A DNA stretch of 64,000 nt, from assembly GCA_963846545.1 (NCBI GenBank), contig CAWJWG010000001.1:2890055-2954054 (forward strand), in the 5' to 3' direction. How positions within the stretch are numbered: the first letter of the stretch is position 1; every line of letters starts with the position of its first letter. The notes under the pieces are model-generated. The model did no database searches. It was not told the DNA's origin and saw nothing but the letters and a program-made list of their open reading frames with translations. The DNA comes from an uncultured Gemmatimonadales bacterium (GTDB lineage: Bacteria > Gemmatimonadota > Gemmatimonadetes > Gemmatimonadales > GWC2-71-9). Positions 1 through 64,000 of this stretch are shown piece after piece. A program made the position numbers and the translations under genes.

Positions 1-909
1 CACCATTTCCTCCAGCACGCTGCCCGCCGAGCCGGCTGCGGTCGGCGTGTCGAACAGGGACTGGCCCATCACCCGCTCGGCCGCGAGCACTTCCTCCATG
101 CCCGCGACGAAGTGCCGCTGGTGGATTTGCTTGTCGGCATCGGGCCCCGGCTCCGTGGTCGCGATCTGCGCGGCCTTGAGAACGGCGTTCTTGATGTCGC
201 CTCCGCTCCGCGGATAGCGCTCGGCGAGAGCCCCGAAATCCACGTCGTCCGCCAGGGGCGTCTTCTTGGCGTGCAGCTGCACGAGCCAGATGCGCTCCCG
301 CTCCTCGGCGTTCGGCATGTCGAAGAGGATGTGGGTGCGGATGCGCCGCTCGAAGGCCGGGTCCATGTTGGCCGCGAGATTAGTGGCGAAGATCACGACC
401 CCGTCGAAACTCTCCAGCTCCTGCAGCAGGACGTTGACGATGGCGTTGGCCTCGCGCTCGTAGGCCGCGCTCATCGAGGTGAACCGCCGGCCGGCGATCG
501 CATCCGCCTCGTCGAAGAAGAGGACGGCGTTCTGCCGCTCGGCCGCCCGGAACACGCTGGCGACATGCTTGGCCGTCTGGCCCACCCAGCGCGACTCCAG
601 CTCGGCATAGCGCACGACCAGAAGGCGTTGGTCCAGTGTGTAGGCCAGCGCCTCGGCACAGATGGTCTTGCCGGTGCCGGGGGGTCCCGCGAAATGAAAC
701 GCGAGGCCGAGCCCGCTCGAGTGCCGCTCGGCGAGGCCCCACTGGCGGAAGATGAGATCGTGCTTCCGCACCAGCGCGAGCGCGTGGTTGAGCGAGCGGA
801 GCGTCGTCTCCGGCAGCACCACGTCGTCGAAGGTTCGGCGGGGCTCCAGCGCCTCGACCAGCTCGCTGGCCGGGGTGCCGAAGAAGAGGTCCCGGATCGA
901 GTCGGCCAC
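1..909 (-). CDS. AAA+ ATPase (partial; C-terminus runs off the left edge)
   Basis: Absent from the ORF track because it is open to the window edge. My reverse translation in the frame of 934..1263 starts at GTG (907-909): VADSIRDLFFG... It shows Walker A GPPGTGKT (rev-comp of 667-690), Walker B VLFFDEADA (~500-526) and VVIFATN. The antisense ORF 112..1293(+) is a shadow. Confidence 0.8.
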   Translation of the reverse strand, partial: MADSIRDLFFGTPASELVEALEPRRTFDDVVLPETTLRSLNHALALVRKHDLIFRQWGLAERHSSGLGLAFHFAGPPGTGKTICAEALAYTLDQRLLVVRYAELESRWVGQTAKHVASVFRAAERQNAVLFFDEADAIAGRRFTSMSAAYEREANAIVNVLLQELESFDGVVIFATNLAANMDPAFERRIRTHILFDMPNAEERERIWLVQLHAKKTPLADDVDFGALAERYPRSGGDIKNAVLKAAQIATTEPGPDADKQIHQRHFVAGMEEVLAAERVMGQSLFDTPTAAGSAGSVLEEMV

Positions 910-933
910 GTCAGCGGCCCCGGCCGGCGAGGA

Positions 934-1263
934 TCACTCGCGCGTCCGGTTGGGGGACTGGTCGCTCTTCTGGCCGACCACCCGGTCCCACGCGTCCCGC
1001 ACCGCGTCCTTGATCTCGTCCCAGGTCGACGGCTCGGCGCCGCGATGCTCGTAGCGGTCCCAGCCCGCCCGGAGATCGGGCTCGGCGTCCTCAAAGGTCC
1101 GTCCCAGCCCATGCGTGCCCGACTCGAAGCCGTACCGGTAGGCGGGGCGGAAGCGATCGTAATAGTCGGGGCCGAGCGAGTAGGGCCGGCTCGAGAAGTT
1201 CTCGTGCCAGTAGTTCTCCTCGGTCTCCCAGGCGGCACGCCAGTCGTCGGATGGCTGCGTCAT
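934..1263 (-). CDS. Conserved hypothetical small protein, W/Y/R-rich with internal repeats (stress-protein-like)
   Basis: ORF track, 109 aa. Protein-like composition with repeated W..(D/E)..W/Y motifs (WETEENYWHENF, PAYRYGFESG, WDEIKDAVRDAWDRV). It lies directly upstream of the AAA+ gene in the same frame, separated by one stop codon. Confidence 0.6.
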   Translation of the reverse strand: MTQPSDDWRAAWETEENYWHENFSSRPYSLGPDYYDRFRPAYRYGFESGTHGLGRTFEDAEPDLRAGWDRYEHRGAEPSTWDEIKDAVRDAWDRVVGQKSDQSPNRTRE

Positions 1264-1286
1264 GTCGGTCTCTGTGTTGAAGTGTG

Positions 1287-1377
1287 GAGCTAGGAGCTGT
1301 GAGCTATGAGCTGTGAGCTGTGAGCTATGAGCTACAAGCTACAAGCTCATAGCTCATAGCTCCTAGCTCCTAACTCA
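1287..1377. repeat. Inverted tandem-heptamer array, locus 1: 13 contiguous 7-nt units switching from GAGCTRT to TAGCTCN
   Basis: Units read directly: GAGCTAG GAGCTGT GAGCTAT GAGCTGT GAGCTGT GAGCTAT GAGCTAC AAGCTAC AAGCTCA TAGCTCA TAGCTCC TAGCTCC TAACTCA. Positions 1286-1312 are the reverse complement of 1344-1370 with one mismatch. The last unit contains the stop (1375-1377) of the 1375..1758 gene. Confidence 0.9.
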
Positions 1378-1758
1378 CGGCACCTCGAAGGCGATCGCTC
1401 CGAGCCGGAGCGTCCCCTGCCGGGGGTCATTCCGAAAGCTGATCCACCCGTCGCGCCGTGAGTCGCGCGGCAGGTAGGCGATGGTCAGCTGGGCCTCCTC
1501 CTGTTTGCCATCGGCGAGGTCGAGGAAGACGGGGACCAGGACGTCCTCCGCCGTGGCCTTCCCCACGTTGGCGACCTCGACCGGCACGAGGTAGCCGTTT
1601 GCGGAAGGCACCGTCGCCCCCAGCCGTGCCACGACGTCGGGAGGGCCGGGGTGGGTCGTGATCGACTCCTGCACCAGGTAGCCGAGCGTGGTGAGCACGA
1701 GAACCAGCCCGATCCCGAACACCGTCCACTCGAGCGGGTTCTTGTCCGGCTTAGTCAC
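1375..1758 (-). CDS. TIGR02588-like conserved hypothetical (N-terminal TM anchor)
   Basis: ORF track, 127 aa. One N-terminal TM helix (WTVFGIGLVLVLTTLGYLV) followed by a soluble domain. Its start overlaps the stop of the upstream membrane-protein gene by 8 nt. The family name is from memory of the TIGR02587/TIGR02588 pair. Confidence 0.65.
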   Translation of the reverse strand: MTKPDKNPLEWTVFGIGLVLVLTTLGYLVQESITTHPGPPDVVARLGATVPSANGYLVPVEVANVGKATAEDVLVPVFLDLADGKQEEAQLTIAYLPRDSRRDGWISFRNDPRQGTLRLGAIAFEVP

Positions 1759-2575
1759 CGTGCCCTCCCTGCAACAGGAGTTTCCCCGCGGACGCGCCGA
1801 GGGTCGATGCGACGGCGAGGGCGACCGTCTGCCCCACGGCTGCGCCTGTTCCCCCGTCGTCGAAGCGGCCGAAGACCCAGAGGATTCCGGCCGACGCCAG
1901 CAGTCCGACGGCGTAGATGATCACGCTGCCGCGCACCACGCCCCCGAACCCGTGTGCGTGGACCATGCGTCGGGATCCCCGAAAATCGCTGTAGAAGAGT
2001 ATCAGCGCCGCGAGCGCCATCGTGACGACGCCCAGCAGGGCGAGCTGCGCGCCCGAGAGCTCGATCCCGATCACCACGATCTCCTCGGTGGGGGCCACGT
2101 TGGCCGCGAAGAGCACCGCGCCGCAGAGTGCCAGCGTAAGGTGACCGAGGAAGGCGGCATCGCTCGGGTTCGCCATCCCGGGCTTGCCTGCCCCTTCCCC
2201 GCCGAGCTGGGCCGTTCCCACCGACACGCCGATCGCTACCGTCACCGCCTCCACCACGATCTTGCCAACCACCTCGCCCAGGTCCTGACCCGGGCCGATG
2301 CGACCGATGAGGAGCAGAACCACCGCGGACAGGAGCAGTCCGATGCCCATCTCCTCCACCGAGTCGATCGCGACCTCGGCCCAGCTGCTGTCGGGATGGA
2401 GACCCGCATAGCGGTTGTAGCCCAGCAGGATGACGAGCGCCAGCACGAAATAGACGAGCTGCCGATGGGGTGGCATCGAGAACCCCGCCAGCCACACCTC
2501 CATGGTGTAGAGCAAGGGGAGACTGAAGAGCAGGCCACCGGCCACCCCCCGCCCGTACTCCTGGAGGGATTCCAC
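1751..2575 (-). CDS. TIGR02587-like integral membrane protein
   Basis: C-terminal 274 codons of ORF 1751..2890. Multi-TM sequence (GLLFSLPLLYTMEVW..., VLFAANVAPTEEIVVIG). I moved the start to GTG 2573-2575, which follows a GGAGAAAGG Shine-Dalgarno-like sequence. The first ~105 codons of the track ORF look non-coding (R/G/P-rich). Confidence 0.65.
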   Translation of the reverse strand: MESLQEYGRGVAGGLLFSLPLLYTMEVWLAGFSMPPHRQLVYFVLALVILLGYNRYAGLHPDSSWAEVAIDSVEEMGIGLLLSAVVLLLIGRIGPGQDLGEVVGKIVVEAVTVAIGVSVGTAQLGGEGAGKPGMANPSDAAFLGHLTLALCGAVLFAANVAPTEEIVVIGIELSGAQLALLGVVTMALAALILFYSDFRGSRRMVHAHGFGGVVRGSVIIYAVGLLASAGILWVFGRFDDGGTGAAVGQTVALAVASTLGASAGKLLLQGGHGD

Positions 2576-2736
2576 GGTGGACCGCCTTTCTCCAACTCGC
2601 GCTTTCGCGGGCACATACGATGATGCGGCGCGGGGGCGTCGGGCGCGTGGTCGCCCATCACCTGCCCTACCCCCTTCTGGCAGGTTCAGACATACTCCGT
2701 GACCGGTCTTCCCTTCACCCGCAGGAGCATTCCGGC

Positions 2737-3009
2737 ATGCGGTCACGACTGTGGTCCACGCTCCTCGCTCTCCCCGCCGTACTGACCCACCCGACTGGAC
2801 GCTCAAGTCACCGCCATCCGGGCCGGCACCCTGGTGATCGACCTCTCCGGCTCGGCGGTGCTCCCCGGCCTGTTCGACGCGCACACCCACCTGTGCATGA
2901 CCGTCAACCGCGGGCCGATCCGCGGGTGCTCGAGCAGGTCAACTTCGTGATGAAGAACGGCAAGGGCATCAAGACCCGTCCCGCGTCGCCCCACACCGCG
3001 GTCAGGTAG
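2737..3009 (+). pseudogene. Amidohydrolase-family relic (signal peptide + HxH motif + C-terminal strand, with frameshift and large internal deletion)
   Basis: Frame A gives MRSRLWSTLLALPAVL (signal-like). Another frame (~2807-2905) gives VTAIRAGTLVIDLSGSAVLPGLFDAHTHLCMTV, the N-terminal metal-binding motif. Frame A then resumes with DPRVLEQVNFVMKNGKGIK, a typical C-terminus. About 350 codons of a normal enzyme are missing. Confidence 0.5.
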
Positions 3010-3017
3010 CGCGAGCG

Positions 3018-3857
3018 ATGGCGCGGCCCTCTCCCCGCCTCTGGGCGATCCGGACCGCGTTCCGCACGGTCGGCGCCGTGGCCCCATCCGTCGCCGCGCG
3101 CTGGGCGGAGAGTCTATTTTGCACCCCGCCACCGCGGCGCGAGGGCGACGAGGCCTTCATGGCCACCGGGACGCGGTTCACGACCGCGAGCCAGGGGCAG
3201 CGACTGGTGGGATGGACGTGGGGTGAGGGCCCCACCGTGATCCTGGCGCACGGATGGGGAAGCCGCGCGAGCCGACTCGGTGCGCTCGCAGGCGCGCTGG
3301 TCGAGACGGGATTCCAGGTCGTGGCGTTCGACGCGCCGGCGCACGGCGAGTCCTCCGGCCGTTGGGCCAGCCTGCCCGAGTTCGCCCGGGCGCTCCGGGA
3401 CGTGGCCGACCGGGTCGGGCCGGTGGATGGGCTCGTCGGCCATTCGCTCGGCGGGGCCGCGGTGGCCATGGCGATGCGGCACGGTCTCACCGCCAGGAAG
3501 GTGGTGCTGCTGGCGCCGCCGGCCGACGTCCGGATCTTCTCCGACCTCTTCGCCCGGACGCTGGCGATCTCGCCCGCGGTCCAGGAGACGATGCACCGGA
3601 ACCTCGAGCGGCGGCTCCGCATCGTCTGGGACGAGCTCCACATCCCGACCATCGTCCGGGAGCTGCCCGCCGCCGCCCTGATCATCCACGACCGGGACGA
3701 CACGGACGTCCCCATCGCTCACGGCGAGGAGATCGTGGGAGCCTGGGCCGGATCTCGGCTCGCCACCACCGCCGGGCTAGGCCATCGGGCGGTGCTCCGG
3801 GATCCGGCGGTCATCCGGCTGGCGGTCGAGTTCCTAGGGGAAGGTCGGCCGGCGTGA
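3018..3857 (+). CDS. Alpha/beta-fold hydrolase
   Basis: ORF track, 279 aa. Nucleophile elbow GHSLGG, HGWGS oxyanion region, and a C-terminal D...GH acid/His region (HDRDDTDVP...GLGHRAV). Confidence 0.85.
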   Translation: MARPSPRLWAIRTAFRTVGAVAPSVAARWAESLFCTPPPRREGDEAFMATGTRFTTASQGQRLVGWTWGEGPTVILAHGWGSRASRLGALAGALVETGFQVVAFDAPAHGESSGRWASLPEFARALRDVADRVGPVDGLVGHSLGGAAVAMAMRHGLTARKVVLLAPPADVRIFSDLFARTLAISPAVQETMHRNLERRLRIVWDELHIPTIVRELPAAALIIHDRDDTDVPIAHGEEIVGAWAGSRLATTAGLGHRAVLRDPAVIRLAVEFLGEGRPA

Positions 3858-3862
3858 TCGTG

Positions 3863-4144
3863 ATGGACCGGGAGAACCTGTACGCGCGGGGCTATTCGCA
3901 CGTCCTCTCGACCACCAACGATCTCGAGGAGCTGGACGCCTTCCGGATACGGGTGGGGGCGCCGCCCCAGGCCCTGCACCTGGGCAACCAGCGCTGGCCT
4001 CACCTCGACCTCAAGCTGGAGCCACGAGAGCGCGCACTCACAATGCCCGGCGTCCGGGTCTTCGAGCGCACTCCGGACATGCTCCGATTTCTCCGGACCG
4101 GTCGGCAGCCACCCGGACAAAATTTCCGCAGGGTTGCTGGTTAG
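3863..4144 (+). CDS. DUF4031-like small protein
   Basis: Tail of track ORF 3254..4144, starting at ATG 3863: MDRENLYARGYSHVLSTTNDLEELDAFRIRVGAP...PHLDLKLEPRERAL. This matches the H-x-L-x-D..EL.AFA...HYDL pattern I associate with DUF4031. Confidence 0.55.
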   Translation: MDRENLYARGYSHVLSTTNDLEELDAFRIRVGAPPQALHLGNQRWPHLDLKLEPRERALTMPGVRVFERTPDMLRFLRTGRQPPGQNFRRVAG

Positions 4145-4694
4145 CCGATTCTCTGCCATGTTCTGTCCGCCGATCCTCCGGGATCGTGTCGTCCGCAGTG
4201 CCCCATTCCCGAGTTCAGAGGATTACGTGCCTACAGCGCCCGCCAGCCTTCAGAGCCGGTTCGTCCGTGACGTGCATCCCTGGCTCTCTCCCGATACCGA
4301 CCGGACCGGTCTGTCGGGAGCGGGCTGCGCGGTGCTCGTGGTGGACGATGATCGGGGTGTCCGGCGGCTGACCGCGCGGATGCTGCGATCGCAGGGCTAT
4401 CAGGTGTACGAGGCGGCGTCGGGACAGGAGGCGCTGCGGGCACTAAAGGACGAGCGGTCCATCCAGTTGGTCGTCACCGACATCGTGATGCCCGAGATGC
4501 ACGGGCTCGACCTGGCCGACCGGGTACTCGCGGCAATGCCGGATCTGCACGTGGTGCTGATGACCGGCCACGCGCCCGAGCTGACCGTCCAGCTCGAGCT
4601 CCGCGACACCCAGCTGCCGGTGCTGCTCAAGCCGTTCACGGCCGAGCAGCTCTTCACCAAGGTGCGGAACGCCCTAGGTGGCGAGCAGCACTGA
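4134..4694 (+). CDS. Orphan response regulator (single CheY-like receiver domain)
   Basis: ORF track, 186 aa. Receiver signature VLVVDDD...LVVTDIVMPEMHG...VLLKPF. The start is uncertain, with an alternative GTG at 4272. No kinase gene is adjacent. Confidence 0.8.
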   Translation: MLVSRFSAMFCPPILRDRVVRSAPFPSSEDYVPTAPASLQSRFVRDVHPWLSPDTDRTGLSGAGCAVLVVDDDRGVRRLTARMLRSQGYQVYEAASGQEALRALKDERSIQLVVTDIVMPEMHGLDLADRVLAAMPDLHVVLMTGHAPELTVQLELRDTQLPVLLKPFTAEQLFTKVRNALGGEQH

Positions 4695-4706
4695 GCCCCA
4701 CCGGCC

Positions 4707-5612
4707 TCAGAGAATCCGCTTTCCGAACGCCGACTGCACCAGCTCCACCGCGAACGTCGCCGAGGCGTTGCGGTCGTCCAGGATCGGGTTGGCCTCCACC
4801 ACCTCCAGCGACGTCATCCGCCCCGAGTCGGACAGCATCTCCATGAGCAGGTGGGCCTCGCGGTAGTCGAGCCCGCCTTTCACCGGCGTACCCACGCCGG
4901 GCGCGACCGTCGGATCCACCGCGTCGAGGTCGAAGCTGACGTGCACCCGGTCGGTCCCGTCGGTGACTCTGGCGAGCGCCTCCTTCATCACCGCCTCGAT
5001 GCCGTTCCGGTCCACCTCGGACATGGTGTGGACCTCCACGCCGTAGCGCTTGAGCCTGAGCTTCTCGCCCTCGTCGAGGCTTCGAATCGCCACCATCGCG
5101 ACGTTCCGGGCGTCCACCTTGGGCCCGCCGCCGCCGATCGAGGTGAGCTCGACCGGGCCTTCTCCCAGGAGCGCGGCCACCGGCATCCCGTGGATGTTGC
5201 CCGAGGGCGACGTCTCCGGGGTGTTGATGTCGCCGTGCGCGTCCACCCAGAGGAGCCCGACGCGCTTTCCCTCCCGGGCGGAAGCCGCGGCGATCGCGGA
5301 GACCGTGCCCACCGAGATCGAATGGTCGCCGCCCAGCACCAGTGGGAACCTGCCCTTGCCCACGATCCGCTCGACCTTGGTGGCCACCAGGCGCGAGGCG
5401 CGGGCGATCTCGGCGAGGTAGCGGGCGCGCACGTCGCCCACGCGCAGCCGCTCCATGTTCTTGATGGCCACATCGCCCTCGTCCACCACGGTATGCCCCA
5501 GCTCCGTCAGGCGCTCGGCGAGGCCCGCGATCCGGATCGCGGACGGGCCCATGTCCACCCCTCGCCGGCCCGAGCCGAGATCCATCGGCACGCCCAGCAG
5601 ATGGATGATCAT
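4707..5612 (-). CDS. rocF: Arginase
   Basis: ORF track, 301 aa. Ureohydrolase Mn-binding motifs GGDHSIS, VDAHGDINT, SGNIHGMP and SFDLDAVDP. Confidence 0.9.
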   Translation of the reverse strand: MIIHLLGVPMDLGSGRRGVDMGPSAIRIAGLAERLTELGHTVVDEGDVAIKNMERLRVGDVRARYLAEIARASRLVATKVERIVGKGRFPLVLGGDHSISVGTVSAIAAASAREGKRVGLLWVDAHGDINTPETSPSGNIHGMPVAALLGEGPVELTSIGGGGPKVDARNVAMVAIRSLDEGEKLRLKRYGVEVHTMSEVDRNGIEAVMKEALARVTDGTDRVHVSFDLDAVDPTVAPGVGTPVKGGLDYREAHLLMEMLSDSGRMTSLEVVEANPILDDRNASATFAVELVQSAFGKRIL

Positions 5613-5637
5613 CGGGCCAGCGCTCGCGGCGGCGCGA

Positions 5638-5997
5638 TCATGGGTCAGTCCTTCGGGTCGAACGTGGATGACGAACTCTCGGCCGCCACTGCACCTGTCT
5701 CAGCACAACCCGCCCTCCGGAATCGAAGCGGACGCCCTCGCGCTCGAGGAGGATTCGTTGGGTGATCTCGCCGCCCGGTGTGCGGCGCAGGCTCAGGGTG
5801 CCGCGGGCATTGAGGACGCGATGCCAGGGAACGGCGCTGTGCCGAGGGAGCGCGTGAAGGGCGTAGCCGACCTGACGCGCATGACCCGGCAGCCCGGCCA
5901 GGCCGGCGATCTGACCATACGTCGCGACTCTGCCACGCGGAATCCGTCGGATCACGGCGTAGATCCTGGCGTAATTTCCGGCTCCGGCCGGCTGCAT
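5638..5997 (-). CDS. Alkyltransferase-like protein (Atl; MGMT DNA-binding domain without the acceptor Cys)
   Basis: ORF track, 119 aa. IPRGRVATYGQIA helix-turn-helix, and PWHRV where MGMT has PCHRV. The Trp codon TGG is the rev-comp of 5824-5826. Confidence 0.8.
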   Translation of the reverse strand: MQPAGAGNYARIYAVIRRIPRGRVATYGQIAGLAGLPGHARQVGYALHALPRHSAVPWHRVLNARGTLSLRRTPGGEITQRILLEREGVRFDSGGRVVLRQVQWRPRVRHPRSTRRTDP

Positions 5998-6121
5998 AGC
6001 CGGGAACTTAACGAGCCGGGAAGGCTTCTCAACTGCGTCTCACTGGAGGGTCAGGTGGTGGGCTGCTCGTACTCCGGCACGCCTTCCAGCCGGACGCCCT
6101 CGAGAACGGTCTGACAGCGGG

Positions 6122-6853
6122 CTAGCGGGCGTGGACCAGCACGTATTCGAGGCCATTCGGCGAGACGTCCGCGATCCGATAACCATGCCGCGCGAGGAGC
6201 GCGAGCGCCTCGCGGGTGCGCCGGGCACCCACCTCGCGCCAGCGGTGGTGGAACTCCACGAGGATCTGAGCCGGCCGGTGGCTGCCGGCCAGCAGGTCTG
6301 CGAGCACCGCGTACTCGGCACCCTCGATGTCCATCTTCACCACGTCCGCCGGCGGGAGCCGGAGCATCGCGACCAGCGTGGCGAGCCGGTGCACGGGCGC
6401 CTCCACGCCGGGTCCCGCGCCGTCGCGGCGCACGAGGCTGAAGGAAGGGAACTTGCGCTTCCGCGGAGCGGCGAACCGAGCCGTGCCGTCGAAGTCGGCG
6501 ACGCCATAGGGATGGAGGACGAATCCGTTGGGGAGGCGCTGGGTCGCGGCCCACTCGAGGGCGATCGGCGTCGGGTCGAACGCATGGACCCGCACGCCGT
6601 ACCGGGCGATGAGGTCGCGCTCGAAGCTGATATCGGTGCCCACGCCGAAGGCATAGACGACGGTGTCGGGACCGAGCCGGTCGGGGATCACGGCCCAGCG
6701 GCCGCCGGCGTCGCCCAACCGCACCGTGTTCACCTCGATCTCCACACGGCGATACACGTCGAGCCCGGCCCACGACTTCAGCCGGCGGATGATCCGGCGC
6801 GCTCCGGCTCGAAGAGCACCGGACGGCCGACCGAACGGCGCGCTCCGCGTCAC
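6122..6853 (-). CDS. FkbM-family methyltransferase
   Basis: ORF track, 243 aa. VVYAFGVG...VKMDIEGAEYAVL, a typical FkbM SAM-methyltransferase core. Confidence 0.75.
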   Translation of the reverse strand: MTRSAPFGRPSGALRAGARRIIRRLKSWAGLDVYRRVEIEVNTVRLGDAGGRWAVIPDRLGPDTVVYAFGVGTDISFERDLIARYGVRVHAFDPTPIALEWAATQRLPNGFVLHPYGVADFDGTARFAAPRKRKFPSFSLVRRDGAGPGVEAPVHRLATLVAMLRLPPADVVKMDIEGAEYAVLADLLAGSHRPAQILVEFHHRWREVGARRTREALALLARHGYRIADVSPNGLEYVLVHAR

Positions 6854-6866
6854 GCGGGTGGCCCGG

Positions 6867-7796
6867 CTAGTGCCTCTGAGGCGCCGGCTCGAGGTGCCTG
6901 GTCTCCCGCACCACGCGCACCGCGCCCTTCTCGGGCACGATGCCGCCCCCCCGGCATTCGGCCCAGACCTGGGTGAACTCCGCGCCGAAGAGCACGATCA
7001 TGGACGAGTAGTAGATCCAGACCAGCATGAGGGCCAACGCCCCGGCCGCCCCGAACGCCTCGCCCGGATTGCTTCGACCCAGGTAGAGGCCCAGGGCGAA
7101 CTTGCCGGCGACGAACAGCACGGCCGTCGTCACCGCGCCGACCCGGACGTCTTTCCACGCGATCTTCGCGTCGGGCATGACCTTGAAGATCGCCGCGAAG
7201 AGGAGCGAGATCACGGCGAGCGAGCCGACTGCATTGATCGCCTCCAGCACCGGCGCCGACAGCCCCGCCGGAAGGAATCGGCCGATCTGGTCGCCGAAGG
7301 CCGACAGCACCGCGCTCACCACGAGAGACACGAGAAGAATGAAGGCCAGGCCGAGTACCATCCCGACGCCGAACACCCGCTTGAGCAGCAGGCTCTTGAT
7401 GCCGCCCTTGGCCGGATCCGGGGCCACCCCCCACGCCTTGTTGAGCGCGGCCTGCAGCTGGCCGAACACACCCGTCGCCCCCAGCATCAGTGCGATCCCG
7501 CTGAGCACGGTCGGCAGGATGCCGCCGGTGGGGCGGTCGGCGTTGAGCAGGATCGTGCGGACCTGCTCCGCGCCCGCGGGCCCCATCGCATCCCGCATCT
7601 GGGTCTCGATCGTGCCCTGGATGTCCTGGGGGTCCACCACGGCACCCAGGATGCTGAGCAGCAGGACCAGCAAGGGAGGCAGGGAGAAGACCGTGTAGTA
7701 GGAGAGTGCCGCGGCCATGGTGGGACAATCGTCGTCGCTGAAGCCGGTGACGCTCTGCTTGAGGATCTGCAGCAAACCAGGTGTTTCCGTCGCCAT
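6867..7796 (-). CDS. YihY/BrkB-family inner membrane protein
   Basis: ORF track 6867..7889 trimmed to ATG 7794-7796 (MATETPGLLQILKQSVTGFSDDDCPTMAAALSYYTVFSLPPLL...). This avoids overlap with the upstream gene, which ends at 7816. Multi-TM. Confidence 0.8.
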   Translation of the reverse strand: MATETPGLLQILKQSVTGFSDDDCPTMAAALSYYTVFSLPPLLVLLLSILGAVVDPQDIQGTIETQMRDAMGPAGAEQVRTILLNADRPTGGILPTVLSGIALMLGATGVFGQLQAALNKAWGVAPDPAKGGIKSLLLKRVFGVGMVLGLAFILLVSLVVSAVLSAFGDQIGRFLPAGLSAPVLEAINAVGSLAVISLLFAAIFKVMPDAKIAWKDVRVGAVTTAVLFVAGKFALGLYLGRSNPGEAFGAAGALALMLVWIYYSSMIVLFGAEFTQVWAECRGGGIVPEKGAVRVVRETRHLEPAPQRH

Positions 7797-7815
7797 CGCT
7801 CGCTCCCCACATGGC

Positions 7816-9576
7816 TCAACGGCGCTCGATCTCGCCCTTGAGCCGAAACAGCGCATCTTCCGTGGCGACCAGCTCGCCGCGCGCCTCATTGATCCGTTGC
7901 TGCTGGCTGTGTACGAACCTCCGGTAAGGTGCGATGGCCTCGTTGACCCGGTCAGTGGACTGCGTCACTTCCTGGTGGACCTGGCGGGTCAACCCGTCGC
8001 GGAGCCGGGACCTGAGCTCTTCGACCCGCCGGGCGAAGTCTTCCTGGGCCTGCCGCCGCTTCCGCGGGATCACGTAGAAGCCGCCCACGGCCAGGGCCGT
8101 GGCGAGCAGGATGCCGGTGACATCGGCGGCCGCTCCGGTGAGGACCGTGGCCACCAGGGTCCCCAAGCCGAGGGCGCCGGCCTGGGCGAGCGCGGTGGTC
8201 GCGAAGGCCCCCTGCACCTCGTCGGCGATCGCCCGCGACTCGCGCTCGCGGTCGTACCCGCCGATCACCTCGCGCGAGACCCGGCCGACCGAGTCGAGCA
8301 GCGCCTGCCGGTTGTAGCCGAAAGTGGTGGGCACCTCGCCCAGCATGCCCTCCTGGTGCTGGGAGATCCGGCGCCGGTCCACGAACTGGCTCACGTCCTG
8401 CCACACCTTCAGGTTGCGCTCGACGATCCAGTCGATCAGCCGCCCCACCTCGGCTTCGAGCTGCTGGGGTGTGTCGCCGATGACCTCCCGCTCGAAGGCC
8501 CGCTTGATCCCCTCGCCGTCGAGGAGCGACTTGATCCGGCTCAGCCGAAATGTCTCCTCGAAATAGCGCCGCCCCCGGCGCTCCATCTCGGTCAGCAGCA
8601 GATCCAGCCGCGACAGGCGCGGCTCGAAGTCGCGCAGCATCTCCTGGTGGAAGAGCGCAAGCTGCGCGTCGATGCTCTGCAGGGCTTCGATGTCCTGGGA
8701 CAGGAGCTTGAGCCGCTCGAACGCCGCTTCCTTGTATCGCGCCGCGAGCCGCAGGCCGACGTTGAGCGGATTGAGCAGCTTGAGCCGGATCCGCTCCTCC
8801 TGATCCAGCGTGCGGAGCAGGTACTCCTCGACCGCGTCGAATCCGCTCTGCTCCCAGAGCTCGGGCGTCCCCTCGATCCGCGCCTGCACCGCGCGGCGGG
8901 CCGAGACGGGGAACACCTGGGGCGTGTCGCCGAGCAGCGCGGCCGCGTTGTCGCGCACGTAGGCCAGGACCTCCGCCTGTTCGGGCGGCCCGGCGAGGAT
9001 ATCGATCTTGTTGACGATGAAGACGATCTTCTTGCCCCACTCGCGGATGCGGGCGAGGAACTCGCGCTCGCTCTCGCTGAAGGGTCGGTCGGCGCTGGTG
9101 ACGAAGAGCACCAGGTCGGCGCGGGGCACGAAGTTGCTGGTGAGCTCCTCATGCTGCCGGATGACGGCGTTGGTGCCCGGCGTGTCTACCACGGTGAGCT
9201 CCCGCAGCAGCTCGGCGGGGTGGGTGCGCTCCAGGAGAAACGCCTCCAGCGTCCGTTCGGTGACCTCGGGGCCGTGGCGCAGCAGGTTGATGCGGTCGGT
9301 GGTGGGAGTGACCCCCTCGGGCAGCACGCGCTCGCCGAGCAGTGCGTTGATGAAGCTGGACTTGCCGGAGTTGAACTCTCCGGCGATCACCAGCAGGAAC
9401 AGCCCGGCGAGCTGCTCGGTGGCCTCCTTGAACCGCTGGAGGTCGGCCGCCTGCACGTCGGGTCCGAAGCCTTCGAGCGCGCGCGCGAGGCGCCCCAGCA
9501 GCTCCTGCTCCCGGGCCCGCAGATCCTGCTCGCGGTCCGACAGGAACGATCGCCGCCGGAGCAGCCTCCCGATCAC
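7816..9576 (-). CDS. Bacterial dynamin-like GTPase
   Basis: ORF track, 586 aa. G1 GEFNSGKSSFINALLG, G3 VVDTPG, G4 VNKID, then a long helical stalk. The GTG start overlaps the stop of the upstream small gene by 1 nt. Confidence 0.85.
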   Translation of the reverse strand: MIGRLLRRRSFLSDREQDLRAREQELLGRLARALEGFGPDVQAADLQRFKEATEQLAGLFLLVIAGEFNSGKSSFINALLGERVLPEGVTPTTDRINLLRHGPEVTERTLEAFLLERTHPAELLRELTVVDTPGTNAVIRQHEELTSNFVPRADLVLFVTSADRPFSESEREFLARIREWGKKIVFIVNKIDILAGPPEQAEVLAYVRDNAAALLGDTPQVFPVSARRAVQARIEGTPELWEQSGFDAVEEYLLRTLDQEERIRLKLLNPLNVGLRLAARYKEAAFERLKLLSQDIEALQSIDAQLALFHQEMLRDFEPRLSRLDLLLTEMERRGRRYFEETFRLSRIKSLLDGEGIKRAFEREVIGDTPQQLEAEVGRLIDWIVERNLKVWQDVSQFVDRRRISQHQEGMLGEVPTTFGYNRQALLDSVGRVSREVIGGYDRERESRAIADEVQGAFATTALAQAGALGLGTLVATVLTGAAADVTGILLATALAVGGFYVIPRKRRQAQEDFARRVEELRSRLRDGLTRQVHQEVTQSTDRVNEAIAPYRRFVHSQQQRINEARGELVATEDALFRLKGEIERR

Positions 9577-9974
9577 TAGTCGCGTCTTCCGAGCACTCTC
9601 GCCACCACGATGCCGAGCAGGAACGCTCCGGCCAGCGCCATCCCCGGCCGGCGCCGGGTCAGGGTCTCGACGTCACGCGCGATCGCCTTGCCGTCGTGGT
9701 CCCTGAGGTAATCGGCCGCGCGGGTGGCCCGCCGCCCGATCGAGTCGGCGGCATCCGCGAGCCGTGGCTGCGCCTCGTCGCGGAGTCGCTCCCCCGCGCG
9801 ATGCAGGGCACCGCCCACCTCGCCGATCCCTTCGGCCGCCTTGCGCTTGCCCTCGCTCAGGACGGGCCCCGCCCGCTCGCGGGCTTCGCGCAGCGTGCTC
9901 TTCGCCTGGTCCACCACTTTATCGCGAGTCTGGCGCACCTGCTCGCCCGCGTCGCTCCCCTTTTCGTCCGCCAT
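9576..9974 (-). CDS. DUF883/ElaB-like tail-anchored small protein
   Basis: C-terminal 132 codons of ORF 9576..10187, from ATG 9972-9974. Charged helical N-terminal part and a C-terminal TM anchor (GMALAGAFLLGIVVARVLGRRD). Confidence 0.6.
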   Translation of the reverse strand: MADEKGSDAGEQVRQTRDKVVDQAKSTLREARERAGPVLSEGKRKAAEGIGEVGGALHRAGERLRDEAQPRLADAADSIGRRATRAADYLRDHDGKAIARDVETLTRRRPGMALAGAFLLGIVVARVLGRRD

Positions 9975-10119
9975 GGCTCCATTCCTCCTCGTGTGCGAGG
10001 TCCCCACCGAGAGGCGACGATGTGTGAACGGCGTCGCCGGGGGACTCGAGACAGTAATATGCATCAATGTGGAACCGATGAGGACGGGCGGCGAGCGGGC
10101 GCTCTTGCGCCCCCGCGAT

Positions 10120-10295
10120 CTCCGCTCTAAGATGGCTCCGTCGTACAACCGATCCACGCGAGTCGAGATCCACGGAAGCCGGTGCAACTCCGGCGCGGCC
10201 CCGCCACTGTAACGGGCACCATACCTCGCTCATTCGCCACTGGGAAACCGGGAAGGCGAGCGAGGGCCCGAAGCCAGGAGACGTCTCACTCGTGC
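10120..10295 (+). promoter_or_regulatory. Cobalamin (B12) riboswitch
   Basis: Core GGAAGCCGGTGCAACTCCGGCGCGGCCCCGCCACTGTAACGGG (10174-10216), GCCACTGGGAAACCGGGAAGGCG (10244-10266), and the B12-box-like GAAGCCAGGAGAC (10270-10282). It lies upstream of a TonB-dependent receptor. The boundaries are approximate. Confidence 0.8.
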
Positions 10296-10540
10296 CACCA
10301 CGTCAGCCCTCGGGGGAGGGAACGGTGGCGACTCCGGCTCCCGCATCAGCGGCCCGCTTTCGCCCATCTTCGACACCCCGAGGATGGGCGGCCTTGTTGA
10401 GGGGCTCCTCCCTTCTCCCACGGCGTCTCATCCTCGGCAGCCCCGCCGCCAGCTCGGCCGGCCGGAGGCTCGCTCGCACCATCCCCTGGCCCCGTCGTAC
10501 CGTCCGAGCCATGCGCTACAAGCTACGCCAGGAGAGTTCG

Positions 10541-12508
10541 ATGATCACCAGCGCCACGCTCTCACACTTCCCGCGCGCCATCGCGCGGCTCCTCGCGGTC
10601 CTGTTCGCCGGGCTCTCCCTCGCACCCGCAGGACTCGGCGCCCAGGAGGCGGGCGATACCGCGTCGCTCCCCGAGATCGTGGTGACCGCGACGCGCTATC
10701 CCGTCACCCCCGATTCCGTGGCGTCGTCGGTCACCGTGCTCCGCGGCGACGACATTCGGGCCCAGGGGATCCGGCTGGTAGGTGACGCGCTCCGCCAGGT
10801 GCCGGGCGTCCACATGGTTCAGAGCGGCCCCTACGGGGCCGCCGCCTCGGCGTTCGTCCGCGGCGGAGAGAGCGACTACGTGAAGGTGCTGGTGGATGGA
10901 ATTCCGGTGAATCAGCCGGGCGGATTCTACGACTTCGCGTCGCTCACCACCGACAACGTCGAGCGGATCGAGATCCTGCGTGGGCCCGGCAGCGTGTTGT
11001 ATGGCTCGGACGCGATCGCCGGCGTGGTCCAGATCGTCACCCGGCAGGGTGACGGCGGCGTGCGCCTGGGCGCATCGGGGGAGGGCGGCAGCTTCGGTAC
11101 CGCGCGGTGGGAGGCCTCGGCCCTCGGCGGGAGCGACCGGCTGGGGTGGTCGGCCTCCCTCTCCCGACTCACCAGCGACGGCACCTACGACTTCAACAAC
11201 GACTACCGGAACACCGCGGCGAGTGGCCGGTTTCGCACCCGGCTGGGCGAGCGCACCGACCTGAGCCTCACCGGCCGGTATCACGACGCGAAGTACAACT
11301 TTCCGACCGACTTCACCGGCATCCCGGTGGACGTGAACCAGTTCACCACCGACGAAACCGCAGCCTTCGGGCTCGACGTGGGGCACCGGTTCTCCGAGGT
11401 GGTAGAGGGCCGGGTGCTGCTGGGGCGGAGCGACATCGAGACGTCGTATCAGAACCCGATCGACCCACCGGGACCGGGGTTCGCCAGCGACGACCGCACG
11501 AGCACCGACCGCAGCTCGGCGGACGCACGGGTGCAGCTCACGTTGCCGCGCGGCATTCGCGGGCTCGCGGGCGCGAGCGTCGAGTCCCAGCGCCAGGACG
11601 TGACCGGCGCGTTCCGCGAGTCGCGCCGCAACTGGGGACTCTATACCGAGGCCACGTTCCTCCCCGTCTCGGGTCTCCAGATCACCGCCGGTGGACGGCT
11701 GGACGAGAACGAGAAGTTCGGCAGCTTCTGGACCTACCGCGCCACGGCGCTCGCCTTCGCCTCGCCCACGACCAAGCTCAGGACGTCGGTGGGGACCGGC
11801 TTCAAGGAGCCCGGCTTCTTCGAGAACTTCGACAGCCCGTTCTCGGTCGGGAACCCGGATCTTCGGCCGGAGCGAAGCTTCAGCGTGGAGGGTGGCGTCG
11901 AGCAGGACCTGGCGCAGGGCGCCGCCAGCGTGGGTGTCACGGTCTTCGCGCAGCGATTCCGCGATCTGATCCAGTTCACCTTCGTGACCCCGACACCGGG
12001 CGGCCCGAACTACTTCAACGTCGCGTCGGCCAACGCCAACGGGATCGAGGCGGTGGTCGGCGTGCGACCCAGGGGCCCCGTGCGGGGCTCGGTCAGCTAC
12101 ACCCGGATCTGGTCGGAGGTCACCGATGCCGGCTTCGATTCGGGTGACGCGGCGACCTTCGTGGAGGGGGAGCGGCTGCTGCGGCGTCCGAGCGACGCCC
12201 TGAGCCTGCGGGTCGAGACCGCGGTGGCGGATCGGGCGCGGCTCGGTGCGATGCTCTCGTGGGTGGGGACGCGCGACGACATTCGCTTCGGCCAGTTTCC
12301 CGAGCCCAGCCAGCGGGTGGAGCTGCCCTCGTACACCACGCTCGACCTGAGCGGCACGCTCACCGTGCTCCATTCCCGCTCACGCGTTCCCGGTCTGGAT
12401 CTGACGGCGCGGGTGGAGAATCTGTTCGACGAGCGTTACGAGCAGGTGGTGGGATTCCCCGCACGGGGCCGGGGGATCTTCGTGGGTGTCTCGAGCCAGA
12501 TCCAGTAG
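10541..12508 (+). CDS. btuB: TonB-dependent receptor, vitamin B12 transporter-like
   Basis: ORF track 10292..12508 trimmed to ATG 10541, preceded by GGAGAG. Signal peptide, TonB-box region EIVVTATR, plug domain (VLRGDDIRAQG, ERIEILRGPGSVLYGSDAIAGVV), and a beta-barrel. It follows the B12 riboswitch. Confidence 0.9.
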   Translation: MITSATLSHFPRAIARLLAVLFAGLSLAPAGLGAQEAGDTASLPEIVVTATRYPVTPDSVASSVTVLRGDDIRAQGIRLVGDALRQVPGVHMVQSGPYGAAASAFVRGGESDYVKVLVDGIPVNQPGGFYDFASLTTDNVERIEILRGPGSVLYGSDAIAGVVQIVTRQGDGGVRLGASGEGGSFGTARWEASALGGSDRLGWSASLSRLTSDGTYDFNNDYRNTAASGRFRTRLGERTDLSLTGRYHDAKYNFPTDFTGIPVDVNQFTTDETAAFGLDVGHRFSEVVEGRVLLGRSDIETSYQNPIDPPGPGFASDDRTSTDRSSADARVQLTLPRGIRGLAGASVESQRQDVTGAFRESRRNWGLYTEATFLPVSGLQITAGGRLDENEKFGSFWTYRATALAFASPTTKLRTSVGTGFKEPGFFENFDSPFSVGNPDLRPERSFSVEGGVEQDLAQGAASVGVTVFAQRFRDLIQFTFVTPTPGGPNYFNVASANANGIEAVVGVRPRGPVRGSVSYTRIWSEVTDAGFDSGDAATFVEGERLLRRPSDALSLRVETAVADRARLGAMLSWVGTRDDIRFGQFPEPSQRVELPSYTTLDLSGTLTVLHSRSRVPGLDLTARVENLFDERYEQVVGFPARGRGIFVGVSSQIQ

Positions 12509-12534
12509 CGCAGCCAGCGTTGCACGAGGCGATC

Positions 12535-13008
12535 CTACAACACGTCTCGAGCTGCCTCCAGGCGCAGGGCCTCGACCTGTTCGAGTTGGTCGGCGGCCCG
12601 GCGCTCGAGCAGGTCCAGATCCAGCTCGCGCAGAGCGCCGTGCTTGCTCGAGACGGATCGGAGCGCGCGCCAGAGCGAGAGCTTGCCGTTGATGCCCATC
12701 GAGAGCGTTTCCAGCATCTCCATCCGCGCCAGCTCCTCGGGCTTGTGGGTGCCCGCCATCTTCATCCGACCCGCCTTCTCCGCCAGCCAGGCCCCGGCCT
12801 TCTTGAGCGGGTCCTCCACCGACCCCACCCGCTCGATCAGGCGTTGAAGCACCTGCTGGTCAGCCTGGATCTCCCCCAGGATTTCCTGTAACCGGCTGCC
12901 AAGTGCATTCCCGGCGTTCTCCTTGATGGCGCGCTCCACCATCTCCACCGCACCGGTAGAGCCGGCGAGGTGATCGTTGAGATAGGTGCCCAGCGGCGAG
13001 TCGCTCAT
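12535..13008 (-). CDS. Conserved hypothetical helical protein
   Basis: ORF track, 157 aa with coding-like composition. An ATGA overlap couples it to the upstream TerB-like gene. Confidence 0.6.
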   Translation of the reverse strand: MSDSPLGTYLNDHLAGSTGAVEMVERAIKENAGNALGSRLQEILGEIQADQQVLQRLIERVGSVEDPLKKAGAWLAEKAGRMKMAGTHKPEELARMEMLETLSMGINGKLSLWRALRSVSSKHGALRELDLDLLERRAADQLEQVEALRLEAARDVL

Positions 13009-13493
13009 GGCTCCCTCGACGGGCGCGGCTCGCGCTCCGTGGCAGATTTACGGGCCTCGGCCAGGTAGCCCGGCTCCAGCTCGAGCAGGTGGGCGAGCTT
13101 GCGCACCAGCCACGCCTCGTGCGTGGCGAGCTCACCGTCGGCCAGGATCACCCCCCACATCACCTCGGCCAGCACCATCTTCTGTCCAAGATCGTATTCG
13201 GCGGCGATGATCCGGGTGAACTGGAAATGGTCGATCGATTGGCGCCGCTCCGCGTCGGCCAGCGCGATGAGCTCCTTGGCCGTGGCGTCGTCGAGCCCGA
13301 AGTGCCGCTGGACCGCGCCCTCGATGTGCGTCAGCTCGGAGGGGGACAGCACACCGTCGGCGTGAGCCAGCTCCAGCAGCAGCGCGCAGGCGGCGAGGTG
13401 GACTCCGCCGGGCGACGGGCTTACAGAGCTGCCGGCCGGGGGCGCGGGCGCCAGAATGCGGCGGGTGACGAAACCACGAATCGCGTCGAGCAT
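13005..13493 (-). CDS. TerB-like (tellurite-resistance TerB family) protein
   Basis: ORF 13005..13619 trimmed to ATG 13491-13493 (MLDAIRGF...). LLLELAHADGVLSPSELTHIEG... and VMWGVILADGELATHEAWLVRKLA match the TerB two-repeat pattern. Confidence 0.65.
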   Translation of the reverse strand: MLDAIRGFVTRRILAPAPPAGSSVSPSPGGVHLAACALLLELAHADGVLSPSELTHIEGAVQRHFGLDDATAKELIALADAERRQSIDHFQFTRIIAAEYDLGQKMVLAEVMWGVILADGELATHEAWLVRKLAHLLELEPGYLAEARKSATEREPRPSREP

Positions 13494-13525
13494 GCCGGGA
13501 AGGTATAGCTTTCGCCGAGCCCTCT

Positions 13526-14833
13526 GTGAATCCCCGGATCGCTTCGAACTCTGCTTCCGCGCCCACGGCGCGCAAGAGCGTCCCCATGTGGCAAGCCGAC
13601 TCGCCTCGCGCGCAGGCACCCGACACCGTGGCCGACGTCGCGGTCCCGGTGCCGAGCGCTCTTGCCGTTCGCTACCACCGGACCGGGCACGCCGTGTGGG
13701 CCACGGCCAACGTCCTCGAGCTCCTGGTACCCGCGGCGCTCCTCTTCACCGGCTTCTCCGCCCGCATCCGGACGCTCGCTGCCCGCCTCGGACGACGGCG
13801 TTGGTTCCCGACCGTCGCGCTGTACGGCGCCGCGTATGCCATCGTCCAGGCCCTGTTGTTTCTTCCATTCGCGTGGTACGCCGGATTCGTGCGGCAGCAC
13901 GCGTACGGCCTGTCCAATGAGACCGCCGAGGCGTGGCTCGCCGACTGGGGCAGGGGCACCGCCATCGCCACGGTGGTGATCGCCCTGCTGCTCTGGATCC
14001 CCTACCTGCTGCTGCGCCGGAGCCCGCGGCGCTGGTGGCTCTGGAGTGGCCTGCTCGCCGCCCCACTCACGCTGCTCGCGCTGGTCGTGGCGCCGGTGTG
14101 GATCGCGCCGCTCTTCGACCGGTACGGCCCCATGCGCGACAAGGTGCTCGAGGCTCGCATCCGCGATCTCGCGTCCCGGGCGGGTATCGCGGACAGCCGG
14201 ATCTTCGAGGTACGGAAAAGCGACGACACGCGGCAGGTGAACGCGTTCGTCACCGGATTCGCCGGCAGCAAGCGCATCGTGCTGTGGGACACCCTGGTTG
14301 ACCGTCTCGCGCCCGACGAGGTGGTGTTCGTGATGGGACACGAGATGGGACACTACGTTCTGAACCACACGCTCACGATTATATTCGGCACCACCGTCAT
14401 GATGACGCTGTCGTTGTACGCGGTGCATCGTGTCGCGGGATGGGCGCTGAGCCGATTCCAGTCGCGATTCGGATTCGGCCGGCTGGACGACGTCGCCTCG
14501 CTGCCGTTGCTCGCGCTGGTCGGCGGTGTGGTGATGCTGACGACGACGCCGGCCGCATTGGCGCTGTCGCGATGGCAGGAGCGCGAGGCGGACCGCTTTG
14601 CCCTCGAGATCACGCGGGACAACGCGGCCGGCGCGCGCACGTTCGTCCGTCTCCACGACGAGAACCTCGCCGTCCCCCGCACCGGGCTCATCTACCGGCT
14701 GTGGCGTGGCAGCCATCCGGATCTGGCCGACCGGATCGCGTTCGCGAACGGCTACCGCCCCTGGAGCCGCGGCGAGCCACTCCGCTACGGCAACCGATTC
14801 CGTTCGCTGGAGCCGCCGGCACCCGGCCCCTGA
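13526..14833 (+). CDS. M48-family (Ste24/HtpX-like) zinc metallopeptidase, membrane-bound
   Basis: ORF track, 435 aa. HEXXH as VMGHEMGHYVLNH, multiple TM helices, and downstream EREADRFAL. An alternative ATG start is at 13586. Confidence 0.85.
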   Translation: MNPRIASNSASAPTARKSVPMWQADSPRAQAPDTVADVAVPVPSALAVRYHRTGHAVWATANVLELLVPAALLFTGFSARIRTLAARLGRRRWFPTVALYGAAYAIVQALLFLPFAWYAGFVRQHAYGLSNETAEAWLADWGRGTAIATVVIALLLWIPYLLLRRSPRRWWLWSGLLAAPLTLLALVVAPVWIAPLFDRYGPMRDKVLEARIRDLASRAGIADSRIFEVRKSDDTRQVNAFVTGFAGSKRIVLWDTLVDRLAPDEVVFVMGHEMGHYVLNHTLTIIFGTTVMMTLSLYAVHRVAGWALSRFQSRFGFGRLDDVASLPLLALVGGVVMLTTTPAALALSRWQEREADRFALEITRDNAAGARTFVRLHDENLAVPRTGLIYRLWRGSHPDLADRIAFANGYRPWSRGEPLRYGNRFRSLEPPAPGP

Positions 14834-14920
14834 GGAGCCCCACTGCCGACCGATCTCACCCGTCCGGAATCCCCTCGATCGGGCCATGCGGCGCCCCGGA
14901 GTGCGACGGCCGCTCTGCCG

Positions 14921-16492
14921 GTGCTGCGGGTGCTGCAGATCGGCGCGGCGCTGGTGGTGCTCGCCGCACTTCCCTACCCGCTCTTTCAGCTCGACCGCTA
15001 CACCTTCGTCAAAGAGCTCGCCCTGCTCGGCTCGGCCTTCACGGCGGTGTTTCTCTGCCTTCGGAGCGCGGGCTCGATCCGTGTCTTCGTGGTGGACGCG
15101 CTCGTCGCCGGTTACCTGGCACTGTCGCTCATCTCCGCGCTGCTCGCCACCAACGGATGGCTCGCCTCTCGCGCCTACGGTGTTTCGCTCGCCGGCGCGG
15201 CACTGTTCTGGGCGGCCAGGACAGTCGCCCGCGCCGGGCTTGGCCCGCGATTGCTCGCCGCCCTCGCGGCGGCCGTCGTGGTCGGCGCGACGACGGGTCT
15301 GGTACAGGCCTACGGACTGATCGAGACCGACCTGGCCAGCGCATCGCGCGCGCCCGGCGGTACCTTCGGCAACCGCAATTTCATGGCGCATCTCGTCACC
15401 ATCGGTTTGCCGGTGCTGATGATGGTCACGGTCGAGGCCCGTCGCCGGCGCGACTTCGCGATCGGCGCGGCCGGTGTGGCCATCGCCGCCGCCGCCCTCG
15501 TGCTCTCACGCTCGCGCGCGGCATGGGTCGGCGCCGCCGCATGCGCGGTGTTTCTGGCCGTGGAGGGGCTGTGGATCGGACGCCTCTGGCACGACCTGCG
15601 GCTTCGGCGAAGGGTGCTCACCCTGGCGGGCCTGGGCGTGGTCGGGCTCGGTTTGGCGCTGATCCTGCCCAACCGGCTCAAGTGGCGCTCCGATTCGCCC
15701 TACCTGGACTCGTTGACGGGCGTCGCCAACTATAAGGAAGGGAGCGGCCGCGGCCGGTTGATCCAGTACGGCAACACGCTCCGGATGGCCGTGGACCATC
15801 CGATGCTGGGCGTGGGTCCCGGCAACTGGCCGGTCCACTATCCGAAATACATGTCCCCGGGCGATCCGTCGTTCGACGCCGACGACATCATCCCCACCAA
15901 TCCGTGGCCCAGCAGCGACTGGATAGCCACTCTCTCCGAGCGGGGGTTGCCCGCCCTGGCGCTCCTGCTCCTCGCGGGCGGCTCCATCGGACTGGGCGCG
16001 TGGGCCCGGGTTCGCGGGGGCGGCGGCCGTGCCCCCGAGCTGCGCGATCTCACGATCGTCGCGACCCTCATCGCGGTCGTGGTGGTGGGCGCATTCGACG
16101 CGGTGGTGCTCCTGCCGGCTCCCACGTTCTTCGTCTGGGCGACGGTGGGCGCCATGGCATCGACGGCACGCCCCATACGGGACATCGAGTTGTCGGCTCC
16201 CGCGCTCCAGAAGATCCGAGTGGCGACCGCCATCGTCGCGGCCATCCTTCTCCTCCAGAGCCTGGCACAGGTCGTGGCGATAGGAGTGGCGAACGACGGC
16301 CGTCGCGGCTCGCTCGAGACCGCGGCCAAGGTGGATCCGGGGAGCTATCGGATCCACATGCTGCTGGCGCAGCAGTGGCGAAAGGCCGGACGGTGCGATC
16401 GCGCCCGCCCGCAGGCCGACCGCGCGCACGATCTCTTTCCCAACCATCCCGCTCCCCGCGTCATCACACGCGCCTGTCGCCAGACCGGCTGA
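14921..16492 (+). CDS. O-antigen ligase (Wzy_C) family membrane protein
   Basis: ORF track, 523 aa with ~10 TM segments. GNRNFMAHLV and LSRSRAAWVGAA loop typical of the O-antigen ligase/polymerase domain, plus a helical C-terminal extension. Confidence 0.75.
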   Translation: MLRVLQIGAALVVLAALPYPLFQLDRYTFVKELALLGSAFTAVFLCLRSAGSIRVFVVDALVAGYLALSLISALLATNGWLASRAYGVSLAGAALFWAARTVARAGLGPRLLAALAAAVVVGATTGLVQAYGLIETDLASASRAPGGTFGNRNFMAHLVTIGLPVLMMVTVEARRRRDFAIGAAGVAIAAAALVLSRSRAAWVGAAACAVFLAVEGLWIGRLWHDLRLRRRVLTLAGLGVVGLGLALILPNRLKWRSDSPYLDSLTGVANYKEGSGRGRLIQYGNTLRMAVDHPMLGVGPGNWPVHYPKYMSPGDPSFDADDIIPTNPWPSSDWIATLSERGLPALALLLLAGGSIGLGAWARVRGGGGRAPELRDLTIVATLIAVVVVGAFDAVVLLPAPTFFVWATVGAMASTARPIRDIELSAPALQKIRVATAIVAAILLLQSLAQVVAIGVANDGRRGSLETAAKVDPGSYRIHMLLAQQWRKAGRCDRARPQADRAHDLFPNHPAPRVITRACRQTG

Positions 16493-16517
16493 TGGGGCCG
16501 TTCCGTCTGCTCCGACC

Positions 16518-17372
16518 TCACGCAGGTCCTCGCTCGATCGGCGTGTCGTCTCGTCCGCCCCACTCGGTCCACGCGCCATCGTACAGGCCCGCGGCATCGC
16601 GGCCGAGGAGGCACAGCGCATGGATCAGCGCACATGCGCTCACGCCAGAGCCGCAGGTAGCGATGACAGGGCGATCGGGATCCACGCCTGCGTCAGCGAG
16701 ACGGCGGCGCAGGGTCTCGAGCGGCAGCACGGTGCCGTCGCCGCTCACCAGCGTGTCGTAGGGAAGGTTGAGGCTGCCGGGAACATGACCGCCCCGGAGA
16801 CCCTGCCGTGGCTCGGGCTGGGTGGCACTGAAGCGGCCGGCGGAGCGCATGTCCACGATCTGCGTGCGTCCATCCGCCATCGCGGCGCGCATCGCTGTCA
16901 GATCGCGCACCACCCCCTCGGGAATCGGCCGAGGGGTGAACGTCGTCCGCGGGTGATGGACCGCGCCCCGCTGGATCGGCCGACCCTCGCTGCGCCATTT
17001 CCCCATGCCGCCGTCGAGCAGCGCGACGCTCGAATGGCCGAACACGCGGAACATCCACCACACGCGCGCCGCGCTCAGGTTGGCACCGGAGCCGTCGTAC
17101 ACGACCACATCGTCGCCGTCACCGATCCCGAGCCGGCCCATCCGCGTCCCGAACGCCTCGGGAGCCGGCAGCATGTGAGGCAGAGTGGATTCGCGGTCGC
17201 TCGACGCGTCGAGGTCGAAGAACACCGCGCCGGGAATGTGCCCGTCCGCGTACTCCGCTGCGGGGTCCCGCCCGCTCGTGGGCAGATACATCGAGCCGTC
17301 CACGACACGAAGCCCCGGCCGTCCCAGCTCTCCGGCCAGCCAGTCTGTCGTGACCAGCGCGCGATCGATCAT
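16518..17372 (-). CDS. sseA: 3-mercaptopyruvate sulfurtransferase (tandem rhodanese)
   Basis: ORF 16518..17492 trimmed to ATG 17370-17372 (MIDRALVTTDWLA...), just after the upstream gene's stop. GHIPGAVFFD, GHVPGSLNLP, and active-site loop CGSGVSA. Confidence 0.85.
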   Translation of the reverse strand: MIDRALVTTDWLAGELGRPGLRVVDGSMYLPTSGRDPAAEYADGHIPGAVFFDLDASSDRESTLPHMLPAPEAFGTRMGRLGIGDGDDVVVYDGSGANLSAARVWWMFRVFGHSSVALLDGGMGKWRSEGRPIQRGAVHHPRTTFTPRPIPEGVVRDLTAMRAAMADGRTQIVDMRSAGRFSATQPEPRQGLRGGHVPGSLNLPYDTLVSGDGTVLPLETLRRRLADAGVDPDRPVIATCGSGVSACALIHALCLLGRDAAGLYDGAWTEWGGRDDTPIERGPA

Positions 17373-17379
17373 CGTGGCC

Positions 17380-18354
17380 TCAGGGAATGAGCAGGACCTT
17401 GCCCGTCGTGCGGCGTGCCTCGAGCTCCGTGTGCGCCTCGGCCGCAGCGGCCAAGGAAAACTCTCGCCCGATGCGGACGTCGAGCGTGCCATCGGCGATC
17501 CAGCCGAACAGCTCCTCCGACCGCTGGAGCAGCTCGGAGCGCGCCGCCATGTAGTTCGCCAGCGTGGGGCGGGTGAGGAAGAGCGAGCCCTTCTGGCTGA
17601 GCACCTGCGGATCGAACGGATCCACCGGACCGCTCGACTGGCCGTACAGTACCATCATCCCGCGAGGAGCCAGACAGTCGAGCCCCTTGAGAAAGGTCGT
17701 TCGTCCCACGGAGTCGTACACCACCTGCACCTTCGCGCCGCCGGTCAGACGCAGGGTCTCCGCCTGGAAATCGTCGCGGGTGTAGAGAATGACGTCGTGG
17801 GCCCCGGCCTCGCGCGCGAGCCGTGCCTTGTCCTCGGTGCTCACGGTGCCGATCACCCTGGCGCCGAGGCGCCGCGCCATCTGGCAGAGCAGCAGGCCGA
17901 CCCCGCCGGCGGCGGCGTGGACCAGACAGCTATCGCCGGGCCGCAGGGGATACGTGCTGTGGGTGAGGTAGTGCGCGGTGAGTCCCTGCAGGATTGCGGC
18001 GGCGGCGAGGCGGGAATCCACCCCCGCGGGAATCGGGACGGCGCGGTCGGCCGACACGATCGCATACTCGGCGTACCCTCCGATCAGGCTCTCCGCGACG
18101 ACTCGGTCACCGACACGGCAGGTCGTGACGCCTTCGCCGATCTGCTCCACCACGCCGGCCGCCTCGCGGCCGAGCGTGACCGGCAGGGCAGTCTTGTAGA
18201 GTCCCTTCCGATGGTAGACATCGATGAAGTTGACCCCGGCCGCCTCGACCCGAATCAGCACCTGCTGCTCGCCTGGCATCGGGCGAGGCACGTCCTCCAG
18301 GCGCAGTACCTCGGGACCGCCGTGGGTGTGGACCCGAATGGCCTTCACCAGCAC
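17380..18354 (-). CDS. qor: NADPH:quinone oxidoreductase (zeta-crystallin/MDR family)
   Basis: ORF track, 324 aa. [15 protein letters not shown]..., AAGGVGLL nucleotide-binding motif, and ...GKVLLIP end. Confidence 0.85.
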
Positions 18355-18393
18355 TCCAGGTATGGGAATCGGCGAAATGTACGCCGTCCCGGC

Positions 18394-19068
18394 TCAGACG
18401 CCGACCAGGCGGCGTTCCGGTCCGGGGTATGCCGGATCGGCGAACACGCGTCGATCCCCCGCGGAGAGGGTGTCGGGCGCCACGGCCGCCGGCGCGGCAT
18501 TGTCGCGGGTCGTCCAGTCGAGCCCCTCGTAGCGGCTCGCTCCGCCTGGCCCCAGGTCCACCTCGTGACGGGTCATGATCGCGAGCGCATCCGGCGTCCG
18601 CCCGCGCGCGTCCACCGTCACCAGGATTCCGCCCGATCGAAGGCCCGAGTCGAAGTGTCGCGCATCCTCATCCGGCAGCCCGAGACCGACCAGAGCGCCG
18701 AGCAGTCCGCCGGTTGCCGCGCCGATCCCGGCCCCCGTGAGCATGGATGCGAGCACGCCCCCGGCGACAACGGGACCGAGTCCGGGCACGAGGACCGAGC
18801 CCAGCAGCCCGAGCAGTCCACCCACCAGCCCGCCACTCACGGCGCCCGTGGCCGCGCCGTCGGCTGTGTCAGTGGCGATGCGCTCGGCGCCGTCCACGTG
18901 CGCGTCCTGATCCTGCATCGCCACGCCGATGCGGTCGGAGGGAAATCCCGCGGCGGTCAGATCGCGCACCGCCGCCTCGGCCGCCGCGCGGCGGCCGAAG
19001 AGGCCGACCACGATGCGCGACGTCGTTTCCTGGGCGGGCGAGCCGGAGGTGCCGTTCGCAGAACTCAT
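18394..19068 (-). CDS. General-stress-protein-like protein with central glycine-zipper membrane segment (YflT/DUF1269-like)
   Basis: ORF track, 224 aa. N-terminal IVVGLFGRRAAAEAAVRDLTAAGF domain, G-rich zipper GGLVGGLLGLLG...GAGIGAATGGLLGALVGLG, then HFDSGLRSGGILVTV. Confidence 0.6.
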   Translation of the reverse strand: MSSANGTSGSPAQETTSRIVVGLFGRRAAAEAAVRDLTAAGFPSDRIGVAMQDQDAHVDGAERIATDTADGAATGAVSGGLVGGLLGLLGSVLVPGLGPVVAGGVLASMLTGAGIGAATGGLLGALVGLGLPDEDARHFDSGLRSGGILVTVDARGRTPDALAIMTRHEVDLGPGGASRYEGLDWTTRDNAAPAAVAPDTLSAGDRRVFADPAYPGPERRLVGV

Positions 19069-19247
19069 AGGGGACCCCTGGAATGCGGGAGCTGGAATGC
19101 GGGAGAACGACGTGCAAGCTACGAGGTGGTGGAAGGAGCCGTGGTGATGACCCTCACCACTGGCGGGTTAACGGGCGGATGGCCGGGTCGTCATCTCCGG
19201 AGTCTCCAGCCGCGACGAAAACCACCGATGACGAAAGGAGTGTCGCC

Positions 19248-20084
19248 ATGCGCGGACTCCCGCGACCCGTGTCGTCTGCTGCACTACGGGGCATCCTGCT
19301 GGTCCTTGCACTCGTGGGCTGCAGCGACGCCGGCGATCCATCGCCGGCCGGACTCTCCGAGGCCGAGACGGACGACATTGCCGAAGCCGTAGCGGACGAG
19401 AGCGACCAGTCCATCGAGGCGATCCGCCTCGACCGGCTCGGGTGTGCCGAGGTGAGTGACCCGGAGGACACGGACGGCGACGGCGCACCCGATGCCGCCA
19501 CCTTCACCTTCGTGCTGCCGGCCTGCAGCTTCACCGGGTTCCGGGGCGGCACGCTCGAGATCACCGGCACGATCGTCCTCAGCGACCCGACGCCGAGCGC
19601 TGCCGACTTCGCGTTTCAGGCGACCATGGACGACTTCACGTGGCGCTACACCAGCCCGAACCAGCGCCGCAGCTATGCAGCGGTGCGGAACGGCACTCGC
19701 GTCCTCACCGGCAACGGCGCTGGTCTCTCACTCAGCAACAACGTCACGGTGGAACGCTCCTATCCCGTGCGCGACCCCGGCACCGTCACCCACAACCTGC
19801 TGCTGAGCTTCACGCCGGCGGCTGGTGCGACGCTGGAGCCCGGCCTGCCGTTGCCCGACGGCACGTTCATGAAGAGCGGGACGTTCAGCTGGACGCGAAA
19901 CGGCAGGGCGCGAACCTTCGCGGTCACCACCGTTGCGCCGCTGGAGTGGGATGCTTCGTGTACCACCGACAGAAAAATCGTAGCGGGGGAGATCCGCGCG
20001 ACCCTGAGCGACGGGAGCTACGTCCGAACCGTGTGGACCGCCTGTGGCGAGGAGCCGGCGCGGACGTTCGTGCCGGCGAGCTGA
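19248..20084 (+). CDS. Hypothetical lipoprotein
   Basis: ORF 19083..20084 trimmed to ATG 19248, preceded by AAAGGAG. Signal peptide with lipobox LALVGCS. Confidence 0.6.
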   Translation: MRGLPRPVSSAALRGILLVLALVGCSDAGDPSPAGLSEAETDDIAEAVADESDQSIEAIRLDRLGCAEVSDPEDTDGDGAPDAATFTFVLPACSFTGFRGGTLEITGTIVLSDPTPSAADFAFQATMDDFTWRYTSPNQRRSYAAVRNGTRVLTGNGAGLSLSNNVTVERSYPVRDPGTVTHNLLLSFTPAAGATLEPGLPLPDGTFMKSGTFSWTRNGRARTFAVTTVAPLEWDASCTTDRKIVAGEIRATLSDGSYVRTVWTACGEEPARTFVPAS

Positions 20085-20102
20085 GCGGAGAACCGGGGCG
20101 CG

Positions 20103-21359
20103 CTAAGCGGCGATCCTGGTGCCCGTGAGATCGTCCGCCGGCGCCCGCCCGCGCCGGGTGTACTGGTCGAAGAAGGCGCGGGCCTGCTCCAGGTCGGACG
20201 GATTGAAGGAGGCGGGACCGAGAGACTGGCAGCCGGCCAGCGCGATGTCCACCAGATCGACCGACATGCGGTGCAGCGCGGGATCGCCCAGGCCGCTCCG
20301 GCCCGCGCGGTGCAGCAGACCGAGATCCGGACGGCCGAGCAGCTCGGCGGCGGCGCGGAGCGCGCGCGGGTCGTAGGTGATGCCGACGGCCAGCGCGATT
20401 GGCGCCGCGTACCACTGCGGCGACACGGCATCCGACGAGCGGAGCTCGAGGTGGCCGCGCGGACGTACCTCCGGGAAGAGCGTGCTGAGATGCTCGCGCC
20501 ACTCCTCCATGGTCGGCTGGGCGAGCCGGAGCCAGTCGCCGAAGGCCCGAAACTCGCCGCCCAGGCGGGGCAGCAGAATCGCCGGCGCCTCGAGCGCGAA
20601 GTCGAGGTACGCCCCCACCGGTGCGCTCTCATCCCAGGGCAGTCCCGTCCGAGCGGGGTCGAGCTCGCGCCAGATCTGCGCGCGGCTGCTGCGGCACCCC
20701 GTCGGGACGCCCGCGTAGACCGGTGAGTTGGCGAAGATCGCGGTGACGCAGGGCGCGGCCGCGTTCAGCACGGTCCAGCGAAGGCGCGGGTCGTCGTCGA
20801 GATCGAGGCTCACCTGGAAGGCCGCGGTCTGCCGCATCATCTTGGCGCCCGACGGACCGATCCCGGCGAGATATTCCGCCATTCTAGCGTACCGCTTGCT
20901 GGACAGCAGGAGCGGGGCGTCCTCGGCGGAATTGTACGGATCGATGCCCATGGCGAGCAGCTCGATGCCGTCGTTGGCTGCCGCTGCCCGCAGTGGGGGA
21001 ATCGTCGCGCGGAGCAACGCCAGCAGCGCGCTCGGCGAGCGCGCGGCCGGGGAGCTGTACTCGAGCTGCCCGCCGGGCTCGAACGTGATCGTGCCGCCCG
21101 CGGCCAGCTCGAAGCAGGGCGTTCCCTTGGCGGTACGTGTCTCCAGCCACCCCTGCCGGGCGCCGTAGCGCCGGAGGAACGGGAGCGTGCCCGGAGCCCC
21201 ATCCGACTCCAGCGGACACCGTCGGCCCGTGGCCGAGTCCACCGGGATCAGCTCGACCTCCGCGCCGACGCGACGGGGCGTCAGGGTGGCACTCGCCGGC
21301 GCGGCGAAGACGTGCGTCGCCAGATCGGCTTCGAGCGTGGCCCGCAGGATACGACTCAC
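20103..21359 (-). CDS. egtA: Glutamate--cysteine ligase, EgtA-type (GCS2 family)
   Basis: ORF 20103..21410 trimmed to GTG 21357-21359, which forms a GTGA overlap with the egtD stop. GAEVELIPVD, TFEPGGQLEYSS and AAFQVSLD motifs of family-2 gamma-glutamylcysteine ligases. It sits in the egtB-egtD context. Confidence 0.75.
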   Translation of the reverse strand: MSRILRATLEADLATHVFAAPASATLTPRRVGAEVELIPVDSATGRRCPLESDGAPGTLPFLRRYGARQGWLETRTAKGTPCFELAAGGTITFEPGGQLEYSSPAARSPSALLALLRATIPPLRAAAANDGIELLAMGIDPYNSAEDAPLLLSSKRYARMAEYLAGIGPSGAKMMRQTAAFQVSLDLDDDPRLRWTVLNAAAPCVTAIFANSPVYAGVPTGCRSSRAQIWRELDPARTGLPWDESAPVGAYLDFALEAPAILLPRLGGEFRAFGDWLRLAQPTMEEWREHLSTLFPEVRPRGHLELRSSDAVSPQWYAAPIALAVGITYDPRALRAAAELLGRPDLGLLHRAGRSGLGDPALHRMSVDLVDIALAGCQSLGPASFNPSDLEQARAFFDQYTRRGRAPADDLTGTRIAA

Positions 21360-22318
21360 GCCGGCGCTCCCACCACCAGCGCGAAGAGCGAGTCGGGATC
21401 GGTCCGCCACGCCTCGATCTCGAGACCGGCCGACTCGAACAGCTGGGCGACACTCTCCCGGTCGTGCTTGCAGCTGATCTCGGTCCGGAGCGACTCGCCC
21501 GCCGCGAACCGGATCGTGCCCACGCCCGGAACCTCGACCCGCTGCTCCCGGCGGGAAACCAGGTGCATCTCGATCCGGTGCGCCACCGGCTCGTAGAACG
21601 CCCGGTGATCGAACGCCATCGGATCGAAGCTCGCGCCCAGCTCCTGGTTCAGGACCAGCAGCATGTTCCGGTTGAACGCTGCCGTCACCCCAGCGGCGTC
21701 GTTGTACGCCGCCTCGATCCTCGCGACGTCCTTCCGCAGGTCCACACCCATGAGGAACCGGTCACCCGGCTCCATCGCGGCGCGCACCCGGCCGAGCAGA
21801 CGGATCGCGGCCGTCGGATAGAAGTTGCCGATGGTGCCGCCGAGAAAGGCGTAGAGCGCGGGACGCGGCAGCCGGCGCGGGAGGGTGAAGTCCTCCGAGA
21901 TGTCGGCGATCGCGGGCTCCACGGCGAGGCGCGGGTACTCACGGCGAAGCCGGGTCGCGGTCTGGCTCAGGAACGAGGCGCTCACGTCGATCGGCACGTA
22001 GAGCTCCGCGGTGCCGGCGGCGCGCATCGCGTTCAGGATGACCCGGCTCTTCTCGGCGCTCCCCGCACCCAGCTCCAGCAGCGTGCGCGTCCCCAGGCGC
22101 CGAATGAGTCCCGGCATCCAGGCCTCGAGCAGCGCCCGCTCCGTGCGGGTGGGATAGTACTCCTCCAGCCGCGTGATCTCCTCGAACAGCTCCGACCCCC
22201 GCTGATCGTAGAAGTACTTGGGCGACAGCTCCTTCTGCGGCGACGACAGGCCCGCCGCCACCTCCGCGACCATTCGCGGATCGGCGGTGGTCTCACGAAC
22301 CAGTGGTCTAGAGGTCAC
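21356..22318 (-). CDS. egtD: L-histidine N-alpha-methyltransferase
   Basis: Within ORF 21356..22507. PKYFYDQRGSELFEEITRLEEYYPTRTE and LLELGAGSAEKSR are hallmark EgtD motifs. A GTG start at 22316-22318 gives 320 aa; an alternative ATG is at 22273. Confidence 0.85.
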   Translation of the reverse strand: MTSRPLVRETTADPRMVAEVAAGLSSPQKELSPKYFYDQRGSELFEEITRLEEYYPTRTERALLEAWMPGLIRRLGTRTLLELGAGSAEKSRVILNAMRAAGTAELYVPIDVSASFLSQTATRLRREYPRLAVEPAIADISEDFTLPRRLPRPALYAFLGGTIGNFYPTAAIRLLGRVRAAMEPGDRFLMGVDLRKDVARIEAAYNDAAGVTAAFNRNMLLVLNQELGASFDPMAFDHRAFYEPVAHRIEMHLVSRREQRVEVPGVGTIRFAAGESLRTEISCKHDRESVAQLFESAGLEIEAWRTDPDSLFALVVGAPA

Positions 22319-23633
22319 GGGCGCACCTGAAGCCGCTGAAGATCTGGCGGCGGATGGGGTAATCCCAGTTGCGGAAGGTGTTGCGCGCCGCACCGGACCG
22401 GGTGGCCCACGAGCCGCCGCGAAGAACCTTGTACTCGCCGCCGAAGAAGACCTCGGAATACTCCGGATAGGGGAACGACACGAAGCCGGGCCAGGGCCGG
22501 AAGTCACTCGAAGTCCACTCCCAGACGTCGCCGATCATGCCGTAGCAGCCGATGGGGGAAACGTTCCTGGGATACGCGCCGAGAGGCGAGGTGCCGAAGG
22601 CCAACTGATCCACGTTGGCCAGCGCGCTGGTGTCCGGATCATCCCCCCAGGGGAACTCGCGCTTCCGGCCCGTCGCCGGATCCCAGGAGGCCGCGGCCTC
22701 CCACTCGATCTCCGTCGGCAGGCGCTTCCCCGCGTAGCGCGCGAAGGCTTCCGCCTCATGCCACGACACGTGGCACACCGGATGACTGGGATCCACCTCG
22801 GCGGTGCGATCCATCGTCCGCGTCATCCATCGCCCGTCGCGCTGGAACCAGTACTTCGGGGCTTCGGCGGCAGACTCCTCCAACCACCGGCGTCCCGCCT
22901 CGGACCAAAGCTCGGCCCGCTGGTACCCACCCGCCGCGATGAACGCCAGGTAATCGGCGTTGGTCACGGGGTATGCGTCGATGAGGAACGGACGCACATC
23001 CACCCGATGCCGTGGCCGCTCGTTGTCGTAGGCCTCGGAGCGATCGTCGGTACCGATCTCCACCGCGCCGCCGGGGAAGCGGACCATGGTGCCCGGGACG
23101 GACACCGGGGTCGAGACCGGCGGCGGGGACATACGGAGCACAGGCGTGTACGGAGTGCCCTGTTTGAGCTGAAGCGTCTGGAGGATGGTCTCGTTGTGCT
23201 GGTATTCGTGCTGCAGAACCATGTTGTAGACGTAGCCGTCGCGGAGGAGCGGATTGGCGTCGTCCAGATCCGTGGCCTCGATCCGGGCCAGCACCGACCG
23301 GCGGATCTCTTCCATGACCTCGCGACACCGATCGATGCCCGGGAGCGGCAGGGCACCCCGCGTGCTCCGCGGATGCTCGAAGGGGTTGTACAGCCCGGGC
23401 ATCTCGACGAACTCGATGGGGCCGTCGAGGTTCCGGGTGAGCCAGAGCTCCTCGAAGTGCGCGATGTGCCCCAGGTCCCAGAGGACGGGGCTCATCAGCG
23501 GGTCGTGCTGCGCGCGCAGCTCCTCGTCACTGAGGGGGGCGACCAGCTGAAACGTTCGGGTACGTGCCTCACGCAGGCGCTCGGCAAAGGAACGGAGCAG
23601 GGCGCGGTCGAGCGCCACGGCGGTCGTCATCAT
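22308..23633 (-). CDS. egtB: Ergothioneine-biosynthesis sulfoxide synthase (DinB_2 + FGE-sulfatase domains)
   Basis: ORF track, 441 aa. N-terminal DinB-like HxxxH region (SPVLWDLGHIAHFEELWL, HEYQHNE) and C-terminal FGE-like domain (FLIDAYPVTNADY, RLPTEIEWE, GDVWEWT, RGGSWAT). Confidence 0.85.
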   Translation of the reverse strand: MMTTAVALDRALLRSFAERLREARTRTFQLVAPLSDEELRAQHDPLMSPVLWDLGHIAHFEELWLTRNLDGPIEFVEMPGLYNPFEHPRSTRGALPLPGIDRCREVMEEIRRSVLARIEATDLDDANPLLRDGYVYNMVLQHEYQHNETILQTLQLKQGTPYTPVLRMSPPPVSTPVSVPGTMVRFPGGAVEIGTDDRSEAYDNERPRHRVDVRPFLIDAYPVTNADYLAFIAAGGYQRAELWSEAGRRWLEESAAEAPKYWFQRDGRWMTRTMDRTAEVDPSHPVCHVSWHEAEAFARYAGKRLPTEIEWEAAASWDPATGRKREFPWGDDPDTSALANVDQLAFGTSPLGAYPRNVSPIGCYGMIGDVWEWTSSDFRPWPGFVSFPYPEYSEVFFGGEYKVLRGGSWATRSGAARNTFRNWDYPIRRQIFSGFRCARDL

Positions 23634-23653
23634 TTCACTCCTCGCCCGACCGG

Positions 23654-25030
23654 TCAGTCGAGCGTCGTAAACAAGGTGTTCAGCGACTCCGCCAACGTGG
23701 GGTGGGCGAAGACCGCCTCGCGAATCGTATCATACGGCACGTTTCCCGTCATGGCGAGTTGGAAGACCGCCATGAGCTCCCCGCCCTCGATTCCAAGTAC
23801 CGTGGCACCAAGGATTTGCCGTGTTTCGGGATGCACTAAGACCTTCATCAATCCACGCGATTCGTCCATCTCCAGAGCCCTGGCCACATAGCTCATCGGG
23901 ATGGTGGCGACGCGGTAGGACCGGCCGGCCTTTTTCGCCTCGCGCTCGTTCAGCCCGATCCGTCCCAATTGCGGGTCCATGAACACGGTGTAGGGCACCG
24001 CGCGATTCGCGGTGGTCCTGGAACCGCCGGCCAGCAGGTTGTCGCGGACGATCCGGAAATCGTCGTAGGAGATGTGAGTGAAGGCGGGCCCTCCCTTCAC
24101 GTCGCCCAGTGCGTAGACCCCTGGGGCCGTAGTCTCCAGGCGCTCGTTGGCGCGGATGAACCCCTTGGCATCGGTCTCGACCCCGCCGGCCCCAGGGTCG
24201 AGGCGATCGGTGTTGGGCACCCGGCCCGCGGCCAGGAGCACGTGCGACCCCTCGACCGTCCGGTCACCGTCCGGTGTCCGGACGATGAGGCGCACCTGCC
24301 CGCCGTCCAGCCGTTCGGCACAGCGCGCCTCGGCCTGGAGATGCACCTCCACGCCGTCCTCCCTCAGGACCCCGAGCACGGCCTCGGCGATGTCCTCGTC
24401 CTCCAGCGGCAGCAGCTGGCGGCCGCGCTGAACGACCGTGACCTCGCTGCCGAAGCGGCGGAACATCTGGGCGAACTCGAGGCCGATGTACCCTCCACCC
24501 AGCACAAGGAGATGACGCGGGACTTCCCCGAGCTCCATGATGGTGGTGGAATCGAGCGGGCCGACGTCCGCGAGGCCCGGGACGTCGGGCGGTGCGGGAC
24601 GGCCGCCGGTATTGATGAAGACCAGGTCCGAGGTACAGGTCCGTCCGTTCACGGCAACCGTCCGCGGGGCCACGAAGCGCGCCTCACCGAAGACGAGCTC
24701 GAGGCCCTCGGCGCTCTCGATCCGCCGCTGGCTCCCGTTTCGGAAGCTGTCCACGATCGCCCGCTTGCGCTCACGGACGCGGGCCAGGTTCACCCGGACC
24801 TCCCCCGTCTGCACTCCGTAGTCGCCGCCTCGCCGGGCCAGGTAGGCGACCCGCGCGCTGGCGACCATGGTCTTGGTCGGGGTGCACCCCTCGTTGATGC
24901 AGGTGCCGCCCACGTGCGTTCGCTCGATCAGGAGCGTCCGCCGCCCTGCCTTGGCGAGGGCGGTGGACAGGGGTCCCCCGGCCTGGCCGGCGCCGATGAC
25001 GATGGCATCGAAATGCTCGTGTGCGGACAT
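23654..25030 (-). CDS. Class-I pyridine nucleotide-disulfide oxidoreductase (MerA/Lpd-like flavoprotein disulfide reductase, no NmerA domain)
   Basis: ORF 23654..25057 (TTG) trimmed to ATG 25028-25030. FAD motif DAIVIGAGQAGG, redox-active CxxxxC in GGTCINEGCTPTK, NAD motif VLGGGYIGLE, and C-terminal dimerisation domain HPTLAE. Confidence 0.85.
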   Translation of the reverse strand: MSAHEHFDAIVIGAGQAGGPLSTALAKAGRRTLLIERTHVGGTCINEGCTPTKTMVASARVAYLARRGGDYGVQTGEVRVNLARVRERKRAIVDSFRNGSQRRIESAEGLELVFGEARFVAPRTVAVNGRTCTSDLVFINTGGRPAPPDVPGLADVGPLDSTTIMELGEVPRHLLVLGGGYIGLEFAQMFRRFGSEVTVVQRGRQLLPLEDEDIAEAVLGVLREDGVEVHLQAEARCAERLDGGQVRLIVRTPDGDRTVEGSHVLLAAGRVPNTDRLDPGAGGVETDAKGFIRANERLETTAPGVYALGDVKGGPAFTHISYDDFRIVRDNLLAGGSRTTANRAVPYTVFMDPQLGRIGLNEREAKKAGRSYRVATIPMSYVARALEMDESRGLMKVLVHPETRQILGATVLGIEGGELMAVFQLAMTGNVPYDTIREAVFAHPTLAESLNTLFTTLD

Positions 25031-25222
25031 CGAAACCGTGTGGTGAGGGTGGTCCAACCGGACAGAGTTGGAACGACCGCAGCGCCCGGATGGTTCCGAT
25101 CGCTAGCGGCGGGCGCCTATCTCCACAGGCGGATGCGGTACATGTCGCCGAGTCCGTTGCCGATCCCCGGTCGGACGCTCCGGCATCTCCGGGTGGGCCA
25201 GACCGGCCGGCGGCACCGAGTC

Positions 25223-25266
25223 GAAGTGACCCCGAGAGCTGCTGGAAGTGACCCCGAGAACTGCTG
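25223..25266. repeat. Tandem direct repeat, 2 x 22 bp
   Basis: GAAGTGACCCCGAGAGCTGCTG (25223-25244) is followed immediately by GAAGTGACCCCGAGAACTGCTG (25245-25266), with one mismatch. Intergenic. Confidence 0.9.
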
Positions 25267-25277
25267 AAGGAAAGGTA

Positions 25278-25296
25278 CGTATCCCCGGGGGATACG
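25278..25296. promoter_or_regulatory. 19-bp perfect palindrome (candidate operator)
   Basis: CGTATCCCC-G-GGGGATACG read directly. It sits between the two tandem-repeat pairs in the 366-nt intergenic region upstream of the disulfide reductase gene. Confidence 0.4.
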
Positions 25297-25304
25297 CTGT
25301 GATA

Positions 25305-25343
25305 GAGGTCTCCTTTCGCCGAATTGAGGTCTCCTTTCGCCGA
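25305..25343. repeat. Tandem direct repeat, 2 x 18 bp at 21-bp period
   Basis: GAGGTCTCCTTTCGCCGA occurs at 25305-25322 and again, identical, at 25326-25343. Intergenic. Confidence 0.9.
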
Positions 25344-25423
25344 GTGGACTTGGGTGGTCGGCCTGGCCCCCTGGGGGCCCGCTCCACCATCCAGATGTCC
25401 CGACGACCGCTCCCCTGCCGGTG

Positions 25424-27001
25424 TCAGTCCGCGGGGGCCTTCAGCAGGGCCAGCTCGATGGCGTCGCAGAGGGCCAGCCAGCTCGCCTCGATGATGTTGG
25501 CGGAGCATCCGACCGTGCTCCACCGCTCCGCCCCGCGGGCCGACTCGATGATGACCCGGGGCCGTGCCGCCGTGCCCAGGTGCTCGTCCACGATGCGAAC
25601 CTTGTAGTCCACCAGGTGCACCGCCGCCAGCGCCGGATAGTGCGGCAGGAGCGCCTTCCGCACCGCCCGGTCGAGCGCATTGACCGGCCCGTCGCCCTCC
25701 GCCGCGGTGTGCACGACGTCGTCGCCCACTCGCAGCTTGACGGTGGCCTGCGACCGAATGCCGTCGCCCCCGCGCTTCTCCACGATGACGGTGAAGTCGT
25801 CCACCTCGAAGGGCGCGCGGTAGGCAGCCTGACTCCTCCGCACCAGCATCTCGAACGACCCCTCCGCGGCCTCGAACTGAAAGCCGAGATGCTCCAGGTC
25901 CTTGATCCGCTGGAGCACGGCGGCTTCGTCGTCGCCGGCGGCCACGCCGAGCTCCTGGGCCCGGAGGCGGACGTTCCGCCGGCCCGCCACTTCGCTCACC
26001 ACCACGCGGCTCGCATTCCCGACCAGGCCGGGGTCTACGTGCTGGTAGCTCTCAGGCACCTTGGCGACCGCCGCGACGTGAATGCCGCCCTTGTGAGCGA
26101 ACGCGCTCCGCCCGACGTACGGGGCATGGGGATCGGGGTGCTGGTTGGCCACGTCCGCCACGAAGTGCGACACCTCGCTCAGCCGGCGGAGCGCGTCGCC
26201 CGGGAGCAGCCGGTAGCCCAGCTTGAGCTGGAGCGTCGCCACCAGGGGCACGAGATCGAGATTGCCGCATCGCTCGCCGTAGCCGTTGATGGTGCCCTGA
26301 ACCTGGACGCAGCCCGCGCGCACCGCCGCGAGCGCGTTCGCGACCGCGAGACCCGCGTCGTTGTGCGGGTGGATCCCCAGCGGCGTGCCGAGGCGCTCGC
26401 GCAGCTGGAGCACGCGCTCGGCCACCACGTCCGGCAGCTCCCCTCCATTGGTATCGCAGAGCACCAGCACGTCCGCCCCGGCGTCCTCCGCGGCTTCCAG
26501 TGTGGCGAGCGCATAGACGGGGTCGAGCCGCCAGCCGTCGAAGAAGTGCTCCGCGTCGTACACCACCTCGCGGCCCAGCCGCTTGAACCAGCCGACGCTG
26601 TCGGCCACCATGCGGAGGTTCTCGTCGCGCGACGTCTCCAGCACCCGGTCCACGTGCAGGGTCGAGGTCTTCCCCACCAGGGTCACGACCGGCGTGCCGG
26701 CGTCCTCCAGCGCCCGGATGCTGGCGTCGTCCTCGCAGTGCACCCCGGCGCGTCGGGTGCTGCCGAACGCCGCGACCCTGGCCCGGGCCGGCGGGGCGGC
26801 CCGCATCCGGCGGAAGAACTCCGCGTCCTTGGGGTTGGACCCGGGCCAGCCGCCCTCGATATACTGCACGCCGAGCCGGTCCAGCGCCCGCGCGATCTTC
26901 ACTTTATCGCCCACGGACAGCGAGAGACCTTCGCGCTGGGTCCCGTCGCGCAAGGTGGTATCGTAGAGCCGGACCGATGGTGCGGCGGCGGTGTCGGGCA
27001 T
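25424..27001 (-). CDS. cimA: Citramalate synthase / 2-isopropylmalate synthase family (CimA-type, ~525 aa)
   Basis: ORF track, 525 aa. LYDTTLRDGTQREG, YIEGGWPGSNPKD, HPHNDAG motifs, plus a C-terminal LeuA-dimer regulatory domain. Confidence 0.8.
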   Translation of the reverse strand: MPDTAAAPSVRLYDTTLRDGTQREGLSLSVGDKVKIARALDRLGVQYIEGGWPGSNPKDAEFFRRMRAAPPARARVAAFGSTRRAGVHCEDDASIRALEDAGTPVVTLVGKTSTLHVDRVLETSRDENLRMVADSVGWFKRLGREVVYDAEHFFDGWRLDPVYALATLEAAEDAGADVLVLCDTNGGELPDVVAERVLQLRERLGTPLGIHPHNDAGLAVANALAAVRAGCVQVQGTINGYGERCGNLDLVPLVATLQLKLGYRLLPGDALRRLSEVSHFVADVANQHPDPHAPYVGRSAFAHKGGIHVAAVAKVPESYQHVDPGLVGNASRVVVSEVAGRRNVRLRAQELGVAAGDDEAAVLQRIKDLEHLGFQFEAAEGSFEMLVRRSQAAYRAPFEVDDFTVIVEKRGGDGIRSQATVKLRVGDDVVHTAAEGDGPVNALDRAVRKALLPHYPALAAVHLVDYKVRIVDEHLGTAARPRVIIESARGAERWSTVGCSANIIEASWLALCDAIELALLKAPAD

Positions 27002-27020
27002 GACACTCCCGGAAAAAGGA

Positions 27021-27046
27021 GCGGCCTCTCGGGTTCGAGAGGCCGC
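27021..27046 (-). terminator. Intrinsic-terminator-like hairpin in the cimA 5' leader (candidate attenuator)
   Basis: On the minus strand: GCGGCCTCTCG-AACC-CGAGAGGCCGC (11-bp stem) followed by TCCTTTTTCC, then GGGAGTGTC and the cimA ATG (27001). No upstream gene on the same strand ends here. Confidence 0.45.
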
Positions 27047-27160
27047 GTGTCGCTGCTGGACGGGTGGTTCGCTACCCGTGAGCCCGCGCGCCGCCTCTCC
27101 AGGAGAGTCGGAGGCGAATAATCGCGAGCGGATTGCGGGTGGCGGTCATCAGCATGCATA

Positions 27161-27190
27161 TCTATACAGTGCGGGAGGCCAAGGCGTCAA
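27161..27190 (-). promoter_or_regulatory. Sigma-70-like promoter candidate for cimA
   Basis: Minus strand TTGACG (27185-27190), 18-nt spacer, TATAGA (27161-27166), or 17 nt to GTATAG. Located in the divergent cimA/sufE intergenic region. Confidence 0.4.
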
Positions 27191-27236
27191 GCTTCCCCGC
27201 TGCCCTGCCACCCCGGCGTGGAGTACTATTCCCCGC

Positions 27237-27651
27237 ATGTCCGTTCTCGATACCATCATTCCGCGCTTCAAAGCCGCCGACCGCACCACACGGCTGGAGA
27301 CGCTGCTCGACTACTCGACGGAAGCTCCCGCCGCTTCCGGAGCGGCTGGAGCAGGAGAAGGCTCAAGGCGAGCATCGGGTCCACGAGTGCCAGACCCCGG
27401 TCTTTCTGTGGGTCGAAGTCGAGAACGGGCAGGTTCACATCCATGCCGACGTCCCCCGCGAATCGCCCACCGTGCGGGGATTCGTCTCCCTGCTGGCCCG
27501 CTCGCTCGACGGCGCACCGCCCGAGGCGGTGGCCCGCATCCCCGACGACCTCCTCGATCAGCTCGGTCTGAGCGAGACGCTAGGCATGACCCGCACCCAG
27601 GGACTCACCGCCATCCTGCATCGTATCAAGCGCACTGTGGCCGCCGCCTGA
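27237..27651 (+). pseudogene. sufE: SufE-like sulfur acceptor, coding sequence split by a 1-nt frame change near 27318
   Basis: Codons 1-27 (MSVLDTIIPRFKAADRTTRLETLLDYS) are in the frame of ORF 26991... The remainder (RKLPPLPERLEQEKAQGEHRVHECQTPVFLWVEV...RIKRTVAAA, stop 27649-27651) is in the frame of ORF 27133..27651. Joined, the two parts give a ~137-aa SufE with the conserved Cys loop. Confidence 0.7.
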
Positions 27652-28772
27652 TGCTCGGCGTTCTCGAGATCGCCGGACGAGGCTCGGGCTTCCTCCGGCG
27701 CCGCGAGGCGGGGTACCTCCCCGCCAACGGCGACGTCCATGTCGGCGAGCGGGTGATCCGCCAGTTCGGGCTCCGGGTCGGTGACGAGATCGAGGGCGAG
27801 GCCCGAGCCGGCGGCAAGGGACGCGGGGCTACCCTCGAACGGGTGAGCGCCATTCACGGCCACGCCCCCGACCAGATCCGCACCCGTCCCGAATTCACCC
27901 GCCTCACCGCCATCCACCCCAACGAGCTGATCCGCCTGGAGACCCGCCTGGTGCGCGGGGGACAGCCGGACCATACGAACCGGGTGATCGACTTGCTCTG
28001 TCCGCTCGGGAAGGGCCAGCGCGGCCTGATCGTGGCACCGGCCAAGGCCGGCAAGACGATGGTCCTCCAGGCGATCGCCGAAGGCGTGAACGCGAACTAC
28101 CCCGCCGCCGATCTCCTCATCCTGCTGGTGGACGAGCGGCCGGAGGAGGTCTTCGAGATGGAGGCGACGGGGGTCGGCGAGGTGATCGCCTCCAGCTTCG
28201 ACAATCCCGCGTCACAGCACGTCGCGGTGGCCGAGCTGACGCTGGAGCGGGCGCGGCGCCGGGTGGAGCTGGGGGAGGATGTGGTGCTGATCGTCGATTC
28301 GCTCACCCGCCTCGCGCGGGCGTACAACGCCGTCGAGAAGGGCACCGGCCGCACCCTCTCCGGGGGCCTCGATGCGCAGTCACTGGAGAAGCCGAAGCGG
28401 TTCCTCGGCAGCGCGCGCAAGGTGGAACCGACCAAGGGCGGCGGCTCGCTCACCATCATCGCCACCGCCCTGGTGGACACCGGCAGCAAGATGGATCAGG
28501 TGATCTTCGAGGAGTTCAAGGGCACCGGCAACAGCGAGCTGGTGCTGAGCCGGGAGCTCGCCGAGCGGCGGATTTTCCCGGCGATCGACCTGGTGGCGAG
28601 CGCCACCCGCCGCGAGGAGCTGCTGTTCGATCCGCCGACGCTCGCGGCATCCCACGCGCTGCGCCAGCGGATCGCGGGCATGACGCCGATCAACGCGATG
28701 AACGACCTGATCACCGACTTTCGGCGATACCCTACCAACGCGGAGCTGGTGAAGAGCCTGAACGGAGGCTGA
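27651..28772 (+). CDS. rho: Transcription termination factor Rho (short form starting at the OB-fold RNA-binding domain)
   Basis: C-terminal 373 codons of ORF 26991..28772. MLGVLEIAGRGSGFLRR...YLPANGDVHVGERVIRQFGLRVGDEI is the CSD-like domain. Also Walker A GLIVAPAKAGKT, LLVDERPEEV, and TALVDTGSKMDQVIFEEFKGTGNSEL. The ATG at 27651 overlaps the sufE TGA by 1 nt. Confidence 0.9.
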   Translation: MLGVLEIAGRGSGFLRRREAGYLPANGDVHVGERVIRQFGLRVGDEIEGEARAGGKGRGATLERVSAIHGHAPDQIRTRPEFTRLTAIHPNELIRLETRLVRGGQPDHTNRVIDLLCPLGKGQRGLIVAPAKAGKTMVLQAIAEGVNANYPAADLLILLVDERPEEVFEMEATGVGEVIASSFDNPASQHVAVAELTLERARRRVELGEDVVLIVDSLTRLARAYNAVEKGTGRTLSGGLDAQSLEKPKRFLGSARKVEPTKGGGSLTIIATALVDTGSKMDQVIFEEFKGTGNSELVLSRELAERRIFPAIDLVASATRREELLFDPPTLAASHALRQRIAGMTPINAMNDLITDFRRYPTNAELVKSLNGG

Positions 28773-28773
28773 G

Positions 28774-30147
28774 CTAGTTCCCCACGGCCTTCGCCACCTC
28801 GTCCAGACGCCGCTCGATCTCCGCCTGCGGCAGCCACCGACCTCGCACCATCACCCCAGAACGCCGCGCCGTGTTCCGGATGTCGGCCAGCGGATCGGCA
28901 TCCAGCAGTATCAGGTCGGCCCGCCTCCCCTTCTCGATCGTCCCCGTCTCCTTGGTCGTTGCGAAGTACCTGGCCACGTTGCGCGTCCCGGTCTCCAGCG
29001 CCTGGTAGGGTGTGAGGCCCGCGCCCACCAGCGCCTCCAGCTCGCGGTGGGTCGAGAAGCCCGGCACGTTGTAGATCTGCGGCGCGTCGGAGCCGAGCAG
29101 GAGTCCGGCGCCGGCATCGTGCAACGCCTTGATCAGCCGGCGGCGGACCTCGACCGTGCGCCGGGCCGACTCGAGCGTGCTCCCGGTCTCCTCCAGCATG
29201 CCGTCCTTCACCTCCGCCCACTGGGTGCGCGTCGCCGCCGGCACGAATCGCATCTCCGGCCGCTGCGCCAGGTCGTAGCTCGTCCCCGCGACGATCAGGT
29301 TCTCCAAGAGGACCTGGGTCGGCACGTTCCACACACCCGCCTTCTTCGTCGCCTGGACCAGCGCCGGCATCTTGGCCTCGTCCAGCTGCTCGCCGAAGTT
29401 GAGCCCGAAGAAGGCCGACTCCTCCGGCTTCAGCGTGGTCCCGTCGCGCAACATCGCCTCGATGTAGCCGTCGAGGTGCTCGATGGAGGCGTACCGAGCC
29501 TCGATCGCGCGGGCGAGGCCGACCTGCTCCGGGACGTGGCCCGCGAATGGAATGCCCACGCGCCGGGCCGTGGCGACAAGCGTGTCGAATGACGCTCGAC
29601 TCAGGCCAGGGTGGATCTTGAGGAGATCGTAGCCGGCCTCCTTCTGCTCGACCACTGCCCTCGCGGCCGCGCCCGGATCGGGAATGGTGTTTCCGCTGAA
29701 CGAGGGACCGGCGGCATAGATCGTCGGACTCAGGATTTCGTTTCTCGCGGCGCGGACCCGGAGCTCGAGGTGCCGCGGATGCCCCAGCATGCCGCGGACC
29801 GTGGTGATGCCGCCCGCGACGTACAGGAACAGCGTGCGCTCCACCACGCTGTCCGAGGCCTGACCGCCCGGGAGATGCCCGTGCATCTCGGCGAGGCCCG
29901 GGATGAGATACTTGCCTTTGCCGTCCACCCGCACGCCATCATTTGGCACCTTCACCCGGGCGACCGGTCCGATCTCCACGATTCGCCCTCCGCGCACCAG
30001 CACCGTCTGGCCCGGGATCTTCCGCTCGCGATCCATCGGGATCACGGTGACGTCCACGAACGCGGTCACCGTGTCCGGTGGCTGGTCCCCGGATGAATCG
30101 GTCCGCTCTCCCGAGATGGTCGCGAGGGCCAGCATGAGGGTCAGCAT
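28774..30147 (-). CDS. Amidohydrolase-family metallohydrolase (secreted/periplasmic)
   Basis: ORF track, 457 aa. N-terminal signal, metal motif PGLAEMHGHL, and later GSDAP... region. Confidence 0.8.
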   Translation of the reverse strand: MLTLMLALATISGERTDSSGDQPPDTVTAFVDVTVIPMDRERKIPGQTVLVRGGRIVEIGPVARVKVPNDGVRVDGKGKYLIPGLAEMHGHLPGGQASDSVVERTLFLYVAGGITTVRGMLGHPRHLELRVRAARNEILSPTIYAAGPSFSGNTIPDPGAAARAVVEQKEAGYDLLKIHPGLSRASFDTLVATARRVGIPFAGHVPEQVGLARAIEARYASIEHLDGYIEAMLRDGTTLKPEESAFFGLNFGEQLDEAKMPALVQATKKAGVWNVPTQVLLENLIVAGTSYDLAQRPEMRFVPAATRTQWAEVKDGMLEETGSTLESARRTVEVRRRLIKALHDAGAGLLLGSDAPQIYNVPGFSTHRELEALVGAGLTPYQALETGTRNVARYFATTKETGTIEKGRRADLILLDADPLADIRNTARRSGVMVRGRWLPQAEIERRLDEVAKAVGN

Positions 30148-30219
30148 GGAGACTCCTGAAGACGAGGAAGGGTCGCCCGAGCCGTACGCGCCCGGGCGAC
30201 CCTCCGTTTCATTGCGCGA

Positions 30220-31326
30220 TCACGCCTTCGCGGCGGCCCGATTCGCCTGCTCGAACTCCTTCATGAACGCCACCAGCGCCTCGATCGCGGCACGGGGGCA
30301 CGCATTGTAGATGCTGGCCCGCATCCCGCCGGCGTTCCGGTGTCCCTTGAGGCCGTCGAGCCCGCGCTTGGTCGCCTCGCCGATGAACTTGGTCTCCAGC
30401 TCCTCGGTCGGCGCCCGGAAACACACGTTCATCATCGAGCGGCTGTCCACCTGGGCGGTGCCGCGGAAGAAGTCGCTCTGGTCGATATAGTCGTACAGCA
30501 GCGCGGCCTTCGCCTCGTTGTGCTTCGCCATCGCCGCCAGACCACCCTGGCCCTGGATCCACTTGAAGATCTCCCCCATCACGTAGATCCCGAAAGTCGG
30601 CGGCGTGTTGTACAGCGACTTCTCCGCCGCGTGGGTCCGGTACTGCAGCATCGTCGGCAGGGTCTTGGGGCCGGCCTCGACCAGGTCGTCACGAATGATC
30701 ACGAGCACCACGCCCGACGGCCCGAGGTTCTTCTGCGCGCCGGCGTAGATCAGCCCGTACTTGCTCACGTCGATCGGCCGGCTGTACATGTCGCTCGACG
30801 TGTCGGCCACGAGCGGCACGCCGGCGGGCACCGAGGGCTCCGCCCTCCACTGGGTGCCGTAGATCGTGTTGTTCGTCGTCAGGTGTACGTAGGCGGGCCG
30901 CTCCGAGTACGCGATCTCGCTCGGCTTCGGTATCCGGTCGAAGTTGGTCGCCTCCCCGGTCGCCGCGATGTGGACCTTCGCGCCCAGGATCTTGGCTTCC
31001 TTCACCGCCTTCTGCGCCCAGACACCGGTGAGCAGATAGTCCGCCGTCCGGTCCGCCGGCAGCAGGTTCATCGGCACCGTCGAGAACTGCAGCGACGCCC
31101 CGCCCTGGAGGAACAGCACGCGGTAGGTGTCGGGGATGCCCGCGAGGTCACGACACGCCTGCTCCGCCTCGTCACGGATCTTGTCGAACACCTTGCCCCG
31201 GTGACTGTGCTCCATGATCCCGATCCCGCTGCCCGCCGCGTCCCAGATGGCCTCCTGCGCCTTCTTGAGCACGGGCTCGGGGAGGACGGCGGGACCCGCG
31301 GAGAAATTGAAGATTCGCTTGCTCAT
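30220..31326 (-). CDS. serC: Phosphoserine aminotransferase
   Basis: ORF 30220..31335 trimmed to ATG 31324-31326 ([20 protein letters not shown]...), a class-V aminotransferase. It lies directly downstream of serA. Confidence 0.9.
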
Positions 31327-31338
31327 ACGCGCCACCGG

Positions 31339-32565
31339 TCAGAGGTCGGATGTGGGAGGGTCGATCTGGTTCAGCTCGACGCTGATGATATCGGCATTGC
31401 CGGATTTGATCTGCTCCAGCGCGTCGTTGCTCGGGGTGCCGTCGAGGTGGATCCGCGCCAGTGTGGCCTGCGCGCCATGGTAGATGATGTTCTCCACCTC
31501 TTCCACGTTGATCGACGCGGCGGCGAGGACGGCGAACACGTGGGCGAGGACGCCGGGTCGGTTCCGGTGCCGGATGACGAGCACGTGGGTCGCCGAGCTG
31601 CGGGCGAGGCGGTTGACCACGTTGGGGACCTCGCCTGTGGCCTGGAACGCCTGCACGATGCGGATCACCTCGTGCGCGATCGCCACCTGCGCCTGCTCGG
31701 TGGACGCGCCGATGTGATGGGTGCCGTAGACGCCCGGCGTGTCGAGGATCGGGCTGGTGAACTTGGCGCTGCTCCCCGCCGGCTCGTTCTGGAACACGTC
31801 GAGCCCGACGCGCAGATGCTTCTCGGCCACCGCCTGCCGGAGCGCGATCTCGTCCACCACCGAGCCGCGCGACGTGTTGATGAGATAGGCGCCGGGCCGC
31901 ATCGCGGCCAGGAACTCCGCGTTCACCAGGTGCTTGGTCTCGGCGTTGGCCGCCACGTTGATGGTGACCGCGTCGGCCAGCCGGGCCACCTCGAGCGGAC
32001 TCTGCGCATAGGCGAGGCCGAGGCGCTCCGCCTCCTCGTGGGTGAGCGTCCGCGACCAGGCCAGAACCCGCATGCCGAACGCGCGCGCCCGGGCCGCGAT
32101 CTCCTTGCCGATCTGTCCCAGACCCACGATGCCGAGCGTCCGGCCGTAGAGCCCGCGCGCCTTGGAGTACTCGCCCTTGCTCCACGTGCCCTTGCGGAGG
32201 TCGGCCACCTGATCGGGAATCCGCCGGTCGCACGCCAGCAGCAGGCCGAGCACCAGCTCGGCCACCGCGATCGAGTTCTTGCCGGGACAGTTGGAGATGA
32301 AGATGCCTCGGCTGGATGCGGTCGCTACATCGATGGTGTCGATGCCCGCGCCCGCGCGGATCACCAGCGTCAGCGAGGTGCCGGCGTGGAGCGTCGCCGC
32401 GGTGACCTTGGTGCCGCGCACGATCAGGATGTGCGGGTCGGCATCCTTGATCGCCCCGGGCAACGCCTCGGCGGTGAGATCCGGCTGCGACACGACGGTG
32501 CAGCCCAGCTCCTTCAGACCATCGATGCCGACCTTTTCGAACTTGTCGGCGATTAGCACCTTCAT
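31339..32565 (-). CDS. serA: D-3-phosphoglycerate dehydrogenase with C-terminal ACT domain
   Basis: ORF track, 408 aa. NAD motif GIVGLGQIGKEIA, catalytic ...THHIGAST, and a C-terminal ACT-like regulatory segment. Confidence 0.9.
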   Translation of the reverse strand: MKVLIADKFEKVGIDGLKELGCTVVSQPDLTAEALPGAIKDADPHILIVRGTKVTAATLHAGTSLTLVIRAGAGIDTIDVATASSRGIFISNCPGKNSIAVAELVLGLLLACDRRIPDQVADLRKGTWSKGEYSKARGLYGRTLGIVGLGQIGKEIAARARAFGMRVLAWSRTLTHEEAERLGLAYAQSPLEVARLADAVTINVAANAETKHLVNAEFLAAMRPGAYLINTSRGSVVDEIALRQAVAEKHLRVGLDVFQNEPAGSSAKFTSPILDTPGVYGTHHIGASTEQAQVAIAHEVIRIVQAFQATGEVPNVVNRLARSSATHVLVIRHRNRPGVLAHVFAVLAAASINVEEVENIIYHGAQATLARIHLDGTPSNDALEQIKSGNADIISVELNQIDPPTSDL

Positions 32566-32588
32566 TGGAGCTCCACGAAATGAACGGA

Positions 32589-32688
32589 AAGCTATGAGCT
32601 ATGAGCTATGAGCTAGAAGCTATCGGAGGTGCTTGCCGCGCGTTGGGATCGGTGCCCGACATAGCTCATAGCTCATAGCTTATAGCTC
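32589..32688. repeat. Inverted tandem-heptamer array, locus 2: 5 x (R)AGCTAK, 37-nt GC-rich spacer, 4 x ATAGCTY
   Basis: Left arm AAGCTAT GAGCTAT GAGCTAT GAGCTAG AAGCTAT (32589-32623). Spacer 32624-32660. Right arm ATAGCTC ATAGCTC ATAGCTT ATAGCTC (32661-32688). The DUF1015 stop TGA (32687-32689) lies in the last unit, and the serA start is 23 nt beyond the other end. Confidence 0.9.
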
Positions 32689-33910
32689 ACAACCGGTGCA
32701 CGAACAGCCCGCTGCGCAGCTTGGGCTCGAACCAGGTGCTCTTGGGCGGCATGATGTGGCCCGCGTCGGACACGGCCATGAGCTGGTCCAGCGTGGTGGG
32801 ATAGAGCGAGAAGCCGACCGCCATCTCGCCCGATTCCACCCGCCGCTGAAGCTCGGCCGGTCCCCGAATCCCGCCCACGAAGTCGATACGCTTGTCCGTC
32901 CGAGGGTCACCGATGCCGAGGATCGGCCCGAGCACGCGATCCTGGAGCAACGACACGTCGAGCGACGCGATCGGATCCGAGCGGTCGATGCTCGCCGGGT
33001 CCAGCTCCAGGCGATGCCAGGCGCCGCCGAGGTAGAGCGCAAAGACTCCACTGCGATCCGGCGCTGGATCACGGGTCGGCGTGAGCTTGCCCAGCTTCCC
33101 GATCCGGGCGAGCACCTCGGCCGGTGTCTGACCCTTCAGGTCGCGCACCATGCGATTGTAGGGAAGAATCCGCAGCTCGCTCGACGGAAAGAGCACCGCC
33201 AGGAACCAGTTGTACTCCTCGTCCCCGTGGTGGCTGGGGTTGGCCGCCCGGCGCTCCTTTCCCGCGCGCCAGGCGCTGGCGGAGCGGTGGTGTCCATCGG
33301 CGACGTAGGAGTGCGGCACGGCGCCGAAGGCGCGGACCAGCGCGGCGGGATCGGGCACCGTCCACACGGTGTGGCGCACGCCGTCGGGCGCGGTGAAGTC
33401 GTAGAGCGGTGCCGTCGCCACGATCCGCTCGACCTGCGCGTCGATCGCCGGCTCCGCACGATAGGTGAGAAAGACGGGCTCGGCATTGGCGTTCAGGGTG
33501 AGGACGTGGCGCGTGCGATCGTCTTCCTTGTCCTGCCGGGTCTTCTCGTGCTTCCGGATGAGATCGCGCTCGTAGTCGTCCACGTGCACGCACCCCACCA
33601 CACCGGTCTGGGTCCGGCCGTCCATCACCTGGCGGTAGAGGAACAGCCCGGGCTTCGCGTCCTCGACCAGCGTCCCTGAGGAGAGCAGCTCATCGAGGGC
33701 CGCCCGTGCCCGCGCGTAGATCCGCGGGTCGTACGGGTCCACCTCCGGGGGGAGGTCGATGTCCGACCGGCCCACGTGCAGGAAGCTGTGCGGGTTCCCC
33801 CGGGCCAACTCGGCGGCCTCGGCGCGGTTCACCACGTCGTAGGGCACCGCGGCGACGCGGGCCGCGAGGTCTGGCCGGGGACGGACTGCCCGGAAGGGGT
33901 TCAGGCGCAT
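32687..33910 (-). CDS. DUF1015 domain-containing protein
   Basis: ORF track, 407 aa. MRLNPFRAVRPRPDLAARVAAVPYDVV... and ADGHHRSASA are typical of DUF1015. It commonly neighbours serA/serC. Confidence 0.8.
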   Translation of the reverse strand: MRLNPFRAVRPRPDLAARVAAVPYDVVNRAEAAELARGNPHSFLHVGRSDIDLPPEVDPYDPRIYARARAALDELLSSGTLVEDAKPGLFLYRQVMDGRTQTGVVGCVHVDDYERDLIRKHEKTRQDKEDDRTRHVLTLNANAEPVFLTYRAEPAIDAQVERIVATAPLYDFTAPDGVRHTVWTVPDPAALVRAFGAVPHSYVADGHHRSASAWRAGKERRAANPSHHGDEEYNWFLAVLFPSSELRILPYNRMVRDLKGQTPAEVLARIGKLGKLTPTRDPAPDRSGVFALYLGGAWHRLELDPASIDRSDPIASLDVSLLQDRVLGPILGIGDPRTDKRIDFVGGIRGPAELQRRVESGEMAVGFSLYPTTLDQLMAVSDAGHIMPPKSTWFEPKLRSGLFVHRL

Positions 33911-33946
33911 GGCGGGCCCTATCCTACGCGGGCGCGTGAGGGGGCG

Positions 33947-35467
33947 TCAAGCGGGGCGGATGGCGCGCTCGAACACGCCGAGCACCCCGTCCACGGCCAG
34001 GGCGAGCAGCGCCGCCGGAATCGCACCCGAGAGGATCATGCGCGTATCGGAGAGCGCCAGCCCCGCCGCGATGGGATCGCCGAGGCCACCCGCCCCGATG
34101 AACGCGGCGAGCGTGGCGGTCCCCACGTTGATCACCGCCGCCGTCCGGATGCCCGCCATGATCACCGGAGCGGCCAGCGGCAGCCGGACGTGGCGCAGAA
34201 TCTGGCCGGGTGTCATGCCCAGCGCGCGGCCCGCGGCCACCGCGTCGGGGGCGGCCTCGCGGACACCGGTGTAGGTGTTCCGGAGGATCGGATAGAGGGA
34301 ATAGAGGTAGAGGGCGACCACCGCCGGCAGGAGCCCGATGCCGAGCAGCGGGATCATGAAGGCCAGCAGCGCGATGCCGGGCATCGTCTGGAGCACGCCG
34401 GCGATGCGCACCGCGGGCTCGGCGGCGCGCGGCAACCGCTCGAGCGCCAGGCCCGCCGGGACCGCGGTGGCGATCGCCGCGGCGAGGGAGAGGGCCACCA
34501 GCAGCAGATGCCGGCCAGTGAGCCGCAGCAGCTCGCCTCGTCGCTCCCAGAGATAAGGCAGCAGGCTCTGGCGGCCGCGCGGCGCCTCGTGCGCCGCCAC
34601 GGTCGGCGTCGCGGTGAGCCCCAGCGCCGCCAGCGCGTCGCCCGCGATCCGCCCGACCGGCTCGCGCTCCACCTCCAGCCGCTGGTTGAGACGGCGCATC
34701 GTGGTGACGTCCAGCCGACCGCTCAGCTCGATCAACGCCGCCACCGCCTCCGGGCGTCCCCGCGCCAGCTTGCCGCTCACCAGAGCCGCCGCCTCGTACG
34801 GCGGGAAGAAATGCCGGTCGTCCCGCAGGACGACGAGATCGTAGCGCGCGATGAGTCCGTCGGTGGAATAGCCGTCGATCACGTCCACTTGGCCGGCGGC
34901 GAGCGCCTGGTATTTCACGGCCGGCAGAAGGGCGCGCACGTCGGCGAACCGGATGCCGTACGCGCCGGTGAGGCCGGGCAGTCCGTCGGGCCGGCCGATG
35001 AAGTCCGGCGTCAGCCCCGCCCGAAGAGAGCTCGCCACCCGGGCCAGATCACCCAGCGTCGCGAGCTTGTGGCGCGCGGCGGTCTCGCGACGGACCGCGA
35101 TGGCGTAGGTGTTCTCGAAGCCGAGCGGAGGGAGCCAGCGCGCGTCCCAGCGGCGGCGAAACTCCCGGCTCACGCGGTCGAACACCACTCGGGGATCGGG
35201 CGCCGGCCGCTCGTCCAGAATCGCGAGCAGGCCGGTGCCGGTGTACTCGGGATACACGTCGACCGCGCCGCTCCGGATCGCCTGAAAGGCGATCTCGGTA
35301 GCGCCCAGGCCGGGCCGCCGATCCACCCGGATGCCGCGCGCCTCGAGCAGCTGGGCAAACATCTCGGCGAGGATGTAGGACTCTCCGAACGGCTTCGACG
35401 CCACCACCACGGGCGGTGGCGCGGCCGCCTGCATCACGGCGAAGAGGAGCAGCGCGGAAACGGTCAT
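33947..35467 (-). CDS. Osmoprotectant (glycine betaine/choline-type) ABC transporter, fused substrate-binding + permease protein
   Basis: ORF 33947..35803 trimmed to ATG 35465-35467 (ATGA overlap with the ATPase stop). The N-terminal half is OpuBC-like SBP (KPFGESYILAEMFAQLLE, VDVYPEYTGTGL). The C-terminal half is the permease, with EAA-like loop YTGVREAAPDAVAAGRALGMT. Confidence 0.8.
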   Translation of the reverse strand: MTVSALLLFAVMQAAAPPPVVVASKPFGESYILAEMFAQLLEARGIRVDRRPGLGATEIAFQAIRSGAVDVYPEYTGTGLLAILDERPAPDPRVVFDRVSREFRRRWDARWLPPLGFENTYAIAVRRETAARHKLATLGDLARVASSLRAGLTPDFIGRPDGLPGLTGAYGIRFADVRALLPAVKYQALAAGQVDVIDGYSTDGLIARYDLVVLRDDRHFFPPYEAAALVSGKLARGRPEAVAALIELSGRLDVTTMRRLNQRLEVEREPVGRIAGDALAALGLTATPTVAAHEAPRGRQSLLPYLWERRGELLRLTGRHLLLVALSLAAAIATAVPAGLALERLPRAAEPAVRIAGVLQTMPGIALLAFMIPLLGIGLLPAVVALYLYSLYPILRNTYTGVREAAPDAVAAGRALGMTPGQILRHVRLPLAAPVIMAGIRTAAVINVGTATLAAFIGAGGLGDPIAAGLALSDTRMILSGAIPAALLALAVDGVLGVFERAIRPA

Positions 35468-36195
35468 CCCGCCGCCCGCGCCCGACGCAGCAGCTCGCGC
35501 ACGTAGGGCGTCGCTGGCGCCGAGCGAAGCTCGTCCGGCGGAGCCACCTGCTCGAGGCGGCCGGCGCGCAGGACGCCGACCCGGTCGGCGAGCAGGAATG
35601 CCTCCGACAGGTCGTGGGTGACGAGGACGGCGGTGAGCTGGAGATCCCGGCGCAGCCCGAGGAAGGATGTCTGGAGATCGGCGCGGGTGATGGCGTCGAG
35701 CGCTCCGAACGGCTCGTCGAGCAGCACGACCGCCGGCCGCGCCGCGAGCGCCCGCGCCACGGCCGCCCGCTGCCGCTGCCCACCCGACAGCTCGCGCGGC
35801 CACCGCGCGCCAAAGCGCGCGGGGTCGAGTCCCACCAGCTCCAGTGCCCGGTCGGCGCGCTCGTCCGCGCCCGCATCACCCCGGAGCCAGGGAACCAACC
35901 CCACGTTCCGGCGCACCCGCCAGTGCGGCAGGAGACCGCCGTCCTGAGGGACGTAACCCGTGCGGCGCCGGAGGTCGTAGGGGTCCTGCGTGGAGACGTC
36001 GCTGCCCTCCACCAGCACGCGCCCCGAGTCCGGCTCGGTGAGCCGATTGAAGCACCTGAGCAGCGTGGTCTTGCCCGAGCCGCTCTCCCCGATCAGCGCG
36101 ACGCACTCGCCACGCGACACCTCGAGCGAGACGGCGTCGAGCGCGACCACATCGCCGTAGCGCTTGGACACCCCTTCGGCGCGGAGCGCGCTCAC
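35464..36195 (-). CDS. ABC transporter ATP-binding protein
   Basis: ORF track, 243 aa. Walker A GESGSGKTT, signature LSGGQRQR, and Walker B VVLLDEP. Confidence 0.9.
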   Translation of the reverse strand: MSALRAEGVSKRYGDVVALDAVSLEVSRGECVALIGESGSGKTTLLRCFNRLTEPDSGRVLVEGSDVSTQDPYDLRRRTGYVPQDGGLLPHWRVRRNVGLVPWLRGDAGADERADRALELVGLDPARFGARWPRELSGGQRQRAAVARALAARPAVVLLDEPFGALDAITRADLQTSFLGLRRDLQLTAVLVTHDLSEAFLLADRVGVLRAGRLEQVAPPDELRSAPATPYVRELLRRARAAG

Positions 36196-36534
36196 CCGCG
36201 CCTCGCGCCGAAGGATCGTTCACGCCCGCCAGGGGTCGTGCCAGCCGCCGGGAATACGTTCACCTCGTGCAATCTACGAGAGCGGGGGGAGGCCGCGGTG
36301 GAATCGGTTCTCAGCGCCGCCGCCGCCGGCCCTCCAGGGGAATGACCGTGCCGCGCGATCGCCCCGCCTTGGCCCAGGTGTAAACCCATCGAATGACAAC
36401 GGTTCAGACCGGTGGTGCCGCGCGTCGCTCTCGCGATCGACCGATCTCCTTCGCGTGCAGAAAGATGCATCCGGTTCGAGCATGAATTTGGCATGGATGT
36501 GCGCTACCCCTACGCATGCCCAGAGGTCGCGTTC

Positions 36535-37947
36535 ATGTATCGGATCGAGGTCGCGCCAGGCGAGGAAACCGTCTTCCGCACGATCGAGGAGCTCGCGATC
36601 GGCATCCGGAACGGTGTCATCACTCCTCGTGCCCGGATCTATCACAACGCTTCGCAGAAGTGGCTGCCCATCGGGCTGCATCCGCATTACAAGAAGGCCC
36701 TGGACCTGCCTGCCGCGAACGCCAGCCCGGCGCCGGTGACCGCCACGACCCCGATGCCTTCGACCACGCGGCCCAAGTCGCACGTCCCGTCACAGCCCTC
36801 GACGCCGGTGTTCGACGCGCCCCGGCCGCAGCCCGCTTCGCCGGTGGCTCGGGCCCCTGAGCCCAGGCACGCCCCCGCGCCGAAGCCTGTTGCCGAGCCG
36901 AATCCTTTTGCCGAGCCGAAGCCGGCGCCCAAGGCGAGCGCCGCGCCGTCGATTCGCCCGCCGGTGCAGTCGGCGGTGATCGCGATGCAGAACGAAGTGT
37001 TTCGCGACCTGCCGATGCTGCACATCCCGGAGCCCGAGCCCCTTCCCTGGCAGACGCCGCCGCGGCAGACGCCGCCGCGCGCGGCCGCCGCACCAGGCGC
37101 GACCCAGGCACCGACCCACGCCTCGGTCGAAGCTCCCCCGAAGGCGCCTTCGGCGCCCTCTGCGGCCTACGCGCCGCCGGCCGAAAGCCGCCCCCAGGAG
37201 CGGCGGACGTTCGAGCCCGAATGGGTCGATACCCCCGCCGGGCGCAGGATCATTGCGCCCCGCGCGACGGAGCGTCCCGCCGTTCGCGCTGTCGCGCCGG
37301 AGCGCCCCAAGGCGGTGCCCGCAGCCTACGTGCCTCTGGAGTACACCGGTCCGGTCGATGAGGCCGGATCCCCCGCCACCGAGGACGGGCACGCGCCCCG
37401 CCCTACCGCTCGTCGGTCGCGTCGAGTCGGAGGTCGGCCCGTGATGCTGCTCGGTGTAGCGGCGGCGCTGGTCGTCGGCACCCATCTCGTCCTCACCGCC
37501 ACCCCGTGGGCATCCGCCGGTGCCGGAGCGGCGCAGACCGCCGAAGAGCCCTCCGCCGCGCCGGCGGCCGCGGGCGCGCTGGAGGGAGGGTCCACCGTGA
37601 TGCCCGCGGAGGACGCACCCTCGCCCGAGGCGCGAGTCACCACCTCCCCGGCCCGCGTGCGGATGACGCCCGGCCCCGCCTTCAGCGGCTCGGCCCCGCT
37701 TCGTCCCGGCGCCGACACGCTCGCCGCGGTGACCACACCCAGGACGGCATCGGTCGCGCCGGCACCCGCGCCGGCCCCCGCCGACGCCGGACTCGCCCCC
37801 GCGCCGATCGAGATGGACCTGACCCTGCCCGACCTGCCGCCCGACTCCGTCGTCCCCACGGCGCGGACCAGCGACACGCTCGGCATGAAGAAGATCCTTC
37901 GCGCCTTGAACGGGGCCAAACCGGTAGAGGCTTCCACACCGCAATAG
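36535..37947 (+). CDS. GYF_2(DUF4339)-like N-terminal domain protein with long Pro/Ala-rich region and one TM segment
   Basis: ORF 36412..37947 trimmed to ATG 36535. MYRIEVAPGEETVFRTIEELAIGIRNGVITPRARIYHNASQKWLPIG resembles GYF_2. TM segment PVMLLGVAAALVVGTHLVL. The rest is low complexity, so the extent is uncertain. Confidence 0.5.
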   Translation: MYRIEVAPGEETVFRTIEELAIGIRNGVITPRARIYHNASQKWLPIGLHPHYKKALDLPAANASPAPVTATTPMPSTTRPKSHVPSQPSTPVFDAPRPQPASPVARAPEPRHAPAPKPVAEPNPFAEPKPAPKASAAPSIRPPVQSAVIAMQNEVFRDLPMLHIPEPEPLPWQTPPRQTPPRAAAAPGATQAPTHASVEAPPKAPSAPSAAYAPPAESRPQERRTFEPEWVDTPAGRRIIAPRATERPAVRAVAPERPKAVPAAYVPLEYTGPVDEAGSPATEDGHAPRPTARRSRRVGGRPVMLLGVAAALVVGTHLVLTATPWASAGAGAAQTAEEPSAAPAAAGALEGGSTVMPAEDAPSPEARVTTSPARVRMTPGPAFSGSAPLRPGADTLAAVTTPRTASVAPAPAPAPADAGLAPAPIEMDLTLPDLPPDSVVPTARTSDTLGMKKILRALNGAKPVEASTPQ

Positions 37948-38099
37948 GCCAGTGACTCGCAGTAGCGCGCAGATGGGGGAGCCGGGCCGCACCGTTCCCC
38001 ACCAGTGCCGTGTGACTCGTCCCACAGCGACCATCCCGCCCGCAGGCCAACTTCCAAAATCATAGGTGGTTTCGTAGTGTGCCGGCTTGGGAGGACGAG

Positions 38100-38222
38100 A
38101 TGGCGAGAGCGATCTGGAGTGGCTCGATCGGCTTCGGGCTGGTCAGCCCGGTGAAGCTGGTCTGCGCGACCAAACTCCGGGCGCGCCCGGCTGCTCGCCG
38201 CGTCACGCGCAAGGCGAGCTGA
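38100..38222 (+). pseudogene. ku: Ku (NHEJ) remnant, only ~25 N-terminal codons recognisable
   Basis: My translation from ATG 38100 is MARAIWSGSIGFGLVSPVKLVCATKLRARPAARRVTRKAS*. The first ~25 aa match the conserved Ku N-terminus (AIW.G.I.FGLV..PVKLY.AT). The ORF then stops at 38220-38222, just upstream of the LigD polymerase-domain gene. Confidence 0.5.
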
Positions 38223-38232
38223 GCGGCCGAGC

Positions 38233-39339
38233 GTGGCGCGCACCGCGGCACCCAAGCCGGCGATCCCGACTCCCGAGACGGTGCGCGCCACCCTCGCGCA
38301 GCTCGACGCAGCGAAGAGCCGTGGCACGCTGCAGGTGGACGGTCACGAGGTCGCGGTCACCAACCTGGACAAGCCGCTCTGGCCCGGGGCCGCTCGGCGG
38401 AAGCCGATCACCAAGCGGATGCTGCTCCAATACCTGGCGCGGGTCTCGCCCTGGATGCTCCCGCACCTGGCCGACCGCCCGTTGTTCGTCACCCGATTCC
38501 CCAACGGCATCGACGGCAAGAGCTTCTACCAGAAGCACTGGGACGATCCGCCGCCGTTCGCGCGGACGGTGGGGATCTATTCCAGCCAAGGCGACGCCGA
38601 CGGCGACTACCTCATCTGCGAAAATCTCCCGACCCTCCTCTGGCTCGGCCAGATGGGAAGTCTCGAGCTGCACGCGTGGTACTCGCGCACCAATCCTTCG
38701 CCCGACGCCACCGAGCGGGGCCGGCGATTCACCGGGTCCGAGGAGGCGCTCGACGAGTCGGTGCTCAACTACCCCGACTTCGTAGTGTTCGACCTCGACC
38801 CGTACGACTACTCGGGGCGCGAGTCGCGCGGCGCGGAGCCGGAGCTGCATCGTCGCGCGTTCAACCGCACCCGAAAGCTCGCGTTCCAGGTGCGGGAGAT
38901 GCTGGATCGACTCGGGCTTTCGACCTGGGTGAAGACCTCCGGGCGAACCGGTCTCCACCTCTATCTCCCGATCGTTCGCGAGCTGAACTTCGACGCCGCC
39001 CGAGACTTCGCGGGGACCATCGCGCGGTACGCGCTCAAGGAGCGGCCGAAGGATGTGACGGTGGAGTGGTCGGTGGAGCGGCGTCGGGGCAAGATCTTCT
39101 TCGACTACAACCAGAACAGCCGAGGCAAGTCGCTGGCGGTGCCCTTCTCCCCGCGACGCCACCCCGAGGGCACCGTCTCCATGCCGGTGAGCTGGGAGGA
39201 GCTGGACTCGATCTATCCCACCCGGTTCACGGTGCGCACCGCGCCGGACCGGCTCGAGGCCGGTGGCGATCCCTGGGCCGGCATCCTCGAGGCGAAGCAG
39301 GATCTCGGCGGCATTCTCGGCGTGGGCGGCGTCGCGTGA
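38233..39339 (+). CDS. Stand-alone LigD polymerase/primase (AEP) domain protein
   Basis: ORF track, 368 aa. VTNLDKPLWP, FVTRFPNGI.GKSFYQKH, FVVFDLDP, KTSGRTGLHLYLPI and IFFDYNQNSRGKS are typical LigD-Pol motifs. No ligase or phosphoesterase domain is attached. Confidence 0.85.
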   Translation: MARTAAPKPAIPTPETVRATLAQLDAAKSRGTLQVDGHEVAVTNLDKPLWPGAARRKPITKRMLLQYLARVSPWMLPHLADRPLFVTRFPNGIDGKSFYQKHWDDPPPFARTVGIYSSQGDADGDYLICENLPTLLWLGQMGSLELHAWYSRTNPSPDATERGRRFTGSEEALDESVLNYPDFVVFDLDPYDYSGRESRGAEPELHRRAFNRTRKLAFQVREMLDRLGLSTWVKTSGRTGLHLYLPIVRELNFDAARDFAGTIARYALKERPKDVTVEWSVERRRGKIFFDYNQNSRGKSLAVPFSPRRHPEGTVSMPVSWEELDSIYPTRFTVRTAPDRLEAGGDPWAGILEAKQDLGGILGVGGVA

Positions 39340-39346
39340 GCTGACC

Positions 39347-39940
39347 TCACTCGATCTCCACCGTCCACGCGTAGTTCTCCAGCCGCTCCACCCGCCGGCC
39401 CTGGCCCGCCCCGGGCACCGCGAATTCGGCGCCGTGCGTGACCGAGAGATACATCGCCTCGATCGAGCGCTTGAAGTCGCTCGGGCAGGCGCCGCGCACC
39501 GACGCGCCATGCGACGGGGATGGCCGCCACACGACCCGCAGCGCACTCCCGCTGGGACTCCCTTCGTCGGAGACCACGACGCCGGTCATGAGCACCCGGC
39601 CGTCTCCTTCGAGCGTGAGCTCGCACGCCTGGCCGTCGGTGCCGTGCGCGCCGCAGAAGAGGAGCAGCGTCCGGCGCTCGAAGTTCCCCCGGTAGCTGCC
39701 GTCGCCGGTGAGGCTCAGCACGCCTTCGACCATCTCGTCGCCCCCGTTCCGACACCCCTCGTTCGAAGCCGGCTCCTGGGGCCATGCGCTCCTCAGGCGA
39801 ACATGGTAGGCCGCGGCCAGGCTCGCCGGTGGCCGGTGCACCAACGCCTCGCTGTAGGCGATCGCCTGCGCCGAAGCCGGAGCGGCGGTAAGAGTCGTGA
39901 GGGCCAGTCCCAAGAGCCAATGTGTCCGTCGCGTCGACAT
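39347..39940 (-). CDS. Secreted hypothetical protein (4 Cys)
   Basis: ORF 39347..40063 trimmed to ATG 39938-39940. Signal peptide MSTRRTHWLLGLALTTLTAAPASAQA. Confidence 0.55.
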   Translation of the reverse strand: MSTRRTHWLLGLALTTLTAAPASAQAIAYSEALVHRPPASLAAAYHVRLRSAWPQEPASNEGCRNGGDEMVEGVLSLTGDGSYRGNFERRTLLLFCGAHGTDGQACELTLEGDGRVLMTGVVVSDEGSPSGSALRVVWRPSPSHGASVRGACPSDFKRSIEAMYLSVTHGAEFAVPGAGQGRRVERLENYAWTVEIE

Positions 39941-40068
39941 GCCTGCTCCCATCGAGTGTGCGGTTCCGCCTCCGACCCCTGCCGGAGCGCGGGTGCAGGA
40001 TGACGCCGATCGGCGTCGATCCGGCCAGGCACACGTCGCGTCTCGGTAACGCGTGCCGCCCATCCCAA

Positions 40069-40086
40069 AGACAAGAGCCGTGCCTC
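40069..40086 (-). promoter_or_regulatory. Candidate sigma-54 (-24/-12) promoter upstream of 39347..39940
   Basis: Minus strand AGGCACG-GCTC-TTGTC versus consensus TGGCACG-N4-TTGCW. The -24 element is good, while the -12 element is GT instead of GC. It is ~130 nt upstream of the ATG and next to the enhancer-binding-protein gene. Confidence 0.3.
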
Positions 40087-40207
40087 CGGGATCCGGGGAG
40101 CGACGCGACGGCGAGTCTGTGGTGGAGAGTGTTGCACTGGAGGGAGTTGGCGCCCGGCCCGACCCCGCCTGCCCGGAGGCGTGGGGGTCGGCGGGCCGAC
40201 AATTATG

Positions 40208-41812
40208 TCAGTCGCGGAAGCGGCGAGGGTCGATCGCGTAGCCGCGGATCTTGTAGTTGATGATCCGCTCCGTGGTGTTGAGCAGGCGCGCGGCGCGGGC
40301 CCGGTTGCCGCGGCTGGACTTGAGGGCGTCCTGGATGAGGTTGCTCTCGAAGGCCGCGACGGCCTCGCCCAGCGAGCCGGACACCACCGTGCCCGACGCC
40401 TCGGCGGTCTGCAGGGTGGGCGAGAGATGGTGGCCGTGGATGACGTCGCCGTCGGCCACCAGCACCGCGCGCTCCAGCGTGTTCTCCAGCTCGCGGACGT
40501 TGCCGGGCCAGTGATAGCTGACCAGCATGTCGATGGCGGGAGTCGAGATGCGCTTGATGCTGCGGCTGTGCAGCCGGGCGTACTTCTCGACGAAGTGATC
40601 GGCCATGAGCAGGATGTCGGACTTCCGCTCGCGCAACGGCGGCACGCAGATCGCGAAGACGTTCAATCGGTAGTAGAGGTCTTCCCGGAAGCTGCCTTCC
40701 CGCTGGGCGAGCTCGAGATCCTTGCTGGTGGCGGTGATCAGCCGCACGTCCACCCGGATCGTCTCGCTGCCACCCAGCCGCTCGAACTCGCGCTCCTGGA
40801 TGACGCGGAGGAGCTTGGCCTGGGTGGACGGGCTCAGCTCACCGATCTCGTCCAGGAACAGTGTCCCGCCGTCGGCCAGCTCGAAGCGACCCTTCCGCCG
40901 CGCCTGCGCCCCGGTGAAGGCACCGCGCTCGTACCCGAAGAGCTCCGACTCGACCAGGGTCTCGGGCAGCGCGGCGCAGTTCACCCGCACGAACGGCTTG
41001 CCCGCCCGCGGCGAGTGGTGATGCAGCGCGTGGGCGATGAGCTCCTTGCCGGTGCCCGATTCGCCCCGGATCAACACGGTGGCCGAGGTCCCCACGACCT
41101 GATGTACCTGTTCGAACACCCGGCGCATCGGGCCGCTGTTGCCGATGATGTGGGTGAACTCGTAGCGCTCGCGCAGCTCCTCCCGGAGCTGCGTGTTCTC
41201 CTCGACGAGCTGCCGGCGCTCCACGTCGATCAGCCGCTGGATGCGCAGCGCCTGGGCGATCATCCCGCCGGTGATCCGGAGCGCGTTCAGCGTGCGCTCT
41301 CCGTCCCGGGCGGCGAGGAAGCGCTGCTCGATGCCCAGCGTGCCGGCCGTCGCGCCGTCTAGGGTGATGGGCACGCAGGTGAAACTGATCTCCTCCTCCC
41401 GCTGGGTCCGGCCCGCCGCGCGGTGGAGGAAGCGGGGCTCGCGGCTCACCCGCGGCACCACCGCCGGTGTGCCCGACTCCGCCACCATACCGGTGACGCC
41501 CTCACCCAGCCGGTAGCGCACCCGCCCCGACGGGCGTGGGTAGCCGAGCGCCGCCTCCACCACGAGCAAGCCGCTCCCCTCTTCCAGCAGCGTGATCGCG
41601 CCGCGCACCGCGCCGCAGCGTCGCTGGAGCACCTCGAGCACCCCGTAGAGGCCGGCCTGCAAGTTGAGCGTGCCGGTCAGGGCCTGACTCACCTCGACCA
41701 GCATCGTGAGCTTGCGCGCGTCCTCTCCGTCCTCGACCCGCCGGGCCGCGGAGGCGGGCTCGCCGCCCCGACCGACCCGCTCCGGCGCGCGGGACGGCCC
41801 GCCATCGGGCAT
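40208..41812 (-). CDS. Sigma-54-dependent transcriptional activator (GAF sensor + AAA+ + Fis-type HTH; NifA/FhlA-like)
   Basis: ORF 40208..41983 trimmed to ATG 41810-41812. GAF-like N-terminal domain, Walker A GESGTGKE, GAFTGA loop (ERGAFTGA), and C-terminal HTH (GNRARAARLLNTTERIINYKIR). Confidence 0.85.
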   Translation of the reverse strand: MPDGGPSRAPERVGRGGEPASAARRVEDGEDARKLTMLVEVSQALTGTLNLQAGLYGVLEVLQRRCGAVRGAITLLEEGSGLLVVEAALGYPRPSGRVRYRLGEGVTGMVAESGTPAVVPRVSREPRFLHRAAGRTQREEEISFTCVPITLDGATAGTLGIEQRFLAARDGERTLNALRITGGMIAQALRIQRLIDVERRQLVEENTQLREELRERYEFTHIIGNSGPMRRVFEQVHQVVGTSATVLIRGESGTGKELIAHALHHHSPRAGKPFVRVNCAALPETLVESELFGYERGAFTGAQARRKGRFELADGGTLFLDEIGELSPSTQAKLLRVIQEREFERLGGSETIRVDVRLITATSKDLELAQREGSFREDLYYRLNVFAICVPPLRERKSDILLMADHFVEKYARLHSRSIKRISTPAIDMLVSYHWPGNVRELENTLERAVLVADGDVIHGHHLSPTLQTAEASGTVVSGSLGEAVAAFESNLIQDALKSSRGNRARAARLLNTTERIINYKIRGYAIDPRRFRD

Positions 41813-41875
41813 GAGGGACGGGATGTTGAAGACGATCTTGCGGGGGGCGCTCACGAATCCATCCGGATATCCATG

Positions 41876-41890
41876 AGCCAAGTGTAAGCC
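41876..41890 (-). promoter_or_regulatory. Candidate sigma-54 promoter upstream of the activator gene itself
   Basis: Minus strand TGGCTT-ACACT-TGGC, with GG and GC at the canonical 10-nt spacing. It sits in the AT-rich 270-nt intergenic region, ~60 nt upstream of ATG 41812. Confidence 0.25.
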
Positions 41891-42083
41891 AATGGATGCA
41901 GAAAATGCAATTCTATCGGCTGGAATTGCCGTTAAGTAGCGTAAATACGGCATATTTGAAGTGATGACCGGCAGAAAACGCATGATATGCTTGACAGCAG
42001 TGGAACCAGATCCTACCTTCGGATCGCCTCGCGGGGTGCTACCGGCCTCCGCGGGCTGGCTGGGGCGCAGGACGCAAGCAGAC

Positions 42084-44468
42084 TCACGACAAGCCTCGCC
42101 ACGACAGCCTTCGTCGCAGGGCCACCGGGTCGATCACACCGAAGAGCCCCGCCAATAGCCCCAACCCCAGCGCGAGTGGCGAGACCCCCAGGCCCGGTAT
42201 CGCCGCCGTCACCAATTCGCCCGCGCACCACAACACCCCGATCCCACCAGCCACCCCCACTCCCAGACCGCGCCATGCCGCGCGACCGGAAACAGCCACC
42301 AGGGTCATCATCGCGAGCAGCGTCGCCGCCAGGGCGAGCAGGCCGAGCAGGCCGCGGCCGACACGATAGGGCGCGGCCGACGCGCGGATGGCGGCGTTCA
42401 CATCGATCGGATCTCCGAACGTCCCGCTCGGCGCGGCGCGATCGCGGCGGAGGGCCGCGACGATGTCAGCCGGCGGGAGTTCGCCGCGCACGACCAGCGC
42501 GGACAAGGGCTCCGCGCCGGGACGTGGGGGCAGGTAGACCGCGGCCACCGGCCTCGCGCCCTGGGGGAGACGACGCCCGTCATCCACTACACCTACGATC
42601 GTCAGCCAGGGTGATGGGCTGCTGGCCAGCTGGACGATGACCCGCTGGCCCACGGCGCCGCCCCGTGGCCAGAACCGGGCGGCCAGCTCCCGGTTCACCA
42701 CCACCTCGTCTTTCGCCGCAGCACCCGGGCTCGTTGAAGCGAGGAGGTCGCGCCCGGCGAGAAGCCTGAGGCCGACGACATGGAAGTAGCCTCTCGTGAC
42801 CGTGACAATCTCGACGCCGGGTGCTGGATTCGCGGAGCTTGGACCGCTCTCGGTCTCCAGTGTCACGCGGCGCGTGTTCCCGATGCCTGGGATGCTGCTG
42901 GTAAGCGCGGCGGTCCGCACGCCGCGGATCTCGTGCACCCGTGGGAGGATGCTCTGGTCCAGTGCGCGACCTCGAGTGGACAGCGCCACCAGTCCATCGG
43001 CCACGTCCACCGGTTGCAGGCGCAAGGCGTACACCCTGCCAAGCGCCGCCGCCACGGTGACCACCAGAACGGCACAGGCCACCGATGCGGCCACGGTCCC
43101 CGGGCTCCGCCCCGCTCGCCGTCCGATCACCGTCAGTCCAGCGGCCGCGATCGCGGCAGCGCCGAGAAAGACGACAGTCTCCAGGGTGGTCCCGCCGGAT
43201 TCGAGCGCCACTCCGGCCCCGATCGACCGGGTCATCCACAGGTGCCCGACTGCCAACACCACGCATCCGACGGCGGCAGCGCCGCCCACGAGGACGGCGC
43301 CGCCGAGTATTCGCTCGAGGCCCACCCCCGAGGGACGTGAGAGCATGCCGACACCGATTCCCGAACCCACCACCAGCGCGGCAGCTCCGACGAAGAGTAG
43401 GACGACGAGGGGCAGCTGTTCGGAGGGTACCCCCCGATTGGCCACGACTTCGATGCTCCATGGCACGCCGTAGGCGGCGAAATACCCCTCGGGGTGGGCC
43501 GCCTGCATCTCCAGGGTCAAGCGGCGCAGCTCATCCTCGGCTGCCCCGGCGTCGACACCGGCACGCAATCGTCCGATGAGGGCTACGGAGCGGTCGCCGA
43601 CGTGTGGGCCGAGCGCGTCCAGGTGGAGCGGTACCCAGACCTTCGTGTCGGGGTCGGGGTACGCGAATCCCGCGGGGAGCACGCCGACTACGGCGTGCGG
43701 CACTCCGTCGAGTGTGACGACGCGGGGGTACGCGCCCGTCCGCGCTGGACCCGCCCACAGATCCTCCCGCACCACGGCCACCGGCCGGTCCGGCTCGGGT
43801 CCGCCGAACCAGCCGGTCGGCTCCCGCTCCTCGATGCCGACGGCGCGGAACCAGTCGGGCGTGACGCGGGCCGCGGCCACGTCGCGGGAGGTGCCCGCGG
43901 AGGTCATCCGGATGGGGGAGCGCCGGAAGGCCGCGAGGACCTCGAGGCTCCGCGACTGCTGGCGCAGGTACGCCAGCTCGAAGCGCGAAAAGCCGGTCCG
44001 GTCGATGTCGGCGGCCGGGGCGGTGTTGAAGAGGCGGACCGTGCGGGGGCCTCCCGGGAACGGGGCCGGCTGCGCCCGCCACCGCTCGGCAGCGCCGAAC
44101 GCGAGCGCCGCCACGCCGAGGGCCAGTCCCGCCCCGGCGATCGCCGTGGCATGCCGCAGCGGCGCCCCCCGGAGGCTTCGGGCGGCACCGAGCAACGCGG
44201 CGCCGAAGCCGGGGCGGCAGAACTCCCGGCCGAGCACCCAGAGCGCGTGCCGGTATGCACCGGCGCACCGGCGCAGCAGCCGCCACTGCTGCAGGAGCCC
44301 GAGGTCGTTCCGGTCGCGGAGCGCCAGGAGGTGGTACCAGACCTCGGCCTCCCACTCCTCGCGCCATTCGTCGCGGCGGTACTCGGGCACCAGCCACGCG
44401 GCACTCCGAATGACCAGCAGCGCCAGCCGAAAGCCCGGCGCGGGCGCCGGATGCCAGGCCGTCGTCAT
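42084..44468 (-). CDS. ADOP-family ABC transporter permease (duplicated FtsX/MacB-like domains)
   Basis: ORF 42084..44798 trimmed to ATG 44466-44468 (ATGA overlap with the PadR stop). N-terminal RRDEWREEWEAEVWYHL motif, two blocks of 4 TM helices, and large periplasmic domains. Confidence 0.8.
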   Translation of the reverse strand: MTTAWHPAPAPGFRLALLVIRSAAWLVPEYRRDEWREEWEAEVWYHLLALRDRNDLGLLQQWRLLRRCAGAYRHALWVLGREFCRPGFGAALLGAARSLRGAPLRHATAIAGAGLALGVAALAFGAAERWRAQPAPFPGGPRTVRLFNTAPAADIDRTGFSRFELAYLRQQSRSLEVLAAFRRSPIRMTSAGTSRDVAAARVTPDWFRAVGIEEREPTGWFGGPEPDRPVAVVREDLWAGPARTGAYPRVVTLDGVPHAVVGVLPAGFAYPDPDTKVWVPLHLDALGPHVGDRSVALIGRLRAGVDAGAAEDELRRLTLEMQAAHPEGYFAAYGVPWSIEVVANRGVPSEQLPLVVLLFVGAAALVVGSGIGVGMLSRPSGVGLERILGGAVLVGGAAAVGCVVLAVGHLWMTRSIGAGVALESGGTTLETVVFLGAAAIAAAGLTVIGRRAGRSPGTVAASVACAVLVVTVAAALGRVYALRLQPVDVADGLVALSTRGRALDQSILPRVHEIRGVRTAALTSSIPGIGNTRRVTLETESGPSSANPAPGVEIVTVTRGYFHVVGLRLLAGRDLLASTSPGAAAKDEVVVNRELAARFWPRGGAVGQRVIVQLASSPSPWLTIVGVVDDGRRLPQGARPVAAVYLPPRPGAEPLSALVVRGELPPADIVAALRRDRAAPSGTFGDPIDVNAAIRASAAPYRVGRGLLGLLALAATLLAMMTLVAVSGRAAWRGLGVGVAGGIGVLWCAGELVTAAIPGLGVSPLALGLGLLAGLFGVIDPVALRRRLSWRGLS

Positions 44469-44788
44469 CCGGCAACCGGCGAGGGCTCGCCCGGCGGTCG
44501 CTTGCGGCGGGTGAGCGCGGTCATACGGCGCATCGCCTCGTTGAGCGCGGTGGCGCCGGGCGCGGTGATGGTGTAGTAGCGGCGAGGCGGGCGCTTCTCC
44601 CGGCGCGCGATCTTCGGGTCTTCCCACGCAGAGCGCACAAGGCCCTGCTCGGCGAGCTTGCCCAGAACGGGATAGACCGTCCCGCTGGGCAAGTCGGTCG
44701 CGTCCATGATGTCGAACCCGTGCCGGTACCCGCCGGCAACGGCCTGCAGCACGAGAAGGGTGGACGAGCCGAATCCGCGACGGGGCAT
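44465..44788 (-). CDS. PadR-family transcriptional regulator
   Basis: ORF track, 107 aa. LLVLQAVAGGYRHGFDIMDAT...GTVYPVLGKLAEQGLV...YYTITAPG is a winged-helix PadR signature. Confidence 0.9.
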   Translation of the reverse strand: MPRRGFGSSTLLVLQAVAGGYRHGFDIMDATDLPSGTVYPVLGKLAEQGLVRSAWEDPKIARREKRPPRRYYTITAPGATALNEAMRRMTALTRRKRPPGEPSPVAG

Positions 44789-44843
44789 ATGTAGACAACG
44801 TATGTATGTACCCGCCTACCCGCCAGACGGGGTCTTCGGCGCG

Positions 44844-45998
44844 CTATCGGGCGTGGTACGTCAGATCGAACTGGGGAGCCCAGGTCTCGCCGCCGTCGCC
44901 GCTCACTTCGCCCAGCTGCCGCACATCGGCACCGGCCACCGACCAGGAGATCCTGGAGGCGTTGTCGGCCTCCGCCAGGATCATCGCCCCGTCGGTCACC
45001 CCGCCGGCCAGCACCAGTCGCACGCCGGTGTTGTCCACGTAGGTCTGGTACCATCGAGACGTGGCAGGGTCGAAGAGACTGATGCTCTGCCCTCGCACGT
45101 CGAGGTCACGGAACAGCTCGAACACCGCGCATCCGCCCGTTTCCTGCCTGATACTGCTCGAGGCCTGACGGGTGGCCGGTCCCGAGCCGGTGGGCGCCAC
45201 ACCCCAGAGCCCGAGCCAGAAGTCGAACTGCCGGTATTCGGGCGAGGTACACGGCACCACCGGCGGGAGCCGTCCCGCGCCGTATACGCCGGCGAGGGTG
45301 ACCGGCGCGCTCACGAGGTCGGCGGCCGGATCTCCGCCCGAGCCGGCGACCGGCTGCCACGTTCCGGCCACGAGCCGGCGCACACCCATCCCCGACCGCG
45401 CCACCCCCGCCGGCCCCGTGGCCGGGTCATACCCGATCGTGAGCAGCGCCGGCTGCGCCAGCGTGCCCTCGAAGCGGAGAGCCACGTCCCCTCCGGCCGC
45501 CGTCGGGTCCAGCGGGGGCGCGTCGAAGGCGGCGACCGTGATCGCCACCGGCGCCGCGACCGCGTTCTCGGGAACCTGGAGTACCAGCGCACCGCCCAGC
45601 GCCGAGATCGTCCCGCCGGCGGCGCCGATCAACCCCCCTTCGTTGACCATGAGGTTGGAGAATGCCTGGAACGCGCCGGCACTCGCGATGATGGTGACCT
45701 CGCCCGGGCTCACCGCCTGCACCAGGCCGTCGGAAGTCACCGTCGCCACCGCGGCGTTGCTGGTGGCCCACGCGACCGGCTCGTCCGCGAGAGGGTTCCG
45801 CGACCGGTCGCGTGCCACGCCGGTCAGCGCCAGCTCCTGGCCCGGCACCAGGTCCGCGGCGGTCGGGCTCACGCTCACCATCGCCAGTGCACGGGGGTCG
45901 GAGATCGCAACGGGGTCTCCGCAGCCCGCCGCGGCGAGGGCCAGGAGGCCGAGGAGCGTCGCGGACGACAAGCGAGTGTGCGCCATGCGAGGATCCAT
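44844..45998 (-). CDS. Lipoprotein with Big_2 (bacterial Ig-like) domain
   Basis: ORF track, 384 aa. Lipobox LAAAGCG and Big_2 motif ATSNAAVATVTSDGLVQAVSPGEVTIIAS. The C-terminal domain is unassigned. Confidence 0.7.
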   Translation of the reverse strand: MDPRMAHTRLSSATLLGLLALAAAGCGDPVAISDPRALAMVSVSPTAADLVPGQELALTGVARDRSRNPLADEPVAWATSNAAVATVTSDGLVQAVSPGEVTIIASAGAFQAFSNLMVNEGGLIGAAGGTISALGGALVLQVPENAVAAPVAITVAAFDAPPLDPTAAGGDVALRFEGTLAQPALLTIGYDPATGPAGVARSGMGVRRLVAGTWQPVAGSGGDPAADLVSAPVTLAGVYGAGRLPPVVPCTSPEYRQFDFWLGLWGVAPTGSGPATRQASSSIRQETGGCAVFELFRDLDVRGQSISLFDPATSRWYQTYVDNTGVRLVLAGGVTDGAMILAEADNASRISWSVAGADVRQLGEVSGDGGETWAPQFDLTYHAR

Positions 45999-46076
45999 CC
46001 AATTGGGGAGTGCCAGCCAGTAGGGGAGTGTGCCAGCGGGGCAGAAACAGTGCTGTCCCCAGATTTACTACCTATG

Positions 46077-46105
46077 TAGATATTGGAGCAAACAGGAGTT
46101 GTCAA
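46077..46105 (-). promoter_or_regulatory. Sigma-70-like promoter candidate for the Big_2-PadR-ADOP gene string
   Basis: Minus strand TTGACA (46100-46105), 17-nt spacer, TATCTA (46077-46082). The -10 element overlaps a TATGTAGA motif that recurs at the PadR start. Confidence 0.45.
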
Positions 46106-46110
46106 GACAC

Positions 46111-46140
46111 GAGGCGCGCAGCCGGTAGGCCACGCGCCTC
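46111..46140 (-). terminator. GC-rich hairpin downstream of the OMP gene
   Basis: GAGGCGCG (46111-46118) pairs with CGCGCCTC (46133-46140), with a 14-nt loop. It is 23 nt past the stop at 46163 and has no clear U-tract. Confidence 0.35.
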
Positions 46141-46162
46141 GCGTCCAGTGGCTACGGTCAGG

Positions 46163-46792
46163 TCAGGGCTGGTTGGAGTCCGCCCGCCCGCCCAGCGCGA
46201 TCGAAAGCCCCAGCGATGCCACGATATCGTTCTGGAACTCGTCGCCGCCACCGAAGTCGCCGTTGTAGAAGTAGTCCTCGACGTCGAGCCGGATGGCAGA
46301 CCGACCGCTCTCACCCAGGGCGAAGCGGAAGCCGGCCCCCGCGGTGCCCCCGAAATCCGTGCTGCTACGGTCCTCGTTCAGCACGTTGCGGCCCCGCGTG
46401 AGCAGCGCCGGGCCGGCCCCGATGTAGAAGCCCACCGGATTGGTCACCGGGCTCAGGGCGAGCAGCAGCCGCCCGCTGGCCGCGAACAGGTTGGTGTTGC
46501 GCTCGTTGATGGTCTCGCCGCCGACCTTCGCCGGGGAATAGCCACCGGTCGCCTCGAAGCCCAGCATGCCGGTGCCCCAGAAGGTCAGTCGGGCGCCGCC
46601 GATGACACTGATGTCCCGGTCGAACGCCGCGTTGTCCAGGTCTGAGAATGAATTGCGCGTCGGGATGTACACGCCGGCCCACGGGACCAGGTTCACCCCG
46701 CCTTGAGCCTGCGCCGTGCCCGGAACCGCTGCCGCCAGCCCGGCGGCCATGACCAGTGCCGGCAGTATTCCACATCGCTTCAGGATCGACAT
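46163..46792 (-). CDS. Small outer-membrane beta-barrel protein
   Basis: ORF 46163..47044 trimmed to ATG 46790-46792. Signal peptide MSILKRCGILPALVMAAGLAAAVPGTAQA and alternating beta-strand pattern (GFYIGAGPAL, GAGFRFAL, IRLDVEDYFY). Confidence 0.7.
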   Translation of the reverse strand: MSILKRCGILPALVMAAGLAAAVPGTAQAQGGVNLVPWAGVYIPTRNSFSDLDNAAFDRDISVIGGARLTFWGTGMLGFEATGGYSPAKVGGETINERNTNLFAASGRLLLALSPVTNPVGFYIGAGPALLTRGRNVLNEDRSSTDFGGTAGAGFRFALGESGRSAIRLDVEDYFYNGDFGGGDEFQNDIVASLGLSIALGGRADSNQP

Positions 46793-47133
46793 AAACTCTC
46801 CGGAGAAGTACGAACCTGCCGCACGCCATGGGGCGGGGCGGCACCGGGCGCCCGCCCGGCACCCACAGAGTACCGTGCGCCCGCCGCAGGTGCTGTGCAG
46901 GGTGGCCCACCCGGATGTGAGGCCGGCCACCCTTCCTCGGGACGCCTGACAGGCCCGCTTCCGGCCCGGCGCTTGCGGGTCGCGGCCGCCTTCCGGGCCG
47001 ACGCGGAGCGAGCGACACACTGACGACCTCACTCGTGCGCGCACGCCATGACCGCGATCGGCGCGGCGGCGCTCGACCGGCTACACCGGATTCGCCGCGT
47101 AGGCGACGGAACGGAATAGGCGAAAAGGTGGGT

Positions 47134-47155
47134 GGAACGGGCCTAGACCCGTTCC
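47134..47155. terminator. Hairpin with nearby T/A runs inside a 577-nt gene-poor interval
   Basis: GGAACGGG-CCTAGA-CCCGTTCC. TTTTTT lies 10 nt downstream on the plus strand (47166-47171) and TTTT 8 nt downstream on the minus strand. Confidence 0.3.
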
Positions 47156-47369
47156 CGGCGAGAAGTTTTTTGTGAAGGGAGTTTTTGGAGGATCAACTAT
47201 GAGGGTAGAGGGTCGACGGCTCATCCGGCCACGGAGCAGGGGACTCAGGGCTGATTCGGACGTCTCGCAGATCGCCGCCTTACCATACTCCCATGCCCTC
47301 GAAAATAGGCGCCGGCAGCCCCCCCGCTGTGCCGTAGATCACAGGGTCCTCACGCGTCTCCCGGCAGAA

Positions 47370-48080
47370 TCAGCCGGGCGGCCGTGAACCGAGGTGCTCG
47401 GCCTTGAGGTCGCTGAGCGCTTGTCGCAGGCGGCGTGTGGCGCGGGCGGAGGGATGGCGATCGATCAGGCGCCGCAGCTCCGCCATGGCTCGACCGGGGT
47501 CGCCCAGCTGCCGGTCGTGCAGGTCCACCAGGGCGGCGCCCACTCGGATATCCTCGGCGGGCGAAAGCGCCGACCGCCGCAGCCCCTCCAGCTCCACCAG
47601 CGCCGTCTCAGGCTGAGCCAGCGGCCCGCCGAGCAACGCGGCCCGGCGCACGGTCGCCTCCACTCTATCGGCCGGCTGCTGCGCCCGCTCCCGATACTCT
47701 TCCGCCGCCGCGGCGATCTCCCCTCGCACGACCAGCGTTTCGATCGCGGAATAGCCGCCGCCGGCCCGCACGACTCCCCAGTTCGACAGCGCGTGGAAGA
47801 CCCCATCGATGACCGGCTCCAACACGCCGCTCGTCAGTCCCACGACGAAACCGTAAATGGCCCACAGGACGCCCACCATCTGAAGCGCCCGGGGCACCAC
47901 ACCGCTCAGCGCGAGTCCGAGGGCTACCACCGTGCCGAAGAGCAACAGGAGGCCCGCGGTGACGCGCACGAAGTGGAGCGGTTCGTCGCTCGAGTCGGCG
48001 GTCCGGTCCAGTGCATGCTGGAGAAAGTCGGGAAGGCGCAAGCCCGCAAGGTAGGGTGCAGAGATAGAGCCATCAAGCAA
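47370..48080 (-). CDS. Hypothetical membrane protein with helical C-terminal (TPR-like) domain
   Basis: C-terminal part of ORF 47370..48272, with two TM helices (VTAGLLLLFGTVVALGLAL, VGVLWAIYGFVVGL). There is no internal ATG, so I chose TTG 48078-48080, which is very uncertain. Confidence 0.4.
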   Translation of the reverse strand: MLDGSISAPYLAGLRLPDFLQHALDRTADSSDEPLHFVRVTAGLLLLFGTVVALGLALSGVVPRALQMVGVLWAIYGFVVGLTSGVLEPVIDGVFHALSNWGVVRAGGGYSAIETLVVRGEIAAAAEEYRERAQQPADRVEATVRRAALLGGPLAQPETALVELEGLRRSALSPAEDIRVGAALVDLHDRQLGDPGRAMAELRRLIDRHPSARATRRLRQALSDLKAEHLGSRPPG

Positions 48081-48134
48081 CCGCGATTGACTTCCGCCAG
48101 CGTCCTTGCCTAAATCCCCGGGGTTCGTGCACCC

Positions 48135-49331
48135 ATGAGAGGCGGTTACATGCAGGCTCGCTCGACCGGACGGCGATTGGCCCTGATCCTCCTGCTGCCC
48201 GTGCTCGCGGCCGCCGTGGTGTGGCCGCGTGCGATCGCCGCGCAGGAGACGGACGACGAGAGCGAGTTCCACTCACCCTGGCGCACGAGCTACTTCCCGT
48301 ACTTGAGCGGGCTGGCCAATGACGGTCCGGTCGTCTCGGCGCGCATCCGCTACTGGCAGCCCGCGCCATATGAAGCCCGCACCACCTACAACGCCGCGCT
48401 CGACGGCGCCGCCGGGGTCAGCTTCCGGGGCACCCGCTACGCCGCGGTCCGGTTTCGCGCTCCGGGACTCTGGAAGGACTGGCGGCTCGATGCGTCCCTG
48501 ATTGCGGAGCGGCTCGCGCGCTTCGGCTATTTCGGTATCGGCAACGATACCGAGCACGATGCGGACCTGGTGGACGAGGATTCGCCGTTTCTCTTTCGCG
48601 TCCGGCGTATCCGGTACGAGGGCAGGGTCGAGGTCACGCGACGGCTCCGCGGCCCGCTTCATGTCGCGCTGCGGACCGATTTGCGACAGGTGCGATTCAC
48701 CACCCTGCCGGGCCCGTCGAGGTTTACCGACGACTTCGGGGACGGGCTGGAACAGGACGATTTCTCGACCCGCCTCGCGTTCATCTACGACACCCGCGAC
48801 AACGAGTACAACACCCTTCGTGGCCTCTTCGCCGAGGCGGGCGCACAGGTTGCGACCGGCGGCGACGGATACACCCGGCTCTACGGCGTGGTGCGGGGCT
48901 ACTTGCCGCTGCGGGAAGGCACCGTGGTGGCGGCGCGGATCGTCGGCTCGGGGATGGGGGGCACGCCGACGCTGCACGCGCGGTTCGATCTGCCCACCTG
49001 GAACGATCAGGTACCCGTGCTGGGCGGGGAATATTCGCATCGCTCGTTCGACACCGGGCGCTTCGCGGGCAGAGGGGTCCTCTTCGGCAATCTGGAGGTC
49101 CGGCAGGACGTGCTGCCGTTCGGTGACCTCGGCGCCCTGACCGTCATCGGCTTCGTGGATGCCGGGCGGGTGTTCGAGGAGGAGTCGTTCCGGCTCACCA
49201 CGAATGACCTGCACGTGGGCGGCGGCGGCGGGATCGCGCTGCGGATCCTCCGGTCCACCATCTTCACGTTCAACTTCGCGGGCGGGCCCGACGGGTTCAA
49301 CTTCTCCGTGGGGAACGGATGGATGTTCTAG
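48135..49331 (+). CDS. Omp85/surface-antigen (D15) family outer-membrane beta-barrel protein without POTRA repeats
   Basis: ORF track, 398 aa. Signal peptide, FIYDTRDNEYNTLRG, GGEYSHRSF, and terminal ...FNFSVGNGWMF aromatic end. Confidence 0.7.
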   Translation: MRGGYMQARSTGRRLALILLLPVLAAAVVWPRAIAAQETDDESEFHSPWRTSYFPYLSGLANDGPVVSARIRYWQPAPYEARTTYNAALDGAAGVSFRGTRYAAVRFRAPGLWKDWRLDASLIAERLARFGYFGIGNDTEHDADLVDEDSPFLFRVRRIRYEGRVEVTRRLRGPLHVALRTDLRQVRFTTLPGPSRFTDDFGDGLEQDDFSTRLAFIYDTRDNEYNTLRGLFAEAGAQVATGGDGYTRLYGVVRGYLPLREGTVVAARIVGSGMGGTPTLHARFDLPTWNDQVPVLGGEYSHRSFDTGRFAGRGVLFGNLEVRQDVLPFGDLGALTVIGFVDAGRVFEEESFRLTTNDLHVGGGGGIALRILRSTIFTFNFAGGPDGFNFSVGNGWMF

Positions 49332-49341
49332 CGCTTCGGCG

Positions 49342-49872
49342 TCACGCCGCCGACCGGCCGAGGCCGGCGGCGGCGAGCACTTCCCGCAGGGTGGCTTCCC
49401 CCCGGTCTCTCGCGTACCACCGACGAATGTGCGGATAGATCTCGGCCTTGGGCATCGTGGGCCGGTTCTGGACTACCCAGGCCTGCAACTCGGTCGGCCG
49501 CGGTCCCCAGTGCCCCAGCTCCTGGAACTTCTCGTCCAGCGCGATGACGATCGGGATGGAGCGTGAGCCGTTGGTGAGGTAGCGGTCCATCAGCTCCGGA
49601 TGCTCGTCGCGCCGGAGCACGCGCAGCTCCATGCCAGGCACCGCATCGGCGAAGCGCGCCACGATGGGAATCGTGCTCGACGCGTCGCCGCACCAGTCCT
49701 CCGCGATCACCAGCAGCTTCCGTTTCACCCCGGGCGGCACGGCGCGGCAGGCCCAGTCCGGCAGGCGGACGATGCGGTAGATCCCCTCCCACAACCCCTT
49801 GTGCTGATCGCCGGCCGCGACGAACTCGTCGTAGGGAAGCGCGGCGGCCCACAGCGTCGCGAAGTCTGTCAT
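49342..49872 (-). CDS. Thioredoxin-fold family protein
   Basis: ORF track, 176 aa. LLVIAEDWCGDASSTIP has a WCGD motif in a thioredoxin-like context. Confidence 0.75.
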   Translation of the reverse strand: MTDFATLWAAALPYDEFVAAGDQHKGLWEGIYRIVRLPDWACRAVPPGVKRKLLVIAEDWCGDASSTIPIVARFADAVPGMELRVLRRDEHPELMDRYLTNGSRSIPIVIALDEKFQELGHWGPRPTELQAWVVQNRPTMPKAEIYPHIRRWYARDRGEATLREVLAAAGLGRSAA

Positions 49873-49896
49873 GCGTAGGGAACCACCGCCCCGCCC

Positions 49897-51039
49897 CTAC
49901 AGTTCCTCGATCCGCACGCCCCGCTTGCCCAGCTCGTCCACATAGGCCCGGAACGGGATCGCCTCGTCGGGCGTGTGCACGCCCTTGAGGGTGACCCGGC
50001 CGTCGGCCTGCATCTGCCCGGTGACCGAGAGTGAATAGCCTGTGGCCCGCATCATGGCGCTGATGCCGTGCTCGGCGTCGTAAAAGTCGATCAGGCGAAA
50101 CCCGATCCGCTGTGGAGCGCCGCCCTTCTGACCGGAGACGAGGACCTGGAGAGCGACCAGGTCACGGCTCTGCGGCTTGTGCAGTCGGGGCGACACCGAG
50201 GCGATGAACACGTCGCGCGGCACCACGCTCTGACCCTTTACCTCGACCGGCTTCACGTCCAGCAGTCCCAGCTCGCGGATGGACCGCATGATCGCCGCGT
50301 GCCCCGGATAGCGCAGGGTCTTGTACTCCATCACGTCGACCTTCCCTTCGTAGGCGAAGGGCAGGGTGCTGATGCCGCCTCCGGTATGAAACGCCTCGAG
50401 CGTCCCGACCGGTGAGGGGAACTCGACCGGCTCCAGCTCGCTCAGCGCGTCCACCTGGACCGGGTGGCCGCCCCGCAGGATCCAGGACGGCGTGGTGTAG
50501 TAGTCGAGCGCGCCCTCGAGCGAATACACGATCTGATAGTTGAGCGGGGGCTCGGGACTCTGAGGCAGGCCACCGACGTAGACCCGCACCTGCTCGGCCC
50601 GGTCCAGCCGGCGGATGCCTTCGGCCGCCAGGATGTTGACCATGCCCGGCGCGAGCCCGCAATCGGGAATGACCGACACGCCGTTCGCCACGGCCTGCGA
50701 CTCGAGTTTCTTCTGCTCGAACACGATCTCGGTGTTTCCACCGAGATCGGAGAAATGGCAGCCGACTTCCACCGCCGCCCGGGCCATGGGCGCGTTATAG
50801 TAGTACGGGATGGCGCTCATGGCGGCCGCGTGACCCTGCATCGCGGTCTTGACGGCGCCCACGTCGGTGACGTCGAGGCGCAGTGGGCGAAGACGCCCGC
50901 CCCAGTCCTCCGTCAGAAAGCGTGGGAGCTGGCTCGGGCGGAGGTCGGCGAGTGTGACCTGACTCACGTTCGGGCTCTGCAGGAGATCGTACGCGCAGGC
51001 GCAACCCTGAAGTCCCGCCCCGAGAACCAGCATCTTCAT
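49897..51039 (-). CDS. Saccharopine dehydrogenase family NAD(P)-binding oxidoreductase
   Basis: ORF 49897..51096 trimmed to ATG 51037-51039 (MKMLVLGAGLQGCACAYDL... Rossmann motif). Confidence 0.8.
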   Translation of the reverse strand: MKMLVLGAGLQGCACAYDLLQSPNVSQVTLADLRPSQLPRFLTEDWGGRLRPLRLDVTDVGAVKTAMQGHAAAMSAIPYYYNAPMARAAVEVGCHFSDLGGNTEIVFEQKKLESQAVANGVSVIPDCGLAPGMVNILAAEGIRRLDRAEQVRVYVGGLPQSPEPPLNYQIVYSLEGALDYYTTPSWILRGGHPVQVDALSELEPVEFPSPVGTLEAFHTGGGISTLPFAYEGKVDVMEYKTLRYPGHAAIMRSIRELGLLDVKPVEVKGQSVVPRDVFIASVSPRLHKPQSRDLVALQVLVSGQKGGAPQRIGFRLIDFYDAEHGISAMMRATGYSLSVTGQMQADGRVTLKGVHTPDEAIPFRAYVDELGKRGVRIEEL

Positions 51040-51138
51040 GCCAAACTCCCGCCGCGAAAGTGACCGAGCAAAAGCCCCGGAACCTACTCGGGCCAACGAT
51101 CACCTTCAACGGGACCCATCTGCTCTAGCTTGACTACC

Positions 51139-51735
51139 ATGTCGAATCCTGCGCCATCGCGGCGAGACGGTGAGGCCACCCGCCAGCGACTTCTCCGGGC
51201 CGCCCTGGACCTCTATACCACGGTCGGTTTCCGCGCCACCACCACGCCCGCGATCGCGGCCCGGGCCGGCGTGGCCGAAGGAACCATCTACCGTCACTTC
51301 AGCGGCAAGGAACACCTGCTGAACGAGGTCTACCGCAACGCGCAGCGTTGGGGAGCCGGGCTGGTCAAGGAGCCGGAGGCCAACGGCGCCACGGCACCCG
51401 AGCGTCTCGACGGGATCGCCCGACGCCTGCTGGAGGCCGCAGAGCGAGACCCGTCGCAGACGCGAATGCTGCTGCGGAACCGTGAAGAACAGCACCTCGA
51501 CGAGCGAAGCCGCGAAGCCTCCCGGGAGTTCCGCGACGCGCTGCAGGAAGTGGTGGCGGGGGGTGGCGCGGTGGGCCAGGTGCGCGAAGGTCCGCCCGGA
51601 CTGTGGACCGACGTCTGGCTGGCCCTGGTGGCGTTCGCGGCCGAGCGGGTGGGCGCGCGGGAGTGGGAGACGGGCAGTCCGCACATCGGGCTCACGCTCG
51701 AGGCCGCCTGGGACGCTATCGCCGCTCGTCGCTAG
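51139..51735 (+). CDS. TetR/AcrR-family transcriptional regulator
   Basis: ORF 51130..51735 (TTG) trimmed to ATG 51139. TRQRLLRAALDLYTTVGFRATTTPAIAARAGVAEGTIYRHF is a TetR HTH. It is divergent from the saccharopine dehydrogenase-like gene. Confidence 0.85.
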   Translation: MSNPAPSRRDGEATRQRLLRAALDLYTTVGFRATTTPAIAARAGVAEGTIYRHFSGKEHLLNEVYRNAQRWGAGLVKEPEANGATAPERLDGIARRLLEAAERDPSQTRMLLRNREEQHLDERSREASREFRDALQEVVAGGGAVGQVREGPPGLWTDVWLALVAFAAERVGAREWETGSPHIGLTLEAAWDAIAARR

Positions 51736-52486
51736 CGCCGGCGAACACGGTGGGCTGGCGCGGCCGGGCAGGCACCGAGCTCCACTCCACCGTCCGCGGG
51801 TGGCCGGCCGACAACGGCCGCACCACCAGCCGATCCTCCTCCAGATAGGCCACCGAGTCGTCGCCCCATCGCGCCGCCTCTCGCGCGCCGCGGGCGAAGA
51901 GCGATGGCCCTCCGCTGTCACCCACCGCACAGAGATCCTCGCCATTCGCGCAGGGAATCACCCGCGCGAACGCCGGCTTCCCCAGCAACACCGCCAGCGC
52001 GGACTCGGCCATCGCACGCTCCGCACTGGTCACCGGTCGGGCGGGCGCGGCGGCCGGCGGGGCCGCCGCTCGATAGAACCGCTCGCCCGCCTCGATTACG
52101 ATCTCCTGCCCACCCGCCGTCCATCCCACCCGGCGAGGATTCGAGATGCCCTTCGGCAGGTCGATCTCCCGCTCCGCCCCGTTCAGCAGATTGAGCACCC
52201 AGACGCCGGCCGGCATGGTGTCGGTGAGCGACCCCGCACGCAGAAAGGCCACCTGTCCGCCGTCGGGCGACAGCGCCGGCCGCAGCTCAGCCACTGGACT
52301 GAAGGTGATGGGGATGGCCGGCCCGCCTGCGGGGGTCTGCGCGAAGAGGTCGCCCGCGTCGTCGCCGCCCACGAAGACGACCATCGGATCGCGACCCACG
52401 TCGAACTTCCCCCGCAGGGGCAGAAATCCGCTCCGGCACCCCGCGAGCACCGCGGCGGCGGCCAGCCAGCGCCACTCAACGCGCAC
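51716..52486 (-). CDS. Lipoprotein with TolB-like (PD40) beta-propeller repeats
   Basis: ORF 51716..52720 trimmed to GTG 52484-52486. Lipobox AVLAGCRS and PALSPDGGQVAFLR, a PD40-type repeat. Confidence 0.55.
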   Translation of the reverse strand: MRVEWRWLAAAAVLAGCRSGFLPLRGKFDVGRDPMVVFVGGDDAGDLFAQTPAGGPAIPITFSPVAELRPALSPDGGQVAFLRAGSLTDTMPAGVWVLNLLNGAEREIDLPKGISNPRRVGWTAGGQEIVIEAGERFYRAAAPPAAAPARPVTSAERAMAESALAVLLGKPAFARVIPCANGEDLCAVGDSGGPSLFARGAREAARWGDDSVAYLEEDRLVVRPLSAGHPRTVEWSSVPARPRQPTVFAGASDERR

Positions 52487-53696
52487 GTGCGAACGCCCGC
52501 TCGATCTCCGGGCCGAGGTCCCGTCCCGCGGCTGCCGACATCGCCCGCGCGAAGTCCGCGCGGCTCGCGGTCTGGTGGGCGCGATCGCCGGTGAAGCGCG
52601 CGAGTCCGGCGAAGAACACCGAGTCGCCAACCACGCCGCGGAGGGCGTGCATCGCGCGGGCGCCGCGCCCACGGTCGGATGCCGCACCCCGGGTATCGGT
52701 GAGCCGACCCGCGGGGTCACGCCAGAGCGTGGCCAGGTAGCGGGCGAGTCCGTCCACGACCCAGCGGTCTTCCTCGGCAGCCGGCGAGACGGCGAGGCCG
52801 AACCACTGGCGCGCCGTCGCCAGCGCGAGCGTCGAGTCGCCGGCTCTGCCGCTCGCTCCCTCGGGAATCAGGACCATCCCCGGAGCGGCCACCGGCGCAC
52901 GGACCGGCGCTTCGACGAACGCCAGCCGTGCGTACGGGTAGCGGCCGGCACGCGCCGCGAGCCACTCCACCATCTCCCACGCTCGCGTCGGCCCCGCCGT
53001 TTCGGAGCTCCCGCCCCCGTAGCTCCACTGCTCGACCAGGGGACATCCGTCGCCACAGCGGCCCGGCGTCAGCACGCGTGTCACATAGGGACCGCTCGCC
53101 ACGGCGAGCGATGACAGGGGCGCGGAGGTGTCCATCCGGTAGCGCCACACCGCGTGGCCGTAGGGAAGCGTGTCCACCTTCTCCAACACACCGGGCGCGA
53201 TGCTCCGCTCGGCCACCAGCGTCTGGACCCGGAACGACGCGGTCACGCGCTCGAATCCACTCTCGCGTGGCACCGGGAGCCAGAAGCGTGCGCCGTCATC
53301 CTCGGCCGTGGCGAGGAAGACCCGGTCGCCTCGGGCGTTGGCGCCCACAGTCGCGGCCCCGTGGGCCCTGCCGTGATAGCGCACGCGGGTCGTGATGGAG
53401 TCGCCGGCCGCCTTCTGGTGGGGCACGACCAGGTCGTCCTCGGACCGTCCGTACATCGTGCGGGAAAGGCGCGTGTTGGGACGTCCGTCGATGAGCACCC
53501 TGACCACCCGCATGGACGAGTCGAGCTCGACACCCACCGGCTCGGCCGAGCCGAGCCGCCACGCGGTCTCGACCTCGCCGAGCAGGTGCCTGCCGGTATC
53601 GCTGGGGATCAGGGTGATGTCGTAGCGGAGCGCGTCATTGGGGGCGGCCGCGTTGGGCGCGGCCGCCACCTGCAGGGCCAAGAGGAGGTGAAGCAT
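52476..53696 (-). CDS. M1-aminopeptidase-like protein lacking the zinc/catalytic residues (pseudo-peptidase)
   Basis: ORF track, 406 aa. M1-like N-terminal beta domain. At the position of HELAHQWFG...WLNEGFA it reads LATARQWFG...WVVDGLA (rev-comp of ~52743-52823). Confidence 0.65.
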   Translation of the reverse strand: MLHLLLALQVAAAPNAAAPNDALRYDITLIPSDTGRHLLGEVETAWRLGSAEPVGVELDSSMRVVRVLIDGRPNTRLSRTMYGRSEDDLVVPHQKAAGDSITTRVRYHGRAHGAATVGANARGDRVFLATAEDDGARFWLPVPRESGFERVTASFRVQTLVAERSIAPGVLEKVDTLPYGHAVWRYRMDTSAPLSSLAVASGPYVTRVLTPGRCGDGCPLVEQWSYGGGSSETAGPTRAWEMVEWLAARAGRYPYARLAFVEAPVRAPVAAPGMVLIPEGASGRAGDSTLALATARQWFGLAVSPAAEEDRWVVDGLARYLATLWRDPAGRLTDTRGAASDRGRGARAMHALRGVVGDSVFFAGLARFTGDRAHQTASRADFARAMSAAAGRDLGPEIERAFARAR

Positions 53697-53721
53697 GTCG
53701 GATCAGCTCGCCGAGGCGTCG

Positions 53722-54507
53722 CTACTTGCCCAGTCGAGCGCGATAGAACTCCAGAATGCGCGTCCAGGCCCGCTCGGGCTGGGGCCCGTCGTTCCCTTCC
53801 CTGCCCGGCTTGAGGAACCCGTGGCCGGTGCCGGGAAAGATCTCCTGAGCGAACGTCTTGCCCTGCTGCTGCATGGCCGCGTTCACCTCGGGGAGCGAGG
53901 CGTTGATCCGCGCGTCGTTCTCGCCGTAGATGCCGAGCACCGGCGACTTGATGCGGCGGAACGCCGCCGTATCGGGCGCGGGCCCGTAGCACACCACGGT
54001 CGCCTTGAGCTTCGGATTGTTGGTCGCGTAGCGGAAGCTCTGCCCACCACCCCAGCAGAAGCCGATCGTCCCGATGTCGCCCTTCCGGACGGCGGCCAGC
54101 GAGTTCAGGTAGCCGTAGGTGGCATCGAGATCTGCGGTTACCCGCTCGGGCTCGAGCTCACCGATCAGCTTGCGGCCTTCGTCATCGTTGGAGGGTGACT
54201 TGCCGTGCTTCGACGACAGGAGATCGGGCACGATCGCGACGAACCCCGCCTTGGCCAGCCGGTCCACCACCGTGGGCTCCCAGTCGGTGAGACCGAAGAT
54301 CTCGTGGATGACGATCACACCGGCGGCCTTGTCCTTCCGCTCGGGGTAGGCCACGTAGGCGCGGATCGACTCCTTGCCATGCTTGATCGTCACCCATTCG
54401 CCGTGCGTGGTGGGCACCGGCGGCTCCATGCGCCGGACTGCACCGGCCCCGGCGGCGCCGATCAGCATGGCGCCGGCCGCGATGGCCAGATACGAGGGTC
54501 CGTTCAT
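53722..54507 (-). CDS. Dienelactone hydrolase family protein
   Basis: ORF track, 261 aa. VIVIHEIFGL, nucleophile GFCWGG, and C-terminal GTGHGF. Confidence 0.85.
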   Translation of the reverse strand: MNGPSYLAIAAGAMLIGAAGAGAVRRMEPPVPTTHGEWVTIKHGKESIRAYVAYPERKDKAAGVIVIHEIFGLTDWEPTVVDRLAKAGFVAIVPDLLSSKHGKSPSNDDEGRKLIGELEPERVTADLDATYGYLNSLAAVRKGDIGTIGFCWGGGQSFRYATNNPKLKATVVCYGPAPDTAAFRRIKSPVLGIYGENDARINASLPEVNAAMQQQGKTFAQEIFPGTGHGFLKPGREGNDGPQPERAWTRILEFYRARLGK

Positions 54508-55472
54508 GGCGTGAGATCCACGAACTCGACCCGGTTCTCGGTCAGGAGCGGAACCGCGACCCGATTCCGCTCGCGGTCCAGCGCGATGTCCGCGGCACCG
54601 GGAAGCCCGCCCACCAGCTTGGTGATCTTGTCACCGTCGAGCATGAAGAGGCTCGAGTCGGTCCAGGTCGACACCACGAACCGGCCGCCCTCGATCGCTT
54701 CGATGCCGTCCATCATGCCGGGGCCCTCCGCGAACACGGTCGCCGCCGAGTCGCCCGGGGCCCAGTGATAGATGGATTTTCCCTGGAAGGACAGGATCAC
54801 GAACTTCGAGGCGGTGGAGTCCCACGTGAGCCCGTTGGGGCCCGGCTTGTCCTTGAACTCCAGCGCGACGGTGGCCTTGCTGCCCTCCAACCGGAAGACG
54901 CGGTCCGGCCCCGGATGATCCATCCCGCCCTTGCCGTCATCCGCGACACCGGTGTCGGTCAAGTAGATCGCGCCGTCCGGTCCGACCGCGGCGTCGTTCA
55001 GGAACTTGGCCTTGCCCACCATGCTCACCGAGCGGATCGGCTTTCCGGTCCGCTTGTTGAACACGCGGACCGCGTCGATGTCCGCCACCCAGAGCGTATC
55101 GCCCTTGATCGCGAGACCCTTGGGCGAGTCGAGCTTGACGCCGCCCCGGCCGCCCGCGATGAACTTGAGCGAGTCCACCTTGCCGTCGCGCGTGACCCGG
55201 CTGATGTAACCGTTGCCGTCCTTCCCTGTCGGGCTGCCGTTGACGTTGGAGACGAAGTACACACCGAGGTCGGCGTCGTACCGCGCGGCCTCGGGCGCGT
55301 CGAGGCTGTCCAGCGTGAGCGCGATCCTGGCCGTCGGTGCGCCGTCCAGGGCCGGCGTCGTGTCCGCCGCCCCGGCCGCCCGTCCCGCGTCGCGTCCCCC
55401 GCCGCCGCACGCCGGCAGGACCGCCGCCGCGCCGAGCCACGCTACCGTGCCCGCCCTCATCCACTCTCGCAT
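54504..55472 (-). CDS. Beta-propeller lipoprotein (SMP-30/gluconolactonase/NHL-like)
   Basis: ORF track, 322 aa. Lipobox VLPACGG and repeated propeller blades (GVYFVSNVNG, LWVADIDAVRVF, AIYLTDTGV). Confidence 0.6.
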   Translation of the reverse strand: MREWMRAGTVAWLGAAAVLPACGGGGRDAGRAAGAADTTPALDGAPTARIALTLDSLDAPEAARYDADLGVYFVSNVNGSPTGKDGNGYISRVTRDGKVDSLKFIAGGRGGVKLDSPKGLAIKGDTLWVADIDAVRVFNKRTGKPIRSVSMVGKAKFLNDAAVGPDGAIYLTDTGVADDGKGGMDHPGPDRVFRLEGSKATVALEFKDKPGPNGLTWDSTASKFVILSFQGKSIYHWAPGDSAATVFAEGPGMMDGIEAIEGGRFVVSTWTDSSLFMLDGDKITKLVGGLPGAADIALDRERNRVAVPLLTENRVEFVDLTP

Positions 55473-55496
55473 GCCCCCGCCTCCGCTGTTGATGGT

Positions 55497-56465
55497 CTAT
55501 TCGTCCGGCGCTCCGCCGGTGCGCGCCACCTGATCCGCCCGAATCTTGGCCGGATCGAAGCGCTCGGCACCGGCGAGCATTTTGTCGATGGTCTCGTCGA
55601 AATCGGCCTTGGCCCCCCGCTTGAACCGGAGCGGGTTGACGCGGGCGACGACGAATGCCCGAAGATAGGGGCTCTCGAAGCCCTTCGCCTTGAGGGCGGC
55701 CACGGCCCCGGTCACCGCCTCGTCCAGTGCCAGCACCTTCGCCGCCCGCTCCTGCCGGAGGACCAGCGCCTTCGACAGCGGGGCGGAGAGGAACTGCTCC
55801 ACCCGCTTCAGCACCGGGTGGTAGGCCCCGCCGGCGAAGCGGCCGTTCTCCTGGTAGCAGAGGCCGATGGTGAGCAGCGCCGGCTCCTCGAACTCGCTCT
55901 CGAACGACTTCTCCGGCCGATCGTCCAGCTCGGCGAGATTCTGGGCCAGGCGGATCACCTCCAGGGCGCGCTCCCTGAGGTTGTGGGCCTTTTCGGTGTT
56001 GAGCAGCAGGATCCGGTGCGCCACCTCGATCTCCGGCACCACGATGGCCACCACGGCCCGCGCGCCCAGCGCCCGGAGGGCGGCCAGCCGGTGATTGCCA
56101 TTGGGCGTCCAGTAGGCGCCGTCGTCGGTGCGCACGGCCACGATCGGATCGAGATAGCGGCCCAGCTTGTCGATCGCGGCCGTGAGCCGGGTGACGTGGG
56201 CGGCCGAGAGATCCCGCTGATAGGGCGTGGGCTCGACCCGCTCGACCGGGAGGCCGGCGAGGATCTGCCAGCTCCCGCCCAGCGGGTCGCGGTAGGTCGC
56301 CAGGACGCTCCCGCCGTCGGTCTCGATCGACTCGGCCAGGCGGGCGACGGCCGCGGGCGGCGCGCCGCTCGCGAGCGCGTCGGCTTCCATCCCGCGCGAG
56401 CGGGGGGCTGCCGCCGCCTTCTTCCGGCTCTGGCGGGGTTTCTTCGCGGTCTTCGCTTCGGCCAT
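55497..56465 (-). CDS. ParB/Sulfiredoxin-domain protein with Lys/Arg-rich N-terminal tail
   Basis: ORF track, 322 aa. PTPYQRDLSAAHVTRLTAAI...NGNHRLAALRALG is a ParB N-terminal (Srx) fold motif. No obvious ParB HTH or dimerisation region. Confidence 0.7.
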   Translation of the reverse strand: MAEAKTAKKPRQSRKKAAAAPRSRGMEADALASGAPPAAVARLAESIETDGGSVLATYRDPLGGSWQILAGLPVERVEPTPYQRDLSAAHVTRLTAAIDKLGRYLDPIVAVRTDDGAYWTPNGNHRLAALRALGARAVVAIVVPEIEVAHRILLLNTEKAHNLRERALEVIRLAQNLAELDDRPEKSFESEFEEPALLTIGLCYQENGRFAGGAYHPVLKRVEQFLSAPLSKALVLRQERAAKVLALDEAVTGAVAALKAKGFESPYLRAFVVARVNPLRFKRGAKADFDETIDKMLAGAERFDPAKIRADQVARTGGAPDE

Positions 56466-56645
56466 GCCGCACCTCGCTTCCCAGGGCGTACGGCGTCCCG
56501 TCTGATACGTAATCCCGATGGCGGACGGGCGGAACCCGGGGACGGGACCGGTTGCGCCGAGCGGCCGGCCGTGTAGTATCGCTCGCTGAGCCCGCGATGC
56601 GGACCTCCCCGGATTTCACGCAGCGCCACGACCATAGGGCGGAAG

Positions 56646-57122
56646 ATGTTCGATCTCGAGTTGCTCGGTGGCCCCGAGGGCGCCGATGAACGTCTCTTCA
56701 TCTGGGGCCGCATCAAGCTGGGCGCGTTCCAGGACGAGTTTCAGGTGCCGTTGTACGACTGGGCGCCGGGCGACTATGTGGCCCAGTGGCTCGCCGCCGC
56801 GGAGCGGCTGGTGGCGGGAGACCCGCTGGTGGTGTTCCTGACCCACATGGTGCACCCCACGGCGCCCTACCACATGGGATGGCCCGCCTGGCGCGAGGGC
56901 GACAGGGTGCTGGTCCAGGAGCGCCTCTTCGTCGCCGAACAGCTCAAGGAGCCGTTCGATCCGGACCATCCCGAGCTCCACGTCGGTCCTCGGCAGGAGA
57001 TCTCGGACGAAGGCCTCCGCATCTCGCAGTGGGCGGTGTCGCTCGCCGATGTCGCGGCGTTCCTCGACCGGGCGCGCCGGTCGAGCGTCCCCGCAGAGCC
57101 CCCCGACAGAGGATCCCGATGA
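56646..57122 (+). CDS. Hypothetical protein; pattern reminiscent of CdiI-type immunity proteins (unverified)
   Basis: ORF track, 158 aa. LGAFQDEFQVPLYDWAPGDYVAQWLAAAERLVAG...MGWPAWREGDRVLVQERLFV. The stop overlaps the next gene's ATG (ATGA). Confidence 0.55.
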   Translation: MFDLELLGGPEGADERLFIWGRIKLGAFQDEFQVPLYDWAPGDYVAQWLAAAERLVAGDPLVVFLTHMVHPTAPYHMGWPAWREGDRVLVQERLFVAEQLKEPFDPDHPELHVGPRQEISDEGLRISQWAVSLADVAAFLDRARRSSVPAEPPDRGSR

Positions 57123-57763
57123 CGCAGAAGCTGCGCGACACCAGGTACGCCCGGGAGCTCGCCAACGCGAAGCTGCCATCGGGTCCCGGGCGCAAGTCGT
57201 TCGTGGCGATCGAGCGGATTCACGTGAAGCAGCTGGATCAGGTGGAGATCCGCTTCTCCTCCTGGGAAGGGACCAAAATGCTCCCCCGGCCGCTCGACCT
57301 GCCCGAGGCGGAGCTGCTGCCGCTGCTGGAGGCCGCGCTGCGCGGCGGGGTGTTTTCGGACGGGTTCACCGAGGGACTCCGTGGCGTCCTGGTCGCGATG
57401 GCTCCTGTCCCGGTTGCCGCGCCGGTGACGGCCGCCGCACCGGCCCCACCGGGTCCCCCGGTGTCCTCGGATCTCGAAAAGATCCAGACACACCTGCACG
57501 ACCTGATCCGCACCCGGGCCGGTGACGGGCTGGGCGCGCAGGCGTCGAGCCTTCCCATCCTCGCCGCGGGGGAAGGCACGGAGGACCATCCCGTCTGGTA
57601 CGCGGTGGACGGCATGGACGGCGGCTTCAAGTACTGGTGGGACGCCGCTTCGTCCCGACTCCGGCTCATGAGCGAGAGCTACTCAGCCCGGGTCGAAGGG
57701 TCGGGCCAGCTGCACGAGATTACCCCGGCCGGCGCGCATCTCCTCGGAGAGGGCTTCGTCTGA
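57119..57763 (+). CDS. Hypothetical two-domain protein with Pro/Ala linker
   Basis: Tail of ORF 56786..57763 from ATG 57119 (MTQKLRDTRYAREL...). A ~95-aa N-terminal domain, the linker APVPVAAPVTAAAPAPPGPP, and a ~95-aa C-terminal domain ending SGQLHEITPAGAHLLGEGFV. The stop is 1 nt before the gltS ATG. Confidence 0.55.
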   Translation: MTQKLRDTRYARELANAKLPSGPGRKSFVAIERIHVKQLDQVEIRFSSWEGTKMLPRPLDLPEAELLPLLEAALRGGVFSDGFTEGLRGVLVAMAPVPVAAPVTAAAPAPPGPPVSSDLEKIQTHLHDLIRTRAGDGLGAQASSLPILAAGEGTEDHPVWYAVDGMDGGFKYWWDAASSRLRLMSESYSARVEGSGQLHEITPAGAHLLGEGFV

Positions 57764-57764
57764 T

Positions 57765-58964
57765 ATGCTGTCGCTCAAGCTGGACCTGCTGCAGACCCTG
57801 AGCCTCGCCGCGCTCCTCTACTTCGTCGGCCTCAAGATCCGGCAGCGGATCGCCTGGCTCGACCGGCTCAACATTCCGGCGGCCGTGGTGGGCGGATTGC
57901 TGTTCGCGCTCCTGGTGCTCCTGGGCCGGGACCGGTTCCTGAGCGTCCAGCTCGATACCTCCGCCCAGACCCTGCTCAGCGTCGCCTTCTTCAGCACGAT
58001 CGGCATGGGCGCGAGTGTCGCCTTACTGCGGGCCGGCGGGCTCCAGGTGGTGATCTTCCTGGTCTTCGCCACCCTCTTCTGCTTCGTGCAGAACTTCCTC
58101 GGCATGGCCATCGCGCGAGGCTTCGGCGAGCACCCCCTGCTGGGAGTCATGGCCGGGTCGGTCACCCTGGTCGGCGGGCCCGCGACCGGGCTCGCCTTCG
58201 CGCCGCTGCTCGAGAGCGCCGGCCTGGTGGGGGCCGGCACGCTCGCCCTGACGGCGGCCACGTTCGGCATCATCTCCGGGGGACTCACCGGTACGCCGAT
58301 CGGCACCTGGCTCATCCGGAGGCACCGGCTGACCCCCACCGGCATCGGGGGCGCCGGCACGGAGGACCTGAAGCCGGTGCCCTTGATCGTGGAGTCCGAC
58401 CGGGAGGACGCTCCACTCATCCTCAACATGATCCTCCTCGCCGTGGCGATGGGCATCGGCAGCATCCTGAGCGCGGGGTTCACGCGCCTGGAGTGGACGC
58501 TGCCGGCGTACATCGGGGCGATGATCGTCGCGTCGCTGCTCCGGAACCTGGACGATGCCACCGGGTGGTTCCGCATCGACCCGGCGGCAATGGATTTCGT
58601 CGGCGGTTTCGCGCTCAACATCTTCCTGGTCGTGGCGCTGATGGATCTGAAGCTCTGGCAGCTGGCTGGACAGGCGCTGCCGCTGTTCGTCATCCTCGCG
58701 GCCCAGGTCACCGTCATCGGGGTGTTCGCCCTCACCGCGTCCTTCCGGCTCATGGGACGTGACTACGACTCGGCCGTGATGGCGAGTGGGTTCGTGGGCT
58801 TCGCGCTCGGCACCACCGCGAACGCGGTCGTGAACATGCGGGCGCTGGTGACGAAATACGGGCCCGCGCCCCGGGCGTTCCTCGTGGTGCCGCTCGTCGG
58901 GGCGTTCTTCATCGACTTCGTGAACGCGATCATAATTACGTTCTTCGTAAACATGATGAGATAG
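57765..58964 (+). CDS. gltS: Sodium/glutamate symporter
   Basis: ORF track, 399 aa. MLSLKLDLLQTLSLAALLYFVGLKIRQRIAWLDRLNIPAAVVGGLLFAL is a typical GltS N-terminus. ~10-12 TM segments. Confidence 0.85.
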   Translation: MLSLKLDLLQTLSLAALLYFVGLKIRQRIAWLDRLNIPAAVVGGLLFALLVLLGRDRFLSVQLDTSAQTLLSVAFFSTIGMGASVALLRAGGLQVVIFLVFATLFCFVQNFLGMAIARGFGEHPLLGVMAGSVTLVGGPATGLAFAPLLESAGLVGAGTLALTAATFGIISGGLTGTPIGTWLIRRHRLTPTGIGGAGTEDLKPVPLIVESDREDAPLILNMILLAVAMGIGSILSAGFTRLEWTLPAYIGAMIVASLLRNLDDATGWFRIDPAAMDFVGGFALNIFLVVALMDLKLWQLAGQALPLFVILAAQVTVIGVFALTASFRLMGRDYDSAVMASGFVGFALGTTANAVVNMRALVTKYGPAPRAFLVVPLVGAFFIDFVNAIIITFFVNMMR

Positions 58965-59120
58965 CTATGAGCTGTGAGCTATGAGCTGTGAGTGAGCTAT
59001 GAGCTATGAGGGGCATGTAGATCGGGGCTCGTCGCTTCGGCCCACGGTTCTTGCTTCTAGCTCATAGCTTCTAGCTCATAGCTTCTAGCTTATAGCTCAT
59101 AGCTCATAGCTCATAGCTCA
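58962..59120. repeat. Inverted tandem-heptamer array, locus 3 (largest): ~7 x GAGCTRT, 47-nt spacer, 9 x TAGCTYA
   Basis: Left arm TAGCTAT GAGCTGT GAGCTAT GAGCTGT GAGT GAGCTAT GAGCTAT GAG (58962-59010). Spacer 59011-59057. Right arm TAGCTCA TAGCTTC TAGCTCA TAGCTTC TAGCTTA TAGCTCA x4 (59058-59120). The gltS stop TAG (58962-58964) is the first triplet of the array. Confidence 0.9.
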
Positions 59121-59147
59121 CAGCGCACAGCCCCCACGGAACTCCAA

Positions 59148-59432
59148 ATGCCCACCATCTGCGCTCACATCCCCACCACCCCTCATAGCGCCCGAGCCGC
59201 GGGCTGTGAAGAATGTCTGGCCAGCGGCGGACGCTGGCTTCATCTCCGCCTCTGCATGAGCTGCGGCCATGTCGGCTGCTGCGACGACTCGCCCAGCCGG
59301 CACGCCTCGGGCCACTTCCACTCGAGCGGGCATCCGGTGATCCAGTCCTTCGAGCCGGGCGAGGATTGGGGCTGGTGTTACGTGGATCAGCGCATGCTCG
59401 GGCCGTTCCCGCCCGCGCCCCGCCCGTCCTGA
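59148..59432 (+). CDS. UBP-type zinc-finger domain protein
   Basis: ORF track, 94 aa. C/H-rich: CEECLASGGRWLHLRLCMSCGHVGCCDDSPSRHASGHFHSSGHP. Confidence 0.8.
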   Translation: MPTICAHIPTTPHSARAAGCEECLASGGRWLHLRLCMSCGHVGCCDDSPSRHASGHFHSSGHPVIQSFEPGEDWGWCYVDQRMLGPFPPAPRPS

Positions 59433-60349
59433 CCGCAGGCGCGGACCTCCGCTCCATCCGCATCGTCCTCGCGACCTGCCAGGCGAAGCCGTCACTCACC
59501 GCCAGCGACGCGCTGCTGGCGGGGGAGCTCGAGCGCTCAGGGGCAGAGGTGGTCGCGGGTCCATGGGACACGATCGCGCCCAAGGACGTGGAGGGCGCGG
59601 TGGTCTGTCTCCGCTCGACCTGGGACTACCATCGGCGGTGGTCCGAGTTCCGCGCCTGGATCGGCGGTCTCGCCGGGCGCCGCGCAGGGCTCTGGAACCC
59701 GGCCGAGACCGTGCTCTGGAACGCGGACAAGCAGTATCTGCGCGACCTGGGCGAGGCGGGGATCGCCCTGCCTCGCACGCGCTGGTTCGAGCCGGGCGAT
59801 CGGCCGGACTGTGCGGCCATCCTCGACGAATGGGGTGTGACGCGCGCCGTGCTCAAGCCGCGCGTGTCGGCGACCGCGTTCGGGACCTACCGGCTCGAGG
59901 CCGGCCACGTGTTGACGGAGGATGAATGGAAGCCGCTGGAGGGATCGGGCGGACTGGTGCAGGCGTTCGTGCCCGAGGTGGAAAGCGCCGGTGAGATCTC
60001 CCTGATCTATCTCGGCGGCGGATTCACCCATGCGGTGCTGAAGCGGCCCGCGCCGGGGGACTTCCGGGTGCAGACGGATTTCGGAGGGACGCTCGCGCCG
60101 ATGGCGCCTGGCCCGTCCGTACAGGCATTCGGGGATCGGGTGCTGGCGGCGGTCACCCGCCCGTGGCTCTATGCGCGGGTGGACCTGATCGATGCGGTGG
60201 GCGGTCCGGTGTTGATGGAGCTGGAGCTGATCGAGCCCGACCTGTTCCTCACCCCGGACGCAGCCGGCCGAATGGCCGCCGCCCTGCTCGCTCGCGCGGG
60301 CGGGGCGACGGCCTCGGATGCCGGGAGTGACCGAGGAGCTAGACCGTAG
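59429..60349 (+). CDS. ATP-grasp family protein (RimK/glutathione-synthetase-like fold)
   Basis: C-terminal ~306 codons of ORF 59213..60349. IRIVLATC..., DKQYLRDL, VLKPRVSATAFG, EISLIYLGG and ELELIEPDLF. The start is unresolved: CTG at 59429, or GTG at 59375 overlapping the zf-UBP gene. Confidence 0.65.
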   Translation: MTAGADLRSIRIVLATCQAKPSLTASDALLAGELERSGAEVVAGPWDTIAPKDVEGAVVCLRSTWDYHRRWSEFRAWIGGLAGRRAGLWNPAETVLWNADKQYLRDLGEAGIALPRTRWFEPGDRPDCAAILDEWGVTRAVLKPRVSATAFGTYRLEAGHVLTEDEWKPLEGSGGLVQAFVPEVESAGEISLIYLGGGFTHAVLKRPAPGDFRVQTDFGGTLAPMAPGPSVQAFGDRVLAAVTRPWLYARVDLIDAVGGPVLMELELIEPDLFLTPDAAGRMAAALLARAGGATASDAGSDRGARP

Positions 60350-60869
60350 CGGGCGGCCGGCGCGCCAGCAGGTTGCCTACCCCACCGACGATCCCCACCG
60401 CGATCGCCACCAGTGCCACCGCCGGGGTCCACAGGGCCTCGAGGCCCAGGGCCGCGTCCAGCGAGAAGGCGCCCGGCCCGGTCAGCGCGAGCGCGAGCGC
60501 GCCGGTCCCGAACAGGAGCGGCACCTCGATGCCGTTCGAGGTCGCGAACACGCCGTGCTTCCAGTGCACGCTCAGCGCGGCGACGATCATCACCGAGAGC
60601 ATGAGCGCGGGGCCCACCGGTCCGAGGAAGCCGAGCGTCACGAGCAGTCCACCAACGATCTCGGTGACCGCGGCGGCGGCGGCGAACACGCGACCCGGCC
60701 GGAAGCCGATGGACTCGAAGAAGCCCGCGGTGCCGGTGAGACCGTGACCCCCGAACCAGCCGAAGAGCTTCTGGGAGCCGTGGGCGGCCAGGAGGAGACC
60801 GAGGACCAGGCGGGCGACCAGGAGGCCCACACTGAGCGCGGTGAAGTCGGTGAAGCTGATTGCGGACAT
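60339..60869 (-). CDS. DoxX-family membrane protein
   Basis: ORF track, 176 aa. RLVLGLLLAAHGSQKLFGWFGGHGL and four TM helices. Confidence 0.85.
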   Translation of the reverse strand: MSAISFTDFTALSVGLLVARLVLGLLLAAHGSQKLFGWFGGHGLTGTAGFFESIGFRPGRVFAAAAAVTEIVGGLLVTLGFLGPVGPALMLSVMIVAALSVHWKHGVFATSNGIEVPLLFGTGALALALTGPGAFSLDAALGLEALWTPAVALVAIAVGIVGGVGNLLARRPPATV

Positions 60870-60947
60870 GGTGGATCTCCGAGGTAGATGTTATAACGCC
60901 TATTGGCATAACACCCACCTCCCGGGAAGGTTCCCGGGGCCGCCCGG

Positions 60948-62015
60948 TCAGAACCCGATCTTGAGGATCCGCCCCTCGGTTCCCACCAGCCAGCCGTCCG
61001 CCGGGCTCGCGAAGGCCACCGCCCAGTAGTCCTTCGCCTCCGGAAGGAGCGACCAGCGCCCGCCCTCGTCGGCCGACCAGGCCGCACCGCTCGGCCCGGT
61101 GGCCACCACGGTCCGGCTCCCGCCTCCGGCGTACGCCAGCCCGTAGATCCCGCCGGGAAACGGGGTCCTGCCTCCCAGGCGCCAGCTGCGCCCGCCGTCG
61201 TCCGATCGCGCGACGTTGTCGGCGAACGAGTCGGGGACGGCGATGTTCCCCCCACCGAGGATCCCGTGCAGGGTGTCCCGGAACGCCACGCTCGAGCCGC
61301 CCGTGGTGGAGGTGCCCTGCACCACGGGAGTCGGGTATGCCTCCCACCGCTCGCCGCCGTCGGTGGTGGCCAGAATCCGGGACGCGGGGCCGGCGCCGGT
61401 CACGATCCAGCCGTGGCGATCTCCCAGGGCCGCGGTGCAGGTGCCGCTGGCCGCGAAGGCCCCCTCACCCGCCTGCGCCGCCGGCAGGCGGTCGCCGATG
61501 TCGTGCCAGCGCTGCCCGTCCGCGGTGGCGACGACCGGGAAGCGCCCGGCGACTCCGTCGCTCATGGCGAAACCGCGCCGGTCGGTCCAGAAGGCGAAGC
61601 AGTCGTAGAAGGCCGTGGTGTCGCGGTTGGTGAACTGGAGCGACCAGGTCCGGCCGCCGTCGTCGGTCCGGTAGATGCGAGATCGGTCGCCGGGGCCGGC
61701 GGCCAGCAGGTACGCCACCCGCTCGCTCACCGCCTCGACGTCGCGGAACTCGAGGCTGTCGGCGCCGGGCACGACGCCCGCACGCCAGCTCTGTCCGCCG
61801 TCCACCGTGACGGCGTAGGTCCCGCCCACTCCACTCACCCACACGATCCGGTCGTCCACCGGACTCACGGCCTGCAGCCTGTTGGTGGTGCCGCTCTGTT
61901 GTGGAGTGAGCACGGGCGCGCGGAGCTCGGCGGCCGTATCGGCGGGCCGGCCGGTGCCTTGGCTGCAGCCCCCCGCCGTGAAGGCGAGGCCGAGCACGAG
62001 GGTCGGGAGTCTCAT
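60948..62015 (-). CDS. BNR/Asp-box repeat beta-propeller lipoprotein (Ycf48-like)
   Basis: ORF track, 355 aa. Lipobox FTAGGCS and repeated Asp-box-like motifs (TVDGGQSW, TDDGGRTW, TTDGGERW, SDDGGRSW, ADEGGRW). Confidence 0.75.
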   Translation of the reverse strand: MRLPTLVLGLAFTAGGCSQGTGRPADTAAELRAPVLTPQQSGTTNRLQAVSPVDDRIVWVSGVGGTYAVTVDGGQSWRAGVVPGADSLEFRDVEAVSERVAYLLAAGPGDRSRIYRTDDGGRTWSLQFTNRDTTAFYDCFAFWTDRRGFAMSDGVAGRFPVVATADGQRWHDIGDRLPAAQAGEGAFAASGTCTAALGDRHGWIVTGAGPASRILATTDGGERWEAYPTPVVQGTSTTGGSSVAFRDTLHGILGGGNIAVPDSFADNVARSDDGGRSWRLGGRTPFPGGIYGLAYAGGGSRTVVATGPSGAAWSADEGGRWSLLPEAKDYWAVAFASPADGWLVGTEGRILKIGF

Positions 62016-62055
62016 GCCGCCAAGCTACGCCCGACCCCGCGCTCGCACGAGCCCC

Positions 62056-62649
62056 CTACCAAGTGGTGACGCCGACCCCATGCTGCGCCAGCGCCGTTTC
62101 ATCCGGCGAGCGCTTCCAGTCCACCGGCCCGACCTCGTACCGGTAGTGCAGCATGGACAGCACGTACTTCCAGGCTCCGGTGAAGTAGCGGTACGTCTCG
62201 TCCCACTCGCCTCCGCGGCCCCAGCCGGTCTGCTCGAACCAGACCCTGGTGCGGTCGGCGCCCAGCCGCTCGAGTCGCACGACGACGCTGGTCCGCTGCC
62301 GCCGGGCCTCGGGAAACTTGGGCGGCGCATCCCAGGTGAACGACAGCATCTCCGGCGCCTGCAGCGCCAGCAGCAGATTCCCCTCGGCGCCCCGCTCGCC
62401 CGGCGCGCCGTCGGGGTTAAAGAGGATCTCGTACGCGCCCAGTGGACGGAGCTCGATGTGGCTGCCGGGGGCGAACCACTCCCGGATGCGATCGCCCTCG
62501 GTCCAGGCGGACCAGACGACGTCGATCGGCGCGGCCACATCCACCCGGTAGCGGAGGGCGCGGCCGGGGCTCTCGTCGAGCGCGGCGGGAGACGGAGTGT
62601 CGACAGACGAGACGGTGGTGGCGAGCAGCAGCAGGATACTGGTCAGCAT
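62056..62649 (-). CDS. SRPBCC/AHSA1-domain protein with signal peptide
   Basis: ORF track, 197 aa. VDVAAPIDVVWSAWTEGDRIREWF... is typical of the Aha1/START-like fold. Confidence 0.75.
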   Translation of the reverse strand: MLTSILLLLATTVSSVDTPSPAALDESPGRALRYRVDVAAPIDVVWSAWTEGDRIREWFAPGSHIELRPLGAYEILFNPDGAPGERGAEGNLLLALQAPEMLSFTWDAPPKFPEARRQRTSVVVRLERLGADRTRVWFEQTGWGRGGEWDETYRYFTGAWKYVLSMLHYRYEVGPVDWKRSPDETALAQHGVGVTTW

Positions 62650-62661
62650 GGCTTCCTCCGG

Positions 62662-63222
62662 TCAGGCATGTGGGATCTCTCCGCCCGCGCGCGCGATCGA
62701 GGCGGCGGTCCCGCCTCGCACCAGCTCCACCAGTCGCATCACGCCGGCCATCGCGTCCATCGCGCGCATCGCATTGGTCCGCCGCCCGGCCCAGACGTTG
62801 AGGATGTAGCCCCAGCCCGCGCCGTACCCCTTCCGGGCCCGCGCGGCGCCCTTCCCCCAGTTCTCCCACTTGCTCGCGGTCAGCTCGAGCCGCGTGCCAC
62901 CTGCCTCCGGGATGAACCGCACCTCCACGTCCTGCGCGCTGGACGCATCGCGCGCGGGATGGAAGGTGAACTTGATCCGCGCGGGCGGATCCCACTCGAG
63001 GACGGTGCCCCACTGAAAGCGCCGGCCGTCCGCGTGCTCCTCGTAGATCCGCCCGCCCACGCGCTGCTCGAACACCAGCCGCGCCACCTGCTTGCCGCCG
63101 ATCGAGTGGGTGCGCCAGGGCCACCACGACGAGAACTCCCCGGCGAAGCGCCGGAAGGCCGCCTCCTGTCCCCACGACACCAGCGCGCTCCGGACGATGG
63201 GCGACAGCACGGTCTCGGTCAT
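62662..63222 (-). CDS. SRPBCC/AHSA1-domain protein
   Basis: ORF 62662..63285 trimmed to ATG 63220-63222 (ATGA overlap with the ArsR stop). This is the classic ArsR-SRPBCC operon arrangement. Confidence 0.75.
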   Translation of the reverse strand: MTETVLSPIVRSALVSWGQEAAFRRFAGEFSSWWPWRTHSIGGKQVARLVFEQRVGGRIYEEHADGRRFQWGTVLEWDPPARIKFTFHPARDASSAQDVEVRFIPEAGGTRLELTASKWENWGKGAARARKGYGAGWGYILNVWAGRRTNAMRAMDAMAGVMRLVELVRGGTAASIARAGGEIPHA

Positions 63223-63536
63223 CGGGATCCTCGCTTGGGCGGCGCGGGGTCGTCCGCGGCATAGGCGGTCAGCACATCGTCCCACAGGGATTCCAGGTAG
63301 CGGCGCAGCTCGACCAGCCCCTCGGCGGTGGCGCGGTAGTGCCGCCGGGCGCCGTCCCGCCGGTCGGTCACCAGCCGCGCGTCGCGCAGCACCCGGAGGT
63401 GCTGGGACACGGCGGGCTGGGTGACCCGGGCGAAGCGGGCGAGCTCTCCCACGGTGTGCGACCGGCGGCGGAGCCGCTCGTAGAGCCGGCGGCGCGTGGG
63501 ATCGGCCAGGGCGGTGAGCGCAGAGTGATAAGCCAT
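63219..63536 (-). CDS. ArsR/SmtB-family transcriptional regulator
   Basis: ORF track, 105 aa. LADPTRRRLYERLRRRSHTVGELARFARVTQPAVSQHLRVLRDARLV. Confidence 0.9.
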   Translation of the reverse strand: MAYHSALTALADPTRRRLYERLRRRSHTVGELARFARVTQPAVSQHLRVLRDARLVTDRRDGARRHYRATAEGLVELRRYLESLWDDVLTAYAADDPAPPKRGSR

Positions 63537-63550
63537 TACTTATATAAGTA
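63537..63550. promoter_or_regulatory. 14-bp perfect AT-rich palindrome abutting the ArsR start codon (candidate operator)
   Basis: TACTTATATAAGTA read directly, immediately 5' of the ArsR ATG (63534-63536 on the minus strand). It lies in the divergent region shared with the Lys-rich protein gene, and TTGTCA follows at 63566-63571. Confidence 0.45.
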
Positions 63551-63619
63551 GCTGCTTATTTTCTTTTGTCAAGAAGGCGGGGGTATCTTGGAAGTCCACC
63601 CCGGACGAGGAGCCTGGCG

Positions 63620-63829
63620 ATGGCGAGCATCAGGAAGTCGGCGAAGAAGGCGAAGGCCTCCGCCAAGCGGGCGGGCGGCAAAGCGAAGACACTGGCGTCG
63701 AAGGTGGCGCGGAAGGTGACGAAGAAGAAGCGCGCGTCGAAGGGCAGGAAGGTCGCGGCGGCCGTGGCCGGTCTCGCCGCTGCCGCGCTCGGCGCCGCCG
63801 TGGCACGGCGGCGGAAGAAGTCACGCTAG
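63620..63829 (+). CDS. Small Lys/Ala-rich basic protein with C-terminal hydrophobic segment (histone-H1-like composition)
   Basis: ORF 63566..63829 trimmed to ATG 63620, preceded by GAGGAG. MASIRKSAKKAKASAKRAGGKAKTLASKVARKVTKKKRASKGRKVAAAVAGLAAAALGAAVARRRKKSR. Confidence 0.5.
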   Translation: MASIRKSAKKAKASAKRAGGKAKTLASKVARKVTKKKRASKGRKVAAAVAGLAAAALGAAVARRRKKSR

Positions 63830-63845
63830 ACTGGATCCCGCGAGT

Positions 63846-63867
63846 GGCGCGCCGGTGCCGGCGCGCC
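63846..63867. terminator. GC-rich palindrome between convergent genes (bidirectional terminator candidate)
   Basis: GGCGCGCCGG-TG-CCGGCGCGCC, lying between the stop at 63829 (+) and the thiC stop at 63876 (-). Confidence 0.45.
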
Positions 63868-63875
63868 GCTTCGGG

Positions 63876-64000
63876 TCAGGACGCCCCGGTTCCGCCGTCC
63901 CCCGTCGACGCCGCCGGCACGTAGAGCGCTCCACCCCCCTCTCGAAATTCCGCCGACTTCGCCGCCATCCCCGCCGCTGCCTCGCGCAGGTCGTGCGAGA
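63876..64000 (-). CDS. thiC: Phosphomethylpyrimidine synthase ThiC, C-terminal 41 codons (partial, runs off the right edge)
   Basis: My reverse translation is ...SHDLREAAAGMAAKSAEFREGGGALYVPAASTGDGGTGAS*. GMA..S.EFR..GG.(I/L)Y matches the ThiC C-terminus as I remember it from E. coli (GMADMSENFRARGGEIYL). Confidence 0.5.
   Translation of the reverse strand, partial: SHDLREAAAGMAAKSAEFREGGGALYVPAASTGDGGTGAS

Follow-up and report, generated by a model that had tools for sequence, protein, structure and literature searches.

Among the long microsatellites found between bacterial genes, tandem repeats of heptamers are the most over-represented. To our knowledge, neither the reason for this nor the function of the repeats has been established.

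The closest described system is that of Xanthomonas campestris and X. citri, in which convergent pairs of GGGAATC heptamer arrays occur 70 to 75 times per genome, are 89 to 93% intergenic and lie nearer to the upstream open reading frame (Rehm et al. 2015, PMC4692102). Between Xanthomonas species the pairs vary in length and sequence at the same genes, and no function was found for them (PMC4692102). In Geobacter metallireducens, paired tandem-repeat sites were described with the units GTTGCTYN (four copies), TCTCCGTS[Y] (three copies) and MTYCTGA (five copies) (Aklujkar et al. 2009, PMC2700814). Direct heptamer repeats are represented by the cyanobacterial STRR and by the TAACTGA repeats of Beggiatoaceae, and polymerase slippage was proposed to explain the preference for 7 nt (MacGregor 2015, PMC4679880). 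Long simple-sequence repeats were the subject of Mrazek et al. (2007), as cited in PMC4679880.

The window analyzed here is a stretch of 64,000 nucleotides from an uncultured soil Gemmatimonadales bacterium, and it holds three loci with paired heptamer arrays. The second of these, locus 2, lies between a DUF1015 gene and a serA-like gene. With a probability of roughly 60%, we take it to be a hypermutable paired heptamer microsatellite of the Xanthomonas kind, which occupies a permissive position within an operon, is looped out of the mRNA as a hairpin and is tolerated there.

Anatomy and gene setting of locus 2

Read directly, locus 2 (32589-32688) consists of (RAGCTAT)5, a GC-rich spacer of 37 nt and (ATAGCTY)4 (Table 1). 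Tandem Repeats Finder assigned a period of 7 to both arms and counted 4.9 and 4.3 copies. When up to two mismatches were allowed, the two-unit pattern AGCTATGAGCTAT matched the window 29 times, against 0.28 matches expected from shuffled sequences, and none of 100 shuffles equaled this count. All 29 matches were confined to the three loci. The GAGCTAT unit contains no GG run.

The outermost unit of the right arm includes the stop codon of the DUF1015 gene, and 23 nt separate the other end of the array from the serA ATG (32565-32563). The GGAG ribosome-binding motif of serA (32571-32574) lies outside both the repeat and the predicted stem. The array fills the portion of the gap between DUF1015 and serA that is dispensable: it begins at the stop codon and leaves about 23 nt free ahead of the start codon; in relatives that carry no array, the whole gap is about 30 to 45 nt. 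The original prediction had described these arms and the spacer, the stop codon within a repeat unit, the distance to the serA ATG and the position of the array inside a DUF1015-serA-serC string resembling an operon. The anatomy proved correct to the base by direct reading and by Tandem Repeats Finder, and the stop and start codons were confirmed by direct reading and by the open reading frames. The three genes lie on the same strand, only 3 nt separate serA from serC, and the gene order is kept in Acidobacteriota.

Table 1. Features of the window and state of the DUF1015-serA junction in related genomes.
Feature	Positions	Strand	Description
Locus 2, left arm	32589..32623		Five tandem F-type heptamers on the + strand: AAGCTAT GAGCTAT GAGCTAT GAGCTAG AAGCTAT
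Locus 2, spacer CGGAGGTGCTTGCCGCGCGTTGGGATCGGTGCCCGAC	32624..32660		37 nt, 73% GC; loop region of the predicted hairpin
Locus 2, right arm	32661..32688		Four tandem R-type heptamers on the + strand: ATAGCTC ATAGCTC ATAGCTT ATAGCTC
Locus 1	1287..1377		Same repeat family; spacer-less; three alleles in near-identical strains
Locus 3	58963..59124		Same repeat family; largest of the window; both arms longer in a near-identical strain
DUF1015 gene	32687..33910	-	407 aa; PF06245, E 1.8e-102; stop codon TGA at 32687-32689
serA-like D-3-phosphoglycerate dehydrogenase gene	31339..32565	-	2-Hacid_dh and ACT domains
serC-like class-V aminotransferase gene	30220..31335	-	3 nt after serA
Junction in G004			Same genus; inverted array (AGGTCGA)n..(TCGACCT)n
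Junction in G007			Same genus; inverted array (AGTCTAG)..(CTAGACT)
Junction in G008			Same genus; inverted array (TGGTCNT)..(ANGACCA)
Junction in G010			Same genus; degenerate left arm with (GACTCTA)n
Junction in G015			Same genus; hybrid, left arm GGGAGCT, right arm complement of GGGAGTC
Junction in G005, G002, G014			Same genus; short or one-armed forms or remnants
Junction in G013 (closest relative, 85% aa identity), G001, G003, G006, G009, G011, G012, G016, G017, G018, G067			Plain gap of about 30-45 nt
Junction in other genera of the family			Inverted arrays in G142 and G267; direct arrays in G216 and G279; six genera without array
Junction in Gemmatimonadales MAG153			(CGCTRTC)..(GCGGATA)
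Junction in Acidobacteriota L070			(TGGTCTT)4..(AAGACCA)4
Junction in Acidobacteriota L068			(TTTGATT)..(AATCAAA)
Junction in Acidobacteriota L033			(AGTGACA)4..(CGTCACC)4, directly after the DUF1015 stop codon
Junction in four other Acidobacteriota loci, L098 (Rhodothermales), L048, L100			No array

In the mRNA, which corresponds to the minus strand, the right arm is the 5' arm of the predicted hairpin and the left arm is its 3' arm. The predicted stem is about 32 bp long, and the fold energy, which had been proposed as a check together with the original prediction, indicated a very stable structure: -55.2 kcal/mol for the mRNA-sense strand and -59.5 kcal/mol for the other strand, with a z score of about -6 and a stability that no shuffle of 200 reached. 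The AT content of the stem exceeds that of the genome, and the element is symmetrical on both strands. Both the RNA hairpin at locus 2 and its neutrality are predictions. In the Rfam search, no family reached its gathering score at locus 2, and the sole match in the window was a cobalamin riboswitch elsewhere. A permissive Rfam scan of locus 2 placed generic miRNA-precursor hairpins over the array, the best at 30.8 bits where 100 are needed, and one small-RNA match of 14.9 bits, far below threshold, beside it.

Such a hairpin might be under selection. It would then set the relative output of upstream and downstream genes in the DUF1015-serA-serC mRNA, by blocking a 3' exonuclease, by pausing or partially terminating RNA polymerase or by placing terminating ribosomes near the serA ribosome-binding site, and the number of units would act as a tunable, heritable dial. 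We consider this rather unlikely. The very stable predicted stem starts at the stop codon and leaves the ribosome-binding site free, as this explanation would have it. Against it, the sense strand has no advantage in stability: the antisense fold was the more stable in seven of eight same-strand loci, locus 2 included, and selection for the sense-strand RNA through G-U asymmetry was rejected for this reason. No U-tract terminator is present either. A motif scan of positions 32300-33000 detected neither a sigma-70-like promoter nor a stem followed by a U-run on either strand, and an identity as terminator or promoter was rejected since consensus sites were absent from this interval.

The repeat family in the genome

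The genome was assembled into three contigs that total 3.82 Mb, with a GC content of 69%. When the family was defined by chains of AGCT cores in 7-nt phase, about 37 loci were found on both large contigs, or about one per 100 kb, where chance alone would give only one or two such chains. Among the period-7 arrays of this genome, the AGCTATG type is the only abundant heptamer family. A literature search with the unit sequence gave no relevant match. The AGCT tetranucleotide is not avoided genome-wide (16,776 sites, observed/expected 1.22), and a role of the AGCT core in restriction-site avoidance or as a decoy was rejected on this ground.

All 37 loci lie outside called genes. By crude, GC3-based gene calls, 21 loci lie between tandem genes, 9 between convergent and 7 between divergent genes, against a background of 1793, 372 and 370 gaps, respectively. 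In about 15 of 18 tandem cases the array begins 0 to 6 nt from the upstream stop codon, and in tandem cases the next start codon lies farther away, at a distance that varies more. The occurrence of arrays between divergent genes speaks against a selected intercistronic RNA hairpin.

The order of the arms is nearly invariant. The GAGCTAT arm precedes the ATAGCTC arm in every one of the 14 loci that have three or more units of each type, and in 21 of the 23 loci with any mixture of the two; the two exceptions are fragments of three or four units. At loci other than locus 2 the two arms frequently differ widely in length (for example, 3 versus 10 and 11 versus 3 units), which also counts against a selected hairpin. 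At loci 2 and 3, the patterns of unit variants in the two arms of one locus are not mirror images.

The spacers are 0 to 97 nt long, and an all-against-all short blastn comparison of 11 of them returned only chance matches of 7 to 9 nt. The original prediction, that the spacers are unrelated and that the arms rather than a cargo sequence are conserved, thereby holds genome-wide. In the spacers of other loci, the first, second and third in-phase heptamers agree with the unit at 3.56, 2.5 and 2.43 of 7 positions, compared with 1.67 expected by chance. In the same comparison of in-phase heptamers the spacer of locus 2, unlike those of other loci, held no trace of decayed units. The idea that the spacer is a decayed array is correct for the first one to three heptamers at other loci and was rejected for locus 2.

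The copies are dispersed and intergenic, with inverted ends and a fixed polarity, and might also represent a mobile element, MITE-like or REP/REPIN-like, in which the heptamer arrays serve as terminal inverted repeats and a transposase spreads the copies; the closest relative, G013, has no element at the DUF1015-serA site. This explanation is largely refuted and scarcely credible. The unrelated spacers of 0 to 97 nt do not fit it, and consistent target-site duplications were not found. A search for the RAYT transposase (Y1_Tnp, PF01797) gave no match in this genome, whereas six control genomes were positive. An identity as REP/REPIN with a RAYT was rejected on the missing Y1 transposase, on arms made of variable numbers of 7-mers and on the variable spacers, and an identity as a MITE on the target sites and the spacers. 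The changes in arm length between strains, which involve whole units, fit slippage and not transposition.

Variation among strains and relatives

Near-identical strains were represented by contigs of the ENA metagenome assembly ERZ25039516, which were found by exact-protein look-up. The flanks of the three window loci were about 99.3 to 99.9% identical between these strains, and the arrays differed by whole units. At locus 2, a contig of this assembly was 99.85% identical to the window over 7,224 nt, and its sole indel was one extra unit, one base short (a C is missing), in the arm on the serA side. At locus 3, one arm was longer by 10 nt and the other by 12 nt in the sister strain; the flanks shown in the alignment were identical, and the whole 4.2-kb region differed by four mismatches and three gaps. 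At locus 1, three alleles, two of them from one assembly, differed around the hairpin apex and included the same T-to-C change in three adjacent units. One short-read contig ended inside an array. The alleles come from metagenome assemblies that are probably long-read, so that some single-base differences in the arrays may be assembly error; this does not apply to the changes that have the size or the pattern of units. These alleles support slippage in each arm. The joint lengthening of both arms of locus 3 would also suit a selected hairpin.

A dedicated repeat-writing process was considered as well. Under this reading, an activity that recognizes a structure or copies a template would add new 7-nt units or rewrite existing ones, symmetrically around intergenic sites and with the G-richer arm leading, and the arrays at preferred junctions would be continually replaced. 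The polarity, the constant period and the replacement of units between species at the same junction (see below) are not explained by slippage alone, and the inner edges of the arrays grade into the decayed units described above. We regard such a process as highly improbable: there is no candidate enzyme or template, the variant patterns of the two arms argue that these were not copied from each other unit by unit, and the unit-sized changes in single arms resemble ordinary slippage.

Most relatives are represented by fragmented short-read MAGs, in which the array content is under-represented. The exact GAGCTAT repeat was found at low counts in 8 of 24 genomes of the same genus and in none outside the genus. 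Heptamer arrays with a GTC core (GTC every 7 nt, four times) were present in 84 of 101 genomes of the same genus, often 50 to 390 times, and the reversed control of this pattern usually gave about 0 to 10 matches, a few genomes having high control counts. The GTC-core units are typical of the species: GGTCGAA, GGTCTCA/GGTCGCA, GAGTCAC, GGGTCTA and GGTCGTA were observed. In nearly all pairs among the matches listed, a forward array was followed by a reverse array 40 to 100 nt on. The pattern is patchy across the family and the order and rarer elsewhere in the phylum, and no GTC-type arrays were found in the genome studied here. In Acidobacteriota and some Gemmatimonadales, the units vary from locus to locus within one genome.

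Species-specific units around a conserved RGTC/AGCT core with a constant 7-bp period could reflect binding at the DNA level. The heptamers would then be iterated sites for a nucleoid-associated or other protein whose specificity differs by species, and the two arms would bind oppositely oriented protein arrays. The use of one unit family genome-wide with a fixed, inward-pointing polarity agrees with this, as does the density of about one copy per 100 kb on both large replicons; the paired sites of G. metallireducens were proposed as sites for a global regulator or for IHF/HU (PMC2700814). It nevertheless appears very unlikely. No candidate protein is known, the differences in unit between loci of one genome in Acidobacteriota and some Gemmatimonadales argue against one reader with a fixed sequence specificity, strains differ freely in copy number, and a 7-bp period sets successive sites on different faces of the helix.

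The orthologous DUF1015-serA junction carries arrays of other units in relatives (Table 1): GGTCGAA, GTCTAGA, TGGTCTT and CAGTCGT, and in Acidobacteriota TGGTCTT, TTTGATT and AGTGACA. Arrays were detected there in 6 to 9 of 20 species of the genus, in 4 of 11 other genera of the family in which the two genes are adjacent, in MAG153 and in three of seven Acidobacteriota loci. Only about 1 to 3% of the intergenic gaps of a genome carry arrays, and the recurrence at this junction is far above that average rate. Where both arms are intact in the genus (G004, G007 and G008), the array starts 0 to 8 nt after the stop codon and ends about 12 to 27 nt before the ATG. Presence and absence are scattered on the DUF1015 tree. 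The junction of locus 3 is not similarly conserved: only G014 among the relatives has an array there, with a 9-nt unit, and synteny is poor. A general positional conservation of arrays was rejected on this basis.

The original prediction had set a neutral slippage product against a functional element, to be told apart in part by the conservation of the array in close relatives, and the junction divides between the two. The array-free junctions of G013 and about half of the genus, together with the variable unit number, are slippage-like. Arrays with other units at the same junction in other species, other genera and another phylum stand against neutral slippage alone, since plain neutral slippage does not predict recurrence with different units at one junction. 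The implied discrete functional element specific to this operon gained no support, locus 2 being one copy of a genome-wide and lineage-wide class.

The same comparison bears on a selected RNA hairpin from both sides. Its placement is the same in several species, the complementarity of the arms was kept through complete replacement of the unit, and arrays at the junction recur in two phyla; about half of the genus, including the closest relative, nevertheless has a plain gap of about 35 nt and no hairpin. RNase III, the obvious enzyme for a long duplex, was not detected in the 22 Gemmatimonadales genomes searched. Neither PF14622 nor PF00636 had a match in this genome, PF00636 had none in 20 other Gemmatimonadales (several of them 98 to 100% complete in at most 10 contigs) or in MAG153, and the ERLEFLGD signature of RNase III was absent from the six-frame translation. 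The same search was positive in 12 of 14 other soil genomes, and the array as an RNase III processing site was rejected accordingly. A link between the absence of RNase III and the presence of arrays is not general, because array-bearing Acidobacteriota have RNase III.

Interpretation and comparison with known systems

For locus 2 as a tolerated paired microsatellite, the following course is proposed. Each arm would grow and shrink by replication slippage, and units would be homogenized among loci by exchange between arrays, that is, by concerted evolution, which would explain why species have units of their own and why units differ at orthologous junctions. Arrays would persist or recur in intergenic slots where they are harmless, between the stop codon and a point just ahead of the ribosome-binding site. 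In a polycistronic DUF1015-serA-serC transcript the arms would pair into the stem of about 32 bp and loop the insert out, which would keep the stop codon and the serA ribosome-binding site about as close as they are in array-free relatives. The element would be tolerated and would at most modulate expression mildly, acting as a pause site in the RNA or as a barrier to 3' exonucleases, with a strength that may vary with unit number. Locus 2 is neither a canonical terminator nor a mobile element, and in this lineage it is not an RNase III processing site.

Simple slippage leaves the fixed order of the arms, the single unit family per genome and the recurrence at the junction unexplained, and this recurrence leaves room for a selected role at the DUF1015-serA junction. 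Instead of passive slippage products, the arrays may even be the footprint of a hitherto undescribed, polarity-aware process or reader, which would keep the 7-nt period, put the G-richer arm first, hold each species to a single unit and time and again place or rewrite arrays at certain operon junctions, DUF1015-serA being preferred in Gemmatimonadota and Acidobacteriota; unit number would then act as a heritable setting of the ratio of upstream to downstream expression, in a lineage without RNase III. We hold this broader reading to be doubtful, and distinctly less probable than the tolerated microsatellite.

The junction has value as a system in its own right. One conserved serine-operon junction is found in four states: array-free, filled by arrays in which at least five different units are represented, one-armed, and variable in unit number among near-identical strains. 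It constitutes an unusually clean natural experiment. These natural alleles, in an order apparently without RNase III, could tell neutral passengers from tunable operon punctuation.

Several known elements resemble locus 2 in part. Like REP, BIME and REPIN sequences, the family consists of dispersed, species-specific, intergenic inverted doublets that would give long mRNA hairpins after stop codons. REPs, however, are single imperfect palindromes of 20 to 40 nt, the spacer of REPINs is fixed and a RAYT (Y1 transposase) is present, whereas the arms here are tandem 7-mers and there is no RAYT. A stable predicted stem-loop right after a stop codon is shared with intrinsic (Rho-independent) terminators and intercistronic stabilizer hairpins; in contrast to intrinsic terminators, the element has no U-tract, a stem of about 32 bp instead of 5 to 12 bp, an AT content above that of the genome and symmetry on both strands.

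The cyanobacterial STRR and the TAACTGA repeats are likewise over-represented intergenic tandem heptamers with no function assigned. They differ in being almost all direct arrays that are oriented to the downstream start codon, with one inverted case in 170 sets (PMC4679880). The sites of G. metallireducens are closer in form: short pairs of opposite-strand arrays (units of 7 to 9 nt in three to five copies) at variable distance, in dozens of copies, unique to one species of the genus. Some copies lie in amino acid biosynthesis operons, in proB-proA there and in DUF1015-serA here. Those sites were, however, read as putative binding sites of a global regulator or of IHF/HU, some are linked to insertion sequences, and variation of units at the strain level was not reported for them.

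The strongest likeness is to the Xanthomonas repeats. Both have tandem 7-nt units in two opposite-strand arrays of convergent order, with the G-richer arm first, and both could form a stem-loop. In each, about 90% or more of the copies are intergenic, and the end of the upstream open reading frame is much closer than the next gene. Both vary in length and sequence at the same gene pair, here as strain alleles and as species-specific units at DUF1015-serA. The present family differs in its host phylum, Gemmatimonadota, in the replacement of the unit itself between species at an orthologous junction and in the lack of a detectable RNase III domain. It differs also in its unit, since GAGCTAT has no G-tracts and cannot form a G-quadruplex, the structure on which the proposed rationale for the Xanthomonas repeats rests; that rationale thus cannot explain the architecture generally. 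The G-tract unit marks the published Xanthomonas sub-type and not the paired-array architecture. Locus 2 belongs to the already reported Xanthomonas-type class of repeats, and beside it can now be set the same junction with different units in relatives and in another phylum.

Stop codons in the arms and the serine operon

All forward arms of (GAGCTAT)n units, including the one at the DUF1015-serA junction, carry one ATG and one TGA per 21 nt and encode the mini-ORF M-S-Y-E-L-stop. Stops occur in all three frames of this arm, and TAG occurs in all three frames of the complementary arm. A ribosome that runs into an array on either side would therefore stop translating within 21 nt. Several units of relatives, e.g., GGTCGAA, lack this property.

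The serA gene directly follows DUF1015 in Gemmatimonadales and several Acidobacteriota (the window and loci L021 to L100), and in the window serC also follows. This adjacency suggests that the uncharacterized DUF1015 protein acts in or together with serine biosynthesis. At L021, the corresponding locus of the same-genus relative G008, serA is followed in the same operon by another inverted heptamer pair, (GTCTTTG)..(GACCAAC); arrays fill both operon junctions in that species.

Features of the window, of other array copies in the same genome (contigs C1 and C3) and of one relative
Feature	Location	Strand	Detail
Cobalamin riboswitch	window 10172-10284	+	RF00174, 74.7 bits
DUF1015-serA-serC gene string	window 30220-33910	-	
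Forward arm, DUF1015-serA junction	window 32589-32623		(GAGCTAT)n
Short arrays beside tRNA-gene-like sequences	C1:813776; C1:815041-816070; C1:2323737		GAGCTAT family
Array copy with hairpin and T-run in spacer	C3:323018-323203	- (hairpin and T-run)	97-nt spacer
Second inverted heptamer pair	L021 (G008) 12582-12692		after serA

Fold asymmetry and RNase III

The predicted fold of the top strand was more stable than that of the bottom strand at 10 of the 14 two-armed loci in the genome. On contig C1, whose GC skew peaks at 1.45 Mb, the top-strand fold was more stable at 6/6 loci past this maximum and at only 1/3 loci before it, with one tie. This bias, seen in a small sample, may reflect an asymmetry between the replication strands in G-T versus A-C mismatches of the two arms.

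No RNase III domain was found with PF00636 in any of 22 Gemmatimonadales genomes (this genome and 21 others), several of which are 98 to 100% complete in at most 10 contigs. PF14622 and the ERLEFLGD motif, both tried on the genome carrying the window, gave no match there. With the same search, 12 of 14 other soil genomes and eight control bacteria were positive for RNase III. Loss of RNase III across the whole order, if true, would be notable on its own.

Surroundings of other array copies

Short arrays of the GAGCTAT family adjoin tRNA-gene-like sequences at three C1 sites, where T-arm-like sequences were seen in the array flanks. The spacer of the C3 copy, as read from the sequence, holds a GC-rich hairpin and then a T-run, and the arrays there look as if they flank an ordinary terminator. 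Within the window, the cobalamin riboswitch was the sole Rfam family above the gathering score.

Unit types and periods in relatives

The DUF1015-serA junction of another relative (G015, locus L016) holds a hybrid array with two arms of differing unit type. Its left arm consists of GGGAGCT units, with the AGCT core of the window's genome; the right arm has units complementary to GGGAGTC, with the GTC core found in most of the genus. This hybrid may be a snapshot of the unit type changing through a TC/CT swap.

Downstream of the Glt_symporter ortholog in G014 (L112), inverted arrays of a 9-nt unit were observed, (GACGGGAAA)n ... (TTTCCCGTC)n, one arm having at least 12 copies. The array period in the genus is therefore not always 7.

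Follow-up and report, generated by a model that had tools for sequence, protein, structure and literature searches.

Three inverted heptamer arrays in the window

The window, i.e., the whole 64-kb stretch of DNA analyzed here, carries inverted tandem arrays of the layout (GAGCTRT)n–spacer–(AYAGCTC)n at three loci, which can be read directly at positions 1287–1377, 32589–32689, and 58962–59124. The two arms of each array are reverse complements. The largest copy follows the symporter gene gltS, and another one separates a DUF1015 gene from serA, with serC beginning 3 nt past serA. The features of the three loci are as follows:

57765–58964, plus strand: gltS, sodium/glutamate symporter (PF03616), upstream gene of the largest copy
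58962–58964, plus strand: TAG stop codon of gltS, in the first array unit
58962–59010, plus strand: 5' arm of the largest copy, about seven GAGCTRT units, G exceeding C on the sense strand
59011–59057, plus strand: unique spacer of 47 nt, GC content 0.64
59058–59124, plus strand: 3' arm of the largest copy, 9.6 TAGCTCA/TAGCTTC units
59125–59147, plus strand: 23-nt leader separating the 3' arm from the start codon, ending in CCCCCACGGAACTCCAA and followed by the ATG
59148–59432, plus strand: gene of a zf-UBP protein (PF02148), downstream of the largest copy
32687–33910, minus strand: DUF1015 gene, upstream of the serA-locus copy
32589–32689, minus strand: serA-locus copy, with the sense 5' arm at 32660–32689 (including the TGA stop codon of the DUF1015 gene), a 36-nt spacer at 32624–32659, and the 3' arm at 32589–32623, ending 23 nt before the serA start at 32565
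31339–32565, minus strand: serA, downstream of the serA-locus copy
1375–1758, minus strand: upstream gene of the third copy, with its TGA stop codon inside the arm 1344–1377
1287–1377, minus strand: copy with almost no spacer, with the sense 5' arm at 1344–1377 and the sense 3' arm at 1287–1334
934–1263, minus strand: downstream gene of the third copy, with its start codon 23 nt past the array end

Tandem Repeats Finder (TRF), run over the whole window, located period-7 arrays at these three loci only (1287–1377; 32590–32623 with 32660–32689; 58963–59010 with 59058–59124), with copy numbers of 4.3–9.6 and higher-order periods of 14 and 21 nt within the arrays. A search with the two-unit motif GAGCTRTGAGCTRT, allowing at most one mismatch, returned 22 matches, all of them within the three array loci, where shuffled sequences predicted 0.05. 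The inverted heptamer arrays of the window are confirmed as real and far above chance, and the preliminary description was right in seeing this architecture at three places only. Its count of about seven units in the left arm of the largest copy also stands, except that one unit is truncated to the four nucleotides GAGT, which looks like a deletion of 10 nt when compared with a second assembly (L001). The 3' arm of this copy is longer than the 5' arm, shows a 14-nt higher-order period, and has more C than G on the sense strand.

At all three loci, the first array unit contains the stop codon of the upstream gene, and the array ends 23, 23, and 27 nt before the next start codon (at 1263, 32565, and 59148, respectively), exactly as first described; by the TRF boundary, the distance at the gltS locus is 23 nt instead of 27 nt. 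The leader at this locus is presumably the ribosome-binding region. All three arrays are intergenic (3 sites in 64 kb) and AT-rich, as had been noted, with a GC content of 0.40–0.49 versus 0.698 for the window. The inverted layout had suggested hairpins, and the predicted RNA folds of the three arrays indeed reach −100.8 (z −7.5), −58.0 (z −6.0), and −67.7 (z −8.8) kcal/mol, while the spacer of the gltS locus alone is weakly structured (z = −1.3).

Length variation, gain, and loss

The arrays had been proposed to be slippage-prone, and the array length at all three window loci does differ among near-identical assemblies with identical flanks. The difference is 22 nt at the gltS locus and 6 nt at the serA locus, and the intergenic spacers at the 1287–1377 locus measure 111, 119, and 131 nt across assemblies. 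Between the relatives L138 and L139, an array differs by one unit. Some of the length differences are not multiples of seven and several contigs resemble long-read assemblies, so some of this variation could be sequencing error. However, arrays recur in long-read-style contigs, in MEGAHIT and SPAdes MAGs, in isolate genomes, and in a Logan short-read contig; one short-read contig terminates inside an array. Because independent assemblies and technologies contain the arrays, an assembly artefact, which the preliminary description had advised checking for, is unlikely.

An approximately 86%-identical relative (L108) keeps an array at the gltS TAG, with 4 versus about 20 units in arms of 25 and 162 nt. 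The spacer of the window at this site is unrelated both to that of L108 and to the spacer of the serA locus. The GAGCTRT unit is also found at other sites in a same-genus-level relative (L072, L108). At one site, L108 has an array whereas the window contains an additional AHSA1 gene and no more than an AAGCTA seed, a difference that shows the gain or loss of an array.

Different heptamers in the same layout

For comparison, we used 80 related serA loci and surveyed 625 kb of related sequence for tandem periods, among which a period of seven was the most frequent. The serA spacers of the relatives contain inverted arrays of other heptamers, e.g., GTCGTTG, CCGCTAT, GAGTCGA, and GGTCTAG. The orthologous DUF1015–serA and serA–serC spacers both hold such arrays, and some lineages have arrays on both sides of serA. 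Since the same serA spacer holds different heptamers across relatives, it is the layout that recurs and not the unit. Array-bearing loci are scattered over the serA tree beside sisters with spacers of 4–35 nt, and one clade retains arrays at the same junction throughout. Within one genome, the same unit is found at unlinked sites, namely at all three loci of the window and at two sites each in L143 and L138. The first 50 kb of plasmid 1 of Gemmatirosa kalamazoonensis contained no real heptamer arrays.

The association with stop and start codons, which the preliminary description had advised tabulating, was found in the related sample. The matches listed in a genome scan for GAGCTRT came from many phyla, but this unit is no commoner than scrambled heptamers: we counted 17 stretches in viral contigs versus 14, 11, and 12 for composition-matched scrambled versions. 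As the controls are about as frequent, these matches need no common origin, and we rejected a cross-phylum GAGCTRT family spread by horizontal transfer. Nor is a palindromic tetramer core a general requirement, being present by hand count in about 8 of 29 unit families, with roughly 36% expected by chance. A stop codon within the unit is likewise dispensable in general, as roughly half of the units have one (hand count). The array had also been described as a six-frame translational stop, which is correct for GAGCTAT units but fails for (GAGCTGT)n, where the reverse strand lacks a stop; related lineages use stop-free units at the same site, so this property is not general.

Placement, strand polarity, and folding

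In counts drawn from orthologous or related sites, which are not phylogenetically independent and in which gene direction and replication direction are inseparable, the first arm is the G-richer one in 42 of 46 inverted elements, G exceeds C on the sense strand after a stop codon in 42 of 48 arrays, C exceeds G before a start codon in 31 of 36, and the start-proximal arm is the longer one in 25 of 34 cases. Direct-only arrays obey the same G/C strand rule. Almost every element has a 5' arm that begins −5 to +10 nt from the stop codon, and in most cases the end of the 3' arm lies 10–31 nt before the start codon. Arrays are present in 12.8% of co-directional, 13% of convergent, and 4% of divergent spacers, the depletion in the last class being a trend only (2/49 versus 37/288, p = 0.09).

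The predicted folding of sense RNA showed no advantage over antisense RNA (mean ddG +1.9 kcal/mol, 16 versus 22, p = 0.16), and selection for the mRNA hairpin itself is thus without support. The test for G.U versus A.C asymmetry showed no bias and led us to reject selection for sense-RNA folding. The very unequal arms of some arrays, such as those of L108 at the gltS site, indicate that the hairpin is not optimized. We also rejected the idea that the arrays extend a pre-existing native hairpin, because the spacers have a mean z of −0.75 with only 8 of 41 below −2. There are no G-runs in GAGCTRT, and only 1 of 48 arms in the arrays of relatives has at least four GGG runs, which leaves no potential for G-quadruplexes. 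The similarity of spacers within a genome was low for the gltS and serA loci of the window (z = 0.4) and for L138 (1.7), L183 (−0.2), and L190 (−1.1); the two elements of L143 have a spacer core in common (z = 5.1).

Relation to described elements

The arrays are not CRISPR arrays, as had been recognized from the start, because their units are 7 nt long and contiguous, in contrast to direct repeats of 23–55 nt with unique spacers of similar length. With intrinsic terminators they share a stable hairpin 3' of the stop codon, in some cases between convergent genes. However, their stems span tens of base pairs and are AT-rich instead of short and GC-rich, and the arrays reside inside apparent operons, 10–30 nt from the next start codon. 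A consensus scan of the array detected neither a sigma-70-like promoter nor a U-tract terminator, and the 3' arm is not followed by a T-run. We therefore discarded the intrinsic terminator, in agreement with the preliminary description. Its suggestion to query Rfam produced no family at the gathering level at the arrays; the best sub-threshold match was a plant miRNA precursor (30.8 bits versus a gathering score of 100), the others being miRNA/snoRNA noise.

REP, BIME, and REPIN elements are abundant, genome-specific intergenic palindromes that are found behind stop codons within operons as well as between convergent genes. They are inherited vertically yet turn over, and an inverted doublet of them forms a long hairpin. 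The REP is a fixed imperfect palindrome of 20–40 nt with a GTAG or CGTC tag, and REPINs are inverted REP doublets mobilized by RAYT transposases, with spacers conserved within a genome. Proposed roles of REPs include protection of mRNA 3' ends, attenuation, and effects on the translation of the upstream gene. The window arrays are similar in being genome-specific and intergenic, in following stop codons, and in forming a long hairpin from an inverted doublet. They differ in that each arm consists of 7-nt units in a variable tandem array instead of a fixed palindrome unit, in the absence of the GTAG/CGTC tag, and in the unrelated spacers within a genome, L143 excepted. Accordingly, neither a fixed REP/BIME/REPIN palindrome nor a REPIN or MITE with a conserved spacer core was retained.

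The closest likeness is to the intergenic heptamer repeats GGGAATC of Xanthomonas and GGGGA(C/T)T of Nostoc (Rehm et al., 2015; PMC4692102), which belong to the long simple-sequence repeats described by Mrazek et al. (2007). Xcc has 186 heptamer arrays, 89% of them intergenic, of which 70 are in convergent inverted pairs able to form stem-loops; the arrays lie on average 28 nt from the upstream ORF end, mostly between ORFs of the same direction, and are under-represented in divergent spacers (PMC4692102). In Xanthomonas and Nostoc, the length and sequence of the arrays vary widely among related species at the same gene pairs, and the G-rich strand is the coding one downstream of an ORF and the non-coding one upstream (PMC4692102). 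Our arrays agree with these repeats in the 7-nt tandem unit, placement, inverted pairing, variability, and strand rule, since they too form convergent inverted pairs with the G-rich strand coding after an ORF and non-coding before one. They differ in their phylum, Gemmatimonadota, in that 3 of 3 window copies are inverted pairs whose first unit supplies the stop codon, and in the AT-rich unit GAGCTRT with its palindromic AGCT core, which lacks the G-quadruplex-forming capacity typical of the Xanthomonas/Nostoc subfamily.

The cyanobacterial STRR heptamers and the TAACTGA repeats of Beggiatoaceae (MacGregor, 2015; PMC4679880) are also intergenic tandem arrays of heptamers, and their occurrence across the phylogeny is scattered. 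Frequently, they lie directly upstream of start codons in fixed orientation (PMC4679880). Unlike the window arrays, they consist nearly exclusively of direct repeats (in the BOGUAY genome, 169 direct sets versus 1 indirect; PMC4679880), overlap the position of the RBS, and form no hairpins. The arrays of the window consist of at least three tandem 7-nt units, are intergenic, occur at dispersed unlinked sites, and vary in unit number. They are heptameric intergenic simple-sequence repeats of the LSSR/STRR kind, of a type already described, and the designation as an unclassified element family has to be withdrawn in view of the Xanthomonas, Nostoc, STRR, and TAACTGA precedents. Our literature search found nothing on repeats in Gemmatimonadota and did not find the dimer strings in a bacterial context; an STR survey across the tree of life makes no mention of heptamers.

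Origin and possible function

We lean, if only slightly, towards a genome-specific, hypervariable heptanucleotide repeat of the LSSR/STRR kind that is made by slippage, filtered at the mRNA level, and modest in its effect. Replication slippage would create the heptamer units and add or remove copies, with each lineage amplifying its own heptamer. The only places where arrays would survive are the short gaps that separate a stop codon from the following RBS or two convergent stop codons from each other, and array orientation follows gene direction, G-rich on the mRNA strand after a stop and C-rich with few start codons before a start. Such survival sites and orientation suggest that the arrays are part of the transcript and that selection on the mRNA acts as a filter. 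In the transcript, the arms may pair to form a long hairpin, so that the insertion is looped out and the stop-to-RBS spacing returns to about 4–35 nt, as in array-free relatives. The likely consequence would be REP/BIME-like: the hairpin could block 3'-to-5' exonucleases, be a target of RNase III, or cause partial attenuation between cistrons. The arrays would act neither as a classical terminator nor as a binding site for a sequence-specific protein. Local slippage alone leaves the shared unit at unlinked sites unexplained, so a dispersal process or a genome-specific bias is still absent from this model.

A purely neutral by-product, in which heptamer slippage and occasional strand-switch duplication generate harmless arrays with no effect on expression, would account for their hypervariability, the arbitrary unit that is no commoner than scrambled controls, the sporadic distribution, the sometimes very unequal arms, and the folding without sense bias. 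We regard it as somewhat unlikely, because the strong gene-direction polarity and the arm asymmetry need a directional filter or mechanism, and because, by analogy with REPs, an operon hairpin of −58 to −101 kcal/mol would hardly leave RNA decay and translation unaffected. At the other end, the exact anchoring, with the stop codon inside the first unit and 23–27 nt left before the start codon, may point to a dedicated, selected regulatory device, i.e., an intercistronic attenuator, a Rho-dependent terminator, or a translational-coupling hairpin whose stem base would be melted by the ribosome at the stop codon to free the C-rich 3' arm beside the downstream RBS. Polarity and arm-length asymmetry that track gene direction, the clade with persistent arrays at one junction, and the surplus of unpaired C-rich units (about 110 nt in L108), which could resemble a Rho loading site, are consistent with such a device. 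Against it, close relatives differ in whether a housekeeping operon has arrays; unit, arm length, and spacer are all non-conserved; the RBS region is outside the stem; sense RNA has no folding advantage; and arrays on both sides of serA fit strong termination badly. The Xanthomonas study also found no regulatory role for the analogous repeats (PMC4692102), and we judge a dedicated device to be unlikely.

The recurrence of one unit at unlinked sites could alternatively reflect a non-autonomous mobile element of the REPIN/MITE type, with the inverted pair copied by a unit-specific transposase or a RAYT-like enzyme. Several genomes appear repeatedly among the matches listed, the inverted-doublet hairpin resembles the REPIN as outlined in PMC3116915 and PMC3337134, different units have colonized the same site independently, and the common spacer core of the two L143 elements also counts in favor. 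However, spacers within a genome are otherwise unrelated, the arms are not a fixed, tagged palindrome, and a non-systematic look identified no transposase gene. By inspection, no target-site duplication was seen at filled and empty serA sites, and with no conserved core either, we rejected a MITE; mobility of this kind seems very unlikely. Equal complementarity on both strands, with no bias between G.U and A.C, and the higher-order periods of 14 and 21 nt, three units making 21 bp or two helical turns, might fit an element acting at the DNA level, as a cruciform or a phased protein-binding array in nucleoid organization, replication, or recombination. Related lineages have different units at one and the same site, which speaks against a conserved binding protein, and a DNA-structural role does not predict an orientation that follows gene direction and proximity to stop and start codons; we consider such an element highly improbable. 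Most improbable of all is a phase-variable contingency locus, a role raised in the preliminary description, or an assembly artefact, although copy number varies, some length differences could stem from sequencing error, and a short-read contig breaks off within an array. The arrays are located outside ORFs and promoters, in the interval from a stop codon to the following RBS at housekeeping genes such as serA and gltS, with no promoter-like site, and they recur in independent samples, assemblers, and isolate genomes.

Implications

An excess of heptamers in bacterial intergenic DNA has been reported since 1990–2007. The positional and strand rules of Xanthomonas and Nostoc hold in another phylum with units incapable of forming G-quadruplexes, and the heptamer in one orthologous spacer can differ from lineage to lineage. 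The question thereby moves from what binds the motif to which process makes 7-nt arrays and why one orientation is tolerated near stop and start codons. A bolder and quite doubtful proposal is that inverted heptamer arrays, in Gemmatimonadota and Xanthomonas as well as in other phyla, constitute a general, unrecognized class of intergenic elements that are specific to each genome and obey unit-independent rules: the element is anchored at the stop codon, the arm behind the stop is G-rich, the arm preceding the start is C-rich, and the arm nearer the start is the longer one. If true, it would imply a dedicated transcription- or translation-coupled or enzyme-driven process that seeds and homogenizes one heptamer per genome, and the G-quadruplex explanation offered for Xanthomonas would be wrong. 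In practical terms, the arrays break short-read assemblies and supply stop codons that reshape the C-termini of proteins, and they could be used as markers for typing strains of soil Gemmatimonadota.

Anatomy and Placement of the Inverted Arrays

Direct reading and Tandem Repeats Finder placed period-7 arrays, arranged as (GAGCTRT)n, spacer, (AYAGCTC)n, at the three loci previously described, each flanked by a same-strand gene pair according to ORF lists and to the genes called in a second assembly.

1287-1377, minus strand: locus 1, between two small genes
32590-32623 and 32660-32689, minus strand: locus 2, between DUF1015 and serA
58963-59010 and 59058-59124, plus strand: locus 3, between gltS and a zf-UBP gene
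10172-10284, plus strand: cobalamin riboswitch aptamer (RF00174, 74.7 bits, E = 1.5e-16), the sole gathering-level Rfam match in the window

The three loci contain all 22 matches of the two-unit motif GAGCTRTGAGCTRT (≤1 mismatch) found in the whole window, against 0.05 expected from dinucleotide-preserving shuffles. Tandem Repeats Finder detected no further period-7 array in the 64 kb, in agreement with the preliminary description, which regarded the architecture as unique to these sites. At each locus, the two arms are mutually reverse-complementary, and the predicted folds of the gene-strand RNAs reach -100.8, -58.0, and -67.7 kcal/mol (z-scores -7.5, -6.0, and -8.8), in line with the proposed hairpin-forming capability. 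The first array unit incorporates the upstream stop codon (TAGCTAT, TGAGCTA, or TGAGTTA), and the array ends 23–27 nt ahead of the following start codon, which is the placement originally described. As noted before, the arrays are AT-richer than their surroundings, with a GC content of 40–49% vs. 69.8% for the window. Neither a U-tract terminator nor a sigma-70-like promoter was found at the array, consistent with the earlier view that it is not a simple terminator, and an Rfam query with the element returned no matching family. The suggestion of a six-frame translational stop holds for (GAGCTAT)n, which carries stops in all six frames, but not for (GAGCTGT)n, whose reverse strand has none.

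Length Variation and Persistence at Orthologous Sites

Second copies of the three loci came from a metagenome contig in which the flanking genes are identical (L001/L202) and from contigs L203 and L204. The comparison of unit numbers, which had been proposed as a check, revealed length differences at all three loci. Locus 3 is longer by 22 nt in the second assembly (10 nt in one arm and 12 nt in the other), locus 2 differs by 6 nt between assemblies, and the spacers of locus 1 measure 111, 119, and 131 nt, with the differences concentrated at the hairpin tip. Part of this variation could be error, given that not every difference is a multiple of seven and that the contigs, judging by their names, may stem from long-read assembly. 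Two other near-identical contigs (L138 and L139) are exactly one unit apart. A short-read Logan contig of 1354 nt (SRR28170471, L205) terminates within the heptamer array. Arrays of this kind probably break up assemblies from short reads and are under-counted in short-read MAGs.

Over its 56.3–64 kb segment, the window aligns with ~86% nucleotide identity to L108, a 1.09-Mb contig from an uncultured Gemmatimonadales MAG, which suggests that the window derives from a related member of this order. In L108, the gltS|zf-UBP array begins in the gltS TAG as in the window, with arms of 25 and 162 nt and an unrelated spacer. At 2601-2722, L108 carries a spacer-less inverted GAGCTAT array and one AHSA1 (PF08327) paralogue, whereas the counterpart in the window (62020-62665) comprises two tandem AHSA1 paralogues and only an AAGCTA seed. 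The comparison indicates an element that is positionally persistent at the genus level and hypervariable in size, with gain or loss possible. The ORF at the AHSA1 site of L108 reads into the array, which supplies its stop codon; arrays can thus remodel protein C-termini.

Heptamer Units Are Lineage-Specific

When one genome per species was scanned, (GAGCTRT)3 occurred in at least 120 contigs from many phyla, several genomes being matched repeatedly. Within one common collection, the number of stretches was 17 for GAGCTRT, 14 and 11 for two scrambled heptamers of matched composition, and 12 for GAGTCKA. With controls about as frequent, the cross-phylum matches need no common origin, and we rejected a cross-phylum GAGCTRT family; arrays of any heptamer seem to form somewhere. 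One acidobacterial array (CP065003.1, L023 5268-5545) consists of 23 direct (GTGAGCT)n units directly after GGAG-N7-ATG, giving a six-codon mini-ORF (MVSCEL*), a context unlike that of the Gemmatimonadales copies.

The most informative result of our analysis is the comparison of the DUF1015|serA spacer among 80 metagenomic loci with serA at 76–87% amino-acid identity. None of the 80 bears the AGCT heptamer in this spacer. In many, other heptamers form inverted arrays with the layout stop, (N7)n, spacer, reverse-complement (N7)n, 10–30 nt, ATG, for example GTCGTTG...CAACGAC, CCGCTAT...ATAGCGG, GAGTCGA...TCGACTC, GGTCTAG...CTAGACC, and GCTATGG...CCATAGC, and some lineages have a second inverted heptamer element at serA|serC. 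With 88 arrays, period 7 outnumbers every other tandem period in a 625-kb sample of serA loci (period 9, 65 arrays; period 12, 57 arrays). In the serA tree, AGTC-core arrays occupy the DUF1015|serA junction almost throughout one clade; within the clade of the window, single branches carry unrelated units, and sister spacers are just 4–35 nt. The layout is thus recurrent and able to persist, and the unit is lineage-specific, which is evidence against a protein or RNA recognizing GAGCTRT as such.

Repeats of several families seem to accumulate in the DUF1015|serA spacer, which would make it a hot spot. A different REP-like palindrome of the GTCATCCTGAGG...CCTCAGGATGAC type, absent from the window, occurs in this spacer in contigs L122, L126, and L187 and at L077 6041-6137, and sometimes sits between heptamer arms. 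In L122, the closest serA relative of the window, an 18-nt tandem repeat (GACCCTGTCGCCCTGAAC)n replaces the heptamer array upstream of serA (~9830-9920). The array-less closest relatives L123 (ending ..GAGCTAGCTTAGCTGATGA) and L126 (..CTAGCTGATAGCTCC..) have one or two AGCT units upstream of serA, located at the stop codon or just 5' of the RBS, which could be collapsed array remnants or seeds. The first 50 kb (1-50000) of Gemmatirosa kalamazoonensis plasmid 1, a cultured Gemmatimonadaceae replicon (L260), contain no substantial heptamer arrays, indicating a lineage-specific trait within the family.

Strand Rules Common to Different Units

Of 46 non-redundant inverted elements, with genes called from GC3 and codon position, 42 have the G-richer arm first. 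The same order is found in 13 of 18 GAGCT-type pairs of other phyla. On the sense strand, stop-adjacent arrays have G>C (42/48) and start-adjacent arrays C>G (31/36); direct-only arrays obey the same rule (8/10 on the stop side, 11/13 on the start side). Start-codon triplets are five times rarer in start-proximal arms, partly because these arms are G-poor. In nearly all elements, the 5' arm begins between -5 and +10 nt relative to the stop, and the 3' arm mostly ends 10–31 nt ahead of the start codon. The start-proximal arm is the longer one in 25 of 34 co-directional cases, with a median excess of about one unit (p = 0.009). Arrays are present in 12.8% of co-directional, 13% of convergent, and 4% of divergent spacers (p = 0.09), the divergent ones being the longest. 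All of these statistics are phylogenetically non-independent, and gene direction is inseparable from replication direction in these data.

A perfect palindrome forms identical sense and antisense hairpins, and any difference reports G·U vs. A·C mismatches. The sense RNA has no folding advantage (mean ΔΔG +1.9 kcal/mol, 16 vs. 22, p = 0.16); hence nothing shows selection for the hairpin in mRNA specifically. Spacers are not generally hairpins in their own right, and those of different elements within one genome are unrelated in all genomes tested except L143, so that they form no conserved MITE or REPIN core. In L143, two CCGCTAT elements (1320-1350 and 2652-2683) have the common spacer core GGAGGCTCGG...CAGGA (z = 5.1), which hints that the whole inverted unit may be copied in some lineages.

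Relation to Known Heptamer Repeats

According to summaries in later work (PMC4679880, PMC4692102), Mrazek et al. (2007) found that, among long simple-sequence repeats, heptanucleotides are the most abundant class in many bacterial genomes, and put forward polymerase slippage as an explanation. Xanthomonas campestris has 186 GGGAATC arrays, 89% of them intergenic and 70 in convergent inverted pairs; their mean distance from the upstream ORF is 28 nt, and most separate genes of like direction, divergent spacers rarely containing one (Rehm et al., PMC4692102). They are transcribed, and arrays at corresponding gene pairs of Xcc and Xac have different lengths; no regulatory role was found, and the pattern was tied to G-quadruplexes (PMC4692102). 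Direct TAACTGA arrays immediately 5' of start codons have also been reported (MacGregor, PMC4679880). The arrays of the window and its relatives obey the same strand rule as the GGGAATC arrays, and the window element shows every general feature of this kind, lacking the G-quadruplex feature alone. The family is thus not unclassified, as first thought, but belongs to a known, functionally unexplained kind of repeat. It may work somewhat like REP/REPIN elements but lacks their defining features. Our literature search found no paper with the unit strings in a bacterial context and none on such repeats in Gemmatimonadota.

The data show heptamers in tandem and in inverted pairs, hypervariability, units specific to each lineage, and a placement and polarity tied to gene direction. 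The preliminary observation stands, and its interpretation is supported in part. As for the origin, slippage would create and resize the arrays. Orientations in which a start is preceded by SD-like sequence or by sequence rich in G or in start codons would be purged, as would those exposing C-rich, Rho-loading RNA directly behind a stop. A convergent pair would satisfy both constraints and fold the insertion out of the transcript, presumably returning the stop-RBS spacing to roughly the 4–35 nt of array-less relatives. The hairpin probably acts in a REP-like manner, blocking exonucleases, serving as an RNase III target, or weakly attenuating transcription. Slippage and purging do not account for the sharing of one unit by unlinked sites within a genome, for which dispersal or a bias specific to the genome may be needed. 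What the analysis adds is evidence across lineages that neither the layout nor the strand rules are tied to unit sequence or to G-quadruplex potential.
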